From: Dehalococcoidia bacterium
Lineage (GTDB): Bacteria; Chloroflexota; Dehalococcoidia; GIF9; UBA5629
Direction of reading: 5' to 3'
DNA: 64,000 nt
NCBI GenBank assembly: GCA_050011565.1
Contig: JBEKIW010000001.1
Location: forward strand, 192,001-256,000
Shown here: positions 1-64,000 of the stretch, piece after piece
Layout: the number at the start of each line of letters is the position of its first letter
Position numbering within the stretch: position 1 is the stretch's first letter
Made by a program: the position numbers and the translations under genes
The notes under the pieces: model-generated
Told to the model about the DNA's origin: nothing
What the model saw: only the letters and a program-made list of their open reading frames with translations
The model's database searches: none

Positions 1-855
1 GCAGCGTGCACTACCTACCCCGGTCCTAGTCAGGATCTGGTTGGATTAACCCTCGTGCCAGGCGTCTATTGTGCGAATGCCTTTACGTTGTCGGGAACAC
101 TCATTCTGGACGACACAGGCGCCCCCAATGGGGTCTGGATTTTCCGGTCCGCGAGCACGCTCACTACATCGGTCGGTGCGAAGGTTCAATTTCTCACTGG
201 AGTTGGTTCACCATGCAACGTGTGGTGGGGGACCGTCAGCTCTGCGACTATCGGTGGAGGCAATACGTTCATAGGAAATATTCTCTCTCAAGTAAGCATA
301 GACCTGGGGATCGGCACAGCCTTGGACGGGCGAGCCTTGGCGTACACTGGTGCCGTAACCATGAAGGGCGGCAACAGCGTCACCTTATGCACAACTCCTG
401 CTCCTGCTCCTCCTCCTCCTCCTCCGAGTACGGGTTTAAGTATATTCAAGTTCAATGACCTGAATGGAAACGGGGTCTATGAGCTGGCGCTTGGCGAATC
501 GCCGCTGGCCGGCAGGCAGGTCACGATTACCGGACCTTTTAGCTACAACATATCTACTAGTACCAATTGGGCCGGTTTAATCGTCCTGACCAGCCTGGTG
601 CCGGGCACCTATATCGTCACAGAAACGGTGCTGCCCGGCTGGACAATCCCCAACAACCCTCAGACAGTTACCGTGTTAGCCAACAATATGACGCCGGTGA
701 AATTTGCCGACAAGCCGCAACTAGGGCCTACTGTCGGAGGCACCGTCATGCCGGTGGACAAGGGCGGGTTGCTGATACCATGGCTTGGAATGGCGGTTCT
801 ATTGCTGCTGGCAACCGGTGCCGTGCTATTCATAAGACGGCGAAACAGCCGGTAG
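1..855 (+). CDS. Ice-binding-like (DUF3494) surface protein with SdrD-B/Cna-like domain and C-terminal membrane anchor; 5'-truncated by the window edge
   Basis: Frame is open from base 1. DUF3494 motifs PGVY..GTLILD..WIFR..STLTT..NVWW..SSATIG..FIGNIL..LDGRALA..GAVT; Pro linker; KFNDLNGNG..E..LAG..GTYIVTE Cna-B-like module; VGG..PVDK + TM + RRR tail. Confidence 0.8.
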   Translation, partial: AACTTYPGPSQDLVGLTLVPGVYCANAFTLSGTLILDDTGAPNGVWIFRSASTLTTSVGAKVQFLTGVGSPCNVWWGTVSSATIGGGNTFIGNILSQVSIDLGIGTALDGRALAYTGAVTMKGGNSVTLCTTPAPAPPPPPPSTGLSIFKFNDLNGNGVYELALGESPLAGRQVTITGPFSYNISTSTNWAGLIVLTSLVPGTYIVTETVLPGWTIPNNPQTVTVLANNMTPVKFADKPQLGPTVGGTVMPVDKGGLLIPWLGMAVLLLLATGAVLFIRRRNSR

Positions 856-913
856 GACTACGTTGATTACACGTAACCTTTATAGCCCATAGGCAAGTCT
901 CTAAATAGGGAGT

Positions 914-1705
914 TTGCTGGAAACAAAGTGGATCCGGTGGAGTTATTATATAGCCCTGGTGATGCTTATCTTGGCCTTGCCAGGGCTTATTCTATTTGGT
1001 GCTTGCTCGACACTTCCCTCAAAAGTCGAGGCTAAAGCGGCTATTGTTGACCAGCTTTATGACCTTCAACCAAATGAAGCCTTCATTGTGCAGATAACCC
1101 AATATCTTGAAGATTATGGCTTTAAGGTTGACCTTTATCAAGGTAAGGACGTCACCGTTGACTTCTATCGTAAGCTACCAACTCGTGAATATCAGCTCAT
1201 TATCTTTCGAGTTCATTCGGGCTTACTGGTGGGCATAGACCAAGTAACCAACAAAACTTGGCTGTTTACCTCTGAGCCATATAGCCAAACGAAATATGTT
1301 AGCGAGCAACTCACTGACCAGGTTACGCAAGCCGCAATAAACAATTACGCCCCGTTGGTTTTCGCTATAAACGCCAAATTCATTACCGAAAGTATGGAAG
1401 GAACCTTTAAGGATACTGCTATCATCATGATGGGCTGCAGTTGCTTTCACTTTAGCGATTTGGCCGAAGCCTTCGTTCAAAAAGGCGCATCAACTTATAT
1501 AGCGTGGGACCATAGCGTTCTACTCGGCTACGTTGATGAGGCCACGGTAGCTCTGGTAGAAAAGTTATGCTCAGAAGACCTCACTATTGGGGAAGCAGTA
1601 GCGAGAACGATGAAGGAAAAAGGTCAAGACCCAACATATGGGTCAGTGCTGAAGTATTACCCACCAGCAAGTGCCCAAAAAACCTTAAAGCAACTAATTA
1701 AATGA
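914..1705 (+). CDS. Hypothetical exported/lipoprotein with possible caspase/CHAT-like His-Cys dyad
   Basis: 263-aa ORF with GGGAG RBS, hydrophobic N-terminus ending LFGAC, motifs IIFRVHSG and IIMMGCS. Confidence 0.55.
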   Translation: MLETKWIRWSYYIALVMLILALPGLILFGACSTLPSKVEAKAAIVDQLYDLQPNEAFIVQITQYLEDYGFKVDLYQGKDVTVDFYRKLPTREYQLIIFRVHSGLLVGIDQVTNKTWLFTSEPYSQTKYVSEQLTDQVTQAAINNYAPLVFAINAKFITESMEGTFKDTAIIMMGCSCFHFSDLAEAFVQKGASTYIAWDHSVLLGYVDEATVALVEKLCSEDLTIGEAVARTMKEKGQDPTYGSVLKYYPPASAQKTLKQLIK

Positions 1706-1835
1706 ATATAGCGCTTTCCACACTGCTCTGCCTTTGTTTTGCTTGGTAGCCCAAGTTGTTTAGTATATAGAACCTTCAGGGCGGAGTTTTCCTTCGTCTG
1801 ATTCGTTCGAGTTCGTTAAAGTGTTTGATAGTTAC

Positions 1836-2118
1836 CTAACATACAAGCTGTGGTGACGGCATCTCGTCCCAAGTACGTCCTTCAAGTTGCCGCCCCATCT
1901 TCTTCTTGTTCACACCACTCCACTGTTTGAAGAAGAATGGCACTTGGTTTTCTTGACACCTATGACGAATGTCAACCACCCATGATTCTCGTATTGGCCT
2001 AGACCTAGCGCCAGACTATCCTCCAACTATTACCCAATCAATACCTTCCAAATTGAGGTTTGGAATATCCCCGAGAAGAGGTTCAATGGAAAGAAACTTA
2101 ACCTTTGCAGCCGTTTTT
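1836..2118 (-). pseudogene. DUF5131 (phage Gp37/Gp68-like) C-terminal remnant
   Basis: Manual minus-strand translation: [68 protein letters not shown]. In-frame TAG at 2016-2018 replaces the Glu of GGESG; the N-terminus is missing. Confidence 0.85.
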
Positions 2119-2134
2119 CGGCTCGGAGCGGGTA

Positions 2135-2163
2135 TTGACAAGATGATTAACAGATATTATTAT
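2135..2163 (+). promoter_or_regulatory. Sigma70-type promoter for the second DUF3494 gene
   Basis: TTGACA-N17-TATTAT. Confidence 0.6.
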
Positions 2164-2213
2164 GTATATAATATGCACAATTCAGAATACACAACAGATA
2201 AGGTTAGTGTATT

Positions 2214-3689
2214 TTGAATAGGAGGTTTCAATTGAAAAAGAGGAATATTCTCGGGCTCGTTGTATCTATCATCATGATACTTGCCATTTCACTGGTGTCA
2301 GCCTGTACGGAATCCAAAACCACGCCGATACCACTCATGGTGATTTCTGCAAATCCGGCTAATAGTGCCCAAGGTGTGCCCGTCAGCAACAAAATTACCG
2401 CAACCTTCAATAGGGCGATGACACCTTCAACGCTCACTACAGCAACATTTACTGTAAAGCAGGGGGAAACGCCTGTATCAGGTACTGTGACCTACGATGG
2501 TACAACGGCGACTTTTACACCGACAACCATTCTCGCATTCTGCACCATATATACTGCCACGATTACTATCGGTGCTAAGGACCTGGGAGGCAATGCACTG
2601 GCAAATGACTATGTATGGAACTTTTTTACAACATGTCCCACAGAATCTAAACCAGGTACTAGAGGTGGCCCTACTACTAGGGGTTATACAGGGTCCCCAC
2701 CAATCACCGTCAAACCTAATGGGATTCCCACAAACCTATTACCCACGGTGATTTCCACTATCCCGGTTGATACTGCCACGGGTGTGGCCGTCAACAGTCA
2801 AATCTTTGCCACCTTCAGTCAGGCGATGAACCGCTTAACGATTACTAACGCCACCTTTACCTTAATGCAGGGGGTTACGCCTGTTGCAGGAGCGGTGACC
2901 TTCGCTGGTCTCACGGCGATCTTTACGCCGGCAGCCAGTCTCGCACCCGGCACCACTTATACTGCCACGATTACCACCGGGGCCAGAGACCTGTCCGGTA
3001 ATGCCCTGGCATTTAACAAAGTGTGGACCTTTACCACTGCTGCCGCGGCAGGTCAAGCAGGTCCAGCGACAGTAGTCCTTGGACAGGCCGCCAATTACGC
3101 GGTTCTGGCTGGCTCCACGGTCACCAATGTCGTTTCCGTCGGTACGATAGTTACCGGGGATCTTGGGCTGAGTCCAGGTTCTGCGGTAACTGGATTCCCG
3201 CCTGGAGTATTGATTGGGACGCAACACGTGAACGATTCTAGCGCAAACCAGGCCAAACTTGACTTGACCACTGCGTATAACGACGCCGCTGGACGAACAC
3301 TAGCTCCTATCACTGTGTCTGGAAATATCGGCGGGCGAACCCTCACCCCTGGCCTCTATAAGTCCACATCCACGCTTGAGATATCATCAGGAGATCTCAC
3401 TCTCGACGCCCAGGGCAACGCGAATGCTGTCTTCATTTTCCAGATAGCGTCCACACTCACCACGACATCCGGACGCCAGGTTATCCTGAGCGGCGGCGCC
3501 CAGGCCAAGAACATCTTCTGGCAGGTCGGGACGTCAGCGACTCTGGGAACGGGCTCCGTCTTCGAGGGAACCATACTGGCTGATCAATCAATCACTTTAA
3601 CAACTGGTGCGACACTGCACGGCAGAGCGTTGGCACGTATTGCCGCGGTTACCTTAGACGCCAGTATCGTTACCAAGCCTGCCCCGTAA
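2214..3689 (+). CDS. Lipoprotein with two Big_5 (SbsA-type Ig-like) domains and C-terminal ice-binding DUF3494 domain
   Basis: Lipobox LVSAC; two repeats of P...GV.V...I.ATF..AM...T.T.ATFT...G.TPV.G.VT; DUF3494 motifs YAVLAGSTVTN, GDLGLSPGSAVTGFPPG, LTPGLY, AKNIFWQVGTSATLG, GRALA. Confidence 0.9.
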   Translation: MNRRFQLKKRNILGLVVSIIMILAISLVSACTESKTTPIPLMVISANPANSAQGVPVSNKITATFNRAMTPSTLTTATFTVKQGETPVSGTVTYDGTTATFTPTTILAFCTIYTATITIGAKDLGGNALANDYVWNFFTTCPTESKPGTRGGPTTRGYTGSPPITVKPNGIPTNLLPTVISTIPVDTATGVAVNSQIFATFSQAMNRLTITNATFTLMQGVTPVAGAVTFAGLTAIFTPAASLAPGTTYTATITTGARDLSGNALAFNKVWTFTTAAAAGQAGPATVVLGQAANYAVLAGSTVTNVVSVGTIVTGDLGLSPGSAVTGFPPGVLIGTQHVNDSSANQAKLDLTTAYNDAAGRTLAPITVSGNIGGRTLTPGLYKSTSTLEISSGDLTLDAQGNANAVFIFQIASTLTTTSGRQVILSGGAQAKNIFWQVGTSATLGTGSVFEGTILADQSITLTTGATLHGRALARIAAVTLDASIVTKPAP

Positions 3690-3703
3690 GGCATTAAAAT
3701 AGT

Positions 3704-3735
3704 AGGCCTGGGGGGGTTCTAGAGCCCCCAGGCCT
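3704..3735 (+). terminator. GC-rich hairpin after the DUF3494 gene
   Basis: AGGCCTGGGGG...CCCCCAGGCCT inverted repeat followed by a short pyrimidine run. Confidence 0.55.
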
Positions 3736-3762
3736 CTTGCACTACTGTGTGCGCCATTCGGA

Positions 3763-4849
3763 ATGCGACGGTGGGTGGCAACCAACAATATTTCTTTAAC
3801 ATTCGATATTTATCCCGAGCGTAAGTTCGTGCGCGCCTGTCAAATGGCGCTCGAAGGTAAGGGCAGCACGGAGACTGCTAAAGCTCTTAATGCTGGGGGT
3901 TTCAGAACACGAGACGGGAAGCTCTTTGGCACTACTATTATTAACTACTGGCTAAGAAATCCTGTTTACACCGGAGTGATAGCCTGGAACAGAACAGATA
4001 GAACCCGTGACAAAGTGCTTCACCAGCCACCGAGCGAGATAGTCTGCACCTCTGACACCCATCAACCCATTGTATCCGTAAATGACTTCGAGCGCGTTCA
4101 AGCGCTGCTGACTGAGAGGCGCCCTGCTATTGCATCCAAGGGTGGTTTCCAGCCAATATCTGCTAAGCGGGCTTTCATACTGCGGTAAGTGCGGAGCGGC
4201 CATTGTAGGTTGTAAAGCAAAGTTAGGGAAGTATCTATACTATGAATGTGATACCCATTATAAGAAGGGTAGTGATGGCTGCATTGGTATTAGAGTTGGG
4301 AAGGATAGGCTGGAAGGATTTGTCCTCGATTGGATAAAGCAGAATATACTCACTGAAGAAAACCTTGTCGACCTGATTCGCTTGGTCAATGAGTAGCTGA
4401 TAGAAAGCACTAGCCGTCACAAGAGGCAGCTCAATCAGGTCGAGAAACATCTGCAGCGCGTAAACAGCAAATTAACAAGGCTTTATGTGGCTCTCGAGAG
4501 TGGAAAGCTGGATCTCGATGACCTGGCCCTCCGAATTAAAGAACTAAGGGCACACTAGTATGAGCTACAACAGCAGCGAGATGACCTCCTTGGTAAAATT
4601 CAATCTAAAACTCCGAAGACTCTGGATACCGAAACAATCGTGACCTATGCACAGGAACTGGGATTGGTATTAGGCGAGTCTTCCTTTCTACAGCGGAAGA
4701 CCTTCCTGAGGACCTTTATACAGAGAATAGAGGTCAATCCTGAGACTGTTACCGTGGATTACACCTTACCATTACCGGTAGATAAAGATATAACTTCCTC
4801 GAAGGAAGTTCTATATATTAACAGAATTGGTAGCGGGGGTTGGATTTGA
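3763..4849 (+). pseudogene. Large serine recombinase (recombinase + zinc-ribbon + coiled-coil) remnant
   Basis: LRNPVYTG, HQPIVS..DFERVQ, YLLSGLSYCGKCG, YYEC..C motifs. Frameshift near 4130, in-frame stops at 4394 and 4556, N-terminal catalytic domain absent. The frame ends inside the tRNA-derived att copy. Confidence 0.85.
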
Positions 4850-4865
4850 ACCAACGACCTTCGGG
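4826..4865 (-). repeat. att-like exact 40-bp copy of the tRNA-fMet 3' half (identical to 7498-7537)
   Basis: ATTGGTAGCGGGGGTTGGATTTGAACCAACGACCTTCGGG occurs at both positions; identity stops at the anticodon loop. Confidence 0.92.
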
Positions 4866-5033
4866 CTGCGTGCCCGAGGCCGTATTCGATGCCCCAGAAA
4901 GTTGGCGAATAGGGATTTTCGCCCGCCGGAATGTGGTCAAAAACATGCCTGAAACCCTGTTTGAACTCATAGAGGAACCCAGGGAACGAGTTTGGCCAAT
5001 GGAACGTTTGATATTCAGCTCATTTTGGGCGAC

Positions 5034-5064
5034 TTGACAAATGGTATCAAATATGATACCATTT
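5034..5064 (+). promoter_or_regulatory. hicAB promoter with overlapping palindromic operator
   Basis: TTGACA-N17-TACCAT; perfect inverted repeat AAATGGTATCA-AATA-TGATACCATTT at 5039-5064. Confidence 0.7.
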
Positions 5065-5153
5065 TTCTTACAAAAGTGTAGCAGAAAATACAAAAGAAAA
5101 AAGAAAAAAGAGAAAAGTAAAAAGGAGGTGAAAATGATAAGGAGGTTTCTCAA

Positions 5154-5378
5154 GTGGAAAAAAAGAATAAGCTTTTGGCAAAACTTCGACGCAACCCCAG
5201 AAATACGTCTTTAAAAGATTTTGAATCAATGATAAACAAATACGGCTATATTGAAGAGGGTGCTAAACATCCCAAAGCTATTATAGGCAAATGTATGATG
5301 CCATATAAAAGAGAAAGTACTATAAAATCCTGCTATGTTACTGAACTGCTTGATATAATAGACAGTCTGAGCATTTAA
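5154..5378 (+). CDS. hicA: HicA-like type II toxin
   Basis: Small basic protein, KLL.KLRRNP.N....DF..GAKH..IK..YV pattern, directly upstream of a HicB-like gene. Confidence 0.65.
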   Translation: MEKKNKLLAKLRRNPRNTSLKDFESMINKYGYIEEGAKHPKAIIGKCMMPYKRESTIKSCYVTELLDIIDSLSI

Positions 5379-5413
5379 AACGGTATATGAAAATATGTAT
5401 GAAAGAGTGATAT

Positions 5414-5884
5414 ATGAAAAATATAGAGAAAAGTGTGGAATATTACGAGAGGTTACCATACCACATTATTCTAGAGCAGTGGGATGACGGAGGAGGCGTA
5501 TACTGGGTTGCAAGAGTGGCTGAACTCCCGCACTGTTTGATACACGCTGATACCCCTATAGAGGCAGTTACTGAAATTCAGGAAGTGAAGAGGGACTGGA
5601 TAAAGTCCAATCTGGAAAGAGGGCTCAGAATTCCCGAACCTGTGTCACGTAATCATAGCGGGCGGATTAGCCTTAGAATTCCATCGTCCCTTCATCGGAT
5701 GTTGTTTAATCACGCAACTATTCAGGATATTAGTTTAAATCAATTTATGACCATGGCATTGGCTCAAAGTGTAGGTCTTGAATTTAAGGAATTGAAGGCG
5801 ACAACGAATCGTAGAACGATTTCAAGCTCTAGAAAGAAATTCCGGGATGACGTTTTGGTTCAAGCTGCCTCACGTAAGATTTAA
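5414..5884 (+). CDS. hicB: HicB-family antitoxin with RHH domain
   Basis: Y..LPY.I...YWVARVAELPHC...TPIEA..WI...IPEP..SGRISLRIPSSLH..SLNQ. Confidence 0.85.
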   Translation: MKNIEKSVEYYERLPYHIILEQWDDGGGVYWVARVAELPHCLIHADTPIEAVTEIQEVKRDWIKSNLERGLRIPEPVSRNHSGRISLRIPSSLHRMLFNHATIQDISLNQFMTMALAQSVGLEFKELKATTNRRTISSSRKKFRDDVLVQAASRKI

Positions 5885-6036
5885 CCTAGGTTTGGCGGCC
5901 ATTTTCCCGAATAACCCAAATACGGTTTGCGCATTTTTGGGCACTGAGCCGGGCTAATTAGGGGGCCCTCCTGTTTTTAAATCCTGAATTCAGTCGGGCG
6001 TATGGCCACCGAGTTGTTAGCCTAATTTCCAGAGCT

Positions 6037-7242
6037 CTACTCCTTTACAAAGATCAGTAATCCGATAGCAGATAATCCCGCCAGTGCTGCGCCAAAGTAG
6101 AAGGGAGTGGCGGGGCTTACTGACTGCCAGAGCCAGCCCGCGATGAGGCTAGCAGGCAAGAGGGTAATACCGACTATCCCGTTATACATACCAAAGGCTG
6201 TGCCACGGCGCTCTTCAGGCACCAGGTCGCAGACCAGTGCCCGGTATACGCCCTGCGTCAGCCCGTAATAAAGCCCGTAGAAGGCATATAAAAGCCAAAT
6301 CATCCAGCCCTGGTTGACTGCGGCAAGGCCGAGGTAGACCAATGCATAGATTATCCAGCCTGTAATGATGACCTTCCTCCTGCCCAACTTGTCGGACAAT
6401 ATGCCGGCGGGCATGGAAAAGAGGGCATAGACGACATTGAACATGATAAGCATTATGCTTATGAGCAACACGCTATTACCTAGATTCTGCGCCCTGAGAA
6501 TGATAAATGCGTCGCTGGAATTGCCTAGCGTGAATAAAAACATAATGGCCATGAAGATTTTGAATCTTTTGTCAATAGCCTTTTCCTTTGCACTATCTGC
6601 CACCCGTGCAGTACAGGCATCGACAGCTTTCTTCGGCGGCTCTTTGATGAAGATGAAAAAGAAGAGAGCGATGAAGGCCGGTACGATGCCGATTATGATC
6701 ATCCAACGGTAAGTATCGAACTGTAGGTTAACCACGTCTCTCTGCAGTGAGAAAACCACTAGTGCAGCCAGGATGAGCCCTAACGCAGCCCCGGAGGTAT
6801 CCATAGCCTTGTGAAAACCGTAGGCCTTGCCTCGGTTATCTTCATCCACAGAATCACCGACCAGGGCGTCACGCGGGGCAGCACGTATACCCTTACCGAA
6901 GCGGTCGGCAAACCTGATGGCCAGGATAGGGCCCCAGGCATTGGCAATCAGCATGAAGGGTTTGGACAATGCGGACAGGGCATAGCCTATGAAGGAGAGG
7001 TATTTACGGTTGCGCAATTTGTCGCTTAGCCACCCGCTGAGGAGCTTGAGTAGGGAAGCAGTACTCTCGGCTATGCCCTCTATCAGGCCGATGACGACGG
7101 TGGCGACACCCAGCACATTCGTTAAGAAGAGAGGCAGGAGCGTGAAAATCAGCTCGCTGGATACGTCAGTGAGGAGGCTAATGAAGCCGATAAAGACTAT
7201 ATTTGGGCTGAGGTTAAGGCCTTTCTTTTTAATCAACTTCAC
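6037..7242 (-). CDS. MFS transporter
   Basis: About 12 TM segments; SLLTDVSSE, GWLSDK, DRFGKGIR.APRDAL, GILSDKLGRR motifs. Confidence 0.9.
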   Translation of the reverse strand: MKLIKKKGLNLSPNIVFIGFISLLTDVSSELIFTLLPLFLTNVLGVATVVIGLIEGIAESTASLLKLLSGWLSDKLRNRKYLSFIGYALSALSKPFMLIANAWGPILAIRFADRFGKGIRAAPRDALVGDSVDEDNRGKAYGFHKAMDTSGAALGLILAALVVFSLQRDVVNLQFDTYRWMIIIGIVPAFIALFFFIFIKEPPKKAVDACTARVADSAKEKAIDKRFKIFMAIMFLFTLGNSSDAFIILRAQNLGNSVLLISIMLIMFNVVYALFSMPAGILSDKLGRRKVIITGWIIYALVYLGLAAVNQGWMIWLLYAFYGLYYGLTQGVYRALVCDLVPEERRGTAFGMYNGIVGITLLPASLIAGWLWQSVSPATPFYFGAALAGLSAIGLLIFVKE

Positions 7243-7452
7243 CCTATCCTCTCCCTTGAGGGATGGTAATTTATTATTGATAAGAGGGGCTTCAGCCCCT
7301 CTTTAACGCCCCTGACCTTGCCGTAATGGTTATACCATTTCTTAAGTTAAGTCCACAAGCACAATAGCCTCAGCAGCAGGCGATTGGTGGTTGAGTGCGC
7401 TATGCGGTTGTTAATTGTCAAATTGTTTGTTAGAAATTTCCAATGTTGCTGC

Positions 7453-7489
7453 AAAATAAAAAGGCCCTGGACTCCCAAGTACAGGGCCT
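7453..7489 (-). terminator. Intrinsic terminator of the 23S-tRNA transcript
   Basis: AGGCCCTG...CAGGGCCT hairpin followed by a T-tract on the minus strand, just past the tRNA CCA. Confidence 0.7.
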
Positions 7490-7499
7490 ATCTATTCAT

Positions 7500-7574
<75 letters not shown>

Positions 7575-7610
7575 CCGGTAGTGAAAAAAGTTTTGTACTC
7601 AGCCTGATGT

Positions 7611-10568
<2,958 letters not shown>

Positions 10569-10710
10569 TACATCAGGTTGAAGACAAAACTTTATTCACT
10601 TTTTAAAGTACAAAGCGGCTTGGTGTACACCAAGCCGCACAAGTATACAGTAACAATGACCTTAGGTCAATCAGGTATGCGGTTTAAGTACACCAGCCAT
10701 GTAAAGCTAA

Positions 10711-10740
10711 AGTATATACCAGCAAGCGATTGGTTGTCAA
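10711..10740 (-). promoter_or_regulatory. Promoter of the stand-alone 23S-tRNA unit
   Basis: TTGACA (10740-10735) followed by TGGTATATACT; leader holds a 24-bp palindrome (10615-10638) and a boxA-like TGTACTTTAAAA. Confidence 0.65.
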
Positions 10741-10873
10741 ATGGTCGGCAGGTCGATTTGAACGTGAAAACAGGAACAAAATCAAAAATTAAAAACCAAA
10801 AGTCAAAAGTTCAAGCTAAAAGTTTAAAAAGATCCCCCTCCCTCTAAACTCCCTCCCTCCAGAGTAGGGAGAG

Positions 10874-11356
10874 TTAATTAGTATTCCGGTTATCTGAAAA
10901 AGCGAGTACACCAGGTATTACCAGATTGGCAATGGGTACTATCATCAGTATGCCCAGCCAGGACGGTTTATGGCGAGCTTTAGCTATGGCCATCCAGATG
11001 ATAATTAACAGAACCCAGGAAATGAGTCCTGAAACTATCGTAGCAATTACGAGCGGCGTGAACCACGCTGGAATTTCTCCTCCCCCCATAGCCAAGAACA
11101 TCACCATGACCGATGCGATGGACATGGGAATCGCGAGTACTATCGTGATGCAAAAGAAAACAATCCACCAGCCGGGTTTGCCAGCCACTTTACACATAAG
11201 ATAGATGTTAGCAATGGGTATCCATGCCAGCCACGGATTAGGCGTGCCGGTCTTTTTGGCTATGATATAAAGGCATAACGCGGACCAGACATATATGGCC
11301 ACGTCGATTAGATAACTGGCGCCCAATAGCAGACCTTGAAGAACAGAATCGACCAT
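10874..11356 (-). CDS. DUF5684-like membrane protein
   Basis: IAKKTG..NPWLAWIPIANIYLMCKVAGKPGWW and a second WLGIL..PIANL repeat. Confidence 0.7.
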   Translation of the reverse strand: MVDSVLQGLLLGASYLIDVAIYVWSALCLYIIAKKTGTPNPWLAWIPIANIYLMCKVAGKPGWWIVFFCITIVLAIPMSIASVMVMFLAMGGGEIPAWFTPLVIATIVSGLISWVLLIIIWMAIAKARHKPSWLGILMIVPIANLVIPGVLAFSDNRNTN

Positions 11357-11392
11357 TTTTCACCCCCCTTTGCAGTCATGCATCATAATAAG

Positions 11393-11917
11393 TTAATGCA
11401 CAGCCGAAAACAAGTCGCCTCCTTTGATTATTATCGCAATCAAGAGTAGCAAGATGATGGCGTAGACAAGGTCAAACCAGATGGCGCTGAGCAGTCTGGC
11501 CAGCTTTATCAGGCCGATGACAGGGAGGCTGAACAGCACCAGAGGATTACGCCGCCAGGCTGTTTTTGAATAGCCCCACAGGTTATCGGCGTCCTGACTG
11601 CTGGGGAAGGAGTGCATGGCTATGGATATGCCGAGCCAGAATAGTATATAGGCGGCTAAACCAAGGGGAAGGATTACGGCGATAGAGAACAAGATTGCGG
11701 AGATAGTTGTGTTGACCAGAAACGGGGCAGTAGCTATAAGAAAAGCCTTGCCGTAGTTATCTACCTGACCGTGGATGACATATCCGGCGGGGTTGCCCAG
11801 CCTGAAATAACATGTTTTGTAGACGGGCACCCGGGTGCGGTCGCAGAAAAATTTGTGGGCCCATTCGTGAAGTATGATGCCGGGGAAGGTGATGAGGGCA
11901 ATCAGCCAGCCGAACAT
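11393..11917 (-). CDS. Membrane zinc metalloprotease-like protein (DUF3267-like)
   Basis: FPGIILHEWAH (HExxH), APF, FPSSQD motifs with TM segments. Confidence 0.65.
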   Translation of the reverse strand: MFGWLIALITFPGIILHEWAHKFFCDRTRVPVYKTCYFRLGNPAGYVIHGQVDNYGKAFLIATAPFLVNTTISAILFSIAVILPLGLAAYILFWLGISIAMHSFPSSQDADNLWGYSKTAWRRNPLVLFSLPVIGLIKLARLLSAIWFDLVYAIILLLLIAIIIKGGDLFSAVH

Positions 11918-11930
11918 AACGGGCTTTCGT

Positions 11931-13598
11931 TTATTCCCACTCTATAGTGGATGGCGGTTTGCTGGTGATATCGTAGACCACACGGTTGACGCCGGGTACT
12001 TCGTTGACGATGCGGCTGGAAATGCGGGCCAGCAGGTCGTGGGGAAGGCGCGCCCAGTCGGCGGTCATGGCGTCCTGACTGGTCACGGCGCGAATAGCTA
12101 CCAGGTAGCCGTAGGTGCGGAAGTCACCCATGACGCCTACGCTTCTGACATCGGTCAGTATGGCAAAGCTTTGCCATAGCTCGCGATACAGCTTTGCCTT
12201 TTTAATCTCGTTCATGACTATCCAATCGGCGGCTCGGAGTATCTCCAGGCGTTCCTTGGTGACTTCTCCGATGATGCGTATGGCCAGTCCCGGACCGGGG
12301 AACGGCTGACGCCAGACCATATCCTCAGGTAAGCCCAGAGCCAGGCCGACCTCACGGACCTCGTCTTTAAACAGGTAGCGCAGCGGCTCAATCAGAGTGA
12401 GTAACATTTTGGCAGGCAAGCCGCCGACATTGTGATGCGTTTTTATTCTGGCGGCAGCCTTGGTTTCTTTGGAGGTGCTTTCAATGACGTCGGGATAAAG
12501 GGTGCCCTGGGCCAGGAAATCTGTTTTGCCCAGTTTGCCGGCTTTGTATTCAAATACCTTGATGAACTCCTGGCCTATGCGTCGCCGCTTGGCCTCAGGG
12601 TCGATTACACTTTTTAAGCGCCTGAGGAATCTGTCGGTGGCATCTACATAGACCACATTCATTTTTAAGTTATTCCGGAAGGTGTTAAGGGCCCGTTCCG
12701 CCTCCTCACGGCGCAGCAGCCCGTTATTGACAAAGATACAGGTCAGTTGATTACCAATAGCCTGATGGATAAGAGTGGCTGCCACCGCCGAGTCGACGCC
12801 GCCGGACAGGGCGCAGATGACTTTGCCGTCCTTCACCTGCTGCTTTATGGTGCTTATGCTCTCGTTAATGAAGCTGCTCGGAGTCCAGGTGCCCTGGCAG
12901 CCGCATATCCGATAAAGGAAGTTTTGAATTATGGTCTTGCCGTTTGGCGTGTGGGCGACTTCAGGGTGAAACTGCAGGCCATAGATATTGGCCTCATTAC
13001 CTATGACTGCAGCGGGCGAGTTTTCAGTGTAAGCCAGAGCCTTGAATCCCGGCGGCATCTCTACTATATGGTCACCGTGGCTCATCCAGACCGGGATAGA
13101 GGTCGGCAGACCGGTAAAGAGCGGCGACTCTTTATCGCTTATGTGTAAAATCGCCTGACCGTATTCGTGCTTGTCAGCCGGTGCTACCTTACCTCCCAAT
13201 TGGTGAGCGATGGCTTGCATTCCGTAACAGATGCCCAGGATAGGTAGCCGACTGGCATAAAGCTGGGCTGGAGCCAGAGGTGCTTTCGACTGGTAGACAC
13301 TGGCCGGACCACCCGAGAGGATGAAACCCTTAGGTTGCAAAGCCGCTATTTTTTCCCACGGTTCATCGTATGGTATCAATTCGCAGTAGACATGGCACTC
13401 GCGGACCCGCCGGGCAATCAGGTGGCTATACTGAGAGCCAAAATCAATGACAGCTATCGCTTCTCGTGTTCCCGGGGATATGGTTTCTACTTTAGCTTTA
13501 AGTTGCTCGCCCTGAAGTTCCTTGGCGATTTCGAGGTAGGTAGAAACTTCGATGTCGTCGCTGGTAGCTACTCGATGGGTTTTTCTCTTTTTTTCCAT
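11931..13598 (-). CDS. guaA: GMP synthase (glutamine-hydrolysing)
   Basis: [45 protein letters not shown]. Confidence 0.97.
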
Positions 13599-13878
13599 CT
13601 ATTTGTTGGTTGGCTAAAGTATATCACAGCCCGACGCAACGTACTAAGGTTTTTATACGCCATGTAAATAAAAGCAACGACGGTCACCCGTAGGCGGGTG
13701 ACACGTAGTTAAAAATGACACACAAAGAGTAAAATCCCCCTTTACCCCCCTTTTCCTAAGGGGGGTAAAATCAAAGATAAAAAACCAAAAATCGAAATGA
13801 CAGATAAAAATGTAAACATAAGCTGGGCAGCTACATCGTAAAGGTGTTAAAATATAGGCATGCTGCGGGGTTAAATTT

Positions 13879-14811
13879 ATGAAAACCGGAAGACGTTTGG
13901 TTTTACTTCTCAAATGTGGGTTGGCCGTACTTCTAGTGGCCTGCATTGTCGGTTCGGTCACTTATTTCGGCAAGGCTCATGGCGGGCAGGCAAGCCAGCC
14001 GGCACTTAACTTTGAATCTATGAGCCCTATTGAGCGTCAGGCCTGGGATGTGGCTTCGGAGGTGGCAGGAAGCAGCAAAAAAGCTCAGGAGCAGTTCGTC
14101 AGCCAGTTACTCGACCTTTATTACAAGGTCAAAGACCATGACTTCGCCCTTTTCTATACCGCAGGTGGTTGGGGTAAGAAGCCGCTGGAGGCTGATACTC
14201 AGGGGCAGACCTGGCTGGTCGGAATCGAATCTGAGCTGACCAGTCTTGGATATAATTACTGCGAGATTGAGGATATCCGGACAGGGAAGGGCTTATTAGA
14301 TTATTTCTTTGAACTTAAGGAACAACTAACACATTATCCCTCGAAGGCTAAACAACTGGCAGCCAAGATCGATTTTCTAACCGAGCATGTCAGTGGCTTG
14401 AAGGTGATAATTACCGGACAGAGCAATGGCGCCGCCTTTGCCGGTGAAGTAATCAGCCGTCTGCAAGCAAATCCAGAAGTGTATTCTATTCAAATTGGCA
14501 TTCCTTTCTGGCAAAGGGTTTCTAAAACAGCCCGGTCGTTGGTAATAGACAATAATGGAGTCGGAGCCGATTCCCTGACTAAGCTAGATATTGTCAGACT
14601 TGTCAAGGCTAATCTGGTGAGGCTATTTATATTAAACAAGGCGCCTGCTTTCACGCCCTTCGACTGGCTTGTAACCAGGGCGGTCCTGGTCTTTTTACCC
14701 TATAATTTCGGCCTGGGAATGGAGGCGCCGGGACACGACTATCTGTGGCAATATCCCGGCGTTGGGCCGGTGATTGAATCTTTTCTGGTTAAAAATTTCA
14801 GCCTAAAATAG
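13879..14811 (+). CDS. Hypothetical membrane-anchored protein, possible alpha/beta-hydrolase fold
   Basis: N-terminal TM; IITGQSNGAA nucleophile-elbow-like motif; late PGHDY His. Confidence 0.5.
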   Translation: MKTGRRLVLLLKCGLAVLLVACIVGSVTYFGKAHGGQASQPALNFESMSPIERQAWDVASEVAGSSKKAQEQFVSQLLDLYYKVKDHDFALFYTAGGWGKKPLEADTQGQTWLVGIESELTSLGYNYCEIEDIRTGKGLLDYFFELKEQLTHYPSKAKQLAAKIDFLTEHVSGLKVIITGQSNGAAFAGEVISRLQANPEVYSIQIGIPFWQRVSKTARSLVIDNNGVGADSLTKLDIVRLVKANLVRLFILNKAPAFTPFDWLVTRAVLVFLPYNFGLGMEAPGHDYLWQYPGVGPVIESFLVKNFSLK

Positions 14812-14840
14812 TTGACCTTATCATCAAAGGCGGAATCGAA

Positions 14841-15503
14841 GTGGATAATCTATCCGATCATGCAAAGTTACAGGTTGACAGAGCCATCGAAATACTAAAG
14901 GGCGGAGGCATCGTTGTCTTCCCCACGGATACGGTCTACGGGTTGGGAGGTGACGTATTTAATATCGCGGCGATAGAGCGCATTTATAGAGTTAAGCAAC
15001 GCTCCAGGAATTTACCGCTGCCGGTTTTGCTAGCTGATTCAACTCAACTGGCTGATGTCGTCGCCTCGGTGCCTGAAATAGCCCGTTACTTAATGAGGCG
15101 TTTCTGGCCCGGCGGGTTGACCTTAGTGCTGCCGAAAAAGGATACACTTCCCGATATTATTACTGCCGGTAGCAATAAGATAGCGGTAAGAATCCCCGAC
15201 CATGTTGTCCCACTTACCCTTATTCGCGGGTTGGGTGTGCCTATAATTGGAACCAGCGCTAATATAAGCGATAAGCCCAGCCCGGTGACGGCCGAAGAAG
15301 TGGAACAACAAATTGGCAGCCAGGTTGACCTGATTATCGATATGGGTAGATGTCCCGGCGGATTGGAGTCTACAGTGGTTGACGTTACTGGTGAGATACC
15401 CGTCATTTTGCGTCGAGGAGTCATATCCGAAGAAGAGATTATGCGATTGTATAAAGAATATGCGAGGGAGGTAGATAAAAGTGCGCATTGCTCTGGGTTG
15501 TGA
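14841..15503 (+). CDS. tsaC: L-threonylcarbamoyladenylate synthase (TsaC/Sua5)
   Basis: FPTDTVYGL, FWPGGLTLVL, AVRIPDH, TSANIS, STVVD. Confidence 0.93.
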   Translation: MDNLSDHAKLQVDRAIEILKGGGIVVFPTDTVYGLGGDVFNIAAIERIYRVKQRSRNLPLPVLLADSTQLADVVASVPEIARYLMRRFWPGGLTLVLPKKDTLPDIITAGSNKIAVRIPDHVVPLTLIRGLGVPIIGTSANISDKPSPVTAEEVEQQIGSQVDLIIDMGRCPGGLESTVVDVTGEIPVILRRGVISEEEIMRLYKEYAREVDKSAHCSGL

Positions 15504-15921
15504 CCATCGCGGTTTAGCGCTTAAGCAGACGATTATGAGTCTCCTGGATGAGTTAGGACATGATTACCAGGATTTCGGCGGCTATAGTACTGACCCTGTG
15601 GATTATCCCGATATTGCCAAACAGGTAGCTGAAGCTGTTGTCTCGGGAGACTTCGACCAGGGGATTCTGATTTGCAGCAGCGGCATAGGCATGAGCATAG
15701 CGGCCAACAAGGTAAAGGGCATAAGGGCGGCTTTATGTTGCGGTACGTTAGGCGCCGACCGGGCACGGCGGCATAACGATGCCAATGTTCTTTGTTTGGG
15801 TCAGGATGCCCTCGATACAGCTTCAGCCCTTGATATCGTAAGAGTATATCTTTCCACCGCTTTTGAGGGCGGCAGGCATTTGCGTCGTCTGGAAAAGATA
15901 CGCGGTCTGGAAGCAGCTTAG
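15481..15921 (+). CDS. rpiB: Ribose-5-phosphate isomerase B
   Basis: GCDHRG, DYPD, CSSGIGMSIAANK, HNDANVL, FEGGRH. Confidence 0.95.
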   Translation: MRIALGCDHRGLALKQTIMSLLDELGHDYQDFGGYSTDPVDYPDIAKQVAEAVVSGDFDQGILICSSGIGMSIAANKVKGIRAALCCGTLGADRARRHNDANVLCLGQDALDTASALDIVRVYLSTAFEGGRHLRRLEKIRGLEAA

Positions 15922-16007
15922 CTTGACAATAGCTAGCTGCTATGATAGTTTACTACAATATCCTCACTCTACTGCACTGGCCGTCATTTCAGCATGAGGA
16001 GACAGTT

Positions 16008-17684
16008 TTGAAGACATTGCGTAGTGATAGCGTTAAAAAAGGCATCGAGCGGGCGCCACATCGTGCTTTGCTTCGGGCTGTCGGCGTTAGTCGCGATGAC
16101 TTCTCGAAGCCTTTTGTCGGCGTGGTCAACAGTTTTAATGAGGTTGTGCCTGGCCATATTCATCTGCGAAGCATTGCTGAGGCGGTAAAGTCAGGAATTC
16201 GCAGCCAGGGCGGTGTACCCTTCGAATTCGACACGATCGGTGTTTGTGACGGCATTGCCATGAACCATCCGGGGATGAAGTACAGCCTGCCCAGCCGGGA
16301 ATTGATTGCTGACTCTATAGAGATTATGGTCGAGGCGCACCAGTTTGATGCGCTGGTTTTCATACCGAACTGCGACAAAATCGTGCCCGGCATGCTTATG
16401 GCTGCGGTAAGATTGAATATTCCAGCCATCTTTATCAGTGGCGGCCCGATGCTGGCAGGGCATATGAATCAGGACGGTCAATGCCGAACGGTGGACCTTA
16501 TCTCTGTGTTTAGCGCCGTAGGCAGCGTTGCCAGCGGGAAGATGACGGAGGCTGAGCTTGAGGAAATTGAGATTGCCGCTTGCCCGGGCTGCGGGAGCTG
16601 CTCCGGAATGTATACCGCCAACACCATGAACTGCTTAACCGAGGCGTTGGGCATGGCCTTGCCCGGCAATGGCACCATACCGGCTGTGGACTCAAGGAGA
16701 ATCGTTTTGGCCATGGCGGCAGGTAAGCAAATAATGGCTTTGTGGAAAAAGAACCTGTTACCGAGGGATGTTATTACCAAGGACTCAATTGCCAATGCCT
16801 TCGCCGTCGATATGGCGCTCGGGGGCAGCACGAATTCGGTTTTGCATCTCACAGCGCTGGCCCATGAATCAGGCATCGATTTCCCGCTGTCGGCGATTAA
16901 TAAGATAAGCCAGCGGGTTCCACACATCGTTAAGCTAAGTCCGGTAAGCGATGTCCATATCGAAGACCTCGATTTGGCCGGTGGAATTCCCGCGGTCATG
17001 AATGAGATAGCCGACTTCCTTAATGGCAAGTGTAAGACGGTGTCATTAGCACCGGTGTCGGACATCATAAAGGAAGGTAAAGTTAAAAACCGCGCGGTTA
17101 TCCGTTCGATAGCCGAGCCATTCTCCAAGACCGGTGGTCTGGCAATACTTTTTGGAAACCTGGCGCCTGAAGGAGCAGTGGTCAAGAGCGGTGCAGTTGA
17201 CCCCGAGATGATGGTGCATGAAGGCCCGGCTCGTGTCTTCGACAATGAAGAGGAAGCGACCAAAGGGATAATGAAGGGTGAGATTAAGAAGGGCGATGTC
17301 ATAGTCATTCGATACGAAGGTCCTAAAGGCGGGCCGGGTATGCGCGAAATGCTGACGCCGACCTCGCTGTTGGACGGTATGGGGCTGGATAAGGATGTGG
17401 CACTGATAACGGACGGTAGATTTTCGGGTGGTACCAAAGGAGCTGCCATAGGGCACGTGGCGCCTGAAGCAGCCAGCCGCGGGCCTATAGCCGCAGTTAA
17501 AAAAGGGGATATCATCAGCATAAATATCCCGGAACATAAGCTGGAATTAAAGGTGAGTGACGCAGAGATTAAAAAACGGCTGTCCAGACTACCGGAGTAC
17601 AAGTCTAAGATAAAGACGGGTTACCTGCGCAGATATATTGAAAACGTTGGCTCAGCCAGCACAGGGGCAGTATTCCCTAAATAG
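16008..17684 (+). CDS. ilvD: Dihydroxy-acid dehydratase
   Basis: [33 protein letters not shown]. Start moved to TTG at 16008 after the GAGGAG RBS; TTGACA-N17-TAGTTT at 15923. Confidence 0.96.
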
Positions 17685-17693
17685 GAGACATTT

Positions 17694-19394
17694 ATGAAGA
17701 AGACCGGTGCCCAGATTCTATGCGAAAGCCTGCTCAAGGAAGGCGTTGAAGTCATTTTTGGCTTTCCCGGCGGAGCGGTATTGCCTTTGTATGATACTTT
17801 GCCGCAATACCCGAAACTCAGGCATATTCTAGTTCGTCACGAGCAGGCCGCAGCTCATGCTGCCGACGGCTATGCCCGAGCTACGGGAAAAGCCGGTGTA
17901 TGTCTGGCAACCTCAGGTCCGGGAGCTACTAATCTGGTAACTGGAATCGCCAATGCCTGCCTGGATTCATCTCCTGTGGTGGCTATTACCGGTCAGGTAG
18001 CCAGACCTTTCATTGGCAAAGATGCTTTTCAGGAGATAGATATTACCGGCATTACACTGCCTATTACCAAGCACAACTATCTGGTGTCTGATGCTAAGGA
18101 TTTGGCTACGATTGTTAAGGAAGCTTTTTACATAGCCCAAACCGGCAGACCTGGTCCGGTGCTTATCGATATACCGCGTGATGTCTTTCAGCAAGAAGCG
18201 GAGTTTACTTATCCGGAAAAGGTTAATTTGCCCGGGTACAAACCGACGCTCTTCGGACATCCGGCACAGATCAAGAGAGCAGCCGAGGTAATAAACGCCG
18301 CCGAGCGTCCTATCATTATTGCCGGTAGGGGTGTGATAATCTCCAGGGCTTTCGATGCGCTTAAGGGGCTGGCGGAACGTGCGCAGATACCGGTGGTCAC
18401 GACTCTTCTGGGAATCGGCTGTTTTCCAGAAACTCATGTATTAAGCTTTGGTTGGTTGGGTATGCACGGTATGGCTTATGCCAACAAGGCGGTACACCAT
18501 TCCGACGTTATCGTTGCTATCGGGATGCGGTTCGATGACCGGGCTACGGGCGTGGTCAGCCACTTTGCGCCGAAGGCTCGCGTTATTCATATAGATATCG
18601 ACCCGGCTGAGATAGGCAAGAATGTACAGGTTGACGTACCTATTGTCGGTGACGTTAAGAATGTTCTTGAGGTTTTGAATCAGCAAATTGTGCCTCGTGA
18701 ACATCTGGACTGGTTTAATCAAGTGGATAAGTGGCGAGACGAACATCCGGCATTGGAGATCAGGGAATGTGATTCTCTTTTGCCACAGTATGTTATTCGC
18801 CAGATTTATGAGGTCACTAAAGGCGATGCCATTATTGTCACCGGTGTCGGTCAAAATCAGATGTGGGCGGCTCAGTTTTATTTCTATGATAAGCCGAATA
18901 GTTTTATTTCTTCAGGCGGTTTGGGGACTATGGGCTTTGAGCTTCCCGGTGCGATGGGTGCCAAAGTAGGTCAGCCTGATGAAACGGTCTGGTGTATTGC
19001 CGGCGACGGTGGCTTTCAGATGACGATACAGGAATTAGCTACGGTGGTACAGGAAAACATAGCCGTCAAGATAGCTATCATAAACAATGGATTTTTAGGT
19101 ATGGTAAGGCAATGGCAGCAGTTATTTTATGGGCGGCGATACGTTCACACGCCGCTTTCCGGGCCGGATTTCGTTAAGATAGCAGAAGCTTACGGCGTAC
19201 CGGCAATGAGAGTGTCCGATAAGAAGCTGGTGGTCTCATCGATAGAAAAAGCGATGGACCATAACGGCCCGTTCTTGCTGGATTTTGTTGTTGAACCTGA
19301 GGAGAATGTTTTCCCCATAGTACCGCCGGGAGCAGCATTGGTCGATGCTATGGAAATGCCGATTCCAGAAAAAGTGACTCGTTCAAGTAAGTGA
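17694..19394 (+). CDS. ilvB: Acetolactate synthase large subunit
   Basis: FGFPGG, RHEQ, TSGPGATN, GMHG, GDGGFQM. Confidence 0.96.
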   Translation: MKKTGAQILCESLLKEGVEVIFGFPGGAVLPLYDTLPQYPKLRHILVRHEQAAAHAADGYARATGKAGVCLATSGPGATNLVTGIANACLDSSPVVAITGQVARPFIGKDAFQEIDITGITLPITKHNYLVSDAKDLATIVKEAFYIAQTGRPGPVLIDIPRDVFQQEAEFTYPEKVNLPGYKPTLFGHPAQIKRAAEVINAAERPIIIAGRGVIISRAFDALKGLAERAQIPVVTTLLGIGCFPETHVLSFGWLGMHGMAYANKAVHHSDVIVAIGMRFDDRATGVVSHFAPKARVIHIDIDPAEIGKNVQVDVPIVGDVKNVLEVLNQQIVPREHLDWFNQVDKWRDEHPALEIRECDSLLPQYVIRQIYEVTKGDAIIVTGVGQNQMWAAQFYFYDKPNSFISSGGLGTMGFELPGAMGAKVGQPDETVWCIAGDGGFQMTIQELATVVQENIAVKIAIINNGFLGMVRQWQQLFYGRRYVHTPLSGPDFVKIAEAYGVPAMRVSDKKLVVSSIEKAMDHNGPFLLDFVVEPEENVFPIVPPGAALVDAMEMPIPEKVTRSSK

Positions 19395-19426
19395 GTTTAG
19401 AACAGAACGAGAGGAGGACGAGGTCA

Positions 19427-20008
19427 TTGTCTAATACGAAACACACATTAGTTGCGTTAGTAGAAGATAAACCGGGAGTGCTTAACCGGGTGTCAAGCCT
19501 TTTACGTCGACGTAACTTTAACATCGACAGCATAGCTGTAGGACACACCGAGCAACCGAATCTGTCCCGAATGACCATCATCGTGGAAGGCGACGATGCC
19601 AAGGTGGAGCAGGCACGGAAACAACTGGATAAGGTTATAGAAGTGGTTAAGATAGTTGACATAACTAGTAACGAGTCAGTAGCTCGAGAGCTGGCTCTGG
19701 TTAAAGTTAAAGCAACTGCTTCCTCACGCAATGAGATCATCCAGATAGTAGATATTTTTAGGGCTAATATAGTCGATGTCTCTTCTGATTCTGTAATGGT
19801 GGAGGTCACTGGAGATGAAAACAAGGTCAACTCTCTCCTGGAACTTCTGCGTGGCTTTGGTATCAGAGAGATAGCCAGGACGGGTCGCATCGCTGTAACT
19901 CGAGGTGGCGCCGGTCCGTTGCAGGTTGAGGAGCCGAGGGAGACGAAAGTATCAAAGCAATTACCGAAAGCACTGCCGCCGGAAGCCGACATCCCACCGG
20001 ACTGGTAA
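19427..20008 (+). CDS. ilvN: Acetolactate synthase small subunit
   Basis: ACT domain VEDKPGVLNRV..RRNFNIDS, ELALVKV, EIARTG; TTG start after GAGG. Confidence 0.94.
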   Translation: MSNTKHTLVALVEDKPGVLNRVSSLLRRRNFNIDSIAVGHTEQPNLSRMTIIVEGDDAKVEQARKQLDKVIEVVKIVDITSNESVARELALVKVKATASSRNEIIQIVDIFRANIVDVSSDSVMVEVTGDENKVNSLLELLRGFGIREIARTGRIAVTRGGAGPLQVEEPRETKVSKQLPKALPPEADIPPDW

Positions 20009-20066
20009 CGGCACGAAAATAATCAAATCCGGTAGTACGCATAGAATAAATATTTAAGGAGGTATC

Positions 20067-21059
20067 ATGGCTAAAATTTATTATGAGAAGGACGCCAAGT
20101 TAGACTTACTTAAGGGCAAGAAAATTGGCATCATTGGTTTTGGTTCGCAGGGGCATGCCCATGCCCAGAACCTGAGAGATAGTGGCTGTCAGGTGCTCGT
20201 TGCCGAGGCGAAAGATACCGAGGGCTGGAAGAGCGCCAAAAAGGCAGGCTTCAAGGTGACCGATGCTGCTACAGTCGCCAGGGAAGCAGACATAATCGTC
20301 ATGCTTGTCCCCGATACTCTGCAGCCTAAGGTTTATCGTGAAGCGATTCAAAAGGAGCTGTCATCGGGTAAGATGCTGATGTTTGCCCATGGGTTTAATA
20401 TTCATTTCGGGCAGATTTTACCGCCCTCTAATGTAGATGTGACCATGATTGCGCCAAAGTGTCCGGGGCATATGCTGCGGCGGCTTTATACAGAGGGTAC
20501 GGGGGCGCCGGCTCTGGTGGCTGTATATCAGGATGCTTCGGGCAAGGCGAAAAATATTGCCTTAGCTTATGCCAGAGGCCTGGGTTGCGCTAAGGCCGGT
20601 GTGTTGGAGACCACCTTTGCTGAGGAAACAGAGACCGACCTTTTCGGGGAGCAGACAGTGCTCTGCGGTGGAGTTACCTCTATGGTCAAGGCCGGATTTG
20701 AGACGCTGGTGGAAGCTGGATACCAGCCGGAAATCGCCTATTTCGAATGCTTCCATGAGCTGAAACTTATAGTCGACCTGTTGTATCAGGGTGGCTTAAG
20801 CTATATGCGTTACTCCGTGAGCGATACTGCCGAGTATGGTGATTACACCCGTGGGCCGAGGATCATCGATGAATTGACTAAGGATAGGATGAGACAAATT
20901 CTTGCTGAAATCCAGACCGGCAGCTTTGCCAGGGAGTGGATTCTGGAAAACCAGGCAGGACGTCCCGTATACAATGCTCTGAGGAAAATGGATGCTGAAC
21001 ACCAGATTGAAATCGTGGGTAAGAAATTGAGAAGTATGATGCCATGGCTAAAGACTTAG
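20067..21059 (+). CDS. ilvC: Ketol-acid reductoisomerase
   Basis: [33 protein letters not shown]. Confidence 0.97.
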
Positions 21060-21073
21060 ATTAACGGCGGAAG

Positions 21074-22594
21074 ATGGACAAAGTTATTATTTTCGATACT
21101 ACTTTGCGTGATGGCGAGCAGGCAGCCGGGGCGGCACTGAGCGTCCAGGATAAGCTGGATATTGCCAAGCAACTGGAAAAGCTAGGCATCGATATTATTG
21201 AAGCCGGCTTTCCTATAAGCTCGCCGGGAGACTTCGAAGCGGTTCAGCTTATAGCCAGGGAAATTAAAAAGTCATCAGTGTGTGCCCTGGCCCATGCCAA
21301 CACTGAAGCCATAGATAGGGCATGGGAGGCCGTTAAAAAAGCCAAAAAACCTCGAATTCATATCTTCCTATCTGCTTCCGATATACATCTTCTTTATCAG
21401 CTGAAGAAGACTCGCGAGGAGATTCTGGAAATTTCACGCGAAATGGTAGCGCGGGCCAAGAAATATACGGATGACGTGGAGTTCTCGCCAATGGATGCCA
21501 GCCGAACTGAGCCGGCATACATTTATCGTATAGCAGAGGCGGTTATTAAGGCTGGCGCGACTACGTTAAATATTCCGGACACAGTCGGTTATGCCACGCC
21601 TCAAGAGTTTGGCGATTTGATTGAAGGTATATTTAAGAACGTGCCTAATATTGATAAGGCTGTGGTTAGTGTACATTGCCACAATGATTTGGGATTGGCA
21701 GTAGCCAATAGCCTGGAAGCGATACGAAGAGGTGCGCGACAGGTTGAATGTACTGTCAATGGCATAGGTGAGCGAGCCGGTAACGCTGCCATGGAAGAGA
21801 TTATCATGGCGCTTAAAACCAGAAGTGACTTTTATCATTTAACCTCTAATATTGATACCACCCACATTTATAAGACGAGCCGGCTGGTGAGCGAGCTTAC
21901 CGGATTTGCTGTTCAGCCTAACAAAGCTATTATCGGTGCCAATGCCTTCCGCCATGAATCAGGTATCCATCAGGATGGGGTGATTAAAAAAGCGATTACC
22001 TATGAGATTATGGACCCGAAATCAGTTGGTATTCCGTCTAGCAGCCTGGTACTGGGTAAGTTGAGCGGTCGGCATGCTTTTAAAGAGCGGCTGGCTGAAC
22101 TGGGTTATATTATGGATGAGGAATCATTAAAACATGCCTTCCAAGCCTTTAAGGAATTAGCCGATAAAAAGCGGGAAATCACTGACCGTGACATTGAATC
22201 TCTGATAGCTGAAGAACTGCGCACTGTTTCCGAGGTTTATCATCTCGACCACATTGAGGTTTCATGCGGTAATCACAACATTCCCACGGCTACGGTTAGA
22301 CTAATAGCTCCTGATGGCAAGGCTGTGGCTGATGCTGCTCTGGGTACCGGACCGGTGGATGCCGTATATGAAGCCATTAATCGAATAGTCAAGGTATCTA
22401 ATAAGCTTACTGAGTTCACTGTGAAATCAGTTACGGAAGGTATTGATGCTATCGGTGAGGTGCTTATCAGGATTGAGAGCGATGGTGTAAGTTATTCCGG
22501 GCGTGGTGCCGACACGGACATTATCGTTGCCAGCGCTAAAGCCTATATGAATGCTCTTAACCGGCTCCTGGCGGTCAAGAAAGTAAGAAAGTAA
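21074..22594 (+). CDS. leuA: 2-isopropylmalate synthase
   Basis: [40 protein letters not shown] regulatory domain. Confidence 0.96.
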
Positions 22595-22603
22595 GAGACG
22601 TGC

Positions 22604-23008
22604 ATGAACACGTTATTAGATATAATCCTTCGCCTGCTACTGGCGGCAGCACTGGGAGCTGGTATCGGTTACCAGCGGGAGCGGGCTAATAAGCCTGCAG
22701 GACTGCGTACCCATATTTTGATTTCTCTGGGCTCCGCCCTGTTCACTGTAGTCTCAATATTCGGTTTCGGTAACGGAGTAGACCCCTCTCGAGTCGCTGC
22801 TGGAGTGGTGACTGGTATCGGCTTCATAGGTGCCGGGGTGATACTACGTGGTGTACGTGGCGAACATGTAGTTGGCTTGACTACTGCGGCTAGTATATGG
22901 GCCGTAGCGGCTATAGGGATGGCGGCTGGTGTCGGTATGTATCTAATAGCGACTATCGTGACGGTAATCGCTGTGCTCGTGCTCATGATTCCCACGGTGA
23001 AAGGATGA
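22604..23008 (+). CDS. MgtC/SapB family membrane protein
   Basis: AGLRTH, DPSRVAAGVVTGIGFIGAG, GLTTAASIW. Confidence 0.92.
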   Translation: MNTLLDIILRLLLAAALGAGIGYQRERANKPAGLRTHILISLGSALFTVVSIFGFGNGVDPSRVAAGVVTGIGFIGAGVILRGVRGEHVVGLTTAASIWAVAAIGMAAGVGMYLIATIVTVIAVLVLMIPTVKG

Positions 23009-23032
23009 GTTGGGGAACTGAGGTGATGAATT

Positions 23033-24289
23033 TTGACTTTAGCTGAGAAGATTCTGGCAGCTCATTCGGGCTTAGATAGAGTCAGCCCTGGCGAATTTAT
23101 AAACGTCAGGGTTGATTTGGTTTTGTCCAATGATATCACGGCTCCTCTGTCGATAAAAGAGTTCCAGCGACTGGGAGTGAACAGGGTATATGACCCGAAA
23201 AGGGTAGTGATGGTGCCCGACCATTTTTGCCCCAATAAAGATATACTCTCCGCTGAGCAAGCCAAGATGATGCGTGAGTTTGCCCGGCAATATGACTTGC
23301 TTTATTTTGAAGTCGGCAGGATGGGCATCGAGCATGTGCTTTTGCCGGAGCAGGGCCTTGTCTTGCCCGGAGAAGTAGTTGTTGGCGCCGATTCTCACAC
23401 CTGCACCTATGGAGCCTTGGGTGCCTTGGCCACGGGTATGGGGTCGACTGATATTGCTGTGGCTATGGCTACCGGCGAGATATGGATGAAGGTACCGCCG
23501 ACCATAAAGTTTGTCTACCATGGAAAGCTGGGGAAATGGGTGGGTGGCAAGGACCTTATCCTTTATACCATAGGCGATATCGGCGTTGATGGCGCTCTTT
23601 ATTCGGTTATGGAGTTTACCGGCGAGGCGATTGATGCTCTATCCATGGACGGACGTTTCACCATGGCGAATATGGCGATTGAGGCTGGGGCTAAAGCCGG
23701 TATCTTCAGGGTGGACGGTAAGACGCGGCGATATGTTAAAGGTAGAGCTAGTCGTTCATACACAGCTTATGAACTGGATGATGATGCGGAATACGCCAGA
23801 GTAATTGAGTATGATGTATCCAAAATTGAGCCGCAAATAGCTTTGCCGCACCTGCCTTCCAACGTGAAGCCGGTAAGCCAGGTAGTTGACGTAAAGATTG
23901 ACCAGGTGGTCATCGGCAGTTGCACCAATGGGCGTCTCGATGACCTGAGGTTAGCTGCCAGCATACTTAAGGGCAGGCAGGTTAGCACTGAGGTGAGGTG
24001 CATCATCATTCCCGGCACACAGCAAGTATATCTTGACGCGCTCCATGAAGGCTTGATAGAGGCTTTCATTAAAGCCGGGGCAGTGGTTAGTACGCCTACC
24101 TGCGGCCCCTGCCTAGGAGGATATATGGGAGTATTGGCTGCGGGTGAGCGGTGTGTGTCGACTACCAACCGGAACTTCATTGGCAGGATGGGCAGCCCTC
24201 AGTCGGAAGTCTATCTGGCAAATCCAGCAGTCGCCGTCGCCAGTGCCGTTGTGGGGAAGATTGCCAGCCCGGTAGAGATTGTAGGCTAA
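23033..24289 (+). CDS. leuC: 3-isopropylmalate dehydratase large subunit
   Basis: [32 protein letters not shown]. Confidence 0.94.
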
Positions 24290-24313
24290 TACCCGGGTAA
24301 AAGGGGGACCATT

Positions 24314-24796
24314 ATGAAAAATATAAAAAGCATCCGCACAGGCTTTATAGTTTTTATATCGGTCGGTTTGGTGATTAGTTCGTCTGCATGTTTAAACAAA
24401 CCAACAGGTACACCGCCACCGGGAGGGCAGATAATAGTGAAGCAATCCGGTGGCGCCGGGATGCTGATAAAAGAATGCACCGACAAGTCCTATATAACCC
24501 AGACAGCCGATTACATAATCGAGGGAACGGTTGAAAAAGTAGACAGCATGTGGAACGAGGGGAGAGCCGGTATCTTCACTTATACAGACTTGAGAATTGA
24601 AAATTACGTAAAAGGGGCTCCGTTTGCCGGAAATGAGCTTCAAATCGTTACCCCTGGCGGAACGGTTGGAGAAGTTAGTCAGTGGGTGGAAGACCAGCCG
24701 ATTTTCCATGAGGGGAAGAAGGTAAGGATATATTTCCAAGAGGTTAGCGGAGAGTACGTTATAGTCTGCGGCCAGTTTGGCGTTGAGGAAAGATAA
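24314..24796 (+). CDS. Hypothetical lipoprotein
   Basis: AAGGGG RBS, lipobox SSAC, ADYIIEGTV..IFTY..PGGTVG OB/TIMP-like pattern. Confidence 0.6.
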   Translation: MKNIKSIRTGFIVFISVGLVISSSACLNKPTGTPPPGGQIIVKQSGGAGMLIKECTDKSYITQTADYIIEGTVEKVDSMWNEGRAGIFTYTDLRIENYVKGAPFAGNELQIVTPGGTVGEVSQWVEDQPIFHEGKKVRIYFQEVSGEYVIVCGQFGVEER

Positions 24797-24844
24797 TTTT
24801 TCGGGAGCGCCACTACCTGATAGAAGACTGAAGAGGAATTTGTC

Positions 24845-25222
24845 ATGATTAATGCAATATTGCTGTATGTGGGTGCTGGTCTCATAACGCTGTGGGGCAT
24901 AGCCCATATTATCCCCACTAAGTCGGTGGTTAACGGTTTCGGGCAAATATCTAAAGACAACAGGCGAATAATAACAATGGAGTGGATTGCCGAAGGTCTG
25001 ACGCTGTGTTTCATCGGGTTGCTTGTATTGCTGGTCACCATTTTTGCAGGGCCTCAGAATAGCGTTTCAAAGATAGTCTACTTGACGTCGGCGGCGATGC
25101 TTGTGGTCATGGCGGTATTAACCGCGTCGACCGGAGCCAGAACATCGATTTTGCCGATAAAGATTTGTCCGGCGGTAAAGATAGCTGTAGCCATATTGTT
25201 TATCCTGGGGACTATGTTGTGA
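24845..25222 (+). CDS. Hypothetical 4-TM membrane protein
   Basis: GAGG RBS, four hydrophobic segments, WGIAH..PT..MEW..EG. Confidence 0.6.
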   Translation: MINAILLYVGAGLITLWGIAHIIPTKSVVNGFGQISKDNRRIITMEWIAEGLTLCFIGLLVLLVTIFAGPQNSVSKIVYLTSAAMLVVMAVLTASTGARTSILPIKICPAVKIAVAILFILGTML

Positions 25223-25686
25223 ATGAGAAGAAAAATACAGAGGCTGAACTAACTGCCTACTGCGGTTTGTATTGCGGTGATTGCCTTCGCTACCGGAGTA
25301 AAGTCACGCAATTGGCAGCGGACTTAATGAGTGAGCTGCAAGTGGTACGATTCAATAAGTATGCCGAAGTGAAAAGTGCTGCTGTTAAAGAGCTGGAGAG
25401 CTATGACGAATGCCTTCAGGTTTTAGGTGCAATAGTTAAATTGGGGTGTGACACTCCGTGCAGAGCTGGTGGCGACGGATGTTCAGAACCTTGTGAAATT
25501 AAGAGATGTGTTAAGTTAAAAAACCTCGAAGGTTGTTGGGAGTGTGATGTGCTTGAAAGATGTGATAAGTTTGAATTTTTCAAGCCAATACATGGTGATA
25601 CGACCAAGGGAAATTTGAGAAAAATTAAAGAATACGGTCTAAATGGATGGGTAGAACACAGGGAGAAGTTCTACTCGTGGTTATAA
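25219..25686 (+). CDS. DUF3795 family Cys-rich protein
   Basis: AYCGLYCGDC..CDTPCR..C..CEIKRC..GCWEC; GTG start overlaps the upstream stop. Confidence 0.8.
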   Translation: MNEKKNTEAELTAYCGLYCGDCLRYRSKVTQLAADLMSELQVVRFNKYAEVKSAAVKELESYDECLQVLGAIVKLGCDTPCRAGGDGCSEPCEIKRCVKLKNLEGCWECDVLERCDKFEFFKPIHGDTTKGNLRKIKEYGLNGWVEHREKFYSWL

Positions 25687-25766
25687 TGGCTTACTCGGGG
25701 TGGCGAACAACAATTGCTTCATTCATTTGAGATGGTACCGTCTAGTTTTGAAAGGTAGGTGATGAT

Positions 25767-26267
25767 TTGAAGTTAAAAGGCAAAGTCCATAAGTATGGCG
25801 CTAACCTGGATACCGATGCCATTATTCCGGCAAGATATCTCAATCTATCTGAGGCTGAGGAATTGGCTCAACATTGCATGGAAGACATAGATCCTGAATT
25901 CCTGACCAGGGTTAAACCTGGAGATATAATTGTGGCTGACACCAATTTTGGTTGCGGCTCATCGCGGGAACACGCCCCGTTAGCTATCAAAGCCGCGGGC
26001 GTGTCCTGTATTATTGCTAAAAGCTTCGCCCGTATTTTTTTCCGCAATTCTATCAATATTGGATTACCTCTCCTGGAATGTATCGAAGCCGTTGACGGGA
26101 CCGAAGCCGGAGATATTCTTGAGGTCGACCTGGCTACGGGGAAAATAGTTAATGTTACTCGGGGCAAGACTTTTGTTGCCGAACCTTATCCAGATTTCAT
26201 GATGGGAATCATAAATGCCGGCGGGCTTATAGGATATACCAAGAAGAAACTATCGGGAGGATTGTAA
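25767..26267 (+). CDS. leuD: 3-isopropylmalate dehydratase small subunit
   Basis: [31 protein letters not shown]. Confidence 0.94.
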
Positions 26268-26269
26268 AG

Positions 26270-27373
26270 GTGCAGTTCAATATAGCGGCATTGTTAGGCG
26301 ATGGCGTCGGTCCTGAAGTGGCTAATGAAGCCATAAGAGTCCTGGAGGCTGTGGGTAAAAAGTTAGGTCACAGCTTTCAATTTCAGCATGGTCTGGTGGG
26401 TGGAGCATCGATAGATGTCCACGGCGTTGCCCTGACTGAAGAAACTTTGAAGATGTGCCGGGATAGCGATGCTGTATTGCTCGGGGCTGTCGGTGGGCCG
26501 AAGTGGGATGACCCAAAGGCTAAGGTGCGACCCGAAGACGGGCTTCTGGCTTTACGCCAGGAACTGGCGCTTTTTGCCAACTTGCGGCCGATAAAAGTCC
26601 TGCCTATGCTGGTAAATTCGACAAGTCTCAAGCCAGAAATCATAAAGGATGTCGACCTTATGGTAGTTCGAGAGCTCACCGGCGGTCTTTACTTCGGGCA
26701 GCCCAAGAAACAGTGGCAGACGGCTGAAGGCAGACGGGCTGTTGATACTATGGCCTATTCAGAAAGTGAGATTGAGCGCATTGTCAGAGTCGGCTTCGAG
26801 ATAGCGCTGACTCGCCGCAAGAAGCTGACCTCAGTGGATAAGGCTAATGTTCTCGAGTCGTCCAGGTTGTGGCGGCAGGTGGCAACCGAGGTCGCTGCTG
26901 ATTATCCAGGCGTGGAGCTGGAGCATATGCTGGTGGATGCCTGTTCTATGCGTCTTATCCAGCGGCCGGCTCAATTTGATGTCGTGGTTACGGAGAACAC
27001 ATTCGGAGATATTCTAACCGATGAAGCCTCAATGCTGGCAGGTTCCATGGGGATGCTGCCATCCGCCAGTTTGGCGGGCATTCCTGAGGGGGGCGCCTCG
27101 AAAGCTTTCGGCTTATATGAGCCGATTCACGGCAGTGCGCCAAGTCGAGCCGGACAAAATATAGCCAATCCCATCGCCACAATTTTAAGTGGCGCCATGA
27201 TGCTCCGCTATTCGTTTGCCCTGGCGTCTGAAGCTGAAGCCATCGAGAGGGCGGTAATAGCTGTCTTAGAAGAAGGTTATCGAACGTATGATATAATGGA
27301 CGAACGTAAAACCAAGGTGGGCACGAAGGAGATGGGCGGACTAATTGCTGAGAGGATAACCAGGAATCAATAA
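26270..27373 (+). CDS. leuB: 3-isopropylmalate dehydrogenase
   Basis: [41 protein letters not shown]. Confidence 0.96.
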
Positions 27374-28974
27374 TGCCAGTTCAGCTTTACGATACAACTT
27401 TAAGAGATGGAGCTCAGCAGGAGGGCGTTTCCTTCTCTGTCGCCGATAAGCTCAAGATTACACAGAAGCTCGATGACTTGGGCGTTCATTTTATTGAAGG
27501 TGGCTGGCCGGGAGCCAATCCCAAGGATACGGAGTTCTTTATTAAAGCTAAGGGCTTAAAGTTGAAGAATTCGATACTGGTTGCCTTTGGCAGTACCAGA
27601 CACCCTGATTCAACGGTAGGCAAAGACGCCGGCTTGCAGGCATTGGTGGACGCTGGGACAAAGGTGGTTACTGTAGTCGGCAAGGCTTGGGATTTGCATG
27701 TGACCAAGGTGCTGGAAACCAATTTGGATAATAATCTGCGCATCATCGCTGAATCTGTTGACTTTCTCAGGTCAAAAGGACTTACTGTATTCTTCGATGC
27801 CGAGCATTTTTTTGACGGCTATAAAGCGAATCCCGAATATGCAATAGAGGTGGTTAAAACTGGGGCGCAGGCTGGAGCTGATTGTGTAGTCCTTTGTGAT
27901 ACCAACGGTGGCGCCCTACCTTCTGAAATATCCATGGCCGTGAAGGCTGTTCAGAAAAGCGTATCCGTGCCGCTCGGCATTCACGTGCACAATGACGGAG
28001 AGATGGCCGTAGCTAATTCCCTGACTGCGGTCCAGGCTGGAGTCATTCAGGTGCAGGGGACTATTAACGGTTATGGCGAGCGTTGTGGCAATGCCAACCT
28101 ATGTTCCATTATCCCGGACCTGAAACTCAAACTGGGTATTGACTGTATCGCGGATGAGCGACTGGTTAAGCTAACCGAAGTTTCTCATTACGTGGCTGAA
28201 TTAGCCAACCTGGCTCCATCAAGCCACCTTCCCTACGTAGGCACCAGTGCCTTTGCCCACAAGGGAGGACTGCACGTATCGGGCATAATGAAGTGGGAAG
28301 ACAGCTATCAGCATATCGACCCGTCGCTGGTAGGAAATCAACCCAATGTAGTTGTGTCCGAGTTGTCGGGAAAGGGCAACATTGTTTATAAGGCGAAGGA
28401 ACTGGGTATCACTCTATCATCGAAGAGCAAACAGACGCGCCAGATATTGCAGCAAATTAAGCTGTTGGAAAGCCGCGGCTTTCAATATGAAGGCGCTGAT
28501 GCCTCCTTTGAACTATTATTGCATCGCGCTCAGGCGGAATATAAGTCTCCTTTTGAACTTATTGATTTTATGGTGGTAGTGGAGAGGCACCGCCGCCCAT
28601 CTCGCGAAAATGAATCGGAACTGCTTTCGGAAGCAACGGTCAAGGTGAAAGTCGGCGATAGGATAATGCATACTGCTGCCGAGGGCAACGGTCCGGTGAA
28701 TGCTCTTGACCGGGCTTTACGTAAGGCTTTGATTGAGTTTTACCCTGATTTGACTGTTGTTGAGCTGATGGACTACAAGGTCCGGATCTTGGAAGAAAGT
28801 GCCGGTACCGGTTCCCAGGTGCGGGTGCTGATTGAGTCGGGCGACGGCAAGAAGCAATGGAGAACTGTCGGCAGCTCGACTAATATCATAGAGGCCAGTT
28901 GGCTGGCTCTGGCTGATAGCATGGAATACTGGTTGCTTAAGCGGAATAAAAACAGGCAACGCAAGTCAAAATAA
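27373..28974 (+). CDS. cimA: Citramalate synthase
   Basis: DTTLRDGAQ, EGGWPGANPKD, FDAEHFFDG, GYGERCGNAN, AFAHKGGLH, SWLALADS. Confidence 0.92.
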   Translation: MPVQLYDTTLRDGAQQEGVSFSVADKLKITQKLDDLGVHFIEGGWPGANPKDTEFFIKAKGLKLKNSILVAFGSTRHPDSTVGKDAGLQALVDAGTKVVTVVGKAWDLHVTKVLETNLDNNLRIIAESVDFLRSKGLTVFFDAEHFFDGYKANPEYAIEVVKTGAQAGADCVVLCDTNGGALPSEISMAVKAVQKSVSVPLGIHVHNDGEMAVANSLTAVQAGVIQVQGTINGYGERCGNANLCSIIPDLKLKLGIDCIADERLVKLTEVSHYVAELANLAPSSHLPYVGTSAFAHKGGLHVSGIMKWEDSYQHIDPSLVGNQPNVVVSELSGKGNIVYKAKELGITLSSKSKQTRQILQQIKLLESRGFQYEGADASFELLLHRAQAEYKSPFELIDFMVVVERHRRPSRENESELLSEATVKVKVGDRIMHTAAEGNGPVNALDRALRKALIEFYPDLTVVELMDYKVRILEESAGTGSQVRVLIESGDGKKQWRTVGSSTNIIEASWLALADSMEYWLLKRNKNRQRKSK

Positions 28975-29047
28975 TATTCGCTATTGCGTTGCCTGCTACT
29001 AAGTCACGACTCTATATTCAATTAAATCCGAAAGCTTAAAGGCTTTA

Positions 29048-30265
29048 CTACTTTTCCTTCTTGATAATTATAGCCACGCCTTGCCCGCCACCGATGCAGG
29101 CGTTAGCCAGACCGTAAGTACCACCTTCCATGTTAAGTATTCTGGCCAATGAGCCGGTCAGTCTGGTCCCGGAGGCGCCCAGCGGATGGCCGATTGCAGT
29201 AGCGCCACCTTTTATGTTGACTTTGTCAGGGTCGATACCCAGCTGTTGTATGGCATAAAGGGCTACTATACAGAACGCTTCGTTAATCTCCCAGAAGTTA
29301 ATGTCCTTCACATCCAGGCCGGCATGCTTTAGCGCCATTTTGCTGGCTGGGACAGGACCTTTTCCCATAATAGATGGCTCTACGCCAGCCCATCCCATAG
29401 AGACGATGGTGGCTAGAGGCTTAAGTTTGTACTCTTTTGCCTTTTCTTTCGACATTAGCAGCATTGCTGAGGCGCCAGCGTTTAGAGGCGAAGAGTTCCC
29501 GGCGGTTATCTGTCCATCCGGTCTGAATGCCGGCTTCAACGCCGCCAGGCCTTCCATAGTGGTGTCTGCTCTTATGCTCAAATCGCAATCAATGACCTGC
29601 TTGGTACCGTCGGCCAGTGTTACCTCGATAGGCATTATTTCGCCTTTGAAAAATCCCTCTTTAAGAGCTTTGGCTGCCAACTGGTGACTTCTGAGCGCCC
29701 ATTTATCCATATCCTCTCTGGTAAGGCCTGATTCCAAAAACAGTGTTTCTGCAGTAAGGCCCATGTTCATGGCGGTTAAGAACTCGTATTTCTTAAAGCG
29801 TTCGTCTGTTACAAAGCGAGTATCCGGTTGTCTCAATATAGCCCTGGGGTCTCCCTCGGCCATAGCCATGGGGATATGTGTCATGTGTTCCATCCCACAC
29901 GAAATGGCGACATCGGAATATCCCAGCATTATCTCCATAGCCGCCTCATGTATGGTTGACATTGATGACCCGCACTGTCTGTCGATTTGTTCAGCCGGTA
30001 CAGTCACCGGCAATTCAGCGTGAAATACCACATTTCTGCCCCCGTATGTCCACTGCTCACCCACGGGAAAGGCGGTGCCGACCACTACGTCATTGATATC
30101 CTTGGGATCTACTTTGGTTCTCTTAAGAATTTCCTTAATAAGCATCCCGGCAACTTCGTCCATTCTCAGGCTGTTGAGCATGTCCTTCTCGGGTTCTCGC
30201 GGCCTAGACCTCGAAAATCCAGACCTCAGATAGTCTACTATTACGGCTTCTCTAGTTTGTGGCAT
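29048..30265 (-). CDS. Acetyl-CoA C-acyltransferase (thiolase)
   Basis: RQCGSS, EINEAF, GHPLGASG, CIGGGQG. Confidence 0.93.
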   Translation of the reverse strand: MPQTREAVIVDYLRSGFSRSRPREPEKDMLNSLRMDEVAGMLIKEILKRTKVDPKDINDVVVGTAFPVGEQWTYGGRNVVFHAELPVTVPAEQIDRQCGSSMSTIHEAAMEIMLGYSDVAISCGMEHMTHIPMAMAEGDPRAILRQPDTRFVTDERFKKYEFLTAMNMGLTAETLFLESGLTREDMDKWALRSHQLAAKALKEGFFKGEIMPIEVTLADGTKQVIDCDLSIRADTTMEGLAALKPAFRPDGQITAGNSSPLNAGASAMLLMSKEKAKEYKLKPLATIVSMGWAGVEPSIMGKGPVPASKMALKHAGLDVKDINFWEINEAFCIVALYAIQQLGIDPDKVNIKGGATAIGHPLGASGTRLTGSLARILNMEGGTYGLANACIGGGQGVAIIIKKEK

Positions 30266-30341
30266 TTTTAATCCTCCTTGGTTAGTGTGTTCATTGTACT
30301 ATATTCCAACTAACGTGGCAATCGATTTTGTGCTTAGGCAA

Positions 30342-30962
30342 TTATACTGGTTTGCCCATTGGTATTATGTATAATGGCTTGATTTGTTCCTCGAGATCCA
30401 GGACTTTCCTTACTTCTTCATCGTCGAAGGCGCCGACCATTACCGTACCCAAGCCAAGTGCCACGGCCTGCAGTGAGACATTTTGGCCGACATGGCCGAC
30501 TTCCATGTGGACATATCTCTCGCCACGCCTGCCATATCTGTAGGCGGTCCTGGGATGAATGGCGCAGATGATCATATCCACCGGGCACCTGGCAATAGAG
30601 CTTTGGCCCAGTGCCGTATCAGCCAGTTCCTGCCTAAAGTCGCCAATCTGATGCAAGCCAAGAGAATGATTGCCCACATCATAATGATATATGCCGGCGA
30701 CCAGACCTTGTACGCCATGTTCGCCGATAACAACAAAAATCTCTAATGGATAGGTAGCTCCGGCGCTTGGGGCAGCTCTTCTGCCGCCAGTGCCCGTAGT
30801 GCCCTGGGCGGACCATAATAGCTGGGAGAGCTGCCCCAGAGTTAACGGCTCAGCTTGAAACCTTCTAACTGACCTTCTCTTTGAGATGGCTTGTTCCAGC
30901 GATAGCTTCCCGCGCGGGATTGGGGAAGGGAGGTTAATCGGAGTTTCCGTTGTCCCAACCAC
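30342..30962 (-). CDS. SagB/ThcOx-type nitroreductase-fold protein
   Basis: RRSVRRF, LSQLLWSAQG, APSAGATYPLE, EVGHVGQN. Confidence 0.88.
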   Translation of the reverse strand: MVGTTETPINLPSPIPRGKLSLEQAISKRRSVRRFQAEPLTLGQLSQLLWSAQGTTGTGGRRAAPSAGATYPLEIFVVIGEHGVQGLVAGIYHYDVGNHSLGLHQIGDFRQELADTALGQSSIARCPVDMIICAIHPRTAYRYGRRGERYVHMEVGHVGQNVSLQAVALGLGTVMVGAFDDEEVRKVLDLEEQIKPLYIIPMGKPV

Positions 30963-32419
30963 TAGCCTTTTATAACTCCCATGGGGCTTGCCATCGCCAC
31001 TTTTTTTGAAATTCCGGCCCGGTGTGTTACCTCGACTACCTGGGTAACATCTTTATAAGCTTGTGATGCTTCTTCAGCCAGTGAAGCCATGCTATTGGTT
31101 TTAACAATAATGCCTTTAGCTCTCAGTTCATCAGCCACGTCGATACCTCGCAAGCTGCGCCTGGCGGCACCGCGGCTCTGCATTCTGCCGGCTCCATGGC
31201 AAGTGGAACCGAAGGTTTCCGCCATGGCTCTCTCGGTGCCTACGGCGATATATGAGCAGCGTCCCATGTCGCCGGGAATGAGCACCGGTTGTCCCACTTC
31301 TTTGTAGCGAACCGGTATATCCTTGTGTCCGGCAGGGAAAGCTCTGGTCGCGCCCTTGCGATGGACACATACTGTAATCTTCTTGCCATCTACTAGATGC
31401 TCTTCTATTTTGGCGATGTTGTGAGCCACGTCATAAATTTGCCGCATACCCAACTGTTCAAGGCTCTTGCCGAAGACCTTAATGAATGACTCCCGTGCCC
31501 AGTGCGTAATGCACTGGCGGTTAGCCCAGGCATAGTTGGCAGCACAAGCCATTGCCGCCAGATAGTCCTTTCCTTCCTTCGACTCTAGCGGAGCGCAGGC
31601 CAGTTGCCTATCAGGTAGACTGATACCATATCTTGTAACTGCCTCCTCCATTATTCTCAGATAGTCGTCGCACACCTGATGTCCCAGACCTCTTGAGCCG
31701 GTATGTATGAGCAACAGCACCTGTCCCATCCGCTCGATACCCATGGTCTTAGCGGCAATTTCATCGTAGATTTCCCTTACTACCTGAACTTCCAGGAAGT
31801 GGTTTCCTGAGCCTAAAGTTCCTGATTGAGGCGCTCCTCTTTTCTTAGCTCTGGCACTTACCTTCTCCGGGTTGGCCCCTTTCATGCGGCCTGTTTCCTC
31901 CGTGGCCTCCAGGTCTTCGGACAGACCGAAACCACGTTTTACTGCCCAATGAGCTCCGTCGGAAAGCACCTCGTTAATTTCCTTTTCACCCACCCTTATT
32001 TTGCCTTCTGAGCCCAGGCCGGAGGGAACTTCATGGAACAGTGTATTGACGAGCTCTTGTATCTTAGGTTTTACTTCGTTTTCAGTAAGATTAGTACGTA
32101 GAAGTCTAACGCCGCAGTTTATGTCGTAGCCGACGCCACCGGGTGATATGACACCGTCGCTTACTCGCATAGCTGCCACACCGCCTATCGGAAAACCGTA
32201 ACCCCAGTGAATATCGGGCATAGCCATCGAGCGGCTGACTATGCCAGGCAGGAAAGCGACATTAGCCACCTGTTCCAGAGACTGCTCTTCTTTGATAGAC
32301 GCCAGCATCGCCGCGTCGGCGTAGACCAAGCCCGGAACCCGCATTCCCGGTTTATAGCTCTGGGGAATCTCCCAGCGATAGTCGTCTATTTTATTAAGCT
32401 GTCCTGTCCATTTTGGCAT
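30962..32419 (-). CDS. rtcB: RNA-splicing ligase RtcB
   Basis: MPDIHWGYGFPIGG, DINCG, GSGNHFLE, HTGSRG, YDVAHN, HRKGAT, HGAGR. Confidence 0.96.
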   Translation of the reverse strand: MPKWTGQLNKIDDYRWEIPQSYKPGMRVPGLVYADAAMLASIKEEQSLEQVANVAFLPGIVSRSMAMPDIHWGYGFPIGGVAAMRVSDGVISPGGVGYDINCGVRLLRTNLTENEVKPKIQELVNTLFHEVPSGLGSEGKIRVGEKEINEVLSDGAHWAVKRGFGLSEDLEATEETGRMKGANPEKVSARAKKRGAPQSGTLGSGNHFLEVQVVREIYDEIAAKTMGIERMGQVLLLIHTGSRGLGHQVCDDYLRIMEEAVTRYGISLPDRQLACAPLESKEGKDYLAAMACAANYAWANRQCITHWARESFIKVFGKSLEQLGMRQIYDVAHNIAKIEEHLVDGKKITVCVHRKGATRAFPAGHKDIPVRYKEVGQPVLIPGDMGRCSYIAVGTERAMAETFGSTCHGAGRMQSRGAARRSLRGIDVADELRAKGIIVKTNSMASLAEEASQAYKDVTQVVEVTHRAGISKKVAMASPMGVIKG

Positions 32420-32429
32420 ACTTCTATCT

Positions 32430-32873
32430 CTAGATATCGAAAATTATCTGAACTTTGTAGCTGCCGTCCTCTTTGTTCAGCCGCAACATGTGATAGGTAG
32501 CAGCCTTAATTTCTCTTTTCAGCCTGTGTTGTCCGGGCTTAATCTTTTCGCCGAAGCACGTGGCTTTGAGCTGAGTATTGCTGAGCTCGTTAATCTCAAA
32601 CCTCTTGAAGATGATATGTTCGACCTCGGAAATATATATAAGCTCATTTAGCCATTCTACCAGCAAAACCTCGACATCTTCAGCCGACAGCTCTATATCG
32701 CGCTTGACATCTTCCTTGAGATTATCCAGGTCTGCCATCAGGTTGAAAAGTCCGAGGGCGGCATTGGCAAAGACCTGCTTGATGTCGGCGCCATAGACAA
32801 CGATGCCGATATCTGCAGTATGGTTGATGATTTCGAAAGGCTTCACTGTACTCACACCGTCCGGAGATTTCAT
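32430..32873 (-). CDS. Archease
   Basis: HTADI, WLNELIY, EIKAATYH, terminal FDI; directly upstream of rtcB. Confidence 0.93.
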   Translation of the reverse strand: MKSPDGVSTVKPFEIINHTADIGIVVYGADIKQVFANAALGLFNLMADLDNLKEDVKRDIELSAEDVEVLLVEWLNELIYISEVEHIIFKRFEINELSNTQLKATCFGEKIKPGQHRLKREIKAATYHMLRLNKEDGSYKVQIIFDI

Positions 32874-32950
32874 TATATCACTTCGGGAATGTGGCTAGAA
32901 ATCAATGAGCTTGACTGGAATTGTTTGCGGATGCTAACATGAGCCCGCTT

Positions 32951-33023
32951 GGGCCGCTAGCTCAATAGGTAGAGCAGCTGACTCTTAATCAGCAGGTTCA
33001 GGGTTCGAGCCCCTGGCGGCTCA
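32951..33023 (+). tRNA. tRNA-Lys (CTT), CCA not encoded
   Basis: GGGCCGCTAGCTCAATAGGTAGAGCAGCTGACTCTTAATCAGCAGGTTCAGGGTTCGAGCCCCTGGCGGCTCA cloverleaf. Confidence 0.93.
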
Positions 33024-33064
33024 CTTTCTGATACCGCCTACCTGGATTCACCCGCCTGATTCTA

Positions 33065-34057
33065 TTACTTAATCGGATGTTCCTTGAAAAATTGCCATAT
33101 CACTTCGCTGGCATCGAAATCTCTGGACGTCCGGCCGATTATAGACTCAGGTAGATACTGTAGTCCGCCCGGCCAGGTATGTCCGCCGCCTTCTACTGCA
33201 TAAAGAACGACTTCAGCGCCGTCTTGACAGCCTCCATAGATTTCCGTCCTCACTCTGGTGCGGTCAGACGGGTCTTTATCCGGCAGTTGTGTAACAAGCG
33301 GTAACGAAGGGCATTTGTCGTTAGTGACCCAGAACTTTACTGTATCCTCTACCGAAAGGACCTGGCCTAATTCGAGCGATCCAAAATGGACATCGCCGCC
33401 TGCCCAGGGCACCAGCGGGTCGTCTGTCCCGTTAATTATAAGAACCGGCACTGGTCTCGATGGCGCCCATATCGATGCCATGTTTACCGGTATGTTTCCC
33501 GCAACGGGAGCAATAGCTGCTATCTTTTGAGATAATTCACAGCCAAGCCGGTGCGACATCATAGCTCCGTTTGATATGCCGGTTACATAAATCCTTCTGG
33601 CATCGATGTTGAGTTCATCCGAAATACGGTCTATCAGAGAGGAAATAAAGCCAACGTCATCGACGTTTTGAATCTGGGCACGGTATTGCTGTACACCCCT
33701 GCCGTCGTTCCAGTGGTTTTCGAAGCCGTCGGGGTAAACAATGATGAAGTTTTCTCTGTCTGCAATAGCGTTGAAGTTGGTAAGCGCAGTCATACCTTGG
33801 CCGGTACCTCCGCCGCCATGCAGGACAATTAGCAGGGGTGTCGGTCTGGTCTTGTCATAGGAACTGCCAACGTGAACGTTATAGGTACGCTGCAATCCTC
33901 CGCTAAAGATAGATGATGAATAATCATATTCTGCAGGATTTGAGTCACCCGTTGGGCTGAGATTATGGCTGCCCCGGAACGTACAATCAAAATTCAGCAG
34001 GCCGAGCAGCAGTACCAGGAATAAAAGTACTGAGAGGAATAATCGTTTAGTATTCAT
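33065..34057 (-). CDS. Secreted PHB-depolymerase/LpqC-type esterase
   Basis: LHGGGG, WNDG, DDVGF, GISNG, GTDDPLVP, GGGHTWPG; signal peptide starting MNTKR. Confidence 0.88.
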   Translation of the reverse strand: MNTKRLFLSVLLFLVLLLGLLNFDCTFRGSHNLSPTGDSNPAEYDYSSSIFSGGLQRTYNVHVGSSYDKTRPTPLLIVLHGGGGTGQGMTALTNFNAIADRENFIIVYPDGFENHWNDGRGVQQYRAQIQNVDDVGFISSLIDRISDELNIDARRIYVTGISNGAMMSHRLGCELSQKIAAIAPVAGNIPVNMASIWAPSRPVPVLIINGTDDPLVPWAGGDVHFGSLELGQVLSVEDTVKFWVTNDKCPSLPLVTQLPDKDPSDRTRVRTEIYGGCQDGAEVVLYAVEGGGHTWPGGLQYLPESIIGRTSRDFDASEVIWQFFKEHPIK

Positions 34058-34352
34058 GGCGCCCCCGATAGCTATTCTCTTATTTGTCGCCTTCACCGGG
34101 TTGTGTGTTGCATAAGCATTATACCTCACTACGTCAATATGCGTTTTAGCATATTTATTATAGCAGTCTTATACGATATTGTACTGGTATAAACACGGGT
34201 GTATACTTAGCCGAGTACCAAGCTTTCTACTTTTACTTCATTCAAAGGGGGTGGGAACTATGCCAATTTGAAGTGGTTGTCTTCGTTTACCCGATAGTAA
34301 CTATTGCTTCTATATAATTTACACAAATCTAAGTCCAATTTAGGAGATAGAA

Positions 34353-36128
34353 ATGCCGAATGAAAATAAATCCAAGCGCAATATGATAATAATGCTCGCT
34401 GTTGCCCTGTTCGTGATATTGGTGGGTAACCTGCTAGCCTGTACGACTCAGACCGACTGGGGCAAGGTAAAAGTTCGTGATGTGCGCTTTGCAGGGACTA
34501 ATGGCATCATTATGAGCGCTCTCTTGTATGAACCTAAAGGTGTAACCGCCAAGAATCCCGCTCCCGGCATACTTGCCATCCACGGCTACATTAACACCCG
34601 TGAAATGCAAGATGGCTTTGCCATCGAGTTCGCGCGGCGCGGCTACGTGGTACTGGCGCTAGACCAGACCGGCCATGGCTATTCAGACCCCCCGGCTTTT
34701 GAGAATTACTTTGGTGGGCCCGACGGTCTGCGGTACCTGCGCAGTCTCGACATCGTTGATAAAGACAACATTGGCCTCGAAGGGCACTCAATGGGCGGTT
34801 GGGCCCTTGTCTTCGCAGCGAAAGAGTTCCCAGATGGCTATAAGTCTGTCGTCCTGGAGGGTTCCGGTATCGGCAGTATAAACGCTACATTCCCACGCAA
34901 TATGGGTGTGGTTTTATCCGAATGGGACGAGTTCTCACAAGCCATGTGGGGCACGCCTGTGGCCAAGGACGCCGTTAAAGGTGCTTTGCTCAAGAAGGCC
35001 TTTGGTACAACAGACGACGTGGTGGTGGGCAAATTGTACGGCTCGATTGCGGATGGTACCGCTCGCAAATTTTATCAGCCGCGCACCACACACCCCGGCG
35101 ACCATATTTCCACCGCAGCCATTGGTGACGCGATTGACTGGTTCCAGTCAACTCTGCAGGGAGGCACACCTTTGCCACCTTCCGACCAAATCTGGTACTG
35201 GAAGGAAATCGGCAATCTGATTGCCCTAATAGGTATGGTCTTGCTGTTCTTCCCCGTCGCAAGTCTGCTCTTGAGAGCTAATTTCTTCAAAGACCTGGAT
35301 GAGGCTCCAGCCAATCCCAAGTCCGCCAAGGGCATTGCCTGGTGGATATCCGCCATCATTATTGTCGTCGTGCCGCCGTTAACCTATTTCTCGTTCAAGG
35401 AGTACGCTACCAAGTTCAAAATAGCGCCTAATCAAATCTTCCCCCAGTCATTCACTGCTCAACTTCTGGTCTGGCTGCTGCTGGTCGGTCTCATCGCACT
35501 GGTACTCTTCCTGATATGGCATTTCGCGTTCAACCGCAAGGCGAAAGCCACCGCCAGCGACTATGGCCTCACCTGGGGTAAAAAGCTGGACTGGGAAAAG
35601 ATTGGCAAGTCATTCTTATTGGCTTTCCTCGTAGCCTTTGTCGGTTACCTGACACTGGTATTCTCAGCCTGGCTGTTCACGGTTGATTTCCGCTTCTGGC
35701 TCTTTGCGGTGAAACCGCTGTCACCCATTCAATTCCGGGCCTTTTTGTCTTACCTGATTCCCTTTATCGTATACTTCGTGATTCTGGGTCTGGTACTGAA
35801 CGGGCAGTTGCGTCCCACCGGACGCAAAGGAACGGAATTGAGCCTGCGCAGCGAGATGTCCGTAAACGTGGTACTGCTGGTCCTGGGCTTCGTCGGTCTG
35901 TTGCTGTTTCAGTATATCCCGCTCCTGATGGGTGGCACACTGGCCCTTCGCAGCGAAATCCTATTCAGTATTATTGCCATACAGATATTGCCACTGCTGA
36001 CTATCGTGGCTCTAGTCTATACCTACTTCTATCGCAAGACAGGTCACATATACGCCGGTGCTTTCCTCAGTGCCATGCTGGTTACCTGGATTCTGGTTGC
36101 CTCGCAGGCTATTAACATTGCTTTCTAA
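34353..36128 (+). CDS. Alpha/beta hydrolase fused to multi-TM C-terminal domain
   Basis: HGY, GHGYS, GHSMGG; about 8 C-terminal TM segments; AGGAG RBS. Confidence 0.8.
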   Translation: MPNENKSKRNMIIMLAVALFVILVGNLLACTTQTDWGKVKVRDVRFAGTNGIIMSALLYEPKGVTAKNPAPGILAIHGYINTREMQDGFAIEFARRGYVVLALDQTGHGYSDPPAFENYFGGPDGLRYLRSLDIVDKDNIGLEGHSMGGWALVFAAKEFPDGYKSVVLEGSGIGSINATFPRNMGVVLSEWDEFSQAMWGTPVAKDAVKGALLKKAFGTTDDVVVGKLYGSIADGTARKFYQPRTTHPGDHISTAAIGDAIDWFQSTLQGGTPLPPSDQIWYWKEIGNLIALIGMVLLFFPVASLLLRANFFKDLDEAPANPKSAKGIAWWISAIIIVVVPPLTYFSFKEYATKFKIAPNQIFPQSFTAQLLVWLLLVGLIALVLFLIWHFAFNRKAKATASDYGLTWGKKLDWEKIGKSFLLAFLVAFVGYLTLVFSAWLFTVDFRFWLFAVKPLSPIQFRAFLSYLIPFIVYFVILGLVLNGQLRPTGRKGTELSLRSEMSVNVVLLVLGFVGLLLFQYIPLLMGGTLALRSEILFSIIAIQILPLLTIVALVYTYFYRKTGHIYAGAFLSAMLVTWILVASQAINIAF

Positions 36129-36178
36129 TCTAATGGTGTGGAGGTAGCAGCGGGCGCAAGACCGCATTGAGGAAAGAC

Positions 36179-36215
36179 GGTCGGGGTGCAGAGCTATGCA
36201 CCCCGACCTCGTTTT
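36179..36215 (+). terminator. Intrinsic terminator
   Basis: GGTCGGGGTGCA-GAGCTA-TGCACCCCGACC followed by TCGTTTT. Confidence 0.65.
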
Positions 36216-36286
36216 GCTGCGGAATTAGCGTGTCGGTTAGTTCGGATAGAGTTATGAAATTCACTGCCGAACAGTAAGCTCCGGTA

Positions 36287-38416
36287 TTATCCGGTCACTT
36301 TAGCCGTCTGCAGATACATCTGCCGAGCGTATTCTTTGACCATGCGCCGGGCGCTGAATAGCGGCGCGTTGGAGCGTATGGCCTCTTTGACTATCTGTAT
36401 CCAGCCGTGAGGTATGCCGTTGATGTCCCGGTCGTAGTAAAGAGGGACTATTTTTTCCTCTAAAAGGCGGTATAGTTCTTCCGAGTCAGCCTTATCCTGT
36501 GCTGCCGAATCAAGTTCAGCATTGCTGTGGATTGCCCAGCCGTTCTTGCCGTTGTAGCCTTCCTGCCACCAGCCGTCGAGTACGCTGAGATGCGGCACTC
36601 CATTAAGAGAAGCTTTTTGACCGCTGGTGCCGCTGGCTTCGTGAAGCGGCTGAGGGGTGTTGAGCCAGACATCGGCACCGTGAACAAGATAGCGTGCTAT
36701 GTGCATATCGTAGTCCTCGACGAAGGCTATTCTGCCGCCTAACTCCGGGTTTTTGGCGGCGTTGAATATTTCCTGGATAAGCTGTTTGCCGCGCTCGTCG
36801 TTGGGATGCGCCTTGCCGGAAAAAATTATCTGGAGGGGTCGAAATTCGTTGCAAAGCAGCTTTTTCAAGCGTCCGATATCCATTAAAATAAGCGAGGCAC
36901 GCTTGTAAGCGGTGAAGCGCCGGCAGAAAGCGATGGTGAGCACGTTAGTATCCAGCAAAGCCCCCATGGCTAAGGTCTGTTCCGGCGCTACACGGTCTTC
37001 AGCCCAGCGTTCTCTGGCGCGTTCGTTCACCATGCTGATGAGCTTATTCTTTAACCACTGACGCATTGCCCATATTTCCTCGTCCGGTATATCCGATACC
37101 TTCTCCCATAAAGTCGGGTCATCATGCCTCTTTAACCAGTCGTGTGCCAGGTATTTTTCATACAGGCCGGCTGCCTGCGGAGCTACCCAGGTGGAAACAT
37201 GGATGCCGTTAGTCACCGAGGTTATAGGTACATCCTTTTCTTCGGCATCAGGCCATAGAGAATTGCATGCCCGGCGACATAGGCTACCATGGAGCTGGCT
37301 GACGCTGTTGCGATAGTCGGCCGTTCTCAGGCCCAGTCCCGTCATGTTGAACGCTGAATTATCTGTTCCCTGTGCACCTAATTTGAGGAATGCATCTCTG
37401 GTTAAGCCAAGTGAATCCCAATATCGGTGGAAATACTTTCCAATAAGGTTGGAAGAATAGGTATCGCTGCCGCTGAGAACCGAAGTGTGTATTGTAAATA
37501 CAGTTGTAGCTCGCACTTTGTACAGGGCTTCTGTGTAGCTCAATCCCTTTGCCATCAACTCCCGGATACGTTCTAAAACCGTGAAAGCAGTGTATCCTTC
37601 GTTAATGTGACAGATGACCGGCTCGATATTAAGTGCCCTGAGAACGCGCACACCACCGATACCTATAATGATTTGCTGCTGCAGGCGCATCTCCTGGTCG
37701 CCGGCATAAAGACGCGCCGAAAGCTCGCGGTCAGGCTGTGAATTTCCTTCAACGTTGGTATCGAGCAAGTAGAGCTTTACCCGGCCGACATTCACCTGCC
37801 ATACCATAACACGTACGGACCTCGTATCCAGCGGCACTTCGACTGTTAAGGGCTGTCCATCAACATTAAGTACTTGACTTATGGGTGCTTCACTGAAATT
37901 CAGCTGCTCATATATCTCTTGCTGCCAACCATCGGCAGAAATATGCTGGTGAAAATAACCCTGTGGGTACATAAACCCTACACCCACCAGAGGCAATCCC
38001 AGGTCGCTTGACTCTTTGCAATAATCGCCGGCCAGTACGCCGAGCCCGCCGGCATAGAGCGGGAGCGAATTGTGTATGGCGAATTCAAGTGAGAAATAGG
38101 CTGTGACTTGCTGTTTAAGGTCCGGGTACTGTGTATTGAACCAGGTATCTGTCCCGGCTATGGCATCCTTAAAGTCCCTCATAACGGAGTCGTACTTTTT
38201 AAGAAATAGCGGGTCTTTAGCTACGTCTACCAATCGATGAGGATCGACTTGTTGCAGCATCTTAACCGGGTTATGCCCCGTAGCTTTCCACAGCGGAGCA
38301 TCCAGGGCTTTGAATAGCTGGCGTGCTGCTATATTCCAGCTCCACCATAGATTGTAGGTTAGCTCGCTTAAACCCTCTATACGCCGCGGAATATTGGTAA
38401 ATGGAGAGTTATTCAT
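36287..38416 (-). CDS. glgP: Alpha-glucan (glycogen/maltodextrin) phosphorylase
   Basis: NLWWSW, YAGGLGVLAGD, TNGIH, GKAHP, EASGTSGQK (PLP Lys), LDGWW. Confidence 0.9.
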   Translation of the reverse strand: MNNSPFTNIPRRIEGLSELTYNLWWSWNIAARQLFKALDAPLWKATGHNPVKMLQQVDPHRLVDVAKDPLFLKKYDSVMRDFKDAIAGTDTWFNTQYPDLKQQVTAYFSLEFAIHNSLPLYAGGLGVLAGDYCKESSDLGLPLVGVGFMYPQGYFHQHISADGWQQEIYEQLNFSEAPISQVLNVDGQPLTVEVPLDTRSVRVMVWQVNVGRVKLYLLDTNVEGNSQPDRELSARLYAGDQEMRLQQQIIIGIGGVRVLRALNIEPVICHINEGYTAFTVLERIRELMAKGLSYTEALYKVRATTVFTIHTSVLSGSDTYSSNLIGKYFHRYWDSLGLTRDAFLKLGAQGTDNSAFNMTGLGLRTADYRNSVSQLHGSLCRRACNSLWPDAEEKDVPITSVTNGIHVSTWVAPQAAGLYEKYLAHDWLKRHDDPTLWEKVSDIPDEEIWAMRQWLKNKLISMVNERARERWAEDRVAPEQTLAMGALLDTNVLTIAFCRRFTAYKRASLILMDIGRLKKLLCNEFRPLQIIFSGKAHPNDERGKQLIQEIFNAAKNPELGGRIAFVEDYDMHIARYLVHGADVWLNTPQPLHEASGTSGQKASLNGVPHLSVLDGWWQEGYNGKNGWAIHSNAELDSAAQDKADSEELYRLLEEKIVPLYYDRDINGIPHGWIQIVKEAIRSNAPLFSARRMVKEYARQMYLQTAKVTG

Positions 38417-38475
38417 TTATTGATTGACTGGGTATTATAACCGTTGTCTGGCGCTAAGTAAATCGGCGGTTTTCC

Positions 38476-39045
38476 CTAGCCCAGTATAATATCATCGAGT
38501 GCCCGCTTCGGCACATGGTGTACTCCCTGGCCATCCCGCCAGTATTTGACGTCTCCATCGGGCCTGATTTTTTCAATTACAACGGTTTCTTTAGGTTTGC
38601 CCAGTGCGATGACGAGGACTATTTCATAGCGCGGTTCTATATCCAGCGCCTTGCTCAGCTCCTTTCTGTTCACAGTGGCAATCATGCAGCCACCTAAGCC
38701 TCTCTCCGTAGCTCCCAGTAGGATACTTTGGGCGGCTATTCCGTGGTCGCAGCCAACAGACTGGCTTATTTCGGTGTCCCCCAACATAATTATATATGCT
38801 GACGGCCTCTCTCCCTCTTCCGGTCCCTTCCAGCCTTTGAGATAAGCCGCCCAGCCCAGATTCGGAAATATCACGGCATTCTTTTTTGATTCACAGGAGA
38901 GCACATATTTGAGCGGCTGCAGATTGAGCGCGGAAGCCGACAGCCTGCCCAGGTCCACCAGCTCCTTCAGTGTTTCGAGCTTTACGGGGACGTCCTGATA
39001 AAATCTCCGGTAGCTTCTATTTTTCCGTACTATCTCTGCTAACAT
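38476..39045 (-). CDS. Nitroreductase family protein
   Basis: NRSYRRF, SA.NLQPL, DHGIAAQS, HHVPKR. Confidence 0.88.
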   Translation of the reverse strand: MLAEIVRKNRSYRRFYQDVPVKLETLKELVDLGRLSASALNLQPLKYVLSCESKKNAVIFPNLGWAAYLKGWKGPEEGERPSAYIIMLGDTEISQSVGCDHGIAAQSILLGATERGLGGCMIATVNRKELSKALDIEPRYEIVLVIALGKPKETVVIEKIRPDGDVKYWRDGQGVHHVPKRALDDIILG

Positions 39046-39075
39046 TCCTTTATCTCCTTCTTAACATATTTTTGG

Positions 39076-39642
39076 CTATATCGACAGAAAGTGCAAGCCC
39101 CAGACGCCGATATAGGCGAAGAATATGTTCTTGGGTATCCTGCCGGCGGCGCCGAAAAGTAAGAACTTCCATACCGGATAACGGAGTGAGCCAGCGGCAG
39201 CACCAGCTACATCGAAAAGCGGATTGGGTATCAAAGCCAGAACGAAGATGGTGACGCTGCCCCACTTTCTCATCCATTGCACCATCTTGGTGTAGATGCC
39301 CACATTTTCAATAGCCAGGCGACCACCATAGCCCAGTAGGTAGCCGGTCATCTCACCGATTGTCCCACCGATGCCGGACACAATTCCTACCAGAACAGGG
39401 TTCAGTATGGCACCCAGGGCAGCTACCAAAATCCAGCTGGGCACAGGTAACACTATGCTGGCGGAAGATATTATAGAAATTATAAAGACACCGAGATAAC
39501 CATATCCCTGGAACTCTGCCACCTTCGCTCTATTTATGACCAGTAAAACAGACAGTGCCACCACGACGAGCAAGGCCAGAATTTGAAGGTAGCGGTCCCG
39601 TGTCCAGAATGGCTTTTTAACCTTATTATCTGTCTTCTGCAT
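39076..39642 (-). CDS. VTT/SNARE-associated (DedA superfamily) membrane protein
   Basis: GE.TGYLLGYGG, IPNPLFDVAG motifs. Confidence 0.85.
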   Translation of the reverse strand: MQKTDNKVKKPFWTRDRYLQILALLVVVALSVLLVINRAKVAEFQGYGYLGVFIISIISSASIVLPVPSWILVAALGAILNPVLVGIVSGIGGTIGEMTGYLLGYGGRLAIENVGIYTKMVQWMRKWGSVTIFVLALIPNPLFDVAGAAAGSLRYPVWKFLLFGAAGRIPKNIFFAYIGVWGLHFLSI

Positions 39643-39649
39643 AGTTTGG

Positions 39650-40912
39650 TTAGCTTTCTTTACTTTTCAGTTTAATCGGTATCACCGCAGCCGAACCGAT
39701 GATAAAGTATACGACACATATCAGAAGCATAACCGAATAGCCCAGTCCGGACTGCCTGGTGTTGAAAAAGTCGATTACCGGTCCTAAAAGTCTGGCTAGC
39801 GCTCCGGCTCCCGCTGTGGCTATATTGGTCAGTCCCAGGTAGCGCGCCTCTTCACCGGCCGGAACCAGGTCGGTAGCCAGTGCCCAGTTGGTGCTGAGAA
39901 AAGCTCCTGCAGACAGCCCCAGTAAACCGCCGCAGACCAATGTGCCCGCATAATTGCGTGACAGGAACAGCACCAAAATGCCAACGATGCCGACGAATCC
40001 TGAGAAGAGGATAATAGGCTTGCGGCCGAATCTATCAGAGAGCCGTCCCGCGGGATAAACTGCCAGGAGTAGAAAAACGCCGACTGTAATCAGTAAATCG
40101 GCGGCTACTCCCGCCGGGTTGGGATGATGTATGACATCTATTATGAAATACAGGGCAAAGGTCTGAAGTACCACCATTGCCATAAGGATGAACAATCGAG
40201 ACACGAGAAACCAGATAAAGCCGGGGTTGCCTTTAACATCGATCTTGTAGGCGCCAGCCATCGTTTTGACAGCCGACAGTTCACCAGTTGAAGATGACGG
40301 CTGCTCCTTTACCGTCAGCATAGTGGCCACCATCGCCGCCAGTAACATCAATCCGAGGAAGCCGATGGCTGCCCATAGCCATACATTACTGCCACTGGAA
40401 GTGTAATTATCCATGAAGTAAGCCACCAGTCGCAGGAAAGCTACACCGCCCAATATCTCCGCCAGGCCTTTGGCGCCGGAGGCTACTCCTCTACGTCCCG
40501 GCGGCACCAGGTCCGGAATAAACGCTTGAAAAGGACCCTGCGCTATGTTGGTAGCCACTTGCAGCAGGCAATAGCCTATGAGCAGGAAGAGGAAACTGCC
40601 GGAAATGCCTATGCTGGGCAGGAAGAGCAGGGCCAGCAGCGTTCCCACGAAGATAAAAGGCCGGCGCCGGCCCCAGCGCGAGCCGAAGCGGTCGCTGAGT
40701 GCCCCCGCCAGCGGTTGAACGAACACGGCTATCATCGATCCCACGAAGGTCAATAGACCGAGATAAGTGTTCTTTTGCGCATCGGGCGCGAACTCCAGAA
40801 GCCGGAGTGGAATTATCAGGCTGTGCAAGCTAGGCCAGAGAACCGAGAGAGCAGCGGCGAAAATGCTTATTTTTACATAATCGGCAGGTCGGAAGACTTT
40901 TTCTGAGGGCAC
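39650..40912 (-). CDS. MFS transporter
   Basis: GALSDRFGSRWGRRRPF and GRLSDRFGRK; about 12 TM. Confidence 0.88.
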   Translation of the reverse strand: MPSEKVFRPADYVKISIFAAALSVLWPSLHSLIIPLRLLEFAPDAQKNTYLGLLTFVGSMIAVFVQPLAGALSDRFGSRWGRRRPFIFVGTLLALLFLPSIGISGSFLFLLIGYCLLQVATNIAQGPFQAFIPDLVPPGRRGVASGAKGLAEILGGVAFLRLVAYFMDNYTSSGSNVWLWAAIGFLGLMLLAAMVATMLTVKEQPSSSTGELSAVKTMAGAYKIDVKGNPGFIWFLVSRLFILMAMVVLQTFALYFIIDVIHHPNPAGVAADLLITVGVFLLLAVYPAGRLSDRFGRKPIILFSGFVGIVGILVLFLSRNYAGTLVCGGLLGLSAGAFLSTNWALATDLVPAGEEARYLGLTNIATAGAGALARLLGPVIDFFNTRQSGLGYSVMLLICVVYFIIGSAAVIPIKLKSKES

Positions 40913-41020
40913 TGTAATTATCCCTATTAAGGGCGATTGTGCAGCTTTTCGGGGTAGTATATCACAGCTAGAGGATAACCACAGCTTGATTTGATGAGCA
41001 ATCAGCTGAAAATAGTCTGG

Positions 41021-41719
41021 TTAAATTCTGGGCAGAAGCGCTGCATATTTTTCCATCCGGCTCATGCCCGCTTCCGACTGTATCATCCACGTCATCCAGC
41101 ACAGCGCGATAGCCTTGTAGCCGACTTCCGGCGCTGTGCGCTCCATAAACTTAACGAATTCGATATCTGTTGACGGCATCTCCACGTTCGCCTTGGCTAA
41201 CATTTCAGCGATTACCCGTTTTACTATCTTGTCCGGCATCACCGTATCGACGCCGCCCATCATCCTCAGGTATTGAAAGCTGTTTATGCCGACTCCTTTA
41301 ATTCGGCCTATCGGGTCCGCCTCCCAGTTATCGAGGCTGGCGTTCCTTGCCCAATAGATGAAAGCCTGTCTATCGTCGAATCCCTTTTCTTTCTTAATCC
41401 CGGCTAAATAAGCGGCGACCGACTTTGCCATCTGCCACGAGCGCCTGTTTCTCCACACCTTTTCCAGTTCGGCAACATCGGCTGCAACCAAATCCTCAAC
41501 AGTTCTAATTTTTCCAGATTCTACGAATTCCTGCCTGAACTGCTCCACCCTGGGCACTACTGACTGGAAATAGTTTAAGCCGATGGATGTAAAAGCCGCA
41601 TCTACCACCATAAGGACGACATTCCCATCCCATCTTTCGGTCCGCAGGCAGCGCTCGATATAGTCGCTGACCTCAGGGACCTGCTGCATGTAGCTGTCGA
41701 CTGCGTCTTTGAGATTCAA
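41021..41719 (-). CDS. Hypothetical protein with helix-hairpin-helix motif
   Basis: IGRIKGVGINSFQYLRMMGGVDTVMPD resembles an HhH-GPD segment. Confidence 0.55.
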   Translation of the reverse strand: MNLKDAVDSYMQQVPEVSDYIERCLRTERWDGNVVLMVVDAAFTSIGLNYFQSVVPRVEQFRQEFVESGKIRTVEDLVAADVAELEKVWRNRRSWQMAKSVAAYLAGIKKEKGFDDRQAFIYWARNASLDNWEADPIGRIKGVGINSFQYLRMMGGVDTVMPDKIVKRVIAEMLAKANVEMPSTDIEFVKFMERTAPEVGYKAIALCWMTWMIQSEAGMSRMEKYAALLPRI

Positions 41720-41750
41720 ACCGCGTACAATCTTTCTGATTCGTAATTCA

Positions 41751-42014
41751 TTACAGGCTTTGATATGTATCTTCTCTACGCCTGGCTATTCGCACTATGG
41801 TGATTAGTTTCGTCTTGTCGTCTATGGCATATACCACTCTATATTTTCTCGCACGAATGCGCCATAGGCCGCTGTCAGCTAGCTTCTTGACTCTCCGTGG
41901 TGGTGGTTCTTGTGCCAGAGAGGAAATAATTTCGGCGATGGCTTTATAATCTCGTTCCGGCAGCTCATTCAATTGTTTTTGAGCTGCATGCCTAAGCTCA
42001 ATCTTGTAGCTCAC
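41751..42014 (-). CDS. RelE/ParE family toxin
   Basis: YKIEL..AQKQL..L..KKL...WRIR..KYRVVYAIDD..RREDTY. Confidence 0.88.
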   Translation of the reverse strand: MSYKIELRHAAQKQLNELPERDYKAIAEIISSLAQEPPPRRVKKLADSGLWRIRARKYRVVYAIDDKTKLITIVRIARRREDTYQSL

Positions 42015-42249
42015 GCCGAAGTCCCCGCTCTTTCCTGTGATGCTGATACGTTTCCCAGGTAATAGTGCCTTTCTTATCGGCCAGGGCTTTCAGCCCCTCC
42101 CTGACATCTTCCTCATCCTCCAGTATCTCTAATGTGGCGTCACGGATGAGTTTAGCCATTGAAGTACGTTGTTCGAAAGCTAATCGGCGGAGCCTCTCAT
42201 GTTGCTCCTCTGTCAGAAAAATAGTCGTTCTTTTTAAATTTGTGGCCAT
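41998..42249 (-). CDS. RHH antitoxin
   Basis: KRTTIFLTEEQHERLRRLA...SMAKLIR; overlaps the toxin start. Confidence 0.8.
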   Translation of the reverse strand: MATNLKRTTIFLTEEQHERLRRLAFEQRTSMAKLIRDATLEILEDEEDVREGLKALADKKGTITWETYQHHRKERGLRRELQD

Positions 42250-42268
42250 GGTCTATTCCCCCTCGATA

Positions 42269-42297
42269 AGGGTAACATATATATGTTGATATGTCAA
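42269..42297 (-). promoter_or_regulatory. TA promoter with palindromic operator
   Basis: TTGACA-N17-TACCCT on minus; palindrome AACATATATATGTT at 42274-42287. Confidence 0.65.
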
Positions 42298-42341
42298 AGA
42301 GGTCTTTAAGAGGTGTTACTTCCAGATATTAATAGCGGTAG

Positions 42342-42950
42342 TCATCCGGATTTTGTGCTGACCCTAACCCTTCTGACTATAAAGAATATGACAGCCGCCG
42401 CCACGAAAACGGCAAGCATATCGATGTACAAAGAATATTTTTCCAGAATATTCCAATTTTGCTTGAGCAGGTAGCCGACAAAGACCAGCGCCAGATTCCA
42501 CGGTATCGACCCTATAAAAGTAAATATGCAGAACTTAGGAAAGTTCATCTTACCGATGCCGGCCGGCAGTGCATTAACCGTTCTCACCAGAGGCAACATT
42601 CTGCAGAACAAGACAGTCAAACTGCCATACTTGTCAAACCATCTCTCTATCAGTTGAAGATGCCCCATGTTCAGCAGCACGTATTTCCCATATCTTTCAA
42701 TGAATCCTCTGCCGAGATACTTGCCTATTTCATAGGCTATTATGGAACCGGTCACATTGGCCAGGGAACTGACCAGTACGATTAACCAGATATTCATTTC
42801 TCCCATGTAGGCCAGGAACCCGGCGAACGGTATCACAGCCTCGCTGGGTATCGGAATCAAGGCGGATTCCAGCGTCATGGTGACGAAAATTCCTGCATAT
42901 CCCCAGGAGGATATCAGCCCGGTTATGAATTCAAGTATGTTTAGTATCAT
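42342..42950 (-). CDS. DedA family protein
   Basis: LES..IPIPSE, RMLPLVRT, PAG motifs. Confidence 0.9.
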   Translation of the reverse strand: MILNILEFITGLISSWGYAGIFVTMTLESALIPIPSEAVIPFAGFLAYMGEMNIWLIVLVSSLANVTGSIIAYEIGKYLGRGFIERYGKYVLLNMGHLQLIERWFDKYGSLTVLFCRMLPLVRTVNALPAGIGKMNFPKFCIFTFIGSIPWNLALVFVGYLLKQNWNILEKYSLYIDMLAVFVAAAVIFFIVRRVRVSTKSG

Positions 42951-43070
42951 TGCTTAGCCAGCATTATATCATTTAATAATTACGTGCTGAATTGCAGTAA
43001 TCGGAAAAATTTTTACTGTCTTGCTTTATTCTTAGTGGTTGTGGTGGTAAAATTAGGCTGAGCGTTAAGC

Positions 43071-43823
43071 ATGTCAGGTCATTCTAAGTGGTCGCAGATA
43101 AAGCGTCAGAAAGGTGTATCCGACCACCGCAGGGGACAGCTGTTTACCAAGCTTGCCCGCGAGATTATCGTGGCGGTGCGAGAAGGCGGCCCCAGCCCGG
43201 AGAATAACTTCCGCCTGCGACTGACTATACAGAAAGCCCGCGACAGTAACATGCCGTCCGATAATATTGAGCGGGCCATAAAGAAGGGCAGCGGCGAGGC
43301 TGGAGGCGCGGCTCTTGCCGAGATAACATTCGAAGGCTACGGCCCTCACGGCGTAGCGGTTCTGGTGGATGCGCTGACCGATAACCGCAATCGCACCGTC
43401 CAGGAAGTGCGCAGCCTGTTTGCACGCCACGGAGGCAGTCTCGCCACCAGCGGCTCGGTTTCCTGGCTGTTCGATACCAGAGGCGTGATTGTTGTAGAAA
43501 CCGCTGGTGCGCAAGCCGAGGAACTGGCCCTGACGGCCATTGATGCCGGCGCCGATGACGTCAAAGAGGAAAAGGGATACCTGGAAATTCTGACCACGCC
43601 GCAAAATTTGGAGACCGTGCGGAAAGTCGTGGAGAAAATAAAGGCGCCTGTTTCCGCTCAAGTTATGCGTGTGGCTAAGAAAACAGTGGTGCTGGAAGAA
43701 AAGGAAGCCATTCAAACTCTGAAGCTGCTCGACCATCTGGAAGAGCTCGATGACGTCCAGAGTGTTTGCGCTAATCTCGATTACGACGAGGCTGTTCTGG
43801 AGAAGCTGCAGGCTCAGGCATAA
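43071..43823 (+). CDS. yebC: YebC/PmpR family protein
   Basis: MSGHSKW, EGYGPHG, TDNRNRT, LDDVQ. Confidence 0.95.
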   Translation: MSGHSKWSQIKRQKGVSDHRRGQLFTKLAREIIVAVREGGPSPENNFRLRLTIQKARDSNMPSDNIERAIKKGSGEAGGAALAEITFEGYGPHGVAVLVDALTDNRNRTVQEVRSLFARHGGSLATSGSVSWLFDTRGVIVVETAGAQAEELALTAIDAGADDVKEEKGYLEILTTPQNLETVRKVVEKIKAPVSAQVMRVAKKTVVLEEKEAIQTLKLLDHLEELDDVQSVCANLDYDEAVLEKLQAQA

Positions 43824-43825
43824 TT

Positions 43826-44323
43826 ATGCGTGTTCTCGGCATTGACCCGGGCACTTTAAATTTGGGCTACGGCGTGATAGATGAGGAAGCGGGTGAGATG
43901 GCCATGGTTACCTGCGGCGTACTGAGCCTGCCCGCTAAAATCCCTGTCGAGCAAAGGCTTTCCTCTTTATATAAAAAACTCGTTGAAATTGTAGCCCGCC
44001 ACCGGCCCGACGAGGTAGCCATCGAGGAGCCGTTTGTGGCGGATAACCGTCGCTCAGCTCTGGCTATAGGCAGAGCCCAGGCCATAGCCATACTCGCCGC
44101 CGCCAATAAAAATCTGCCGGTCTTTCGCTACCTGCCGACGCAGGTAAAACAGCAGGTAACCGACTATGGCGGCAGCAGCAAAGAGCAGGTGCAGGAGATG
44201 GTCAGGCTTCAGCTCGGGCTGGCGGAACGTCCCGAACCCTCCGATGCCGCCGATGCCCTGGCTGTCGCCATCTGCCATCTGCATCAAAAGCACATCGAGA
44301 TTCTGCTGGCCAGAGGTAAATAA
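43826..44323 (+). CDS. ruvC: Holliday junction resolvase
   Basis: LGIDPG, AIEE, KEQV, DAADALAVAICH. Confidence 0.95.
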   Translation: MRVLGIDPGTLNLGYGVIDEEAGEMAMVTCGVLSLPAKIPVEQRLSSLYKKLVEIVARHRPDEVAIEEPFVADNRRSALAIGRAQAIAILAAANKNLPVFRYLPTQVKQQVTDYGGSSKEQVQEMVRLQLGLAERPEPSDAADALAVAICHLHQKHIEILLARGK

Positions 44324-44327
44324 GTAA

Positions 44328-44912
44328 ATGATAGTTGCTTTAGAAGGTATACTCGAAAGCCGCGGCATCGATTCAGCGGTGGTTAAAGTCGGCCCGCTCA
44401 GCCTCCTGGTATCTGTCCCCGGCTCCACTCTTGCTCGGATTGGCACTGTCGGCGATAAGGTCCGTCTCCATACCCATCTATATGTCAGGGAAGATATTAT
44501 CGCTCTGTACGGCTTCGCATCTGCCGACGAGCTGGCGCTTTTCCAGAACTTCATCTCCGTTTCCGGTATCGGCCCCAAAGCAGCACTGGCATTTCTTTCC
44601 ACCTTAAACGTCGAGCAGCTGGCTTCGGCCATCGTCGGCGGCAACGTCGACTTGCTGACTCAGGTACCCGGCATCGGCAAGAAAATGGCCGGGCGGGTGG
44701 TACTTGAATTGAAAGGCAAGCTGGAGAAGGGATGGGCGGGTGCGGTAACGCCGGCCTTGACGCCCGAAGATGCCGATGTCGTGGCGGCTCTGACCACACT
44801 CGGTTATTCACTGAAGGAAGCTACACAGGCTGTTGCCGGTTTGCCCAATGCTGAAGAGCTTGACCTGGAGGAAAAGGTCAGGCTGGCCTTGAGGCAGCTA
44901 GCCACGAAGTAG
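44328..44912 (+). CDS. ruvA: Holliday junction branch migration protein
   Basis: VRED..LYGF, VSGIGPK, VPGIGKK, LELKGK. Confidence 0.95.
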   Translation: MIVALEGILESRGIDSAVVKVGPLSLLVSVPGSTLARIGTVGDKVRLHTHLYVREDIIALYGFASADELALFQNFISVSGIGPKAALAFLSTLNVEQLASAIVGGNVDLLTQVPGIGKKMAGRVVLELKGKLEKGWAGAVTPALTPEDADVVAALTTLGYSLKEATQAVAGLPNAEELDLEEKVRLALRQLATK

Positions 44913-44924
44913 TCACGAGTAAAT

Positions 44925-45803
44925 ATGCTTATTGAAATCCTGCTTGTTTTTGTCTTGCTGCTTTTGGGCGTGTTGATTTTCCTCGTCATCCGTAGCCGGC
45001 GAGTGGAACCGACCGACCTCAAGAACGCCATATCCAGCACCTGGACTGAGCTGGGGCTGGGCGAAAAGATAGGCAGCATAGAGACTCAGGCCAGAGACAT
45101 CAAAGACAGCTACAGGTCATTCGAGCAAATGCTCCGAGTGCCCAAAGAGAGGGCGTCATTCGGCGAACTGGCGCTGGAGACAATATTGGCTGACCAGCTT
45201 CCGCCGGATATGTACGGTATCAGGGAGACGATTTTCGACGGCAAGCGACCCGACGCTCATATAAAGTCGACCGAAGGCCTGGTCTGCATAGATTCCAAGT
45301 TTTCGCTGGACAATTACGGCAGGATGCTGTCCACGGAAGACCCGGCTGAGAAGCAGAGGTTAAAGAAGGATTTTATCGCCGATGTCAGGCGCTGCCTGGA
45401 CAAGATAGCCGATGACTACGTATGTCCCGACAAAGGGTCTGCCGAGTTTGCCTTCGCCTACATTCCGTCGGAGAGCGTCTATTACTACCTGCTGACCGAG
45501 GCCTATGACATGCTGATGGAGTACGGTAGAGGAGGCGTCCAGGTAGTATCGCCGCTGACCCTTTCCGCCAAAATCGAATTAATCAGAGCCGGCGTTCAGG
45601 CCAAGAAGCTTTCGGAACAGGCTGAAGATGTTAAAAACGACCTGCTCCGGATTTCACGCGGCTTCAATGAAATTGATGATAAGTGGCGCTTGCTCTATGA
45701 GACGCATCTCAAGAATGCCGTCGATAGAGCCGCCGATTTAGATAAATCCTACAAGAAGCTGCGGGACGAGTTCGACCGCATTTCAAAGATACCGCAGAAG
45801 TAG
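44925..45803 (+). CDS. rmuC: DNA recombination protein RmuC family
   Basis: N-terminal TM, FGELALE, RPDA..IDSKF, YIPSESVY, SPLTL. Confidence 0.85.
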   Translation: MLIEILLVFVLLLLGVLIFLVIRSRRVEPTDLKNAISSTWTELGLGEKIGSIETQARDIKDSYRSFEQMLRVPKERASFGELALETILADQLPPDMYGIRETIFDGKRPDAHIKSTEGLVCIDSKFSLDNYGRMLSTEDPAEKQRLKKDFIADVRRCLDKIADDYVCPDKGSAEFAFAYIPSESVYYYLLTEAYDMLMEYGRGGVQVVSPLTLSAKIELIRAGVQAKKLSEQAEDVKNDLLRISRGFNEIDDKWRLLYETHLKNAVDRAADLDKSYKKLRDEFDRISKIPQK

Positions 45804-45896
45804 AGGGGCTTTCGCCTCCGTGCTATTACCATGTTTTATTCTCTTGTCTACATTGGTTGTATAATTAAGCATTATCCTGCCCCGTTGTAAGTTGCC

Positions 45897-45990
45897 CCCT
45901 CTCCCTTGGGATGAAGGGTGGGCAGGCATCCAATGAGGATTTATTCCCATTGGGATACGGGGAAAGGGATAGGGCTGGAGAGTGGGTGAA
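45897..45990. repeat. Composite REP-like element (copy 1; copy 2 at 50402-50496)
   Basis: 51-bp core (45913-45963) matches 50418-50468 with one mismatch, inside CCCTCTCCC...GGGA(A/G)AGGG arms. Confidence 0.8.
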
Positions 45991-46103
45991 ATAAAAAATT
46001 ACATTATTAAGCGGGAGTTTAAGAGGGGCGCAGCCCCTCTTGGATAACCCCAATTCCCTCCCCCTCAAGGGGGAGGGCCAGCGTAGGGGTGAAAATAAAC
46101 TTA

Positions 46104-48095
46104 ATGGAATTCAAAATAAACTCAGATTTCAGGCTCACCGGCGACCAGCCGCAAGCCGTAGACAAGCTTGTCGAAGGCCTTAACCTGGGCTACAAACAGC
46201 AGACATTGCTCGGTGTCACCGGCAGCGGCAAGACCTTCACCATGGCTAATGTAGCGGAAAGAGTCCAGAAGCCCACACTGGTCATCTGCCACAATAAGAC
46301 TTTAGCCGCCCAGCTAGCCACCGAATTTAAAGAATACTTCCCCGACAACGCCGTGGAGTATTTCGTCAGCTACTATGATTATTACCAGCCGGAAGCCTAT
46401 CTTCCCAGCACCGACACCTACATCGAGAAAGAAATAGATATAAACGAGGAAATTGATAAGATGCGCCATGCCGCCACCAGGTCTTTGCTTGAACGCCGGG
46501 ATGTGCTAATCGTAGCTTCGGTATCCTGCATTTACAGCCTGGGCGAGCCTGAGGAATACCGCAGCTTCGTAGCTACTATTAAGAGGGGCGAAAAATTAAA
46601 TCGCGGTAAGTTGCTCCGCCGGCTGGTGGACATGCAATATGAAAGAAACGACTTCGATTTCACCCGCGGCCGGTTTCGCATCCGCGGCGACACGCTGGAA
46701 ATACAGCCGGCGTATGAGGAAATAGCAATCCGGATTGAGTTCTTTGGCGATGAGGTGGAGCGCATCGTTGACGTCGACCCGCTTACCGGCGAGCTGCTGA
46801 CCGAGCGTGATACGGTGGACATTTACCCTGCCAAGCACTTCGTCACTTCACATGACAAGCTTTTGCTGGCTGTCGAGGATATCAAGGTTGAGCTGGAACA
46901 GAGGCTGCGGGAGCTTAAAGACCAGGGCAAGCTGGTCGAAGCTGCCAGGCTCGAGGCGCGAACCAACTACGACCTTGAGATGCTCCGCGAGGTAGGCTAC
47001 TGCCATGCCGTGGAGAACTATTCCCGCCATCTGCAGCGTCGGGCACCGGGCAGCGCTCCGTGGACGTTGCTCGACTATTTCCCCGATGACTTCCTGCTGT
47101 TTATCGATGAGTCTCACATGTCCCTGCCGCAAATTCGTGGCATGTATCATGGTGACCTCTCCCGAAAACGGACGCTGGTCGATTACGGCTTTCGCCTGCC
47201 GTCGGCGCTGGACAACCGTCCGCTTAACTTCGATGAGTTCAACCAGCGACTCAACCAGGTCGTCTACGTCTCGGCTACCCCGAGCGAGTATGAATTCAGC
47301 CACAGCCAGCAGGTGGCGGAGCAATTGGTCCGTCCCACCGGTCTGCTCGAGCCGACGATTGAGATCAAGCCCAGCAAAGGGCAAATCGACGACCTGATTT
47401 ACCAGATTAAGACCAGGGTGGACAAAGGTGAGCGCTGCCTGGTGACCACGCTGACCAAGCGCATGGCTGAGCAGTTGGACGATTACCTGAAAGAGATGGA
47501 AATCAGGACGCATTATCTGCACTCCGAGATTGACACGCTGGAGCGGGTTGAGATTCTGCGCGACCTCCGCCTCGGCGTTTACGATGTGGTGGTCGGCATA
47601 AACCTGCTCCGCGAGGGTTTGGACTTGCCCGAGGTGAGCCTGGTAGCCATTCTGGATGCCGACAAGGAAGGCTACTTAAGGTCGAAGCAGGCGCTCATCC
47701 AGACGATGGGACGGGCAGCCCGTCATCTTGACGGCCATGTCATCATGTATGCCGATACCGTGACCGGAGCTATGCATGAAGCCATAGAGGAGACTAAGCG
47801 CCGTCGCAATATTCAGGAAGCTTACAACAAAGAGCACGGCATAACACCACAGGGGATAAAGAAAGCGATTAAGGACATCACCGAGCGGGTCAAGGTGGTG
47901 GCTGAAGCCAGAGCCGCCTATTCGCCTACCCCCATATCCAAAGAAGAGGTCCTCCGTCTCATCAAAGACCTGGAAGCGCAGATGCGAAAAGCCGCCAAGA
48001 ACCTGGAGTTCGAAAAAGCCGCCTTACTCCGCGACCGCATCATCGAGCTGCGGAAGGACGAGGAGCTGTTATCTCCGCTGACCAGGTTCAGCTAG
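46104..48095 (+). CDS. uvrB: Excinuclease ABC subunit B
   Basis: [39 protein letters not shown]-terminal [13 protein letters not shown]. Confidence 0.97.
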
Positions 48096-48145
48096 CAGTT
48101 TCATCCATGCAGGACAAATAAAGAACAAAACAAAAGGAGGTATAT

Positions 48146-49951
48146 ATGGCCGGTGGTTATATGGGAAAGGTTTTATTTGTAAATCTGTCTACAGGCGCGA
48201 TTGAGATAGAGGCACTTGACGAAAAAACTTGCCGCGATTTCATCGGTGGCTATGGCTTGGGGGCAAGAATACTATACAGCCGTCAAAAGGCAAAAGTGGC
48301 CGCCTTATCCGGAGAGAATATTCTCGGATTTCTCACCGGCCCTCTCACCGGTACCCCGGCTCCTACCGGAGCACGGTATGTCGTGGTGGGAAAATCACCT
48401 TTAACCGGCACCTGGGGGGATGCCAACTCGGGAGGTGAATTCGGCCCTTACCTTAAATTCGCCGGCTATGACGGCGTCTTTTTTACCGGCATTTCGGACC
48501 GACCGGTCTATCTCTTAATCGATAACGGCAAAGCTGAATTAAAAGACGCCGCTCACCTGTGGGGTAAAGACACCTATGAAACGGAGAGCATATTGGAGGA
48601 CGAACACGGCAGTGAAAGTCGTGTCTCCTGCATCGGCCCCTCCGGCGAAAAGCTGTCGCTCATCTCATGTATTATAAACCAGCGAGGATGTGCTGCCGGA
48701 CGCTCCGGTTTAGGGGCTGTCATGGGCTCCAAAAGGCTCAAGGCAGTTGTAGCCCGGGGAAACCAAACCGTCGCTTTAGCCGACAAACAGGCCGTTGACA
48801 ACTTACGAAAAAAGTATATGGCAGCGTTAAACGATACAAAGTCCGGGGGGCACTCATACCGTGAGTCGTTCCACAAGTACGGTACGGCCAGCCATGCCGC
48901 CATTTCGGCCCAAAACGGAGATTCGCCGGTTAAAAACTGGGCTGGTATCGGTGTGGTCGATTTCCCGGATGTCTCCGGGCTCGAGCCTGATGCAGTGATA
49001 GCCAACCTTGATAAACATATAGGTTGCTGGCACTGCCCCATCGCCTGCGAGGCAAGCTTGAAGGAGGGGACCGGCGAGTACAGGTACGTTGCCGGTACAC
49101 GCCGGCCTGAATACGAGACACTGGCTTCCTTCGGTGCCATGTGTCTTAACAATAACACTGAATCCATTGCCATGGCTAACTACATTTGCAATCGATATGG
49201 AATAGACACTATCTCTGCCGGTTGTACTATTGCCTTTGCCATCGAATGTTACGAGAATGGGCTCATTACCAGGAAGGATACCGGAGGTATCGAGCTTACC
49301 TGGGGCAACCACCGGGCTATCGTTAGCATGACGGAAAAACTTGCCGGGAGAGAAGGCTTTGGTGACGTTCTCGCTGACGGAGTCAAACTGGCTGCGGAGA
49401 GAATCGGCAGGGGCGCTGAGAAGTATGCGGTGCATATCGGAGGACAGGAGCTGGGGATGCACGACCCGAAGCTCATACCGCCTATGGTGGGCAACGTTGA
49501 ATCGGCTTCGGCACGATATCAGATGGACGCCACCCCCGGCCGTCACACGCAGGGCTTCGGCCCCAGTAGTTTTGGGGCTCACGTTCTCAGTTCGGCCGGG
49601 CTTTGCTATTTCGGTAATATGTGGATGCAACTGAAAGACTTCATGAATGCGGTAACCGGCTGGGGCTATTCCAGGGATGAATTAAATAAAGCCGGTGACA
49701 GGATAGCCACCCTGAGGCACGCCTTCAACCTTCGGGAAGGTGTAAACCCTCTCAAATGGACGGTGCACCCCAGGATAACGGGTGAACCTCCTTTTGAGTC
49801 TGGTCCACTGGCTGGCGTAACCGCCGATATTACAGGTCAGATTTACCGGAATCTTGGTGCTTTGGACTGGGACCGCGTCACAACCAAGCCGGGCAAAAAG
49901 AAGCTGCTGTCTCTGGGCCTTAATGACGTGGCCAAAGACCTGTGGCCATAG
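48146..49951 (+). CDS. Aldehyde:ferredoxin oxidoreductase (W/Mo-pterin AOR family)
   Basis: GYMGKVLFVNLS, KSPLTG, AGRSGLGAVMGSKRLKA, CWHCPIAC, PEYET, CNRYGIDTIS. Confidence 0.92.
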   Translation: MAGGYMGKVLFVNLSTGAIEIEALDEKTCRDFIGGYGLGARILYSRQKAKVAALSGENILGFLTGPLTGTPAPTGARYVVVGKSPLTGTWGDANSGGEFGPYLKFAGYDGVFFTGISDRPVYLLIDNGKAELKDAAHLWGKDTYETESILEDEHGSESRVSCIGPSGEKLSLISCIINQRGCAAGRSGLGAVMGSKRLKAVVARGNQTVALADKQAVDNLRKKYMAALNDTKSGGHSYRESFHKYGTASHAAISAQNGDSPVKNWAGIGVVDFPDVSGLEPDAVIANLDKHIGCWHCPIACEASLKEGTGEYRYVAGTRRPEYETLASFGAMCLNNNTESIAMANYICNRYGIDTISAGCTIAFAIECYENGLITRKDTGGIELTWGNHRAIVSMTEKLAGREGFGDVLADGVKLAAERIGRGAEKYAVHIGGQELGMHDPKLIPPMVGNVESASARYQMDATPGRHTQGFGPSSFGAHVLSSAGLCYFGNMWMQLKDFMNAVTGWGYSRDELNKAGDRIATLRHAFNLREGVNPLKWTVHPRITGEPPFESGPLAGVTADITGQIYRNLGALDWDRVTTKPGKKKLLSLGLNDVAKDLWP

Positions 49952-49996
49952 ATATTTATGCGTCGCATTAAAATAATATAGGGGGAAAGTAGAGCC

Positions 49997-50278
49997 TTGT
50001 TCAAGTGTGTTGTCGGACTGTTCGGGTTGCCGCACGGTATAACAGGCGAGCATAAGGTGGAAGTTGAACTAAAGGATGAGGCGAGGCTGACTGATGTTAT
50101 CGCAACTCTCCGGCGTGAAATCCCGAAACTGGAGGGGCCTGTTATCCGTGCCGGTGAAGATAAACTAACGGAGCATTACGCCTTTAATATAAACGGTCGT
50201 TTTTATATTGATGATAAGGAAATTCGAATCTGCAGTGGCGACAATGTAGGGCTACTCGCCCTGGCTGCCGGAGGGTGA
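49997..50278 (+). CDS. MoaD/ThiS family ubiquitin-like protein
   Basis: Beta-grasp size, ING motif, C-terminal AGG; follows AOR. Confidence 0.8.
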   Translation: MFKCVVGLFGLPHGITGEHKVEVELKDEARLTDVIATLRREIPKLEGPVIRAGEDKLTEHYAFNINGRFYIDDKEIRICSGDNVGLLALAAGG

Positions 50279-50284
50279 CTTTAA

Positions 50285-50386
50285 AACCTGGAGTTCCAAA
50301 AAGCCGCCCTGCTCCGTGACCGCATCATCGAGCTTCGCCGCGACGAGGAGATTCTGTCGCCGCTGACCAGGTTCAATAGAGAATAG
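50285..50386 (+). pseudogene. Second copy of the uvrB 3' end
   Basis: Translates [33 protein letters not shown] versus uvr[32 protein letters not shown] (48000-48095). Confidence 0.92.
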
Positions 50387-50732
50387 CCGCTCGGCTTTAC
50401 TCCCTCTCCCGCGGGCGGAAGGGTGGGCAGGCATCCAATGAGGATTTACTCCCATTGGGATACGGGGAGAGGGATAGGGTTGGGGTGAGGGTGGAACCTT
50501 ATCATTTTGGTCGAAAAACGCTCGGTCAAAAGAACTAGCCTATTTGTCTACGGGGGAAACTGTGCGAAGGTATATGCCTTATCGGAGTAAGCAGATATGC
50601 CCAAAATTAATTTTGTTGGTGTATAATCAGATAAAGATTTAAATTGAATAAATAAGTCAATCATATAGATTGTGGCATTTTCGACTAAAGATTATAAAGT
50701 CTAATTGAACATGCAACTTTAGGAAAAAACAT

Positions 50733-52226
50733 ATGTCAGAATGGACAAAGCCCGCTCTCGATGATATAGAGTTTGTTAAGGCCGTTAGCGCGATTCAGAA
50801 ACGTGCTGAGAAACAAACGGACTCTGACAGATTAATCGATATTTATGTGACTACAGACCTAGCCAATCGTGCTAGAACCACTAATTCACAGCTAGTTTTA
50901 GGCAGACGTGGCACAGGTAAGACGCATATGTTTCGCGTTTTGCAAGAAATGCTTGGAATGGAGGGAGAAGTTGCACTTTACATAGATTGTAGAATGTTAG
51001 GAAGTGCGATAACCGACTCAACAGGAAACCCCCAAGGGGTAGCTATTAAATATTTTAGAACTCTTCTTAATGAGATTAGCACACGATTATTTGATATGGC
51101 TAGACGTATGGAAGCACCAATAAAGGATTCACAACAAAAAGTTTTCGGTACCGTCTGGGGTTTGCTCCTACAGATAGAACCTAAATCCACAGAGAAATAT
51201 TATGAATCAACATTTAATTATAGGCAAATAACGGAATCAATGCAGACAATTATTTCCGGTTTGGATATACGTCATCTATTCATAATATTGGATGAGTGGT
51301 CACAAATTCCAGTATCAGCACAACCCTATGTTGCAGAATATCTTAAAAGGGCAATTATGACTATTCCAGAAATATGTATCAAATTATTGGCCTTAAGCTA
51401 TCAATGCGACCTATCTAAACAAATCAGTGAAGGAGTAATAGGCATCAAACTTGGAGCAGATATCCCGGATGTCTTGGATTTTGATTCGTATTTAATATAT
51501 GATGAAAAACCGATTTTTGTTTCAGAGTTCTTTTCTCAAGTTCTTTACAATCATCTCGGTGCCGAACTAAACTGGGATCTCAAGATAACCGGTCAAGAAA
51601 AGAGCAAAAGGATAATAGATATATTCACACAGAATAAAGCTTTCACTGAATTAGTGCGTGCAGCTGAAGGGAATTGTAGAGATTTCCTATGCATATTTGG
51701 TAATGCATATTGGGAAGGTTATCGTAAGCAAGAGGATGTAAAAGCCATAAGTATGTCACATGTTCGCGATGCCGCTGCTAGTTGGTTTGATAATGAAAAG
51801 TATGCAAACATACGAAATGACATACTCCCAAGTATGGCACTTATGTATATATTCAATAATCTTATCAAGGGATACAAATCTCGGACTTTCATGGTCGAAA
51901 CCTCGAAATCTAAACATGAGATTTTGACCAGGTTACTAAATGAACGTGTTTTACATAAATTACCAAGATTTGACTCGCATAAAGATAAACCTGGTGAAAG
52001 ATATGAACTATTTACGATTGATTATGGGGCATATGTAAGGTTCATAGGAACCGTTTACGAGCCGAACCAAGGAATGGTTAAAAATGGATATCAAGCTAAA
52101 ATGCATTTTGCAGATGAGGTGGTCACAGTGCAAGATGAAGAACAAGAATTCATGGTTCCTCACGATGATAGACGTAGCGTACGACGTATTGTATTTGATC
52201 CAGATGCGATTAAGATTCCAAAATGA
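50733..52226 (+). CDS. AT-rich orphan P-loop ATPase (STAND/ORC-CDC6-like)
   Basis: Walker A GRRGTGKT, Walker B FIILDEW, GNCRDF sensor-like motif, C-terminal IDYGAY; visibly lower GC than the flanks. Confidence 0.7.
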   Translation: MSEWTKPALDDIEFVKAVSAIQKRAEKQTDSDRLIDIYVTTDLANRARTTNSQLVLGRRGTGKTHMFRVLQEMLGMEGEVALYIDCRMLGSAITDSTGNPQGVAIKYFRTLLNEISTRLFDMARRMEAPIKDSQQKVFGTVWGLLLQIEPKSTEKYYESTFNYRQITESMQTIISGLDIRHLFIILDEWSQIPVSAQPYVAEYLKRAIMTIPEICIKLLALSYQCDLSKQISEGVIGIKLGADIPDVLDFDSYLIYDEKPIFVSEFFSQVLYNHLGAELNWDLKITGQEKSKRIIDIFTQNKAFTELVRAAEGNCRDFLCIFGNAYWEGYRKQEDVKAISMSHVRDAAASWFDNEKYANIRNDILPSMALMYIFNNLIKGYKSRTFMVETSKSKHEILTRLLNERVLHKLPRFDSHKDKPGERYELFTIDYGAYVRFIGTVYEPNQGMVKNGYQAKMHFADEVVTVQDEEQEFMVPHDDRRSVRRIVFDPDAIKIPK

Positions 52227-52235
52227 TTTTGCCAC

Positions 52236-52350
52236 TGCTTGAAGCGAGCAAAAATTAGAGTTTGAAAAAGTTACCCTTCCTCGGCAATCGCATTATTTAG
52301 CTGAACGAGACGCGGAGATTCTATTTTCGTTGAATATATTCCATCAGGAG
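52236..52350 (+). pseudogene. Third, degenerate copy of the uvrB 3' end
   Basis: Reads KLEFEKVTL/LGNRII*L/DAEILFSLNIFHQE with frameshifts; colinear with [32 protein letters not shown]. Confidence 0.65.
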
Positions 52351-52389
52351 TCATTTTTAATAAGCATTCTAACAACTATAGAACAGAAT

Positions 52390-53079
52390 TCAAAGGTTAC
52401 TTAGAAACGCTTCGATTGCCCGATTCGCTTCCACTGGTTTTTCCAGGAGGCAGTGATGCGTGGCGCCCTCGATAATCACCAGTTTGGCCCCTGCGATTTG
52501 ATTGACCAGATATTGAGAATACTTTAGAGGCGTCATATCGTCCTCGGTGCCGCAAATAACCAGCGTTGGAACCGCGATGTGCCTTACCTTATCCATTACA
52601 TCGAACTTATCACAGCACCGAAAATCATTGAGCTGCACGGCGGCACCTACTTTAGCCATTCCATTAACTATTTTCTTCGCTACATCAGGAGCCACCCGAC
52701 TATATGGAGGTTCAGCTACTTTTTTGAGCCACTGAGCCGGGGCATTGATACTATCTTCTAGTTTCTTCAGCAAGTCAGGCCGTACCCTCAGCCGTGCACC
52801 GGTATTGATTAATATTAGTGCTTTAACATCTTCCGGATAACTCAGCGCATACATCAGAGCTATGGCACCGCCCAGGGAATGCCCGGCAATGACAGGCGGT
52901 GAATGATCTCCTCGTCTGAAATATCCATGTAGCCACTGCGCATACTCGTCTATGCTGGTGCATGGCTTGCCTTCAGGATGCCCCGGAAGATTGATAGCTT
53001 CAGAACCGGTGAAGTATTTTGTCTGGTAATGCCATTCCAAACTGGTGTTGCCAGCGCCGTGAATGAAGATTAACCTCAT
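52390..53079 (-). CDS. Alpha/beta hydrolase
   Basis: FIHGAG, LPGH, GHSLGG, G.ED.MTP, ATH; start reset to ATG 53079 because the upstream extension is REP DNA. Confidence 0.9.
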   Translation of the reverse strand: MRLIFIHGAGNTSLEWHYQTKYFTGSEAINLPGHPEGKPCTSIDEYAQWLHGYFRRGDHSPPVIAGHSLGGAIALMYALSYPEDVKALILINTGARLRVRPDLLKKLEDSINAPAQWLKKVAEPPYSRVAPDVAKKIVNGMAKVGAAVQLNDFRCCDKFDVMDKVRHIAVPTLVICGTEDDMTPLKYSQYLVNQIAGAKLVIIEGATHHCLLEKPVEANRAIEAFLSNL

Positions 53080-53089
53080 ATTTTTTCCC

Positions 53090-53295
53090 AAGAGGGGTTT
53101 CACCCCTCTTAAACTCCCCCGCAAAAGGATAGCATGGTAAAAATCCCTCTCAATCTCCCTTTTGCTAAGGGAGAGGTTTCCCCCTCCCTCTAACTCCCTC
53201 CCGCCAGGGGAGGGAGAATAAAAGGAAACCCTTCGACAAGCTCAGGGTGAGCGGAAAAATCCCTCTCAATCTCCCTTTAGGAAAGGGAGAGGTTT
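53090..53295. repeat. Cluster of REP-like palindromic repeats
   Basis: AAGAGGGG..CCCCTCTT, two AAATCCCTCTCAATCTCCCTTT..AAGGGAGA, CTCCCTCCC..GGGAGGGAG and CTTCGACAAGCTCAG units; relatives at 7282, 10835, 13731, 46021, 54575-54690 and 63188-63251. Confidence 0.8.
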
Positions 53296-53450
53296 TTGCA
53301 GTAGTTTCGGGCTGCTATATGACGAATAATTATACCACTTGTTAAGCGGTCCCATAAATAAGCCCGCACGACTGGCTTATGATATAATATTCTGCTTAAT
53401 AAGGCATCGCCTTTTCTGCAAAAATAATAAAAATACGGAGTGGAGCTTCT

Positions 53451-54563
53451 ATGATTAAATCAAGATTGTGCGACCTGGTCGGGATCAAATACCCCATTAT
53501 TCAGGCCGGAATGGGCCCCTTCAGCAACAACAATCTTTGTGTTGCTGCAGCGAATGCAGGCGTCCTGGGACTGCTTTCTACAAGCGGAGTTTTTAATAAA
53601 GATACTCAGCCATGGATTTACAAGGACTTCGTTCAAACCGCGGAGGCTAACTACGATGACGATATGGCGACAGTCCTGGAAAAGGTGCTTAAACGGACAT
53701 ACAGGCTGGTCAAAGATAAAGGCGGTATTTTCGGCATCAACGTGATGGTTTCAGCGGAAGTTCTCCCGAATTCGCAGGTCATGGTTGACACGGCCATCAG
53801 GGTCCGCGAAGAGAACCCTGATATGAAAAAGCATTTCAAAGTGATCTTTACATCCGCCGGCGACCCTCTTGGCTGGAAAGACAAGATAAAGGGAGCAGGA
53901 TTTACATGGATGCACGTCGTTCCGTCTGTTAAGGGAGCTTTGCGCTGTAAGAAAGCTGGCGTCGACGTAATAGTAGCCTCCGGCCATGAAGGCGGTTTCC
54001 ATACCTCGTGGGAACCGGTGCACTCGATGATTTTGCTTCCGGCTGTGGTGGAGACGGTGTCCGACAATGAGACTCTGGTTGCCGGCGCCGGCGGGTTCTG
54101 CGATGGCAAGACACTGGCGGCGGCACTGGTTATGGGCGCAGACGGTGTGCAGATGGGGACGCGCTTTCTGGCAACACAGGAGAGTGATTTTCATCAGATC
54201 TGGAAGGAGGGGGTTGTTGAATCAGGCGACAGGGCAACCCTTGTGGCGCGCGGCTTTGTGGGACCTGCCCGGTGGTTGAAAACACCCCGCAGCCAGGAAC
54301 ATGCCAAAAATACTCTACAAAAATCACCCGGCGTTTTCCTCGGCACTCCCGATGATTATGCGACGATCGATATGTCTTTGATTGAGTTTGAAATAGAATC
54401 AATAAAAGCCGCCTTCGAAGGAAATAAGGAAAAGGCGCTCCTGGCTGCCGGTGAAGCGGCTCAGCGGATTAAAGACATGCCAAAAGTTAATGACATGGTG
54501 CAGGAAATCGTCAGGGAAGCGGAAGCCATTCTGAGGGACATTCCGAAGAAGCTTCTGGCATAA
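53451..54563 (+). CDS. Nitronate monooxygenase / FabK-like flavoprotein
   Basis: YPIIQAGM, G.EGGFH, GAGGFCDG, ADGVQMGTRFLATQES. Confidence 0.88.
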   Translation: MIKSRLCDLVGIKYPIIQAGMGPFSNNNLCVAAANAGVLGLLSTSGVFNKDTQPWIYKDFVQTAEANYDDDMATVLEKVLKRTYRLVKDKGGIFGINVMVSAEVLPNSQVMVDTAIRVREENPDMKKHFKVIFTSAGDPLGWKDKIKGAGFTWMHVVPSVKGALRCKKAGVDVIVASGHEGGFHTSWEPVHSMILLPAVVETVSDNETLVAGAGGFCDGKTLAAALVMGADGVQMGTRFLATQESDFHQIWKEGVVESGDRATLVARGFVGPARWLKTPRSQEHAKNTLQKSPGVFLGTPDDYATIDMSLIEFEIESIKAAFEGNKEKALLAAGEAAQRIKDMPKVNDMVQEIVREAEAILRDIPKKLLA

Positions 54564-54700
54564 TCTATTCACCCACTCCCCAGCCCTCTCCCTCAAGGGA
54601 GAGGGGGACTAATGGAGATATAAAATCCCTCTCAATCTCCCTTTACGAAAGGGAGAAGTTTCATTCTTCGACAAGCTCAGAATGAGCGGTAACAAAGGCG

Positions 54701-54741
54701 AAAAGAAAGAGCCGGCACCTGTTACAGAACAAGTGCCGGCT
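54701..54741 (-). terminator. Intrinsic terminator closing the FHA locus
   Basis: AGCCGGCACTTGTT-CTGT-AACAGGTGCCGGCT followed by CTTTCTTTT on minus. Confidence 0.75.
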
Positions 54742-54751
54742 TTAAATGTGG

Positions 54752-56038
54752 CTAAGTTTTGAAGGTCAGGGTAAGGATGTCGGCAAGCTCGACTTTGTCA
54801 CCTTCTCTCAATAAGTACCTGCCTTTTCCCTCGATACTGGACCTGTTCAGTTTGGTGCCGTTGGTGCTGTTGCGGTCCTCGATATAACATTCTCCATCTT
54901 CACAGTCGAATCGTATGTGCTGCCTGGAAATCAGGTCAGCTTTGTCCGGCTTCACCAGGGAGCGGAAATCACTTCTGCCCAGAGATCCGGCATTGCCGGA
55001 TAGGGATAATTGCTCACCGTTCGACAATATAAACTTCGGCCCAGGGCCCGTGTCGACGGGTGTGGTGGCCGGGGCACCATTTGCAGTCCGTGTAGCGGTA
55101 GCCAGATATCCGGCCCGTGCACCGGCATAGGCTGCGGTAGGCCTTCTAACAAAAAGGACGACGGCCGCCGCGGCGGCTACAGCCAGAAGTCCGAGCAACA
55201 TGATATACAACATCCCGGAATTGCCCGAGCCGTCGCCGCTCAACCCGCTGGTCAAGATACTACTTGTTCCCGTATTGGCGACGTTTCCACTGCCGGCTAT
55301 TGGCGTGCTGCTGGTGGTGTAGGTGGATACGTACGGAGCGACCGTCACGGTGGTGCTGGCATTCACGCTGCCATCGCTATTGGTAGCCGTAAGTGTATAG
55401 GTAGTTGTATAACCAGGACTCAGATTGTATGAGCCAGAACTTGGGACAGACCCAATCCCGGGGGATAAAGTGACCGTAGTTGCATCGTTCACCGTCCACG
55501 TCAGCACAATTCCCTGCCCACTCTGAATGTAAGATGGGTTAGCGGTAAACGAGTTGATTACCGGCGGACAGTCAATTTGCGGTTGAGGCTGCCGTTGAGG
55601 CTGCTGAACTACTACCACGTTCGAACATACGTAATAGGACCACCTATAGTTACAAGGCCAGGAACATTCCGGACAACAGCGAAAGTATTGATTAGGCCAC
55701 GGGGAGCTCCACCTATAGGGTGGTGGTGGTGTAGGTGGGGCAGGCGGCGGCGGAGGAGGAGGAGGAGGAGGTGGTGGTGGAGGTGGTGGAGGTGGTGGAG
55801 GTGGCGGTGGTGGCGGTGCCGATGGTGCAGGTGGTGGAGGAGCAGAAGAGGTAGAGGTGGCGGTGGCAGTAGCAGTAGCAGTGGCAGTGGCGGAGGAATC
55901 GGTGGTGGTGACCGTAGCGGTGGCCGTAGCGGTGGCCGTAGCGGTATCTTCGGCAGATACCGGTGTGGCCTGGAATACTGGCGCAGAGCATAGTAATAAT
56001 GCTGCTGCAAGGACTAGGATTGCTTTTTTGAAGTTCAT
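54752..56038 (-). CDS. Single-pass membrane protein: signal peptide, Thr/Ala and poly-Pro stalk, Cys-rich segment, Ig-like module, TM, cytoplasmic FHA
   Basis: AAGGAGG RBS; MNFKK signal peptide; TM followed by RRP; FHA motifs LGRSDF..ISRQH..EDRNSTNGT. Confidence 0.85.
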   Translation of the reverse strand: MNFKKAILVLAAALLLCSAPVFQATPVSAEDTATATATATATVTTTDSSATATATATATATSTSSAPPPPAPSAPPPPPPPPPPPPPPPPPPPPPPPPPAPPTPPPPYRWSSPWPNQYFRCCPECSWPCNYRWSYYVCSNVVVVQQPQRQPQPQIDCPPVINSFTANPSYIQSGQGIVLTWTVNDATTVTLSPGIGSVPSSGSYNLSPGYTTTYTLTATNSDGSVNASTTVTVAPYVSTYTTSSTPIAGSGNVANTGTSSILTSGLSGDGSGNSGMLYIMLLGLLAVAAAAAVVLFVRRPTAAYAGARAGYLATATRTANGAPATTPVDTGPGPKFILSNGEQLSLSGNAGSLGRSDFRSLVKPDKADLISRQHIRFDCEDGECYIEDRNSTNGTKLNRSSIEGKGRYLLREGDKVELADILTLTFKT

Positions 56039-56141
56039 TGTACCTCCTTATTTATTTTTTATTTTTTAAACTTCAATAACAGAACAGAGCAAACCAAAAA
56101 TGCTGTTGTCAGGATGAAAATTGTCTTTCTGAAATTCATGG

Positions 56142-57725
56142 TCACTCCTTATTTATATTTTGTTTCTGGAAATTGATGCTAAGTTTGCCGGCAAGCTCAA
56201 TTACATCGCCGTCAGCCAGCGCATGCCGGCCGGTCCCCTTGATATCCGTACCGTTGACCCTGGTGCCGTTGGTGCTGCTGCGGTCCTCGATGTAGTACTG
56301 GTCGTTTTCGGACCATATGTTGATGTGCTGCCTGGATATGTAAGAGACCTGTGCACTGGGCATGAAATCCTCAAAGTCACGCCTGCCGAACGACCTGGTA
56401 TTACCTGCCAGCAGTATATCGTTCCCGCCCGCCAGGGAGAGTTTAGCCGCGGCGGCCTCTACCACAGGCGTGGTGACTGGCTGTGTATCCGAGGTATTTG
56501 TGTCTTCAGTCTGAGTGGCGTGTCCTGCTTGTGTGTCTGCCGCCTGTACCCTGCGGGCTTTAGCAGGTCTCCTGATAAGCAAAATGGCTATGACTATGAC
56601 CGTTATGGCCAGCAAGGCTATAAGGCCCCAGAGCAAATAGGGCGGCTGCTCTACATTGACCGTTACCGATGTTGACTGCGAAGTACCGTCAATATAGGCA
56701 GCGGTCAGGGTGTACGTAGTCGTATTATCCGGCGATACCTGCGTGGTGCCGCTGATGTCGGCGCTGCCGACGCCGGTGATTAGTACCCGGATTGCCCCGG
56801 GGGCATTCCAGTAGAGGGACGTCGACTGCCCCCTCTGTATGGTGGACTGGCTCATATTAATGGTGGGCGACACCCTGGGCCTGACCGTTATGGTTGCAGT
56901 CGATGAAACAGAGCTGCCCGATTTGCCGTTGGCCGCCAGAGTATAGGTGGTGGTGGCGGTTGGACTCACCGTAGTAGAGCCGGAAGCGGCGACCGTTCCA
57001 ACTCCGGGTGATATGCTCACGCTGGCAGCGTTAGTGGTCGTCCAGGTGAGTATAGCTGTCTCACCGGCTTCGATAGAAGATTTGTTGGCGCTGAATGAGC
57101 TAATCGATGGGGGATTATAAACCGGCGCCGGCGTAAAGTCGGGTATGTCCGGTGGATAATAACTCCGGATGTAATTGAAGTTCAATAAACGCGTCGACCA
57201 TGAATACCCGGAAAGGAACCACATCCTCCAGGTGTACCCTCCGGCAGGGTCAAACGACTGGGCGGCAAAAGGACCTATTCTCCAGACGCCGGCGTACGGG
57301 CGATACCATCTGTAACACAGCCAGTGTCCGTAGGGCGAAGTGCCGTAAGGGTAGTATTCCCATAGATAGAAATAGCCCGGCCCGTTGAAGGAAACGACCA
57401 GATAGATTGCCTCGTTTCCATATAGGTTGCTCAGTGTCTGACCGTAGCTGTTGACGAGGTAGGCATTTACCATTGAGCTCGGGATACCGGGTTCCAGGGA
57501 CAGCGGCGCCATTTGCAGGCTCGGCGAGGTCTGGCTGTATGTTTCCGCTGGCACCGGTGGCTCTATAGACTCTCCTCCTTCATCGGGAGGTTGCCATGAT
57601 TCATCAGGGCTTAATGGCGGAACCGGGTTGTCGTCTGCCCGGACGGGTGAGATTTCAGTAATGGCGACTGAGAAAGCCAGGGTGGTGACCAGCAAAGCTA
57701 TCAAGATTTTTTTCATGTGTGACAT
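56142..57725 (-). CDS. Single-pass membrane protein: signal peptide, aromatic-rich domain, two Ig-like modules, TM, cytoplasmic FHA
   Basis: GGGAG RBS before ATG 57725; MKKILI signal peptide; TM followed by RRP; FHA motifs FGRRDF..ISRQH..EDRSSTNGT. Confidence 0.85.
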   Translation of the reverse strand: MSHMKKILIALLVTTLAFSVAITEISPVRADDNPVPPLSPDESWQPPDEGGESIEPPVPAETYSQTSPSLQMAPLSLEPGIPSSMVNAYLVNSYGQTLSNLYGNEAIYLVVSFNGPGYFYLWEYYPYGTSPYGHWLCYRWYRPYAGVWRIGPFAAQSFDPAGGYTWRMWFLSGYSWSTRLLNFNYIRSYYPPDIPDFTPAPVYNPPSISSFSANKSSIEAGETAILTWTTTNAASVSISPGVGTVAASGSTTVSPTATTTYTLAANGKSGSSVSSTATITVRPRVSPTINMSQSTIQRGQSTSLYWNAPGAIRVLITGVGSADISGTTQVSPDNTTTYTLTAAYIDGTSQSTSVTVNVEQPPYLLWGLIALLAITVIVIAILLIRRPAKARRVQAADTQAGHATQTEDTNTSDTQPVTTPVVEAAAAKLSLAGGNDILLAGNTRSFGRRDFEDFMPSAQVSYISRQHINIWSENDQYYIEDRSSTNGTRVNGTDIKGTGRHALADGDVIELAGKLSINFQKQNINKE

Positions 57726-57760
57726 TAAACTCCCGAATACCATATGTTCTATTAAGATTA

Positions 57761-57826
57761 ACTATACGTCTGGCGGGAGCAGGCTGCTTGACTCTGGGCT
57801 GACAGGTCACTGACAGTTACCTGACA
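57761..57826 (-). promoter_or_regulatory. Promoter with four phased 11-bp direct repeats (pho-box-like)
   Basis: Plus strand TTGACT(57788), CTGACA(57799), CTGACA(57810), CTGACA(57821); minus-strand -10 TATAGT at 57766-57761, 21 nt away. Confidence 0.75.
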
Positions 57827-57887
57827 AAATAGAAGACGCAGATAAATTATTATTGAGGGGTTAATCTGTGATGGGTTTTCCCAGGGG

Positions 57888-58970
57888 TCAAAGGAGGTGA
57901 AACTTTAGATGTACCGCACCGGCCGGTTCTATAATGTCATCGTCATCCAGGCTGACCGGTCCCTGGCCGCTGATGTCCTTGCCGTTTAGATGGGTGCCGT
58001 TGGCGCTGCCCAGGTCCTCGACGTAGAACTGCTCGTCGTCCAATTTAATCTGGAAATGTCGTCTGGAGATGAGCCCCAGGTCATCCAGGCTTAGCGCTCT
58101 GGCGAGGTCACCCCGGCCTATCACTCTGCTCTTGCCGGAAAGCTGAATATCGATGCCATTGGGTAAGGTTATTTTTGCCCTGGCGGCTGATGGTAAGGCT
58201 GCAGATAGGTCTTTAGTCTTTGCCCCACCTGACGAGGATACACTATCCTGACTTCTCCTTCGCCTGATATAAATCGGCAGCAGAGCCAGACCGACCACTA
58301 CGACCAGCAGGCAGGCGCCGAGAACCGGCCGGGTGATAAGTCCAAAGACTGTAGCGGGGAAGCTAGCTTCTTTGGCAGGGGCTTCGGGTGATGGTGGCGG
58401 TACCGGCTCAGCAGGTTTGCCTTTCGAATACGTCCAGTAAACAAGATTATTCTGTGGAGTATCCGGGTTTCCAGCAGCCCATTGGCCGTCGCTGTAGAAC
58501 CGAATCCGGTAAATATGTTGTCCCTCCGGTTCGTTATTCGTGGGTGTAAAGGGGCCAAGCCGCCACAGGCCGCTTTCCAGCAATTGCCATTTGTAGGCTA
58601 GCCACTGTCCCTGAAAATCACCGCCAGCCGGAAAGGATTCATATATATAAATCCACCCGGGCATGTTTATGTCCACGTCCAGGTACCAGTTTTCATTTGC
58701 AGTGACCGTGAATTCTTCCTGTCCTGAGGCAGCGATGAAACCAGCTATAAAGTTAGGAGTCGTATTTTCAGACTGAGACGTAGGTTCCACCAGGACATAT
58801 TCGACCGGCGGCTTGATTTCAACCTGAGACTGGTCGCCGGCGGGGACATTCGGTATAGTCGTATTATCAGTTGGCGCTCCCAGCGCCCCGACATATGCCG
58901 TCTGGAGGCTCAGCGCTGAAAAAACGCCGAAAATCAAAGTAAAAGTAAGCAACAGTAACGCTTTTCTCAT
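57888..58970 (-). CDS. Single-pass membrane protein: signal peptide, aromatic-rich domain, TM, cytoplasmic FHA
   Basis: MRKALL signal; TM followed by RRRR; FHA motifs IGRGDL..ISRRH..EDLGSANGT; 4-bp overlap with the kinase gene. Confidence 0.85.
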   Translation of the reverse strand: MRKALLLLTFTLIFGVFSALSLQTAYVGALGAPTDNTTIPNVPAGDQSQVEIKPPVEYVLVEPTSQSENTTPNFIAGFIAASGQEEFTVTANENWYLDVDINMPGWIYIYESFPAGGDFQGQWLAYKWQLLESGLWRLGPFTPTNNEPEGQHIYRIRFYSDGQWAAGNPDTPQNNLVYWTYSKGKPAEPVPPPSPEAPAKEASFPATVFGLITRPVLGACLLVVVVGLALLPIYIRRRRSQDSVSSSGGAKTKDLSAALPSAARAKITLPNGIDIQLSGKSRVIGRGDLARALSLDDLGLISRRHFQIKLDDEQFYVEDLGSANGTHLNGKDISGQGPVSLDDDDIIEPAGAVHLKFHLL

Positions 58971-59992
58971 TTCCGTGACTTGACCTCGACAGACTTTACC
59001 GGATAGCCGTCCGCTGACGATAAAGCGGCACGAAAAGCTTGTGCGTCAGCAAACCTGTGGTCGGCGGAGAACAGTATGCCCTGTGCCAGGCATTTTGCCG
59101 TGCGCTTGGATATGCCGCAGGAAATAAGGTAATCGGCAACAGCAGTGGCTTCAGCGTAAGAACGCGGCCAGTTGGACTTGAACAAGTCCAGGCAAATCTC
59201 GTTCGGCTGCTTGAGTGTGAGGAGATATATACAGGTCTGTGCCAGGCCGAAGAGGTCGCAGCGCTGGTCGCAGTCCCCGCCAATGAACAATTCGGGAATA
59301 TCGAAACCCTTGTTTGTTATCTTGGTGAACGGGTCATGGCCTGCCTTATCTTTGCCTGAACCATTCAAGTTTTTCGCCGTGCCGAAATCGATAAGCTTGA
59401 CCGTGCCGTCGCTGCTCAACATGATGTTCTTTGGGTTAATATCCCTGTGAATTACGCCAGCTTTGTGAATATAGGAAAGAGCATCCAGCAGCTGGCAAGC
59501 CCAGGCGACGACCTGTGGCTCCTGAAAAGGAGTTCTCGGCGATGATGCCATTAGGGTCTCTCCATTCACGTACTCAACGACCAGGTGAAATTCGCCCTTA
59601 TAGTAGAAATTGTCGACGTATTTAACGATGCCGGTATGTTTCAGCCGCTTCAGGTAGCTGGCTTCCAGCATCAGCTTGTCCAGGTACACGTTATCCATCG
59701 TCGTGCCCCGGCGCGGTGTCTTGATAATGCACGCCCTGCCTGTTCTGCGCTCCCGGGCGAACCATATAGTCGCCATGCCACCCTGTTTATGAGGCGGTGC
59801 CATCAGTTCATAGCGACTGTTAACGACGTATATGTTATTACCCGCCTGGGCAGGTATCTGTGTCTTCCCGTGGTTTGAACGTGAGCTGTGGCTCTTACGC
59901 TTACGAAGGGCAATCAATATAGCCACGGCTACTATCAGAACCGTATAGACCAGGACCATTAACAAAACGATATCATCTGTAGGCCACATCAT
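58967..59992 (-). CDS. Hanks-type Ser/Thr protein kinase with N-terminal TM anchor
   Basis: GGMATIW, IIK, HTGIV, EYVNG, IHRDINPKNI, LIDFG, PE, DLFGL. Confidence 0.9.
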   Translation of the reverse strand: MMWPTDDIVLLMVLVYTVLIVAVAILIALRKRKSHSSRSNHGKTQIPAQAGNNIYVVNSRYELMAPPHKQGGMATIWFARERRTGRACIIKTPRRGTTMDNVYLDKLMLEASYLKRLKHTGIVKYVDNFYYKGEFHLVVEYVNGETLMASSPRTPFQEPQVVAWACQLLDALSYIHKAGVIHRDINPKNIMLSSDGTVKLIDFGTAKNLNGSGKDKAGHDPFTKITNKGFDIPELFIGGDCDQRCDLFGLAQTCIYLLTLKQPNEICLDLFKSNWPRSYAEATAVADYLISCGISKRTAKCLAQGILFSADHRFADAQAFRAALSSADGYPVKSVEVKSRK

Positions 59993-60807
59993 ATTCTCCT
60001 GATGCTGGTCTGGGCTGTAATCATAGCCTGCCAGGATGGAAGGTTGTCGGGTTTCACCACTATTATCGATATATTATCCGGTCCGCCCGCCAGGTTAGCC
60101 TGAGCCGTCAGGTCAATGCAGGCCTGGTTGGGATTGGGAGAACCGGTAACGGTCTCCGATATCTCAGGTGAAGGCAACACGCCGCACAGACCGTCGGAAC
60201 AGAGGAGGATATTGTCACCGGCGTATAGTTTTACATGAAACAGGTCCGGGACAACGGTCCGGGCATAACCAAGTACGCGCGTTATCTCGTTCTTGCGCGG
60301 GTGGTTCCAGGCTTGTTCCGGTGTGATAGTTCCTGCATCCACGAGCTGTTGGACTACAGAATGGTCTTTGGTGATCTGGATGGTCTCCCGTCCGTTGATT
60401 ACATAGCACCTGGAATCGCCTATATGGGCGACATATAGGTCCTCACCTACAACAAGTGCAGCGGTCAGGGTAGTACCCATGCCTTTCAACTCACCCTCGG
60501 CGGCAGAATCCAGAACCTTGCGGTTAGCCTTCTTGAAGGCAGCAGCCAAAATAGACAGGGGTGGAGTCGGGGACTGGGCGAGAAGACCGGAAATACACTC
60601 TGCATGGAGGGTCCTGGTGGCGAGGTCGCTGGCAATTTCACCGGCACTGTGCCCGCCCATACCGTCTGCCACGGCAAAGAGGCCAGCGGAGATTGTTCCC
60701 AGGTGGGTCCTGAGATCGAAGCTGGTGCATAAAACGCTATCTTCGTTGAGGTCTCTTAGCAGACCTGTGTCCCAGCTATAACCTATTTCCAATCGGTCCT
60801 CCGGCAT
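59989..60807 (-). CDS. PP2C-family (Stp1/PrpC-like) Ser/Thr phosphatase
   Basis: R..NED, VADGMGGH..GE.AS, MGTT, HIGDSR.Y, TKDHS, LLCSDGL, GGPDNIS. Confidence 0.93.
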   Translation of the reverse strand: MPEDRLEIGYSWDTGLLRDLNEDSVLCTSFDLRTHLGTISAGLFAVADGMGGHSAGEIASDLATRTLHAECISGLLAQSPTPPLSILAAAFKKANRKVLDSAAEGELKGMGTTLTAALVVGEDLYVAHIGDSRCYVINGRETIQITKDHSVVQQLVDAGTITPEQAWNHPRKNEITRVLGYARTVVPDLFHVKLYAGDNILLCSDGLCGVLPSPEISETVTGSPNPNQACIDLTAQANLAGGPDNISIIVVKPDNLPSWQAMITAQTSIRRI

Positions 60808-60814
60808 TTCTGCT

Positions 60815-61411
60815 TCATTTCGACTCTTTCAGCAATTTGAAAGTCAGTGTAAGTTCCGGCTGACCGGCCAGTTCAATCTTATCGCCGTCTTGGAGAGCCT
60901 TCTTTCTTTTGTCATAGATATCAATTCCGTTAAGCCTGGTATGGTTGGTGCTGCCCTTACCGTCGCGTCCGTAGTCCTTCAAGTAGTATTTGCCTCTATC
61001 ACAGGTAATCAAAATATGCTGCCTGGAAACTCTCATCAGCAACTCTGGTGATAATGTGCCGTTAAAATCGCCGCGCTCTATGAACACAGGCTCACCGGTG
61101 AGGGTGATTTCACCACCGCCCGGCATCATCACCTTAGCTTTCGGCGCCGAAGACCGCAGTGCGCCCCGTTTCTGCCTGACTGGCCGCTTGCTTATTTTTG
61201 TTTCCTCTACATCGGCGAAATATTTACCGCAGGTGTAACAGAAAAAACTGGCGGCATTGTTTGTGCTCCGGCACCTGGGGCAGATGATTTTGCGTTCAGG
61301 CCCGTCCGGCGCTATGGCGGCAAGAGGCAGCCCGCATTTGCGACAGACTTTTTCGTGCGGCTCATTCTTTGTATGGCATGCCCGACAAAGCACTTTGGCT
61401 CGTTTAGTCAT
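60815..61411 (-). CDS. Double zinc-ribbon + FHA domain protein
   Basis: CRAC..CRKCG..CPRC..CYTCG then FHA (ERGDF..VSRQH..GSTNHT); start set at ATG 61411 because the longer ORF overlaps the divergent regulator antisense. Confidence 0.8.
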   Translation of the reverse strand: MTKRAKVLCRACHTKNEPHEKVCRKCGLPLAAIAPDGPERKIICPRCRSTNNAASFFCYTCGKYFADVEETKISKRPVRQKRGALRSSAPKAKVMMPGGGEITLTGEPVFIERGDFNGTLSPELLMRVSRQHILITCDRGKYYLKDYGRDGKGSTNHTRLNGIDIYDKRKKALQDGDKIELAGQPELTLTFKLLKESK

Positions 61412-61439
61412 TATTTTAGCAGTCCGTGGTTTTAACATC

Positions 61440-61505
61440 AGTGTAATTGATTGATGAGGACTTTGCTTGACAGCTTTCTGACAAATACCTAATATAAATC
61501 TGATA
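61440..61505 (-). promoter_or_regulatory. Promoter with phased 11-bp direct repeats in the divergent intergenic region
   Basis: Plus strand TTGACA(61467), CTGACA(61478), CTAATA(61489), CTGATA(61500); minus-strand -10 TACACT at 61445-61440, 21 nt away. Confidence 0.68.
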
Positions 61506-61586
61506 TACTCATGGTTACGGGACGATTGTGACGTACGTATTATACTACAGGGAGCGAATACGGGCCCAAACGAATGGAGGTAAGGC

Positions 61587-62270
61587 GTGGCTTCTCTAAT
61601 TGTGAAGAGGGGTAATGCGGAGGATGTCGGTAAAATCTTCACTTTGAACGACTCGTCTACCGTGGTGGGCCGCCTGACTTCGCAGAATAAACCTGATATA
61701 GAATTGGGCGCCGATGTTATTTCCAGACGGCACCTGGAAATCCTGCTGCAGGATGGCAGGTACTGGCTGAAAGACCTGGGCAGCACCAACGGCACCATGC
61801 TAAATGATGACAGGATAATTCCTGGCAATCTATACGAACTCAAGCATAACAGCAAGATCGGGCTTGGGGTGGAAGGAACTTCAGCGCAAACAGTTCTGCA
61901 GTTTAAGGAATCCGAAGATACTAACATAATGCACGGGAAAGAACCCCCGGCTGGAAAGCACGGCACGTTCCCTGCAGTGGCATGGCTGAAAATCGACGAG
62001 GGGAAAAAGGAAGCTGTGGTAGACGGCAAACAGCAGAAGCTATCCAAAAAGGAGTATGAGCTGATACGGTTGCTCTATAGAAATGCCGGAAATATATGCT
62101 CGCGTGACGAGATAATTGAAGCCGTATGGCCCGAAAGCCAGGACCCTTCGGCTATATCCGATGCCACCATCGACCAGCTAATTCACCGGCTGCGTGAAAA
62201 AGTGGAACCCGAACCTGCCAGCCCCTCGCGTATCATCAGCAAAAAAGCATTCGGTTATATGCTGGTGTAA
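61587..62270 (+). CDS. FHA + OmpR/PhoB-type winged-helix transcriptional regulator
   Basis: GGAGG RBS; FHA VGR..ISRRH..DLGSTNGT; wHTH LSKKEYELI.LL..SRDEIIEAVW..IDQLIHRLREKVEPEP.SP..I..GY. Confidence 0.9.
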   Translation: MASLIVKRGNAEDVGKIFTLNDSSTVVGRLTSQNKPDIELGADVISRRHLEILLQDGRYWLKDLGSTNGTMLNDDRIIPGNLYELKHNSKIGLGVEGTSAQTVLQFKESEDTNIMHGKEPPAGKHGTFPAVAWLKIDEGKKEAVVDGKQQKLSKKEYELIRLLYRNAGNICSRDEIIEAVWPESQDPSAISDATIDQLIHRLREKVEPEPASPSRIISKKAFGYMLV

Positions 62271-62298
62271 ACAGGTTTTTTGAACGTGCGCGGCTTAG

Positions 62299-63048
62299 CT
62301 ACCGGCTCCTTTGTCTGAAGGCCTCGTACATTACCAGGGCGGCGGCGACGGAAGCGTTAAGCGAGGTAATTTCCCCTCGCATGGGTATGTGCGCCAGAAA
62401 ATCGCATTTCTTTCTAACCAGCTCGGATAAGCCTTTGCCTTCACTGCCGATGACAATGGCTACCGGCGACTTGAAGTCCATCTGGCTGTATTCAACTTGT
62501 CCGCTGCGGTCTATGCCGATGACCCAGACGTTGTTTTTCTTGAGGGTTTCAATTGCCCCGGCGATGCTGGAGACGCTGGCTACGGGCATATACCACATGG
62601 CGCCGGCCGATGCCTTGGCCACCGTTGCGGTGAGACCGGCTGCTCTTCTTTCCCGGATAATCACGCCGTGAATGCCACTGGCATAAGCCGTCCTCAATAT
62701 GGAGCCCAGATTCTGCGGGTCTTCAATGCCGTCGAGAATTACATAGAGCGGCGGCTCGGTCTTTTCCGCGGAGACAGCCAGCAAATCGTCCAGGCTGACA
62801 TATTCTTTAGCTGCGGCGTAGGCAATAACTCCTTGATTGGTAGCGGTTACGCTCTGCTTGTCTATGATATGCCTGGCCACGCGTTCCACGGGTATATTTT
62901 TGGCTCGGGCCAGGCGGAGTATTTCAGTGACGGCGTCACCCGGCTTGATACTGTCGGCGAGGAGTATTTTGTTGACGGGATAGCCGGACTTGAGCAGCTC
63001 GATTACCGGGTTTTTACCTTCGATGATGGATGGCATGTTACCTGGCAT
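62299..63048 (-). CDS. rlmB: 23S rRNA (guanosine-2'-O)-methyltransferase RlmB / TrmH family
   Basis: EGKNPV.E, QGV, LDGIEDPQNLGSILRT, GSEGKG, IPM.G.I.SLNASVA. Confidence 0.9.
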   Translation of the reverse strand: MPGNMPSIIEGKNPVIELLKSGYPVNKILLADSIKPGDAVTEILRLARAKNIPVERVARHIIDKQSVTATNQGVIAYAAAKEYVSLDDLLAVSAEKTEPPLYVILDGIEDPQNLGSILRTAYASGIHGVIIRERRAAGLTATVAKASAGAMWYMPVASVSSIAGAIETLKKNNVWVIGIDRSGQVEYSQMDFKSPVAIVIGSEGKGLSELVRKKCDFLAHIPMRGEITSLNASVAAALVMYEAFRQRSR

Positions 63049-63125
63049 ATTGTAACAAAATCAAAGATTAAAAGTTAAAAATCAAAAAATTTCGGTTACG
63101 GCGATTAAAAATGATTTCAGAGATA

Positions 63126-63251
63126 GAGATTGCCACGTCCTTCAGCGAAAGGACTCGCAATGACAGGAGGAGAAAAGAGCTTCTATTCTTCGATAGGCTC
63201 AGAATGAGCGGAACGTTGGGCTCAGATTCTTCGACAAGCTCAGAATGAGCG
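63126..63251. repeat. REP-like repeats
   Basis: GAGATTGCCACG..CTCGCAATGACA plus two CTTCGA.A.GCTCAGAATGAGCG units. Confidence 0.7.
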
Positions 63252-63304
63252 CAGCACCGGTGTGAATTGTGCCTGGAGCGGATGCTCCGGGCTACCCCTT
63301 GGGG

Positions 63305-63916
63305 TCAGTCGGTGAAGACGTAGCTGCCTTTTTTAAGGTAGGAGTAGAAGGTGAGTACAGTGGAGACAATCGCCAGATACATGAGGACAGCCAGCAGCCA
63401 GTCGGGGCCGATGCCGAAGACGGCTATCACCAGCGGCGCCAGCCAGAACCAGAAGTTGACCTTGGCTATACCCGTTGGCGTGGGAAATTCCATGGCACGA
63501 CTCCGGCGTTTCCAGAGATAGGAACCTATGCCGGCAAACACGGCAACTCCACCGGCAAGAGCTAGCACCGCGTAGGGATAGGGATTGAGGGGCATCAGGT
63601 GATCTGTCCTGGAAAACAGCCCGGCGATTATGGCCAGAATCAGGCTCGGCATAAACAGTAACTCGTCGGCCACCATGTCGAAAATCGACCCGCCCAGGCT
63701 CGATTGCCCGAGCCTACGGGCCAGTAAGCCGTCCAGTCCATCGGTACAGGCGGCAATAACGATCAGGATGCCCGCCGCCAGGAATTCTCCCTGCCACAAC
63801 AGAAAAGCAGTGAAACCGGCCAAGACCACGCGTATAGCCGTTATGATATTGGGTACGTTGAGGTCAAACGTTAATTCCTGGTTCGGTGTCTGATTAGCCG
63901 TTGGCTTTGATTTCAT
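63305..63916 (-). CDS. CDP-alcohol phosphatidyltransferase family protein
   Basis: NVPNIITAIR, DGLDGLLARR...S.LG..FD..AD signature. Confidence 0.88.
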   Translation of the reverse strand: MKSKPTANQTPNQELTFDLNVPNIITAIRVVLAGFTAFLLWQGEFLAAGILIVIAACTDGLDGLLARRLGQSSLGGSIFDMVADELLFMPSLILAIIAGLFSRTDHLMPLNPYPYAVLALAGGVAVFAGIGSYLWKRRSRAMEFPTPTGIAKVNFWFWLAPLVIAVFGIGPDWLLAVLMYLAIVSTVLTFYSYLKKGSYVFTD

Positions 63917-64000
63917 GCTTCTTTCTGCTTGTCTGAGAGGGCAGAATAGCACGATATGTAAATAGCTGTCAATCATTGGCAGCGTGGATTTTACCCGGAG

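Follow-up and report, generated by a model that had tools for sequence, protein, structure and literature searches.

A candidate autoregulated Ser/Thr phospho-signalling cassette built on a membrane kinase and an FHA-wHTH regulator in a Dehalococcoidia bacterium

Overview

In a 64-kb stretch of DNA from a Dehalococcoidia bacterium (64,000 nucleotides, hereafter the window), we found seven contiguous genes that probably form an autoregulated Ser/Thr phospho-signalling cassette. Its core would be a membrane-anchored Hanks-type kinase and an FHA-wHTH regulator that reads phosphothreonine, and we assign this reading a probability of roughly 0.6. Pfam confirmed the layout, which comprises three proteins with a signal peptide, an ectodomain, a TM helix and an FHA domain (R1, R2 and R3), the kinase, a PP2C phosphatase, a zinc-ribbon-FHA protein and the divergent regulator (Table 1). 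The coordinates and Pfam matches bore out the seven contiguous genes and five FHA domains described in the initial annotation, while its interpretation as a whole, a system with a split receptor, was partly supported.

Table 1. Features of the cassette and its predicted control sites (positions in the window)
Feature	Position	Strand	Detail
Cassette, seven contiguous genes	54752-62270
Intrinsic terminator, end of R2-R1 unit	54710-54741	minus	14-pair stem
R1, TM-FHA protein	54752-56038	minus	FHA E 1.2e-11
R2, TM-FHA protein	56142-57743	minus	FHA E 3.2e-13
Site B, predicted activator-dependent R2-R1 promoter	57761-57826	minus	repeats and -10
R3, TM-FHA protein	57888-58970	minus	FHA E 2.2e-14
Hanks-type RD kinase, N-terminal TM anchor, no ectodomain	58967-59992	minus	Pkinase 8e-34
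PP2C phosphatase, Stp1/IreP type	59989-60807	minus	PP2C 2.2e-15
Double-zinc-ribbon and FHA protein, 198 aa, soluble	60815-61411	minus	DZR 1.8e-7, FHA 3.5e-9
Site A, divergent control region	61440-61505	both	predicted
Regulator, FHA - flexible linker - OmpR/PhoB-type wHTH, 227 aa	61587-62270	plus	Pfam: FHA 6e-17, Trans_reg_C 3.7e-19

Gene content and genomic context

The host, described as a wall-less Dehalococcoidia bacterium, has a genome of 2.0 Mb that is 99.2% complete. Domains were assigned with Pfam, and NCBIfam models were used for closer family placement. A domain search of the whole genome returned exactly five FHA matches, one Pkinase match and one PP2C_2 match, every one of them inside the cassette, and the clustering of these domains is therefore beyond chance; the system is self-contained, as had been proposed. 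All five FHA domains retain the Arg, Ser-x-x-His and Asn residues of the phosphothreonine site. The expected 4-bp overlaps are present between the PP2C and kinase genes (59989-59992) and between the kinase and R3 genes (58967-58970). The predicted closing terminator was also found, 10 bases past the R1 stop codon, with eight G-C pairs in its stem and a 4-nt loop followed by a T run, CTTTCTTTTC.

The genes are syntenic in relatives, a point on which the initial annotation had let its reading depend: the cassette was recovered in 32 related Dehalococcoidia loci, which are non-independent samples. Twenty of the 32 have the complete set of seven genes in conserved order and two more have a divergent third TM-FHA gene, while nine are cut by contig ends and one (L041) has no R2 or R1 but retains the kinase, R3 and the regulator. 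Within the genus, the regulator is present in 8 of 13 genomes, kinase and FHA matches being absent or nearly so from the cassette-free ones, and the TrmH/CDP-alcohol flank is retained at some loci only. Such patchiness and the inconstant flank would suit an anti-phage defence system or mobile island, in which an accessory kinase cassette is gained and lost as a unit, and the kinase does match the PADLOC kinase models PD-T4-6 (3.9e-43) and mad6. However, these matches span only the generic kinase domain, five of the six other cassette proteins match no defence model and PP2C matches one weakly, and genes for a nuclease, an NTPase or any other effector are absent. Its G+C content is similar to that of the surrounding DNA, neither an integrase nor repeats were found at its flanks, and the conserved self-operator and wHTH regulator suit a regulatory circuit. 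We consider a defence role highly improbable.

The regulator, the kinase and the soluble proteins

The regulator starts at a GTG codon behind GGAGG. Its AF2 model has a pLDDT of 91.7, with the linker (residues 112-126) below 50. Thr112, at the start of this low-confidence linker, is conserved as Thr in 90% or more of 32 regulator orthologues, and the corresponding column in 36 diverse relatives holds Thr in 20 and Ser in 5 (Thr/Ser in 25 of 36). The PDB and NCBIfam neighbours of the protein are RegX3, WalR, RstA, PhoB, RpaB and GarA/OdhI. Because both comparisons place the wHTH nearest to response-regulator effector domains (best NCBIfam matches PhoB, RpaB and YycF, with PhoB models on top), the earlier description of a regulator whose REC domain is replaced by FHA is apt.

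Full-length FHA-wHTH genes (best E at most 1e-27) were found in 91 of 401 sampled Chloroflexota genomes, and the order FHA then Trans_reg_C held in all 10 distant relatives sampled. Among 40 distant loci, 33 have a membrane Hanks kinase gene beside the FHA-wHTH gene, usually in divergent orientation, and the other seven have no kinase gene as a neighbour; we thus regard the kinase-regulator pair as the conserved core, and the proposal that the regulator is the transcriptional output of the kinase gains support from the same adjacency. At one locus (L020), a paralogous FHA-wHTH gene lies beside a gene for a 582-aa Ig-like protein without FHA.

The topology of the cassette proteins was derived with a hydropathy and positive-inside script. 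The kinase has, as foreseen, an N-terminal TM helix (residues 8-26) with seven residues outside and RKRK after it. Across 21 sequences, residues K91, E110, H182-R183-D184, N189, D202-F203 and T223 do not vary. Among NCBIfam models, the protein best matches the kinase half of PknB_PASTA_kin, at 113 bits where the cut-off is 450. The phosphatase reaches 241.9 bits with Stp1_PP2C_phos, above the equivalog cut-off of 230, and keeps the motifs DGMGGH, DG and DN across 30 sequences. For the zinc-ribbon-FHA protein the hydropathy script predicted no TM helix, and its second ribbon and ERG...SRQH...NHT motifs are kept in 22 sequences. A 410-aa frame opening with TTG was rejected as its gene in favour of the ATG at 61411, and orthologues align from residue 1.

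Predicted operator sites

Four repeats spaced by 11 bp were found at each of two cassette promoters. At site A they read TTGACA (61467), CTGACA (61478), CTAATA (61489) and CTGATA (61500), and a block of about 45 bp there is conserved amid variable intergenic DNA. On the minus strand, the -10 element TACACT (61445-61440) is followed by 18 bp and then by TGCTTGAC (61464-61471), and the regulator's own plus-strand promoter, TTGACA-17-TAATAT (61467-61495), overlaps the site. Because the repeat contains the -35 consensus TTGACA, part of the conservation at site A may reflect two overlapping promoters. Site B consists of TTGACT (57788) and three copies of CTGACA (57799, 57810 and 57821) on the plus strand, read as CTGTCAG on the minus strand, and continues with TGCTTGAC, 17 bp and the minus-strand -10 element TATAGT (57766-57761). 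The two sites have identical geometry relative to a conserved minus-strand -10. The array is present at site A in 32 of 32 orthologous loci and at site B in 27 of 32, and the site B block is conserved in all 22 aligned loci.

These arrays are unique to the cassette in its genome. The strict pair YTGACA-N5-YTGACA occurs five times in the 2.0-Mb genome, three of them in the cassette, and never in the reversed control; all 61 strict matches in about 531 kb of the 32 orthologous loci fall at site A or B. A genome scan for three-unit arrays gave nine matches and none in the reversed-sequence control. The top four (23-34 bits) were sites A and B, with 34.4 bits for site B, the genome maximum, and 32.4 and 29.0 bits for site A, against 19.2 bits for the next best; this ranking is partly circular because the position weight matrix was trained on the two sites, and its independent part is the absence of other arrays. 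The predicted operator, in which YTGACA recurs four times at 11-bp spacing at each of two cassette promoters, points to PhoB-like autoregulation. No TGACA arrays were found upstream of distant FHA-wHTH genes, and the operator is therefore not generalisable to them.

The membrane-anchored FHA proteins

R1, R2 and R3 all begin with a signal-like segment and contain a single TM helix. R1 consists of a signal peptide, an Ala/Thr- and Pro-rich stalk, a Cys-rich stretch, an Ig-like domain (51% identical to that of R2), a TM helix (279-297) followed by RRP, and a C-terminal FHA; its orthologues can be aligned from about residue 106-143 on but not before, which indicates a variable N-terminus. R2 has a signal peptide, a Trp/Tyr-rich beta-sandwich, two Ig-like domains, a TM helix (372-390) followed by RRPAKARR, a Thr-rich linker and FHA, and its true start is probably about six codons downstream, near 57725 (MSHMKK behind a conserved GGGAG). 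R3 has a signal peptide, a Trp/Tyr-rich beta-sandwich ectodomain (32% identical to the R2 domain), a TM helix (217-235) followed by RRRR, and FHA. Since RR, RR or RRRR directly follows the helix, hydropathy and the positive-inside rule place all three FHA domains inside the cell, the location on which the earlier interpretation hinged.

This topology fits the proposal that R1-R3 are non-catalytic co-receptors that sense an external cue and, through their FHA domains, dock on and gate a sensor-less kinase, the four proteins jointly standing in for one receptor kinase. The outside stub of the kinase is only 5-8 residues among the orthologues listed. R3 is translationally coupled to the kinase through the overlap, the ATGA form of which recurs in 22 of 24 orthologous loci and suggests one-to-one co-production, and R3 is found with the kinase in 30 of the 32 loci, the other two ending at a contig edge. 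Neither a PBP transpeptidase nor FtsW/RodA was matched anywhere in the host genome, which would leave a PASTA-type sensor without anything to read and call for some other surface sensor. On the other hand, the ectodomains are generic Ig/macroglobulin-like beta-sandwiches that match no ligand-binding family (the AF2 model of the R3 ectodomain, a nine-strand beta core with pLDDT 67.5, matched generic beta-sandwiches only), and they are confined to this clade (160 matches, the 120 listed all being R3-type). No kinase fused to such an ectodomain was found among 45 loci, and of the 33 kinases that neighbour a distant FHA-wHTH gene, 15 have a tail anchor and likewise lack a sensor, with no R-type receptor within 9 kb. 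In addition, the orthologue alignment shows no conserved Thr in the juxtamembrane segment of the kinase, and L041 keeps the kinase and regulator without R2 and R1. We hold the split receptor to be rather unlikely.

The same proteins may instead be outputs. R1-R3 could be surface or S-layer-associated proteins of FhaB/FipA type, expressed under the regulator, with tails read or phosphorylated by the kinase, and the cassette would control surface-protein display by feedback in a cell that lacks a wall. Both predicted operators would drive R genes, and the genome has no other comparable array. The best NCBIfam match of the R tails is FhaB/FipA (Rv0019c); residues 373-504 of R2, spanning TM, linker and FHA, cover model positions 11-140, but the score is below the model cut-off and membership fails. 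Conserved threonines in TQ, TN and TTP contexts lie in the R2 linker, as expected of a kinase substrate (at positions 404, 415, 420, 424 and 425, 70-90% of 25 sequences have Thr), though phosphorylation of the R proteins is a prediction. S-layer, adhesin and macroglobulin domains are among the fold matches of the ectodomains, but all matches are tied at Z ~7-8, common for unrelated sandwiches. The variable, Pro- and Ala/Thr-rich stalk of R1 and the gene pair at L020 would also suit surface display, whereas the activator of the kinase is left unexplained. We hold this reading, too, to be rather unlikely.

Proposed mechanism

For the autoregulated cassette that we favour, every step of binding, phosphorylation and regulation is inferred. 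The RD kinase would autophosphorylate within its activation segment, with T223 the probable and T226 a possible site, and the regulator FHA would dock on the resulting phosphothreonine. A precedent for such docking is the reported recruitment of GarA by PknB via its activation loop, in work cited by PMC6213207. The kinase would then phosphorylate the regulator, probably at T112; similarly, PknH phosphorylates EmbR in an FHA-dependent manner, according to a review (PMC4601284). Contacts between regulator FHA domains and phosphothreonine may favour head-to-tail oligomers on the four 11-bp-spaced TGTCA/TGACA repeats. Regulator bound at site A would cover the -35 and -10 of its own promoter and repress itself, and would substitute for the -35 of the divergent operon (zinc-ribbon-FHA, PP2C, kinase and R3); at site B it would substitute likewise for R2-R1, as PhoB does at the Pho box. 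The Stp1-type PP2C would reset the system. The zinc-ribbon-FHA protein and R1-R3 may scaffold these phosphothreonine sites or compete for them, and may tie the activity of the kinase to cell-surface state. Because a predicted operator stands before the R genes, they may serve the circuit as outputs no less than as inputs. A regulator acting on this cassette alone would leave the physiological output unexplained.

Comparison with known systems

As the initial annotation had supposed, no published description of this module was found in literature searches, but by analogy its logic is not new, with precedents in EmbR/PknH, FHA-bearing enhancer-binding proteins, FhaB/PstP/PknB and ArnA/ArnB. The genes embR and pknH are adjacent in Mycobacterium tuberculosis. 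Like that pair, the cassette combines a membrane Hanks kinase with a factor joining an OmpR-type winged helix to FHA, and a review states that FHA is required for the phosphorylation of EmbR, which increases DNA binding and is undone by a PP2C (PMC4601284). Unlike EmbR (wHTH-BTAD-FHA), the cassette regulator is FHA-linker-wHTH without BTAD, and EmbR was absent among the 60 PDB matches listed for it, the nearest being response-regulator effector domains.

The regulator shares its DNA-binding domain with OmpR/PhoB response regulators (NCBIfam PhoB, RpaB and YycF; PDB RegX3, WalR and RstA). In Pho boxes, direct repeats with an 11-bp period lie at the -35 position, and the cassette arrays likewise occupy that position where the -35 element is poor. 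In contrast to OmpR/PhoB two-component systems, the input is an FHA domain with a Ser/Thr kinase, and there is neither a receiver nor a histidine kinase. Jelsbak, Givskov and Kaiser reportedly described in 2005 FHA-domain enhancer-binding proteins of Myxococcus xanthus with presumed Ser/Thr-kinase input. These also have FHA in place of the receiver domain, but are sigma-54 AAA+ activators, whereas the cassette regulator is a small sigma-70-type OmpR/PhoB effector.

The actinobacterial cluster has the order fhaA-fhaB-pstP-rodA-pbpA-pknA-pknB. As in this cluster and in Firmicutes Stp1/Stk1 (PrpC/PrkC), FHA, PP2C and kinase genes are co-operonic in the cassette; by NCBIfam its kinase domain is nearest PknB/Stk1, and the R tails are nearest the TM-FHA protein FhaB/FipA, Rv0019c being listed as a PknA/B-linked FHA protein (PMC6213207). 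Unlike these systems, the cassette has no PASTA domain and no rodA/pbpA, its TM-FHA proteins bear large ectodomains, and it includes a transcription factor of its own.

In Sulfolobus, ArnA (zinc finger and FHA) and ArnB act with the kinases ArnC/ArnD and PP2A in transcriptional control (PMC5007285). The likeness to ArnA, a small zinc-finger and FHA protein alongside a Ser/Thr kinase and phosphatase, is one of architecture, and the cassette has no vWA partner, unlike ArnA/ArnB. FraH, which DRA0333 resembles, also has a zinc finger and FHA. In the Deinococcus DRA0331-0334 operon, a TM kinase gene accompanies genes for a stand-alone FHA protein and PP2C (bioRxiv 10.64898/2026.01.23.701218).

Finally, the cassette resembles TagQRST-PpkA-PppA-Fha1 in having a kinase, PP2C and FHA reader with separate non-catalytic envelope proteins. 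In that system, TagQRST are the separate non-catalytic envelope proteins upstream of PpkA. PpkA, PppA and Fha1 belong to the type VI threonine phosphorylation pathway of Pseudomonas aeruginosa (PMC6213207). The output of that pathway is secretion-machine assembly, whereas no T6SS genes are present here, and, unlike TagQRST, which have no FHA domain, R1-R3 each carry one.

Gene layout and domain assignments

The seven-gene cassette (window 54752-62270) was confirmed exactly as the initial annotation had laid it out, and Pfam agreed with it on every domain. The minus-strand genes are transcribed in the order zinc-ribbon-FHA, PP2C, kinase, R3, R2, and R1, where R1-R3 denote proteins consisting of a signal peptide, an ectodomain, a transmembrane (TM) segment, and an FHA domain. 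Gene coordinates bore out the 4-bp overlaps PP2C/kinase and kinase/R3, and the latter, an ATGA overlap, was kept in 22 of 24 loci. Hydropathy and positive-inside analysis placed the FHA domains of R1-R3 in the cytoplasm and their ectodomains outside, and left 7 residues of the kinase outside, in agreement with the claim that the kinase has no sensor of its own (fewer than 10 residues outside).

Features of the cassette (window positions)
Feature	Position	Strand	Description
Terminator	54710-54741		14 pairs, 3' of R1
R1	54752-56038	-	Single-pass membrane protein with FHA (Pfam)
R2	56142-57743	-	Single-pass membrane protein with FHA (Pfam)
Site B -10-like hexamer	57766-57761	-	TATAGT
Site B	57788-57826		R3/R2 intergenic; TTGACT, then CTGACA three times
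R3	57888-58970	-	Single-pass membrane protein with FHA (Pfam)
Kinase	58967-59992	-	Hanks kinase (Pfam)
PP2C	59989-60807	-	PP2C phosphatase (Pfam)
Zinc-ribbon-FHA	60815-61411	-	Double zinc ribbon + FHA, 198 aa (Pfam)
Site A -10-like hexamer	61445-61440	-	TACACT
Site A hexamers	61467, 61478, 61489, 61500		TTGACA, CTGACA, CTAATA, CTGATA; 11-bp spacing
Regulator	61587-62270	+	FHA + Trans_reg_C, 227 aa; divergent, 175 bp from minus-strand genes

The five FHA domains are members of PF00498 (37-62 bits versus a cut-off of 20.7), and all carry the phosphothreonine motifs GR/ER, SRxH, and NG/NH-T (conserved Arg, Ser-x-x-His, and Asn). Across 36 diverse relatives of the regulator (alignment A1), the FHA residues G28, R29, S46, H49, and N68 occurred in 36, 31, 36, 35, and 26 proteins, respectively. 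The kinase is a Hanks-type Ser/Thr kinase (PF00069, 117.7 bits versus 31.7) in which K91, E110, H182-R183-D184, N189, D202-F203, and the activation-segment residue T223 were invariant among 21 sequences. Because the Pfam match spans model positions 9-196 of 263 and because of the conservation, the C-terminal 80 residues appear to be the diverged end of the kinase fold and not an extra domain. The kinase is not of the PknB/Stk1 PASTA type (NF033483): it scored 113 bits against 450, on the kinase half alone (positions 4-160 of 563), and its TM segment is N-terminal, with 7 residues outside; in that family, extracellular PASTA repeats follow the TM segment. The PP2C protein is an Stp1/IreP phosphatase (NF033484, 241.9 bits versus an equivalog cut-off of 230, positions 3-232 of 232) with conserved metal-binding motifs DGMGGH, DG, and DN. 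The zinc-ribbon protein (DZR 31.6 bits, cut-off 27.3; FHA 37.4 bits) has, at the level of architecture only, the zinc-finger-FHA arrangement of ArnA and FraH.

A role in anti-phage defence was considered with the PADLOC model set, in which the kinase domain matched PD-T4-6 and mad6 and the PP2C gave a weak match. We rejected this reading, as the matches were confined to these two and the other five proteins gave none.

Two features of the flanking DNA were recorded. Between a nitronate-monooxygenase-like gene and the cassette terminator lies a perfect 10-nt G/C-rich hairpin (window 54584-54605, CCCTCTCCCT / AGGGAGAGGG), and similar G/C-rich palindromic inserts lengthen the intergenic region of one related locus (L028); these may be REP- or MITE-like elements. 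Window 50733-52226 (+) encodes a 497-aa ORC/Cdc6-like ATPase (PF24389, E 1.5e-9; weak PADLOC mad8 match, 1.8e-4) within a low-GC stretch (50500-52500, 36-38.5% G+C versus about 45-54% in flanking DNA), which may be a foreign or defence-related island.

Conservation of the cassette and of the kinase-regulator pair

A one-genome-per-species scan with the single regulator protein yielded 32 orthologous loci in uncultured Dehalococcoidia (Chloroflexota) MAGs, with regulators 67-90% identical to that of the window, and these loci were searched by tblastn with the window's proteins. All seven genes stood in the same order and orientation in 20 loci, and two more differed by a more divergent third TM-FHA gene; contig ends cut nine loci, and one (L041) was without R2 and R1. 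Several MAG copies had cassette genes in two or three pieces, which may reflect frameshifts or assembly errors. Because the cassette order is kept in relatives, loss of synteny, which the initial annotation had named as a finding that would count against it, does not do so, and chance clustering of the genes was rejected on the same ground. One cassette, whose regulator shares 80% identity with that of the window and so resembles those of the Dehalococcoidia loci, stood on a Planctomycetota-labelled contig (L029); the label is probably a binning or labelling error.

The regulator family itself is far wider. When the regulator was run by HMMER against the whole library, 15083 matches were obtained at E <=1e-3, many of them proteins of 205-250 aa that aligned end to end with 28-47% identity, and the order FHA then Trans_reg_C was found in 10 of 10 sampled relatives. 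The few named relatives were Chloroflexota MAG proteins and one Fictibacillus protein of the same architecture, titled only 'FHA domain-containing protein'. With a profile built from the 36 proteins of A1, 91 of the 401 Chloroflexota genomes sampled gave full-length matches (best E <=1e-27), often with 2-7 copies each.

We annotated 40 distant FHA-wHTH loci with local FHA and wHTH profiles and by phmmer with the cassette kinase and PP2C. In 33 of them a gene for a TM-bearing Hanks kinase directly adjoins the FHA-wHTH gene, mostly divergently; 15 of these kinases are tail-anchored proteins of about 330 aa without an ectodomain, and the remainder have ectodomains. Of the gene types whose co-occurrence across Chloroflexota the initial annotation had proposed to check, these loci thus showed the kinase with the regulator, while a PP2C was found in none of the 40 and an extra FHA gene in 2. 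These neighborhoods point to the kinase-regulator pair as the conserved core; with PP2C missing from the 40 distant loci and extra FHA genes in two, the PP2C, the zinc-ribbon-FHA protein, and R1-R3 are thus an addition specific to this Dehalococcoidia clade. Elsewhere, locus L022 (G038:C17, 7318-8713) holds two tandem FHA-wHTH genes, 33-35% identical to that of the window, with no kinase in the fetched DNA.

Self-containment of the phospho-system

The source genome (G000; 2.0 Mb, 8 contigs, 99.2% complete) contained exactly five FHA, one Pkinase, and one PP2C_2 match, all within the cassette. A census of FHA domains and kinases was made over 25 genomes, namely G000 and 24 relatives. In four relatives (G005, G006, G007, and G013) the count was 5 or 6 FHA domains with one kinase gene each; G009 had 5 FHA domains and no Pkinase match, its kinase gene being in two pieces, and G011, cut by a contig end, had 3 FHA domains and one kinase. 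Extra kinase/FHA clusters were present in G004 and G010. Among same-genus genomes without the cassette, the profile census found no kinase or FHA domain in G002 and G012, one weak kinase fragment in G001, one weak FHA in G003, and one adjoining kinase/FHA pair in G008. In ten genomes of other families within the order, no FHA domain and one kinase in total were found.

The unrelated kinase and FHA clusters of the same genus (G004:C21:16689-19528, G010:C6:17395-19068, and G008:C8:76323-77813) include an FHA-kinase-FHA triplet, as well as a kinase next to a 919-aa protein that carries two FHA domains. In this lineage, Ser/Thr modules seem to be gained and lost as units.

The G000 genome, at its 99.2% completeness, gave no match to PBP transpeptidase (PF00905) or FtsW/RodA (PF01098) and one Mur_ligase_M match only, and the organism probably makes no peptidoglycan.

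A predicted operator

Alignment of the divergent intergenic regions revealed one near-invariant block of about 45 bp in variable surroundings, which contains site A, the first of two predicted operator arrays. Site A includes TTGACA-17-TAATAT, the sole 10-of-12 sigma-70-type match in the region; site B lies between R3 and R2. The genome has five copies of the pattern YTGACA-N5-YTGACA, three of them in the cassette, versus zero in the reversed control, and all 61 strict matches across the 32 orthologous loci (about 531 kb) fall at site A or B. Arrays anchored on TGCTTGAC were present at site A in 32/32 loci and at site B in 27/32, the five exceptions being three loci cut by contig ends (L029, L035, and L043), the locus with no R2 (L041), and L058; site B was conserved in 22 of 22 aligned regions. 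An 11-bp-unit matrix requiring three consecutive units gave 9 genomic matches above 14 bits and none in the reversed sequence. Its top four matches (23-34 bits) were sites A and B and the next scored 19.2, with no other three-repeat array above that value in the genome; because the matrix was trained on sites A and B, only this absence of other arrays is independent.

On the minus strand, the two sites carry CTGTCA-type repeats oriented along the operons, and each ends in GTCAAGCA; a conserved -10-like hexamer comes 17-18 bp further on, and neither minus-strand promoter has a good -35 element. A PhoB-activated promoter is arranged in this way. The regulator would then activate both minus-strand units through the predicted sites and, when bound at site A, occlude its own promoter. 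In 42 loci with distant FHA-wHTH genes, no clear TGACA arrays were seen 5' of these genes.

Outside the cassette just two strict YTGACA-N5-YTGACA pairs occur, both of them intergenic and each including a -35-like TTGACA. One (G000:C1:495175-495191; L137 2676-2692) is located upstream of an SCP2-like gene, at a distance of 61 bp, and an Fe-alcohol dehydrogenase gene comes next; the other (G000:C1:534398-534414; L138 2399-2415) is in a long gap that has a small zinc-ribbon ORF and a serine recombinase nearby. The two pairs may be additional weak targets, or no more than -35-like boxes.

The regulator and its candidate phospho-acceptor

The view of the regulator as a response regulator with its receiver replaced by FHA held: residues 1-105 form an FHA domain where OmpR/PhoB response regulators have the receiver, Pfam gave no Response_reg match, and residues 148-226 are a Trans_reg_C effector domain (69 bits versus 26.2). 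Pfam also gave no BTAD match and the domain order is opposite to that of EmbR, which sets the protein apart from the EmbR/SARP family. By sequence comparison, the closest neighbors of the C-terminal half are response-regulator effector domains (RegX3, WalR, and RstA in the PDB; PhoB, RpaB, and YycF models in NCBIfam), and the N-terminal half is nearest to GarA/OdhI and FhaA; EmbR was absent among the 60 PDB matches listed. An AlphaFold2 model from A1 had two confident domains (mean pLDDT 91.7, pTM 0.54) joined by a linker (112-126) with pLDDT below 50. This linker starts at T112, which is Thr in at least 90% of the 32 orthologues; among the 36 diverse relatives, 20 have T and 5 have S at this position. 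T112 is taken as the likeliest candidate for the phospho-acceptor.

R1-R3 as possible co-receptors or kinase substrates

R2 and R3 have a Trp/Tyr-rich domain in common (32% identity), and R1 and R2 an Ig-like domain (51% identity). When four ectodomain pieces were searched against Pfam at E up to 1, the Trp/Tyr-rich domains had no match, and the others showed only Ig-like hints below threshold. Database searching gave 160 relatives of the R3 ectodomain; all 120 of those listed are FHA proteins of the R3 type, 249-377 aa long, and come from MAGs of the same kind. Its AlphaFold2 model (34-row alignment) has a nine-strand beta core with pLDDT 67.5; Foldseek returned 0 PDB matches at E <=1e-3, a protein atlas search gave no usable match, and a wide VIA-align search peaked at Z 8.4, with macroglobulin, Ig, FnIII, CBM, and S-layer sandwiches in a tie. 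The model thus suggests a generic beta-sandwich for which no specific family can be named.

We also searched, among proteins up to 630 aa, for forms in which kinase and ectodomain are fused. Across 45 other FHA-wHTH loci, no ORF and no kinase ectodomain matched the R ectodomains, with the exception of an Ig-like protein in L020. At this locus (G019:C1, 2749-5440), a 51%-identical FHA-wHTH gene lies beside a gene for a 582-aa protein with R1/R2-type Ig-like domains and no FHA.

R1-R3 may be sensors that gate the kinase, or they may be substrates or outputs of it in the manner of FhaB. The tails of R1-R3 are nearest to the mycobacterial TM-FHA protein FhaB/FipA (NF049868), with scores of 33.8, 38.1, and 42.6 bits for R1, R2, and R3 against a cut-off of 125, and the three proteins carry ectodomains of 190-340 aa beyond its small TM-FHA architecture. 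Five conserved threonines lie in the R2 linker, and none was found in the R3 linker, the zinc-ribbon protein linker, or the kinase juxtamembrane segment. Complex prediction of the kinase with R3 residues 205-360 scored 0.00, which we used neither for nor against docking. The sequence facts fit either role; the sensor role is plausible but faces a serious rival.

Implications and comparison with known systems

Comparative genomics gives good support to output through the FHA-wHTH regulator, as the initial annotation proposed, and the predicted operator and the phylum-wide kinase pairing extend this part. The fuller reading is that Chloroflexota possess a widespread two-gene Ser/Thr counterpart of two-component systems, made up of a membrane Hanks kinase and an FHA-OmpR/PhoB regulator, with phosphothreonine-FHA docking in place of His-Asp transfer, which became a true split receptor in a wall-less clade; we consider it rather unlikely in this entire form, with a chance of roughly one in four. 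In the wall-less Dehalococcoidia clade the kinase would have lost its ectodomain, and the non-catalytic co-receptors R1-R3 would act as surface sensors, with their cytoplasmic FHA domains gating the kinase.

The targets of bacterial Ser/Thr kinases are usually many and diffuse. If kinase and regulator do form a dedicated pair here, with an operator that can be read, they would be a rare and tractable example of one-to-one Ser/Thr signaling. The FHA-wHTH family is widespread and uncharacterized, being found in roughly one in four of the Chloroflexota genomes sampled, usually beside a kinase and under generic database names; therefore, one biochemical study could annotate hundreds of genes. The cassette appears to be the cell's whole Ser/Thr phospho-system, with one kinase, one phosphatase, five readers, and two predicted operator sites, and would therefore provide a minimal closed network for FHA competition over phosphothreonine sites. 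It also offers a view of a PknB/Stp1-type pair in a bacterium probably lacking peptidoglycan.

The initial annotation knew of no description of this module, and in full-text searches that covered few subscription journals we found none of FHA-Trans_reg_C regulators, of their Chloroflexota kinase pairing, or of ectodomain-TM-FHA proteins. Several systems resemble its parts. In Myxococcus, enhancer-binding proteins reportedly have FHA standing in for the receiver domain, an idea common to the cassette regulator. The FHA-PP2C-kinase-TM-FHA operon recalls the actinobacterial fhaA-fhaB-pstP...pknB cluster and Stp1/Stk1 pairs. Kinase and FHA-regulator logic is described for EmbR/PknH in PMC4601284, and the cassette regulator differs from EmbR by its domain order, the lack of BTAD, and a response-regulator-type wHTH. 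The zinc-ribbon-FHA protein recalls ArnA, as presented in PMC5007285, and the FraH-like DRA0333. Finally, if R1-R3 do gate the kinase, their arrangement would be likened to that of cytokine receptors, which use a separate kinase.
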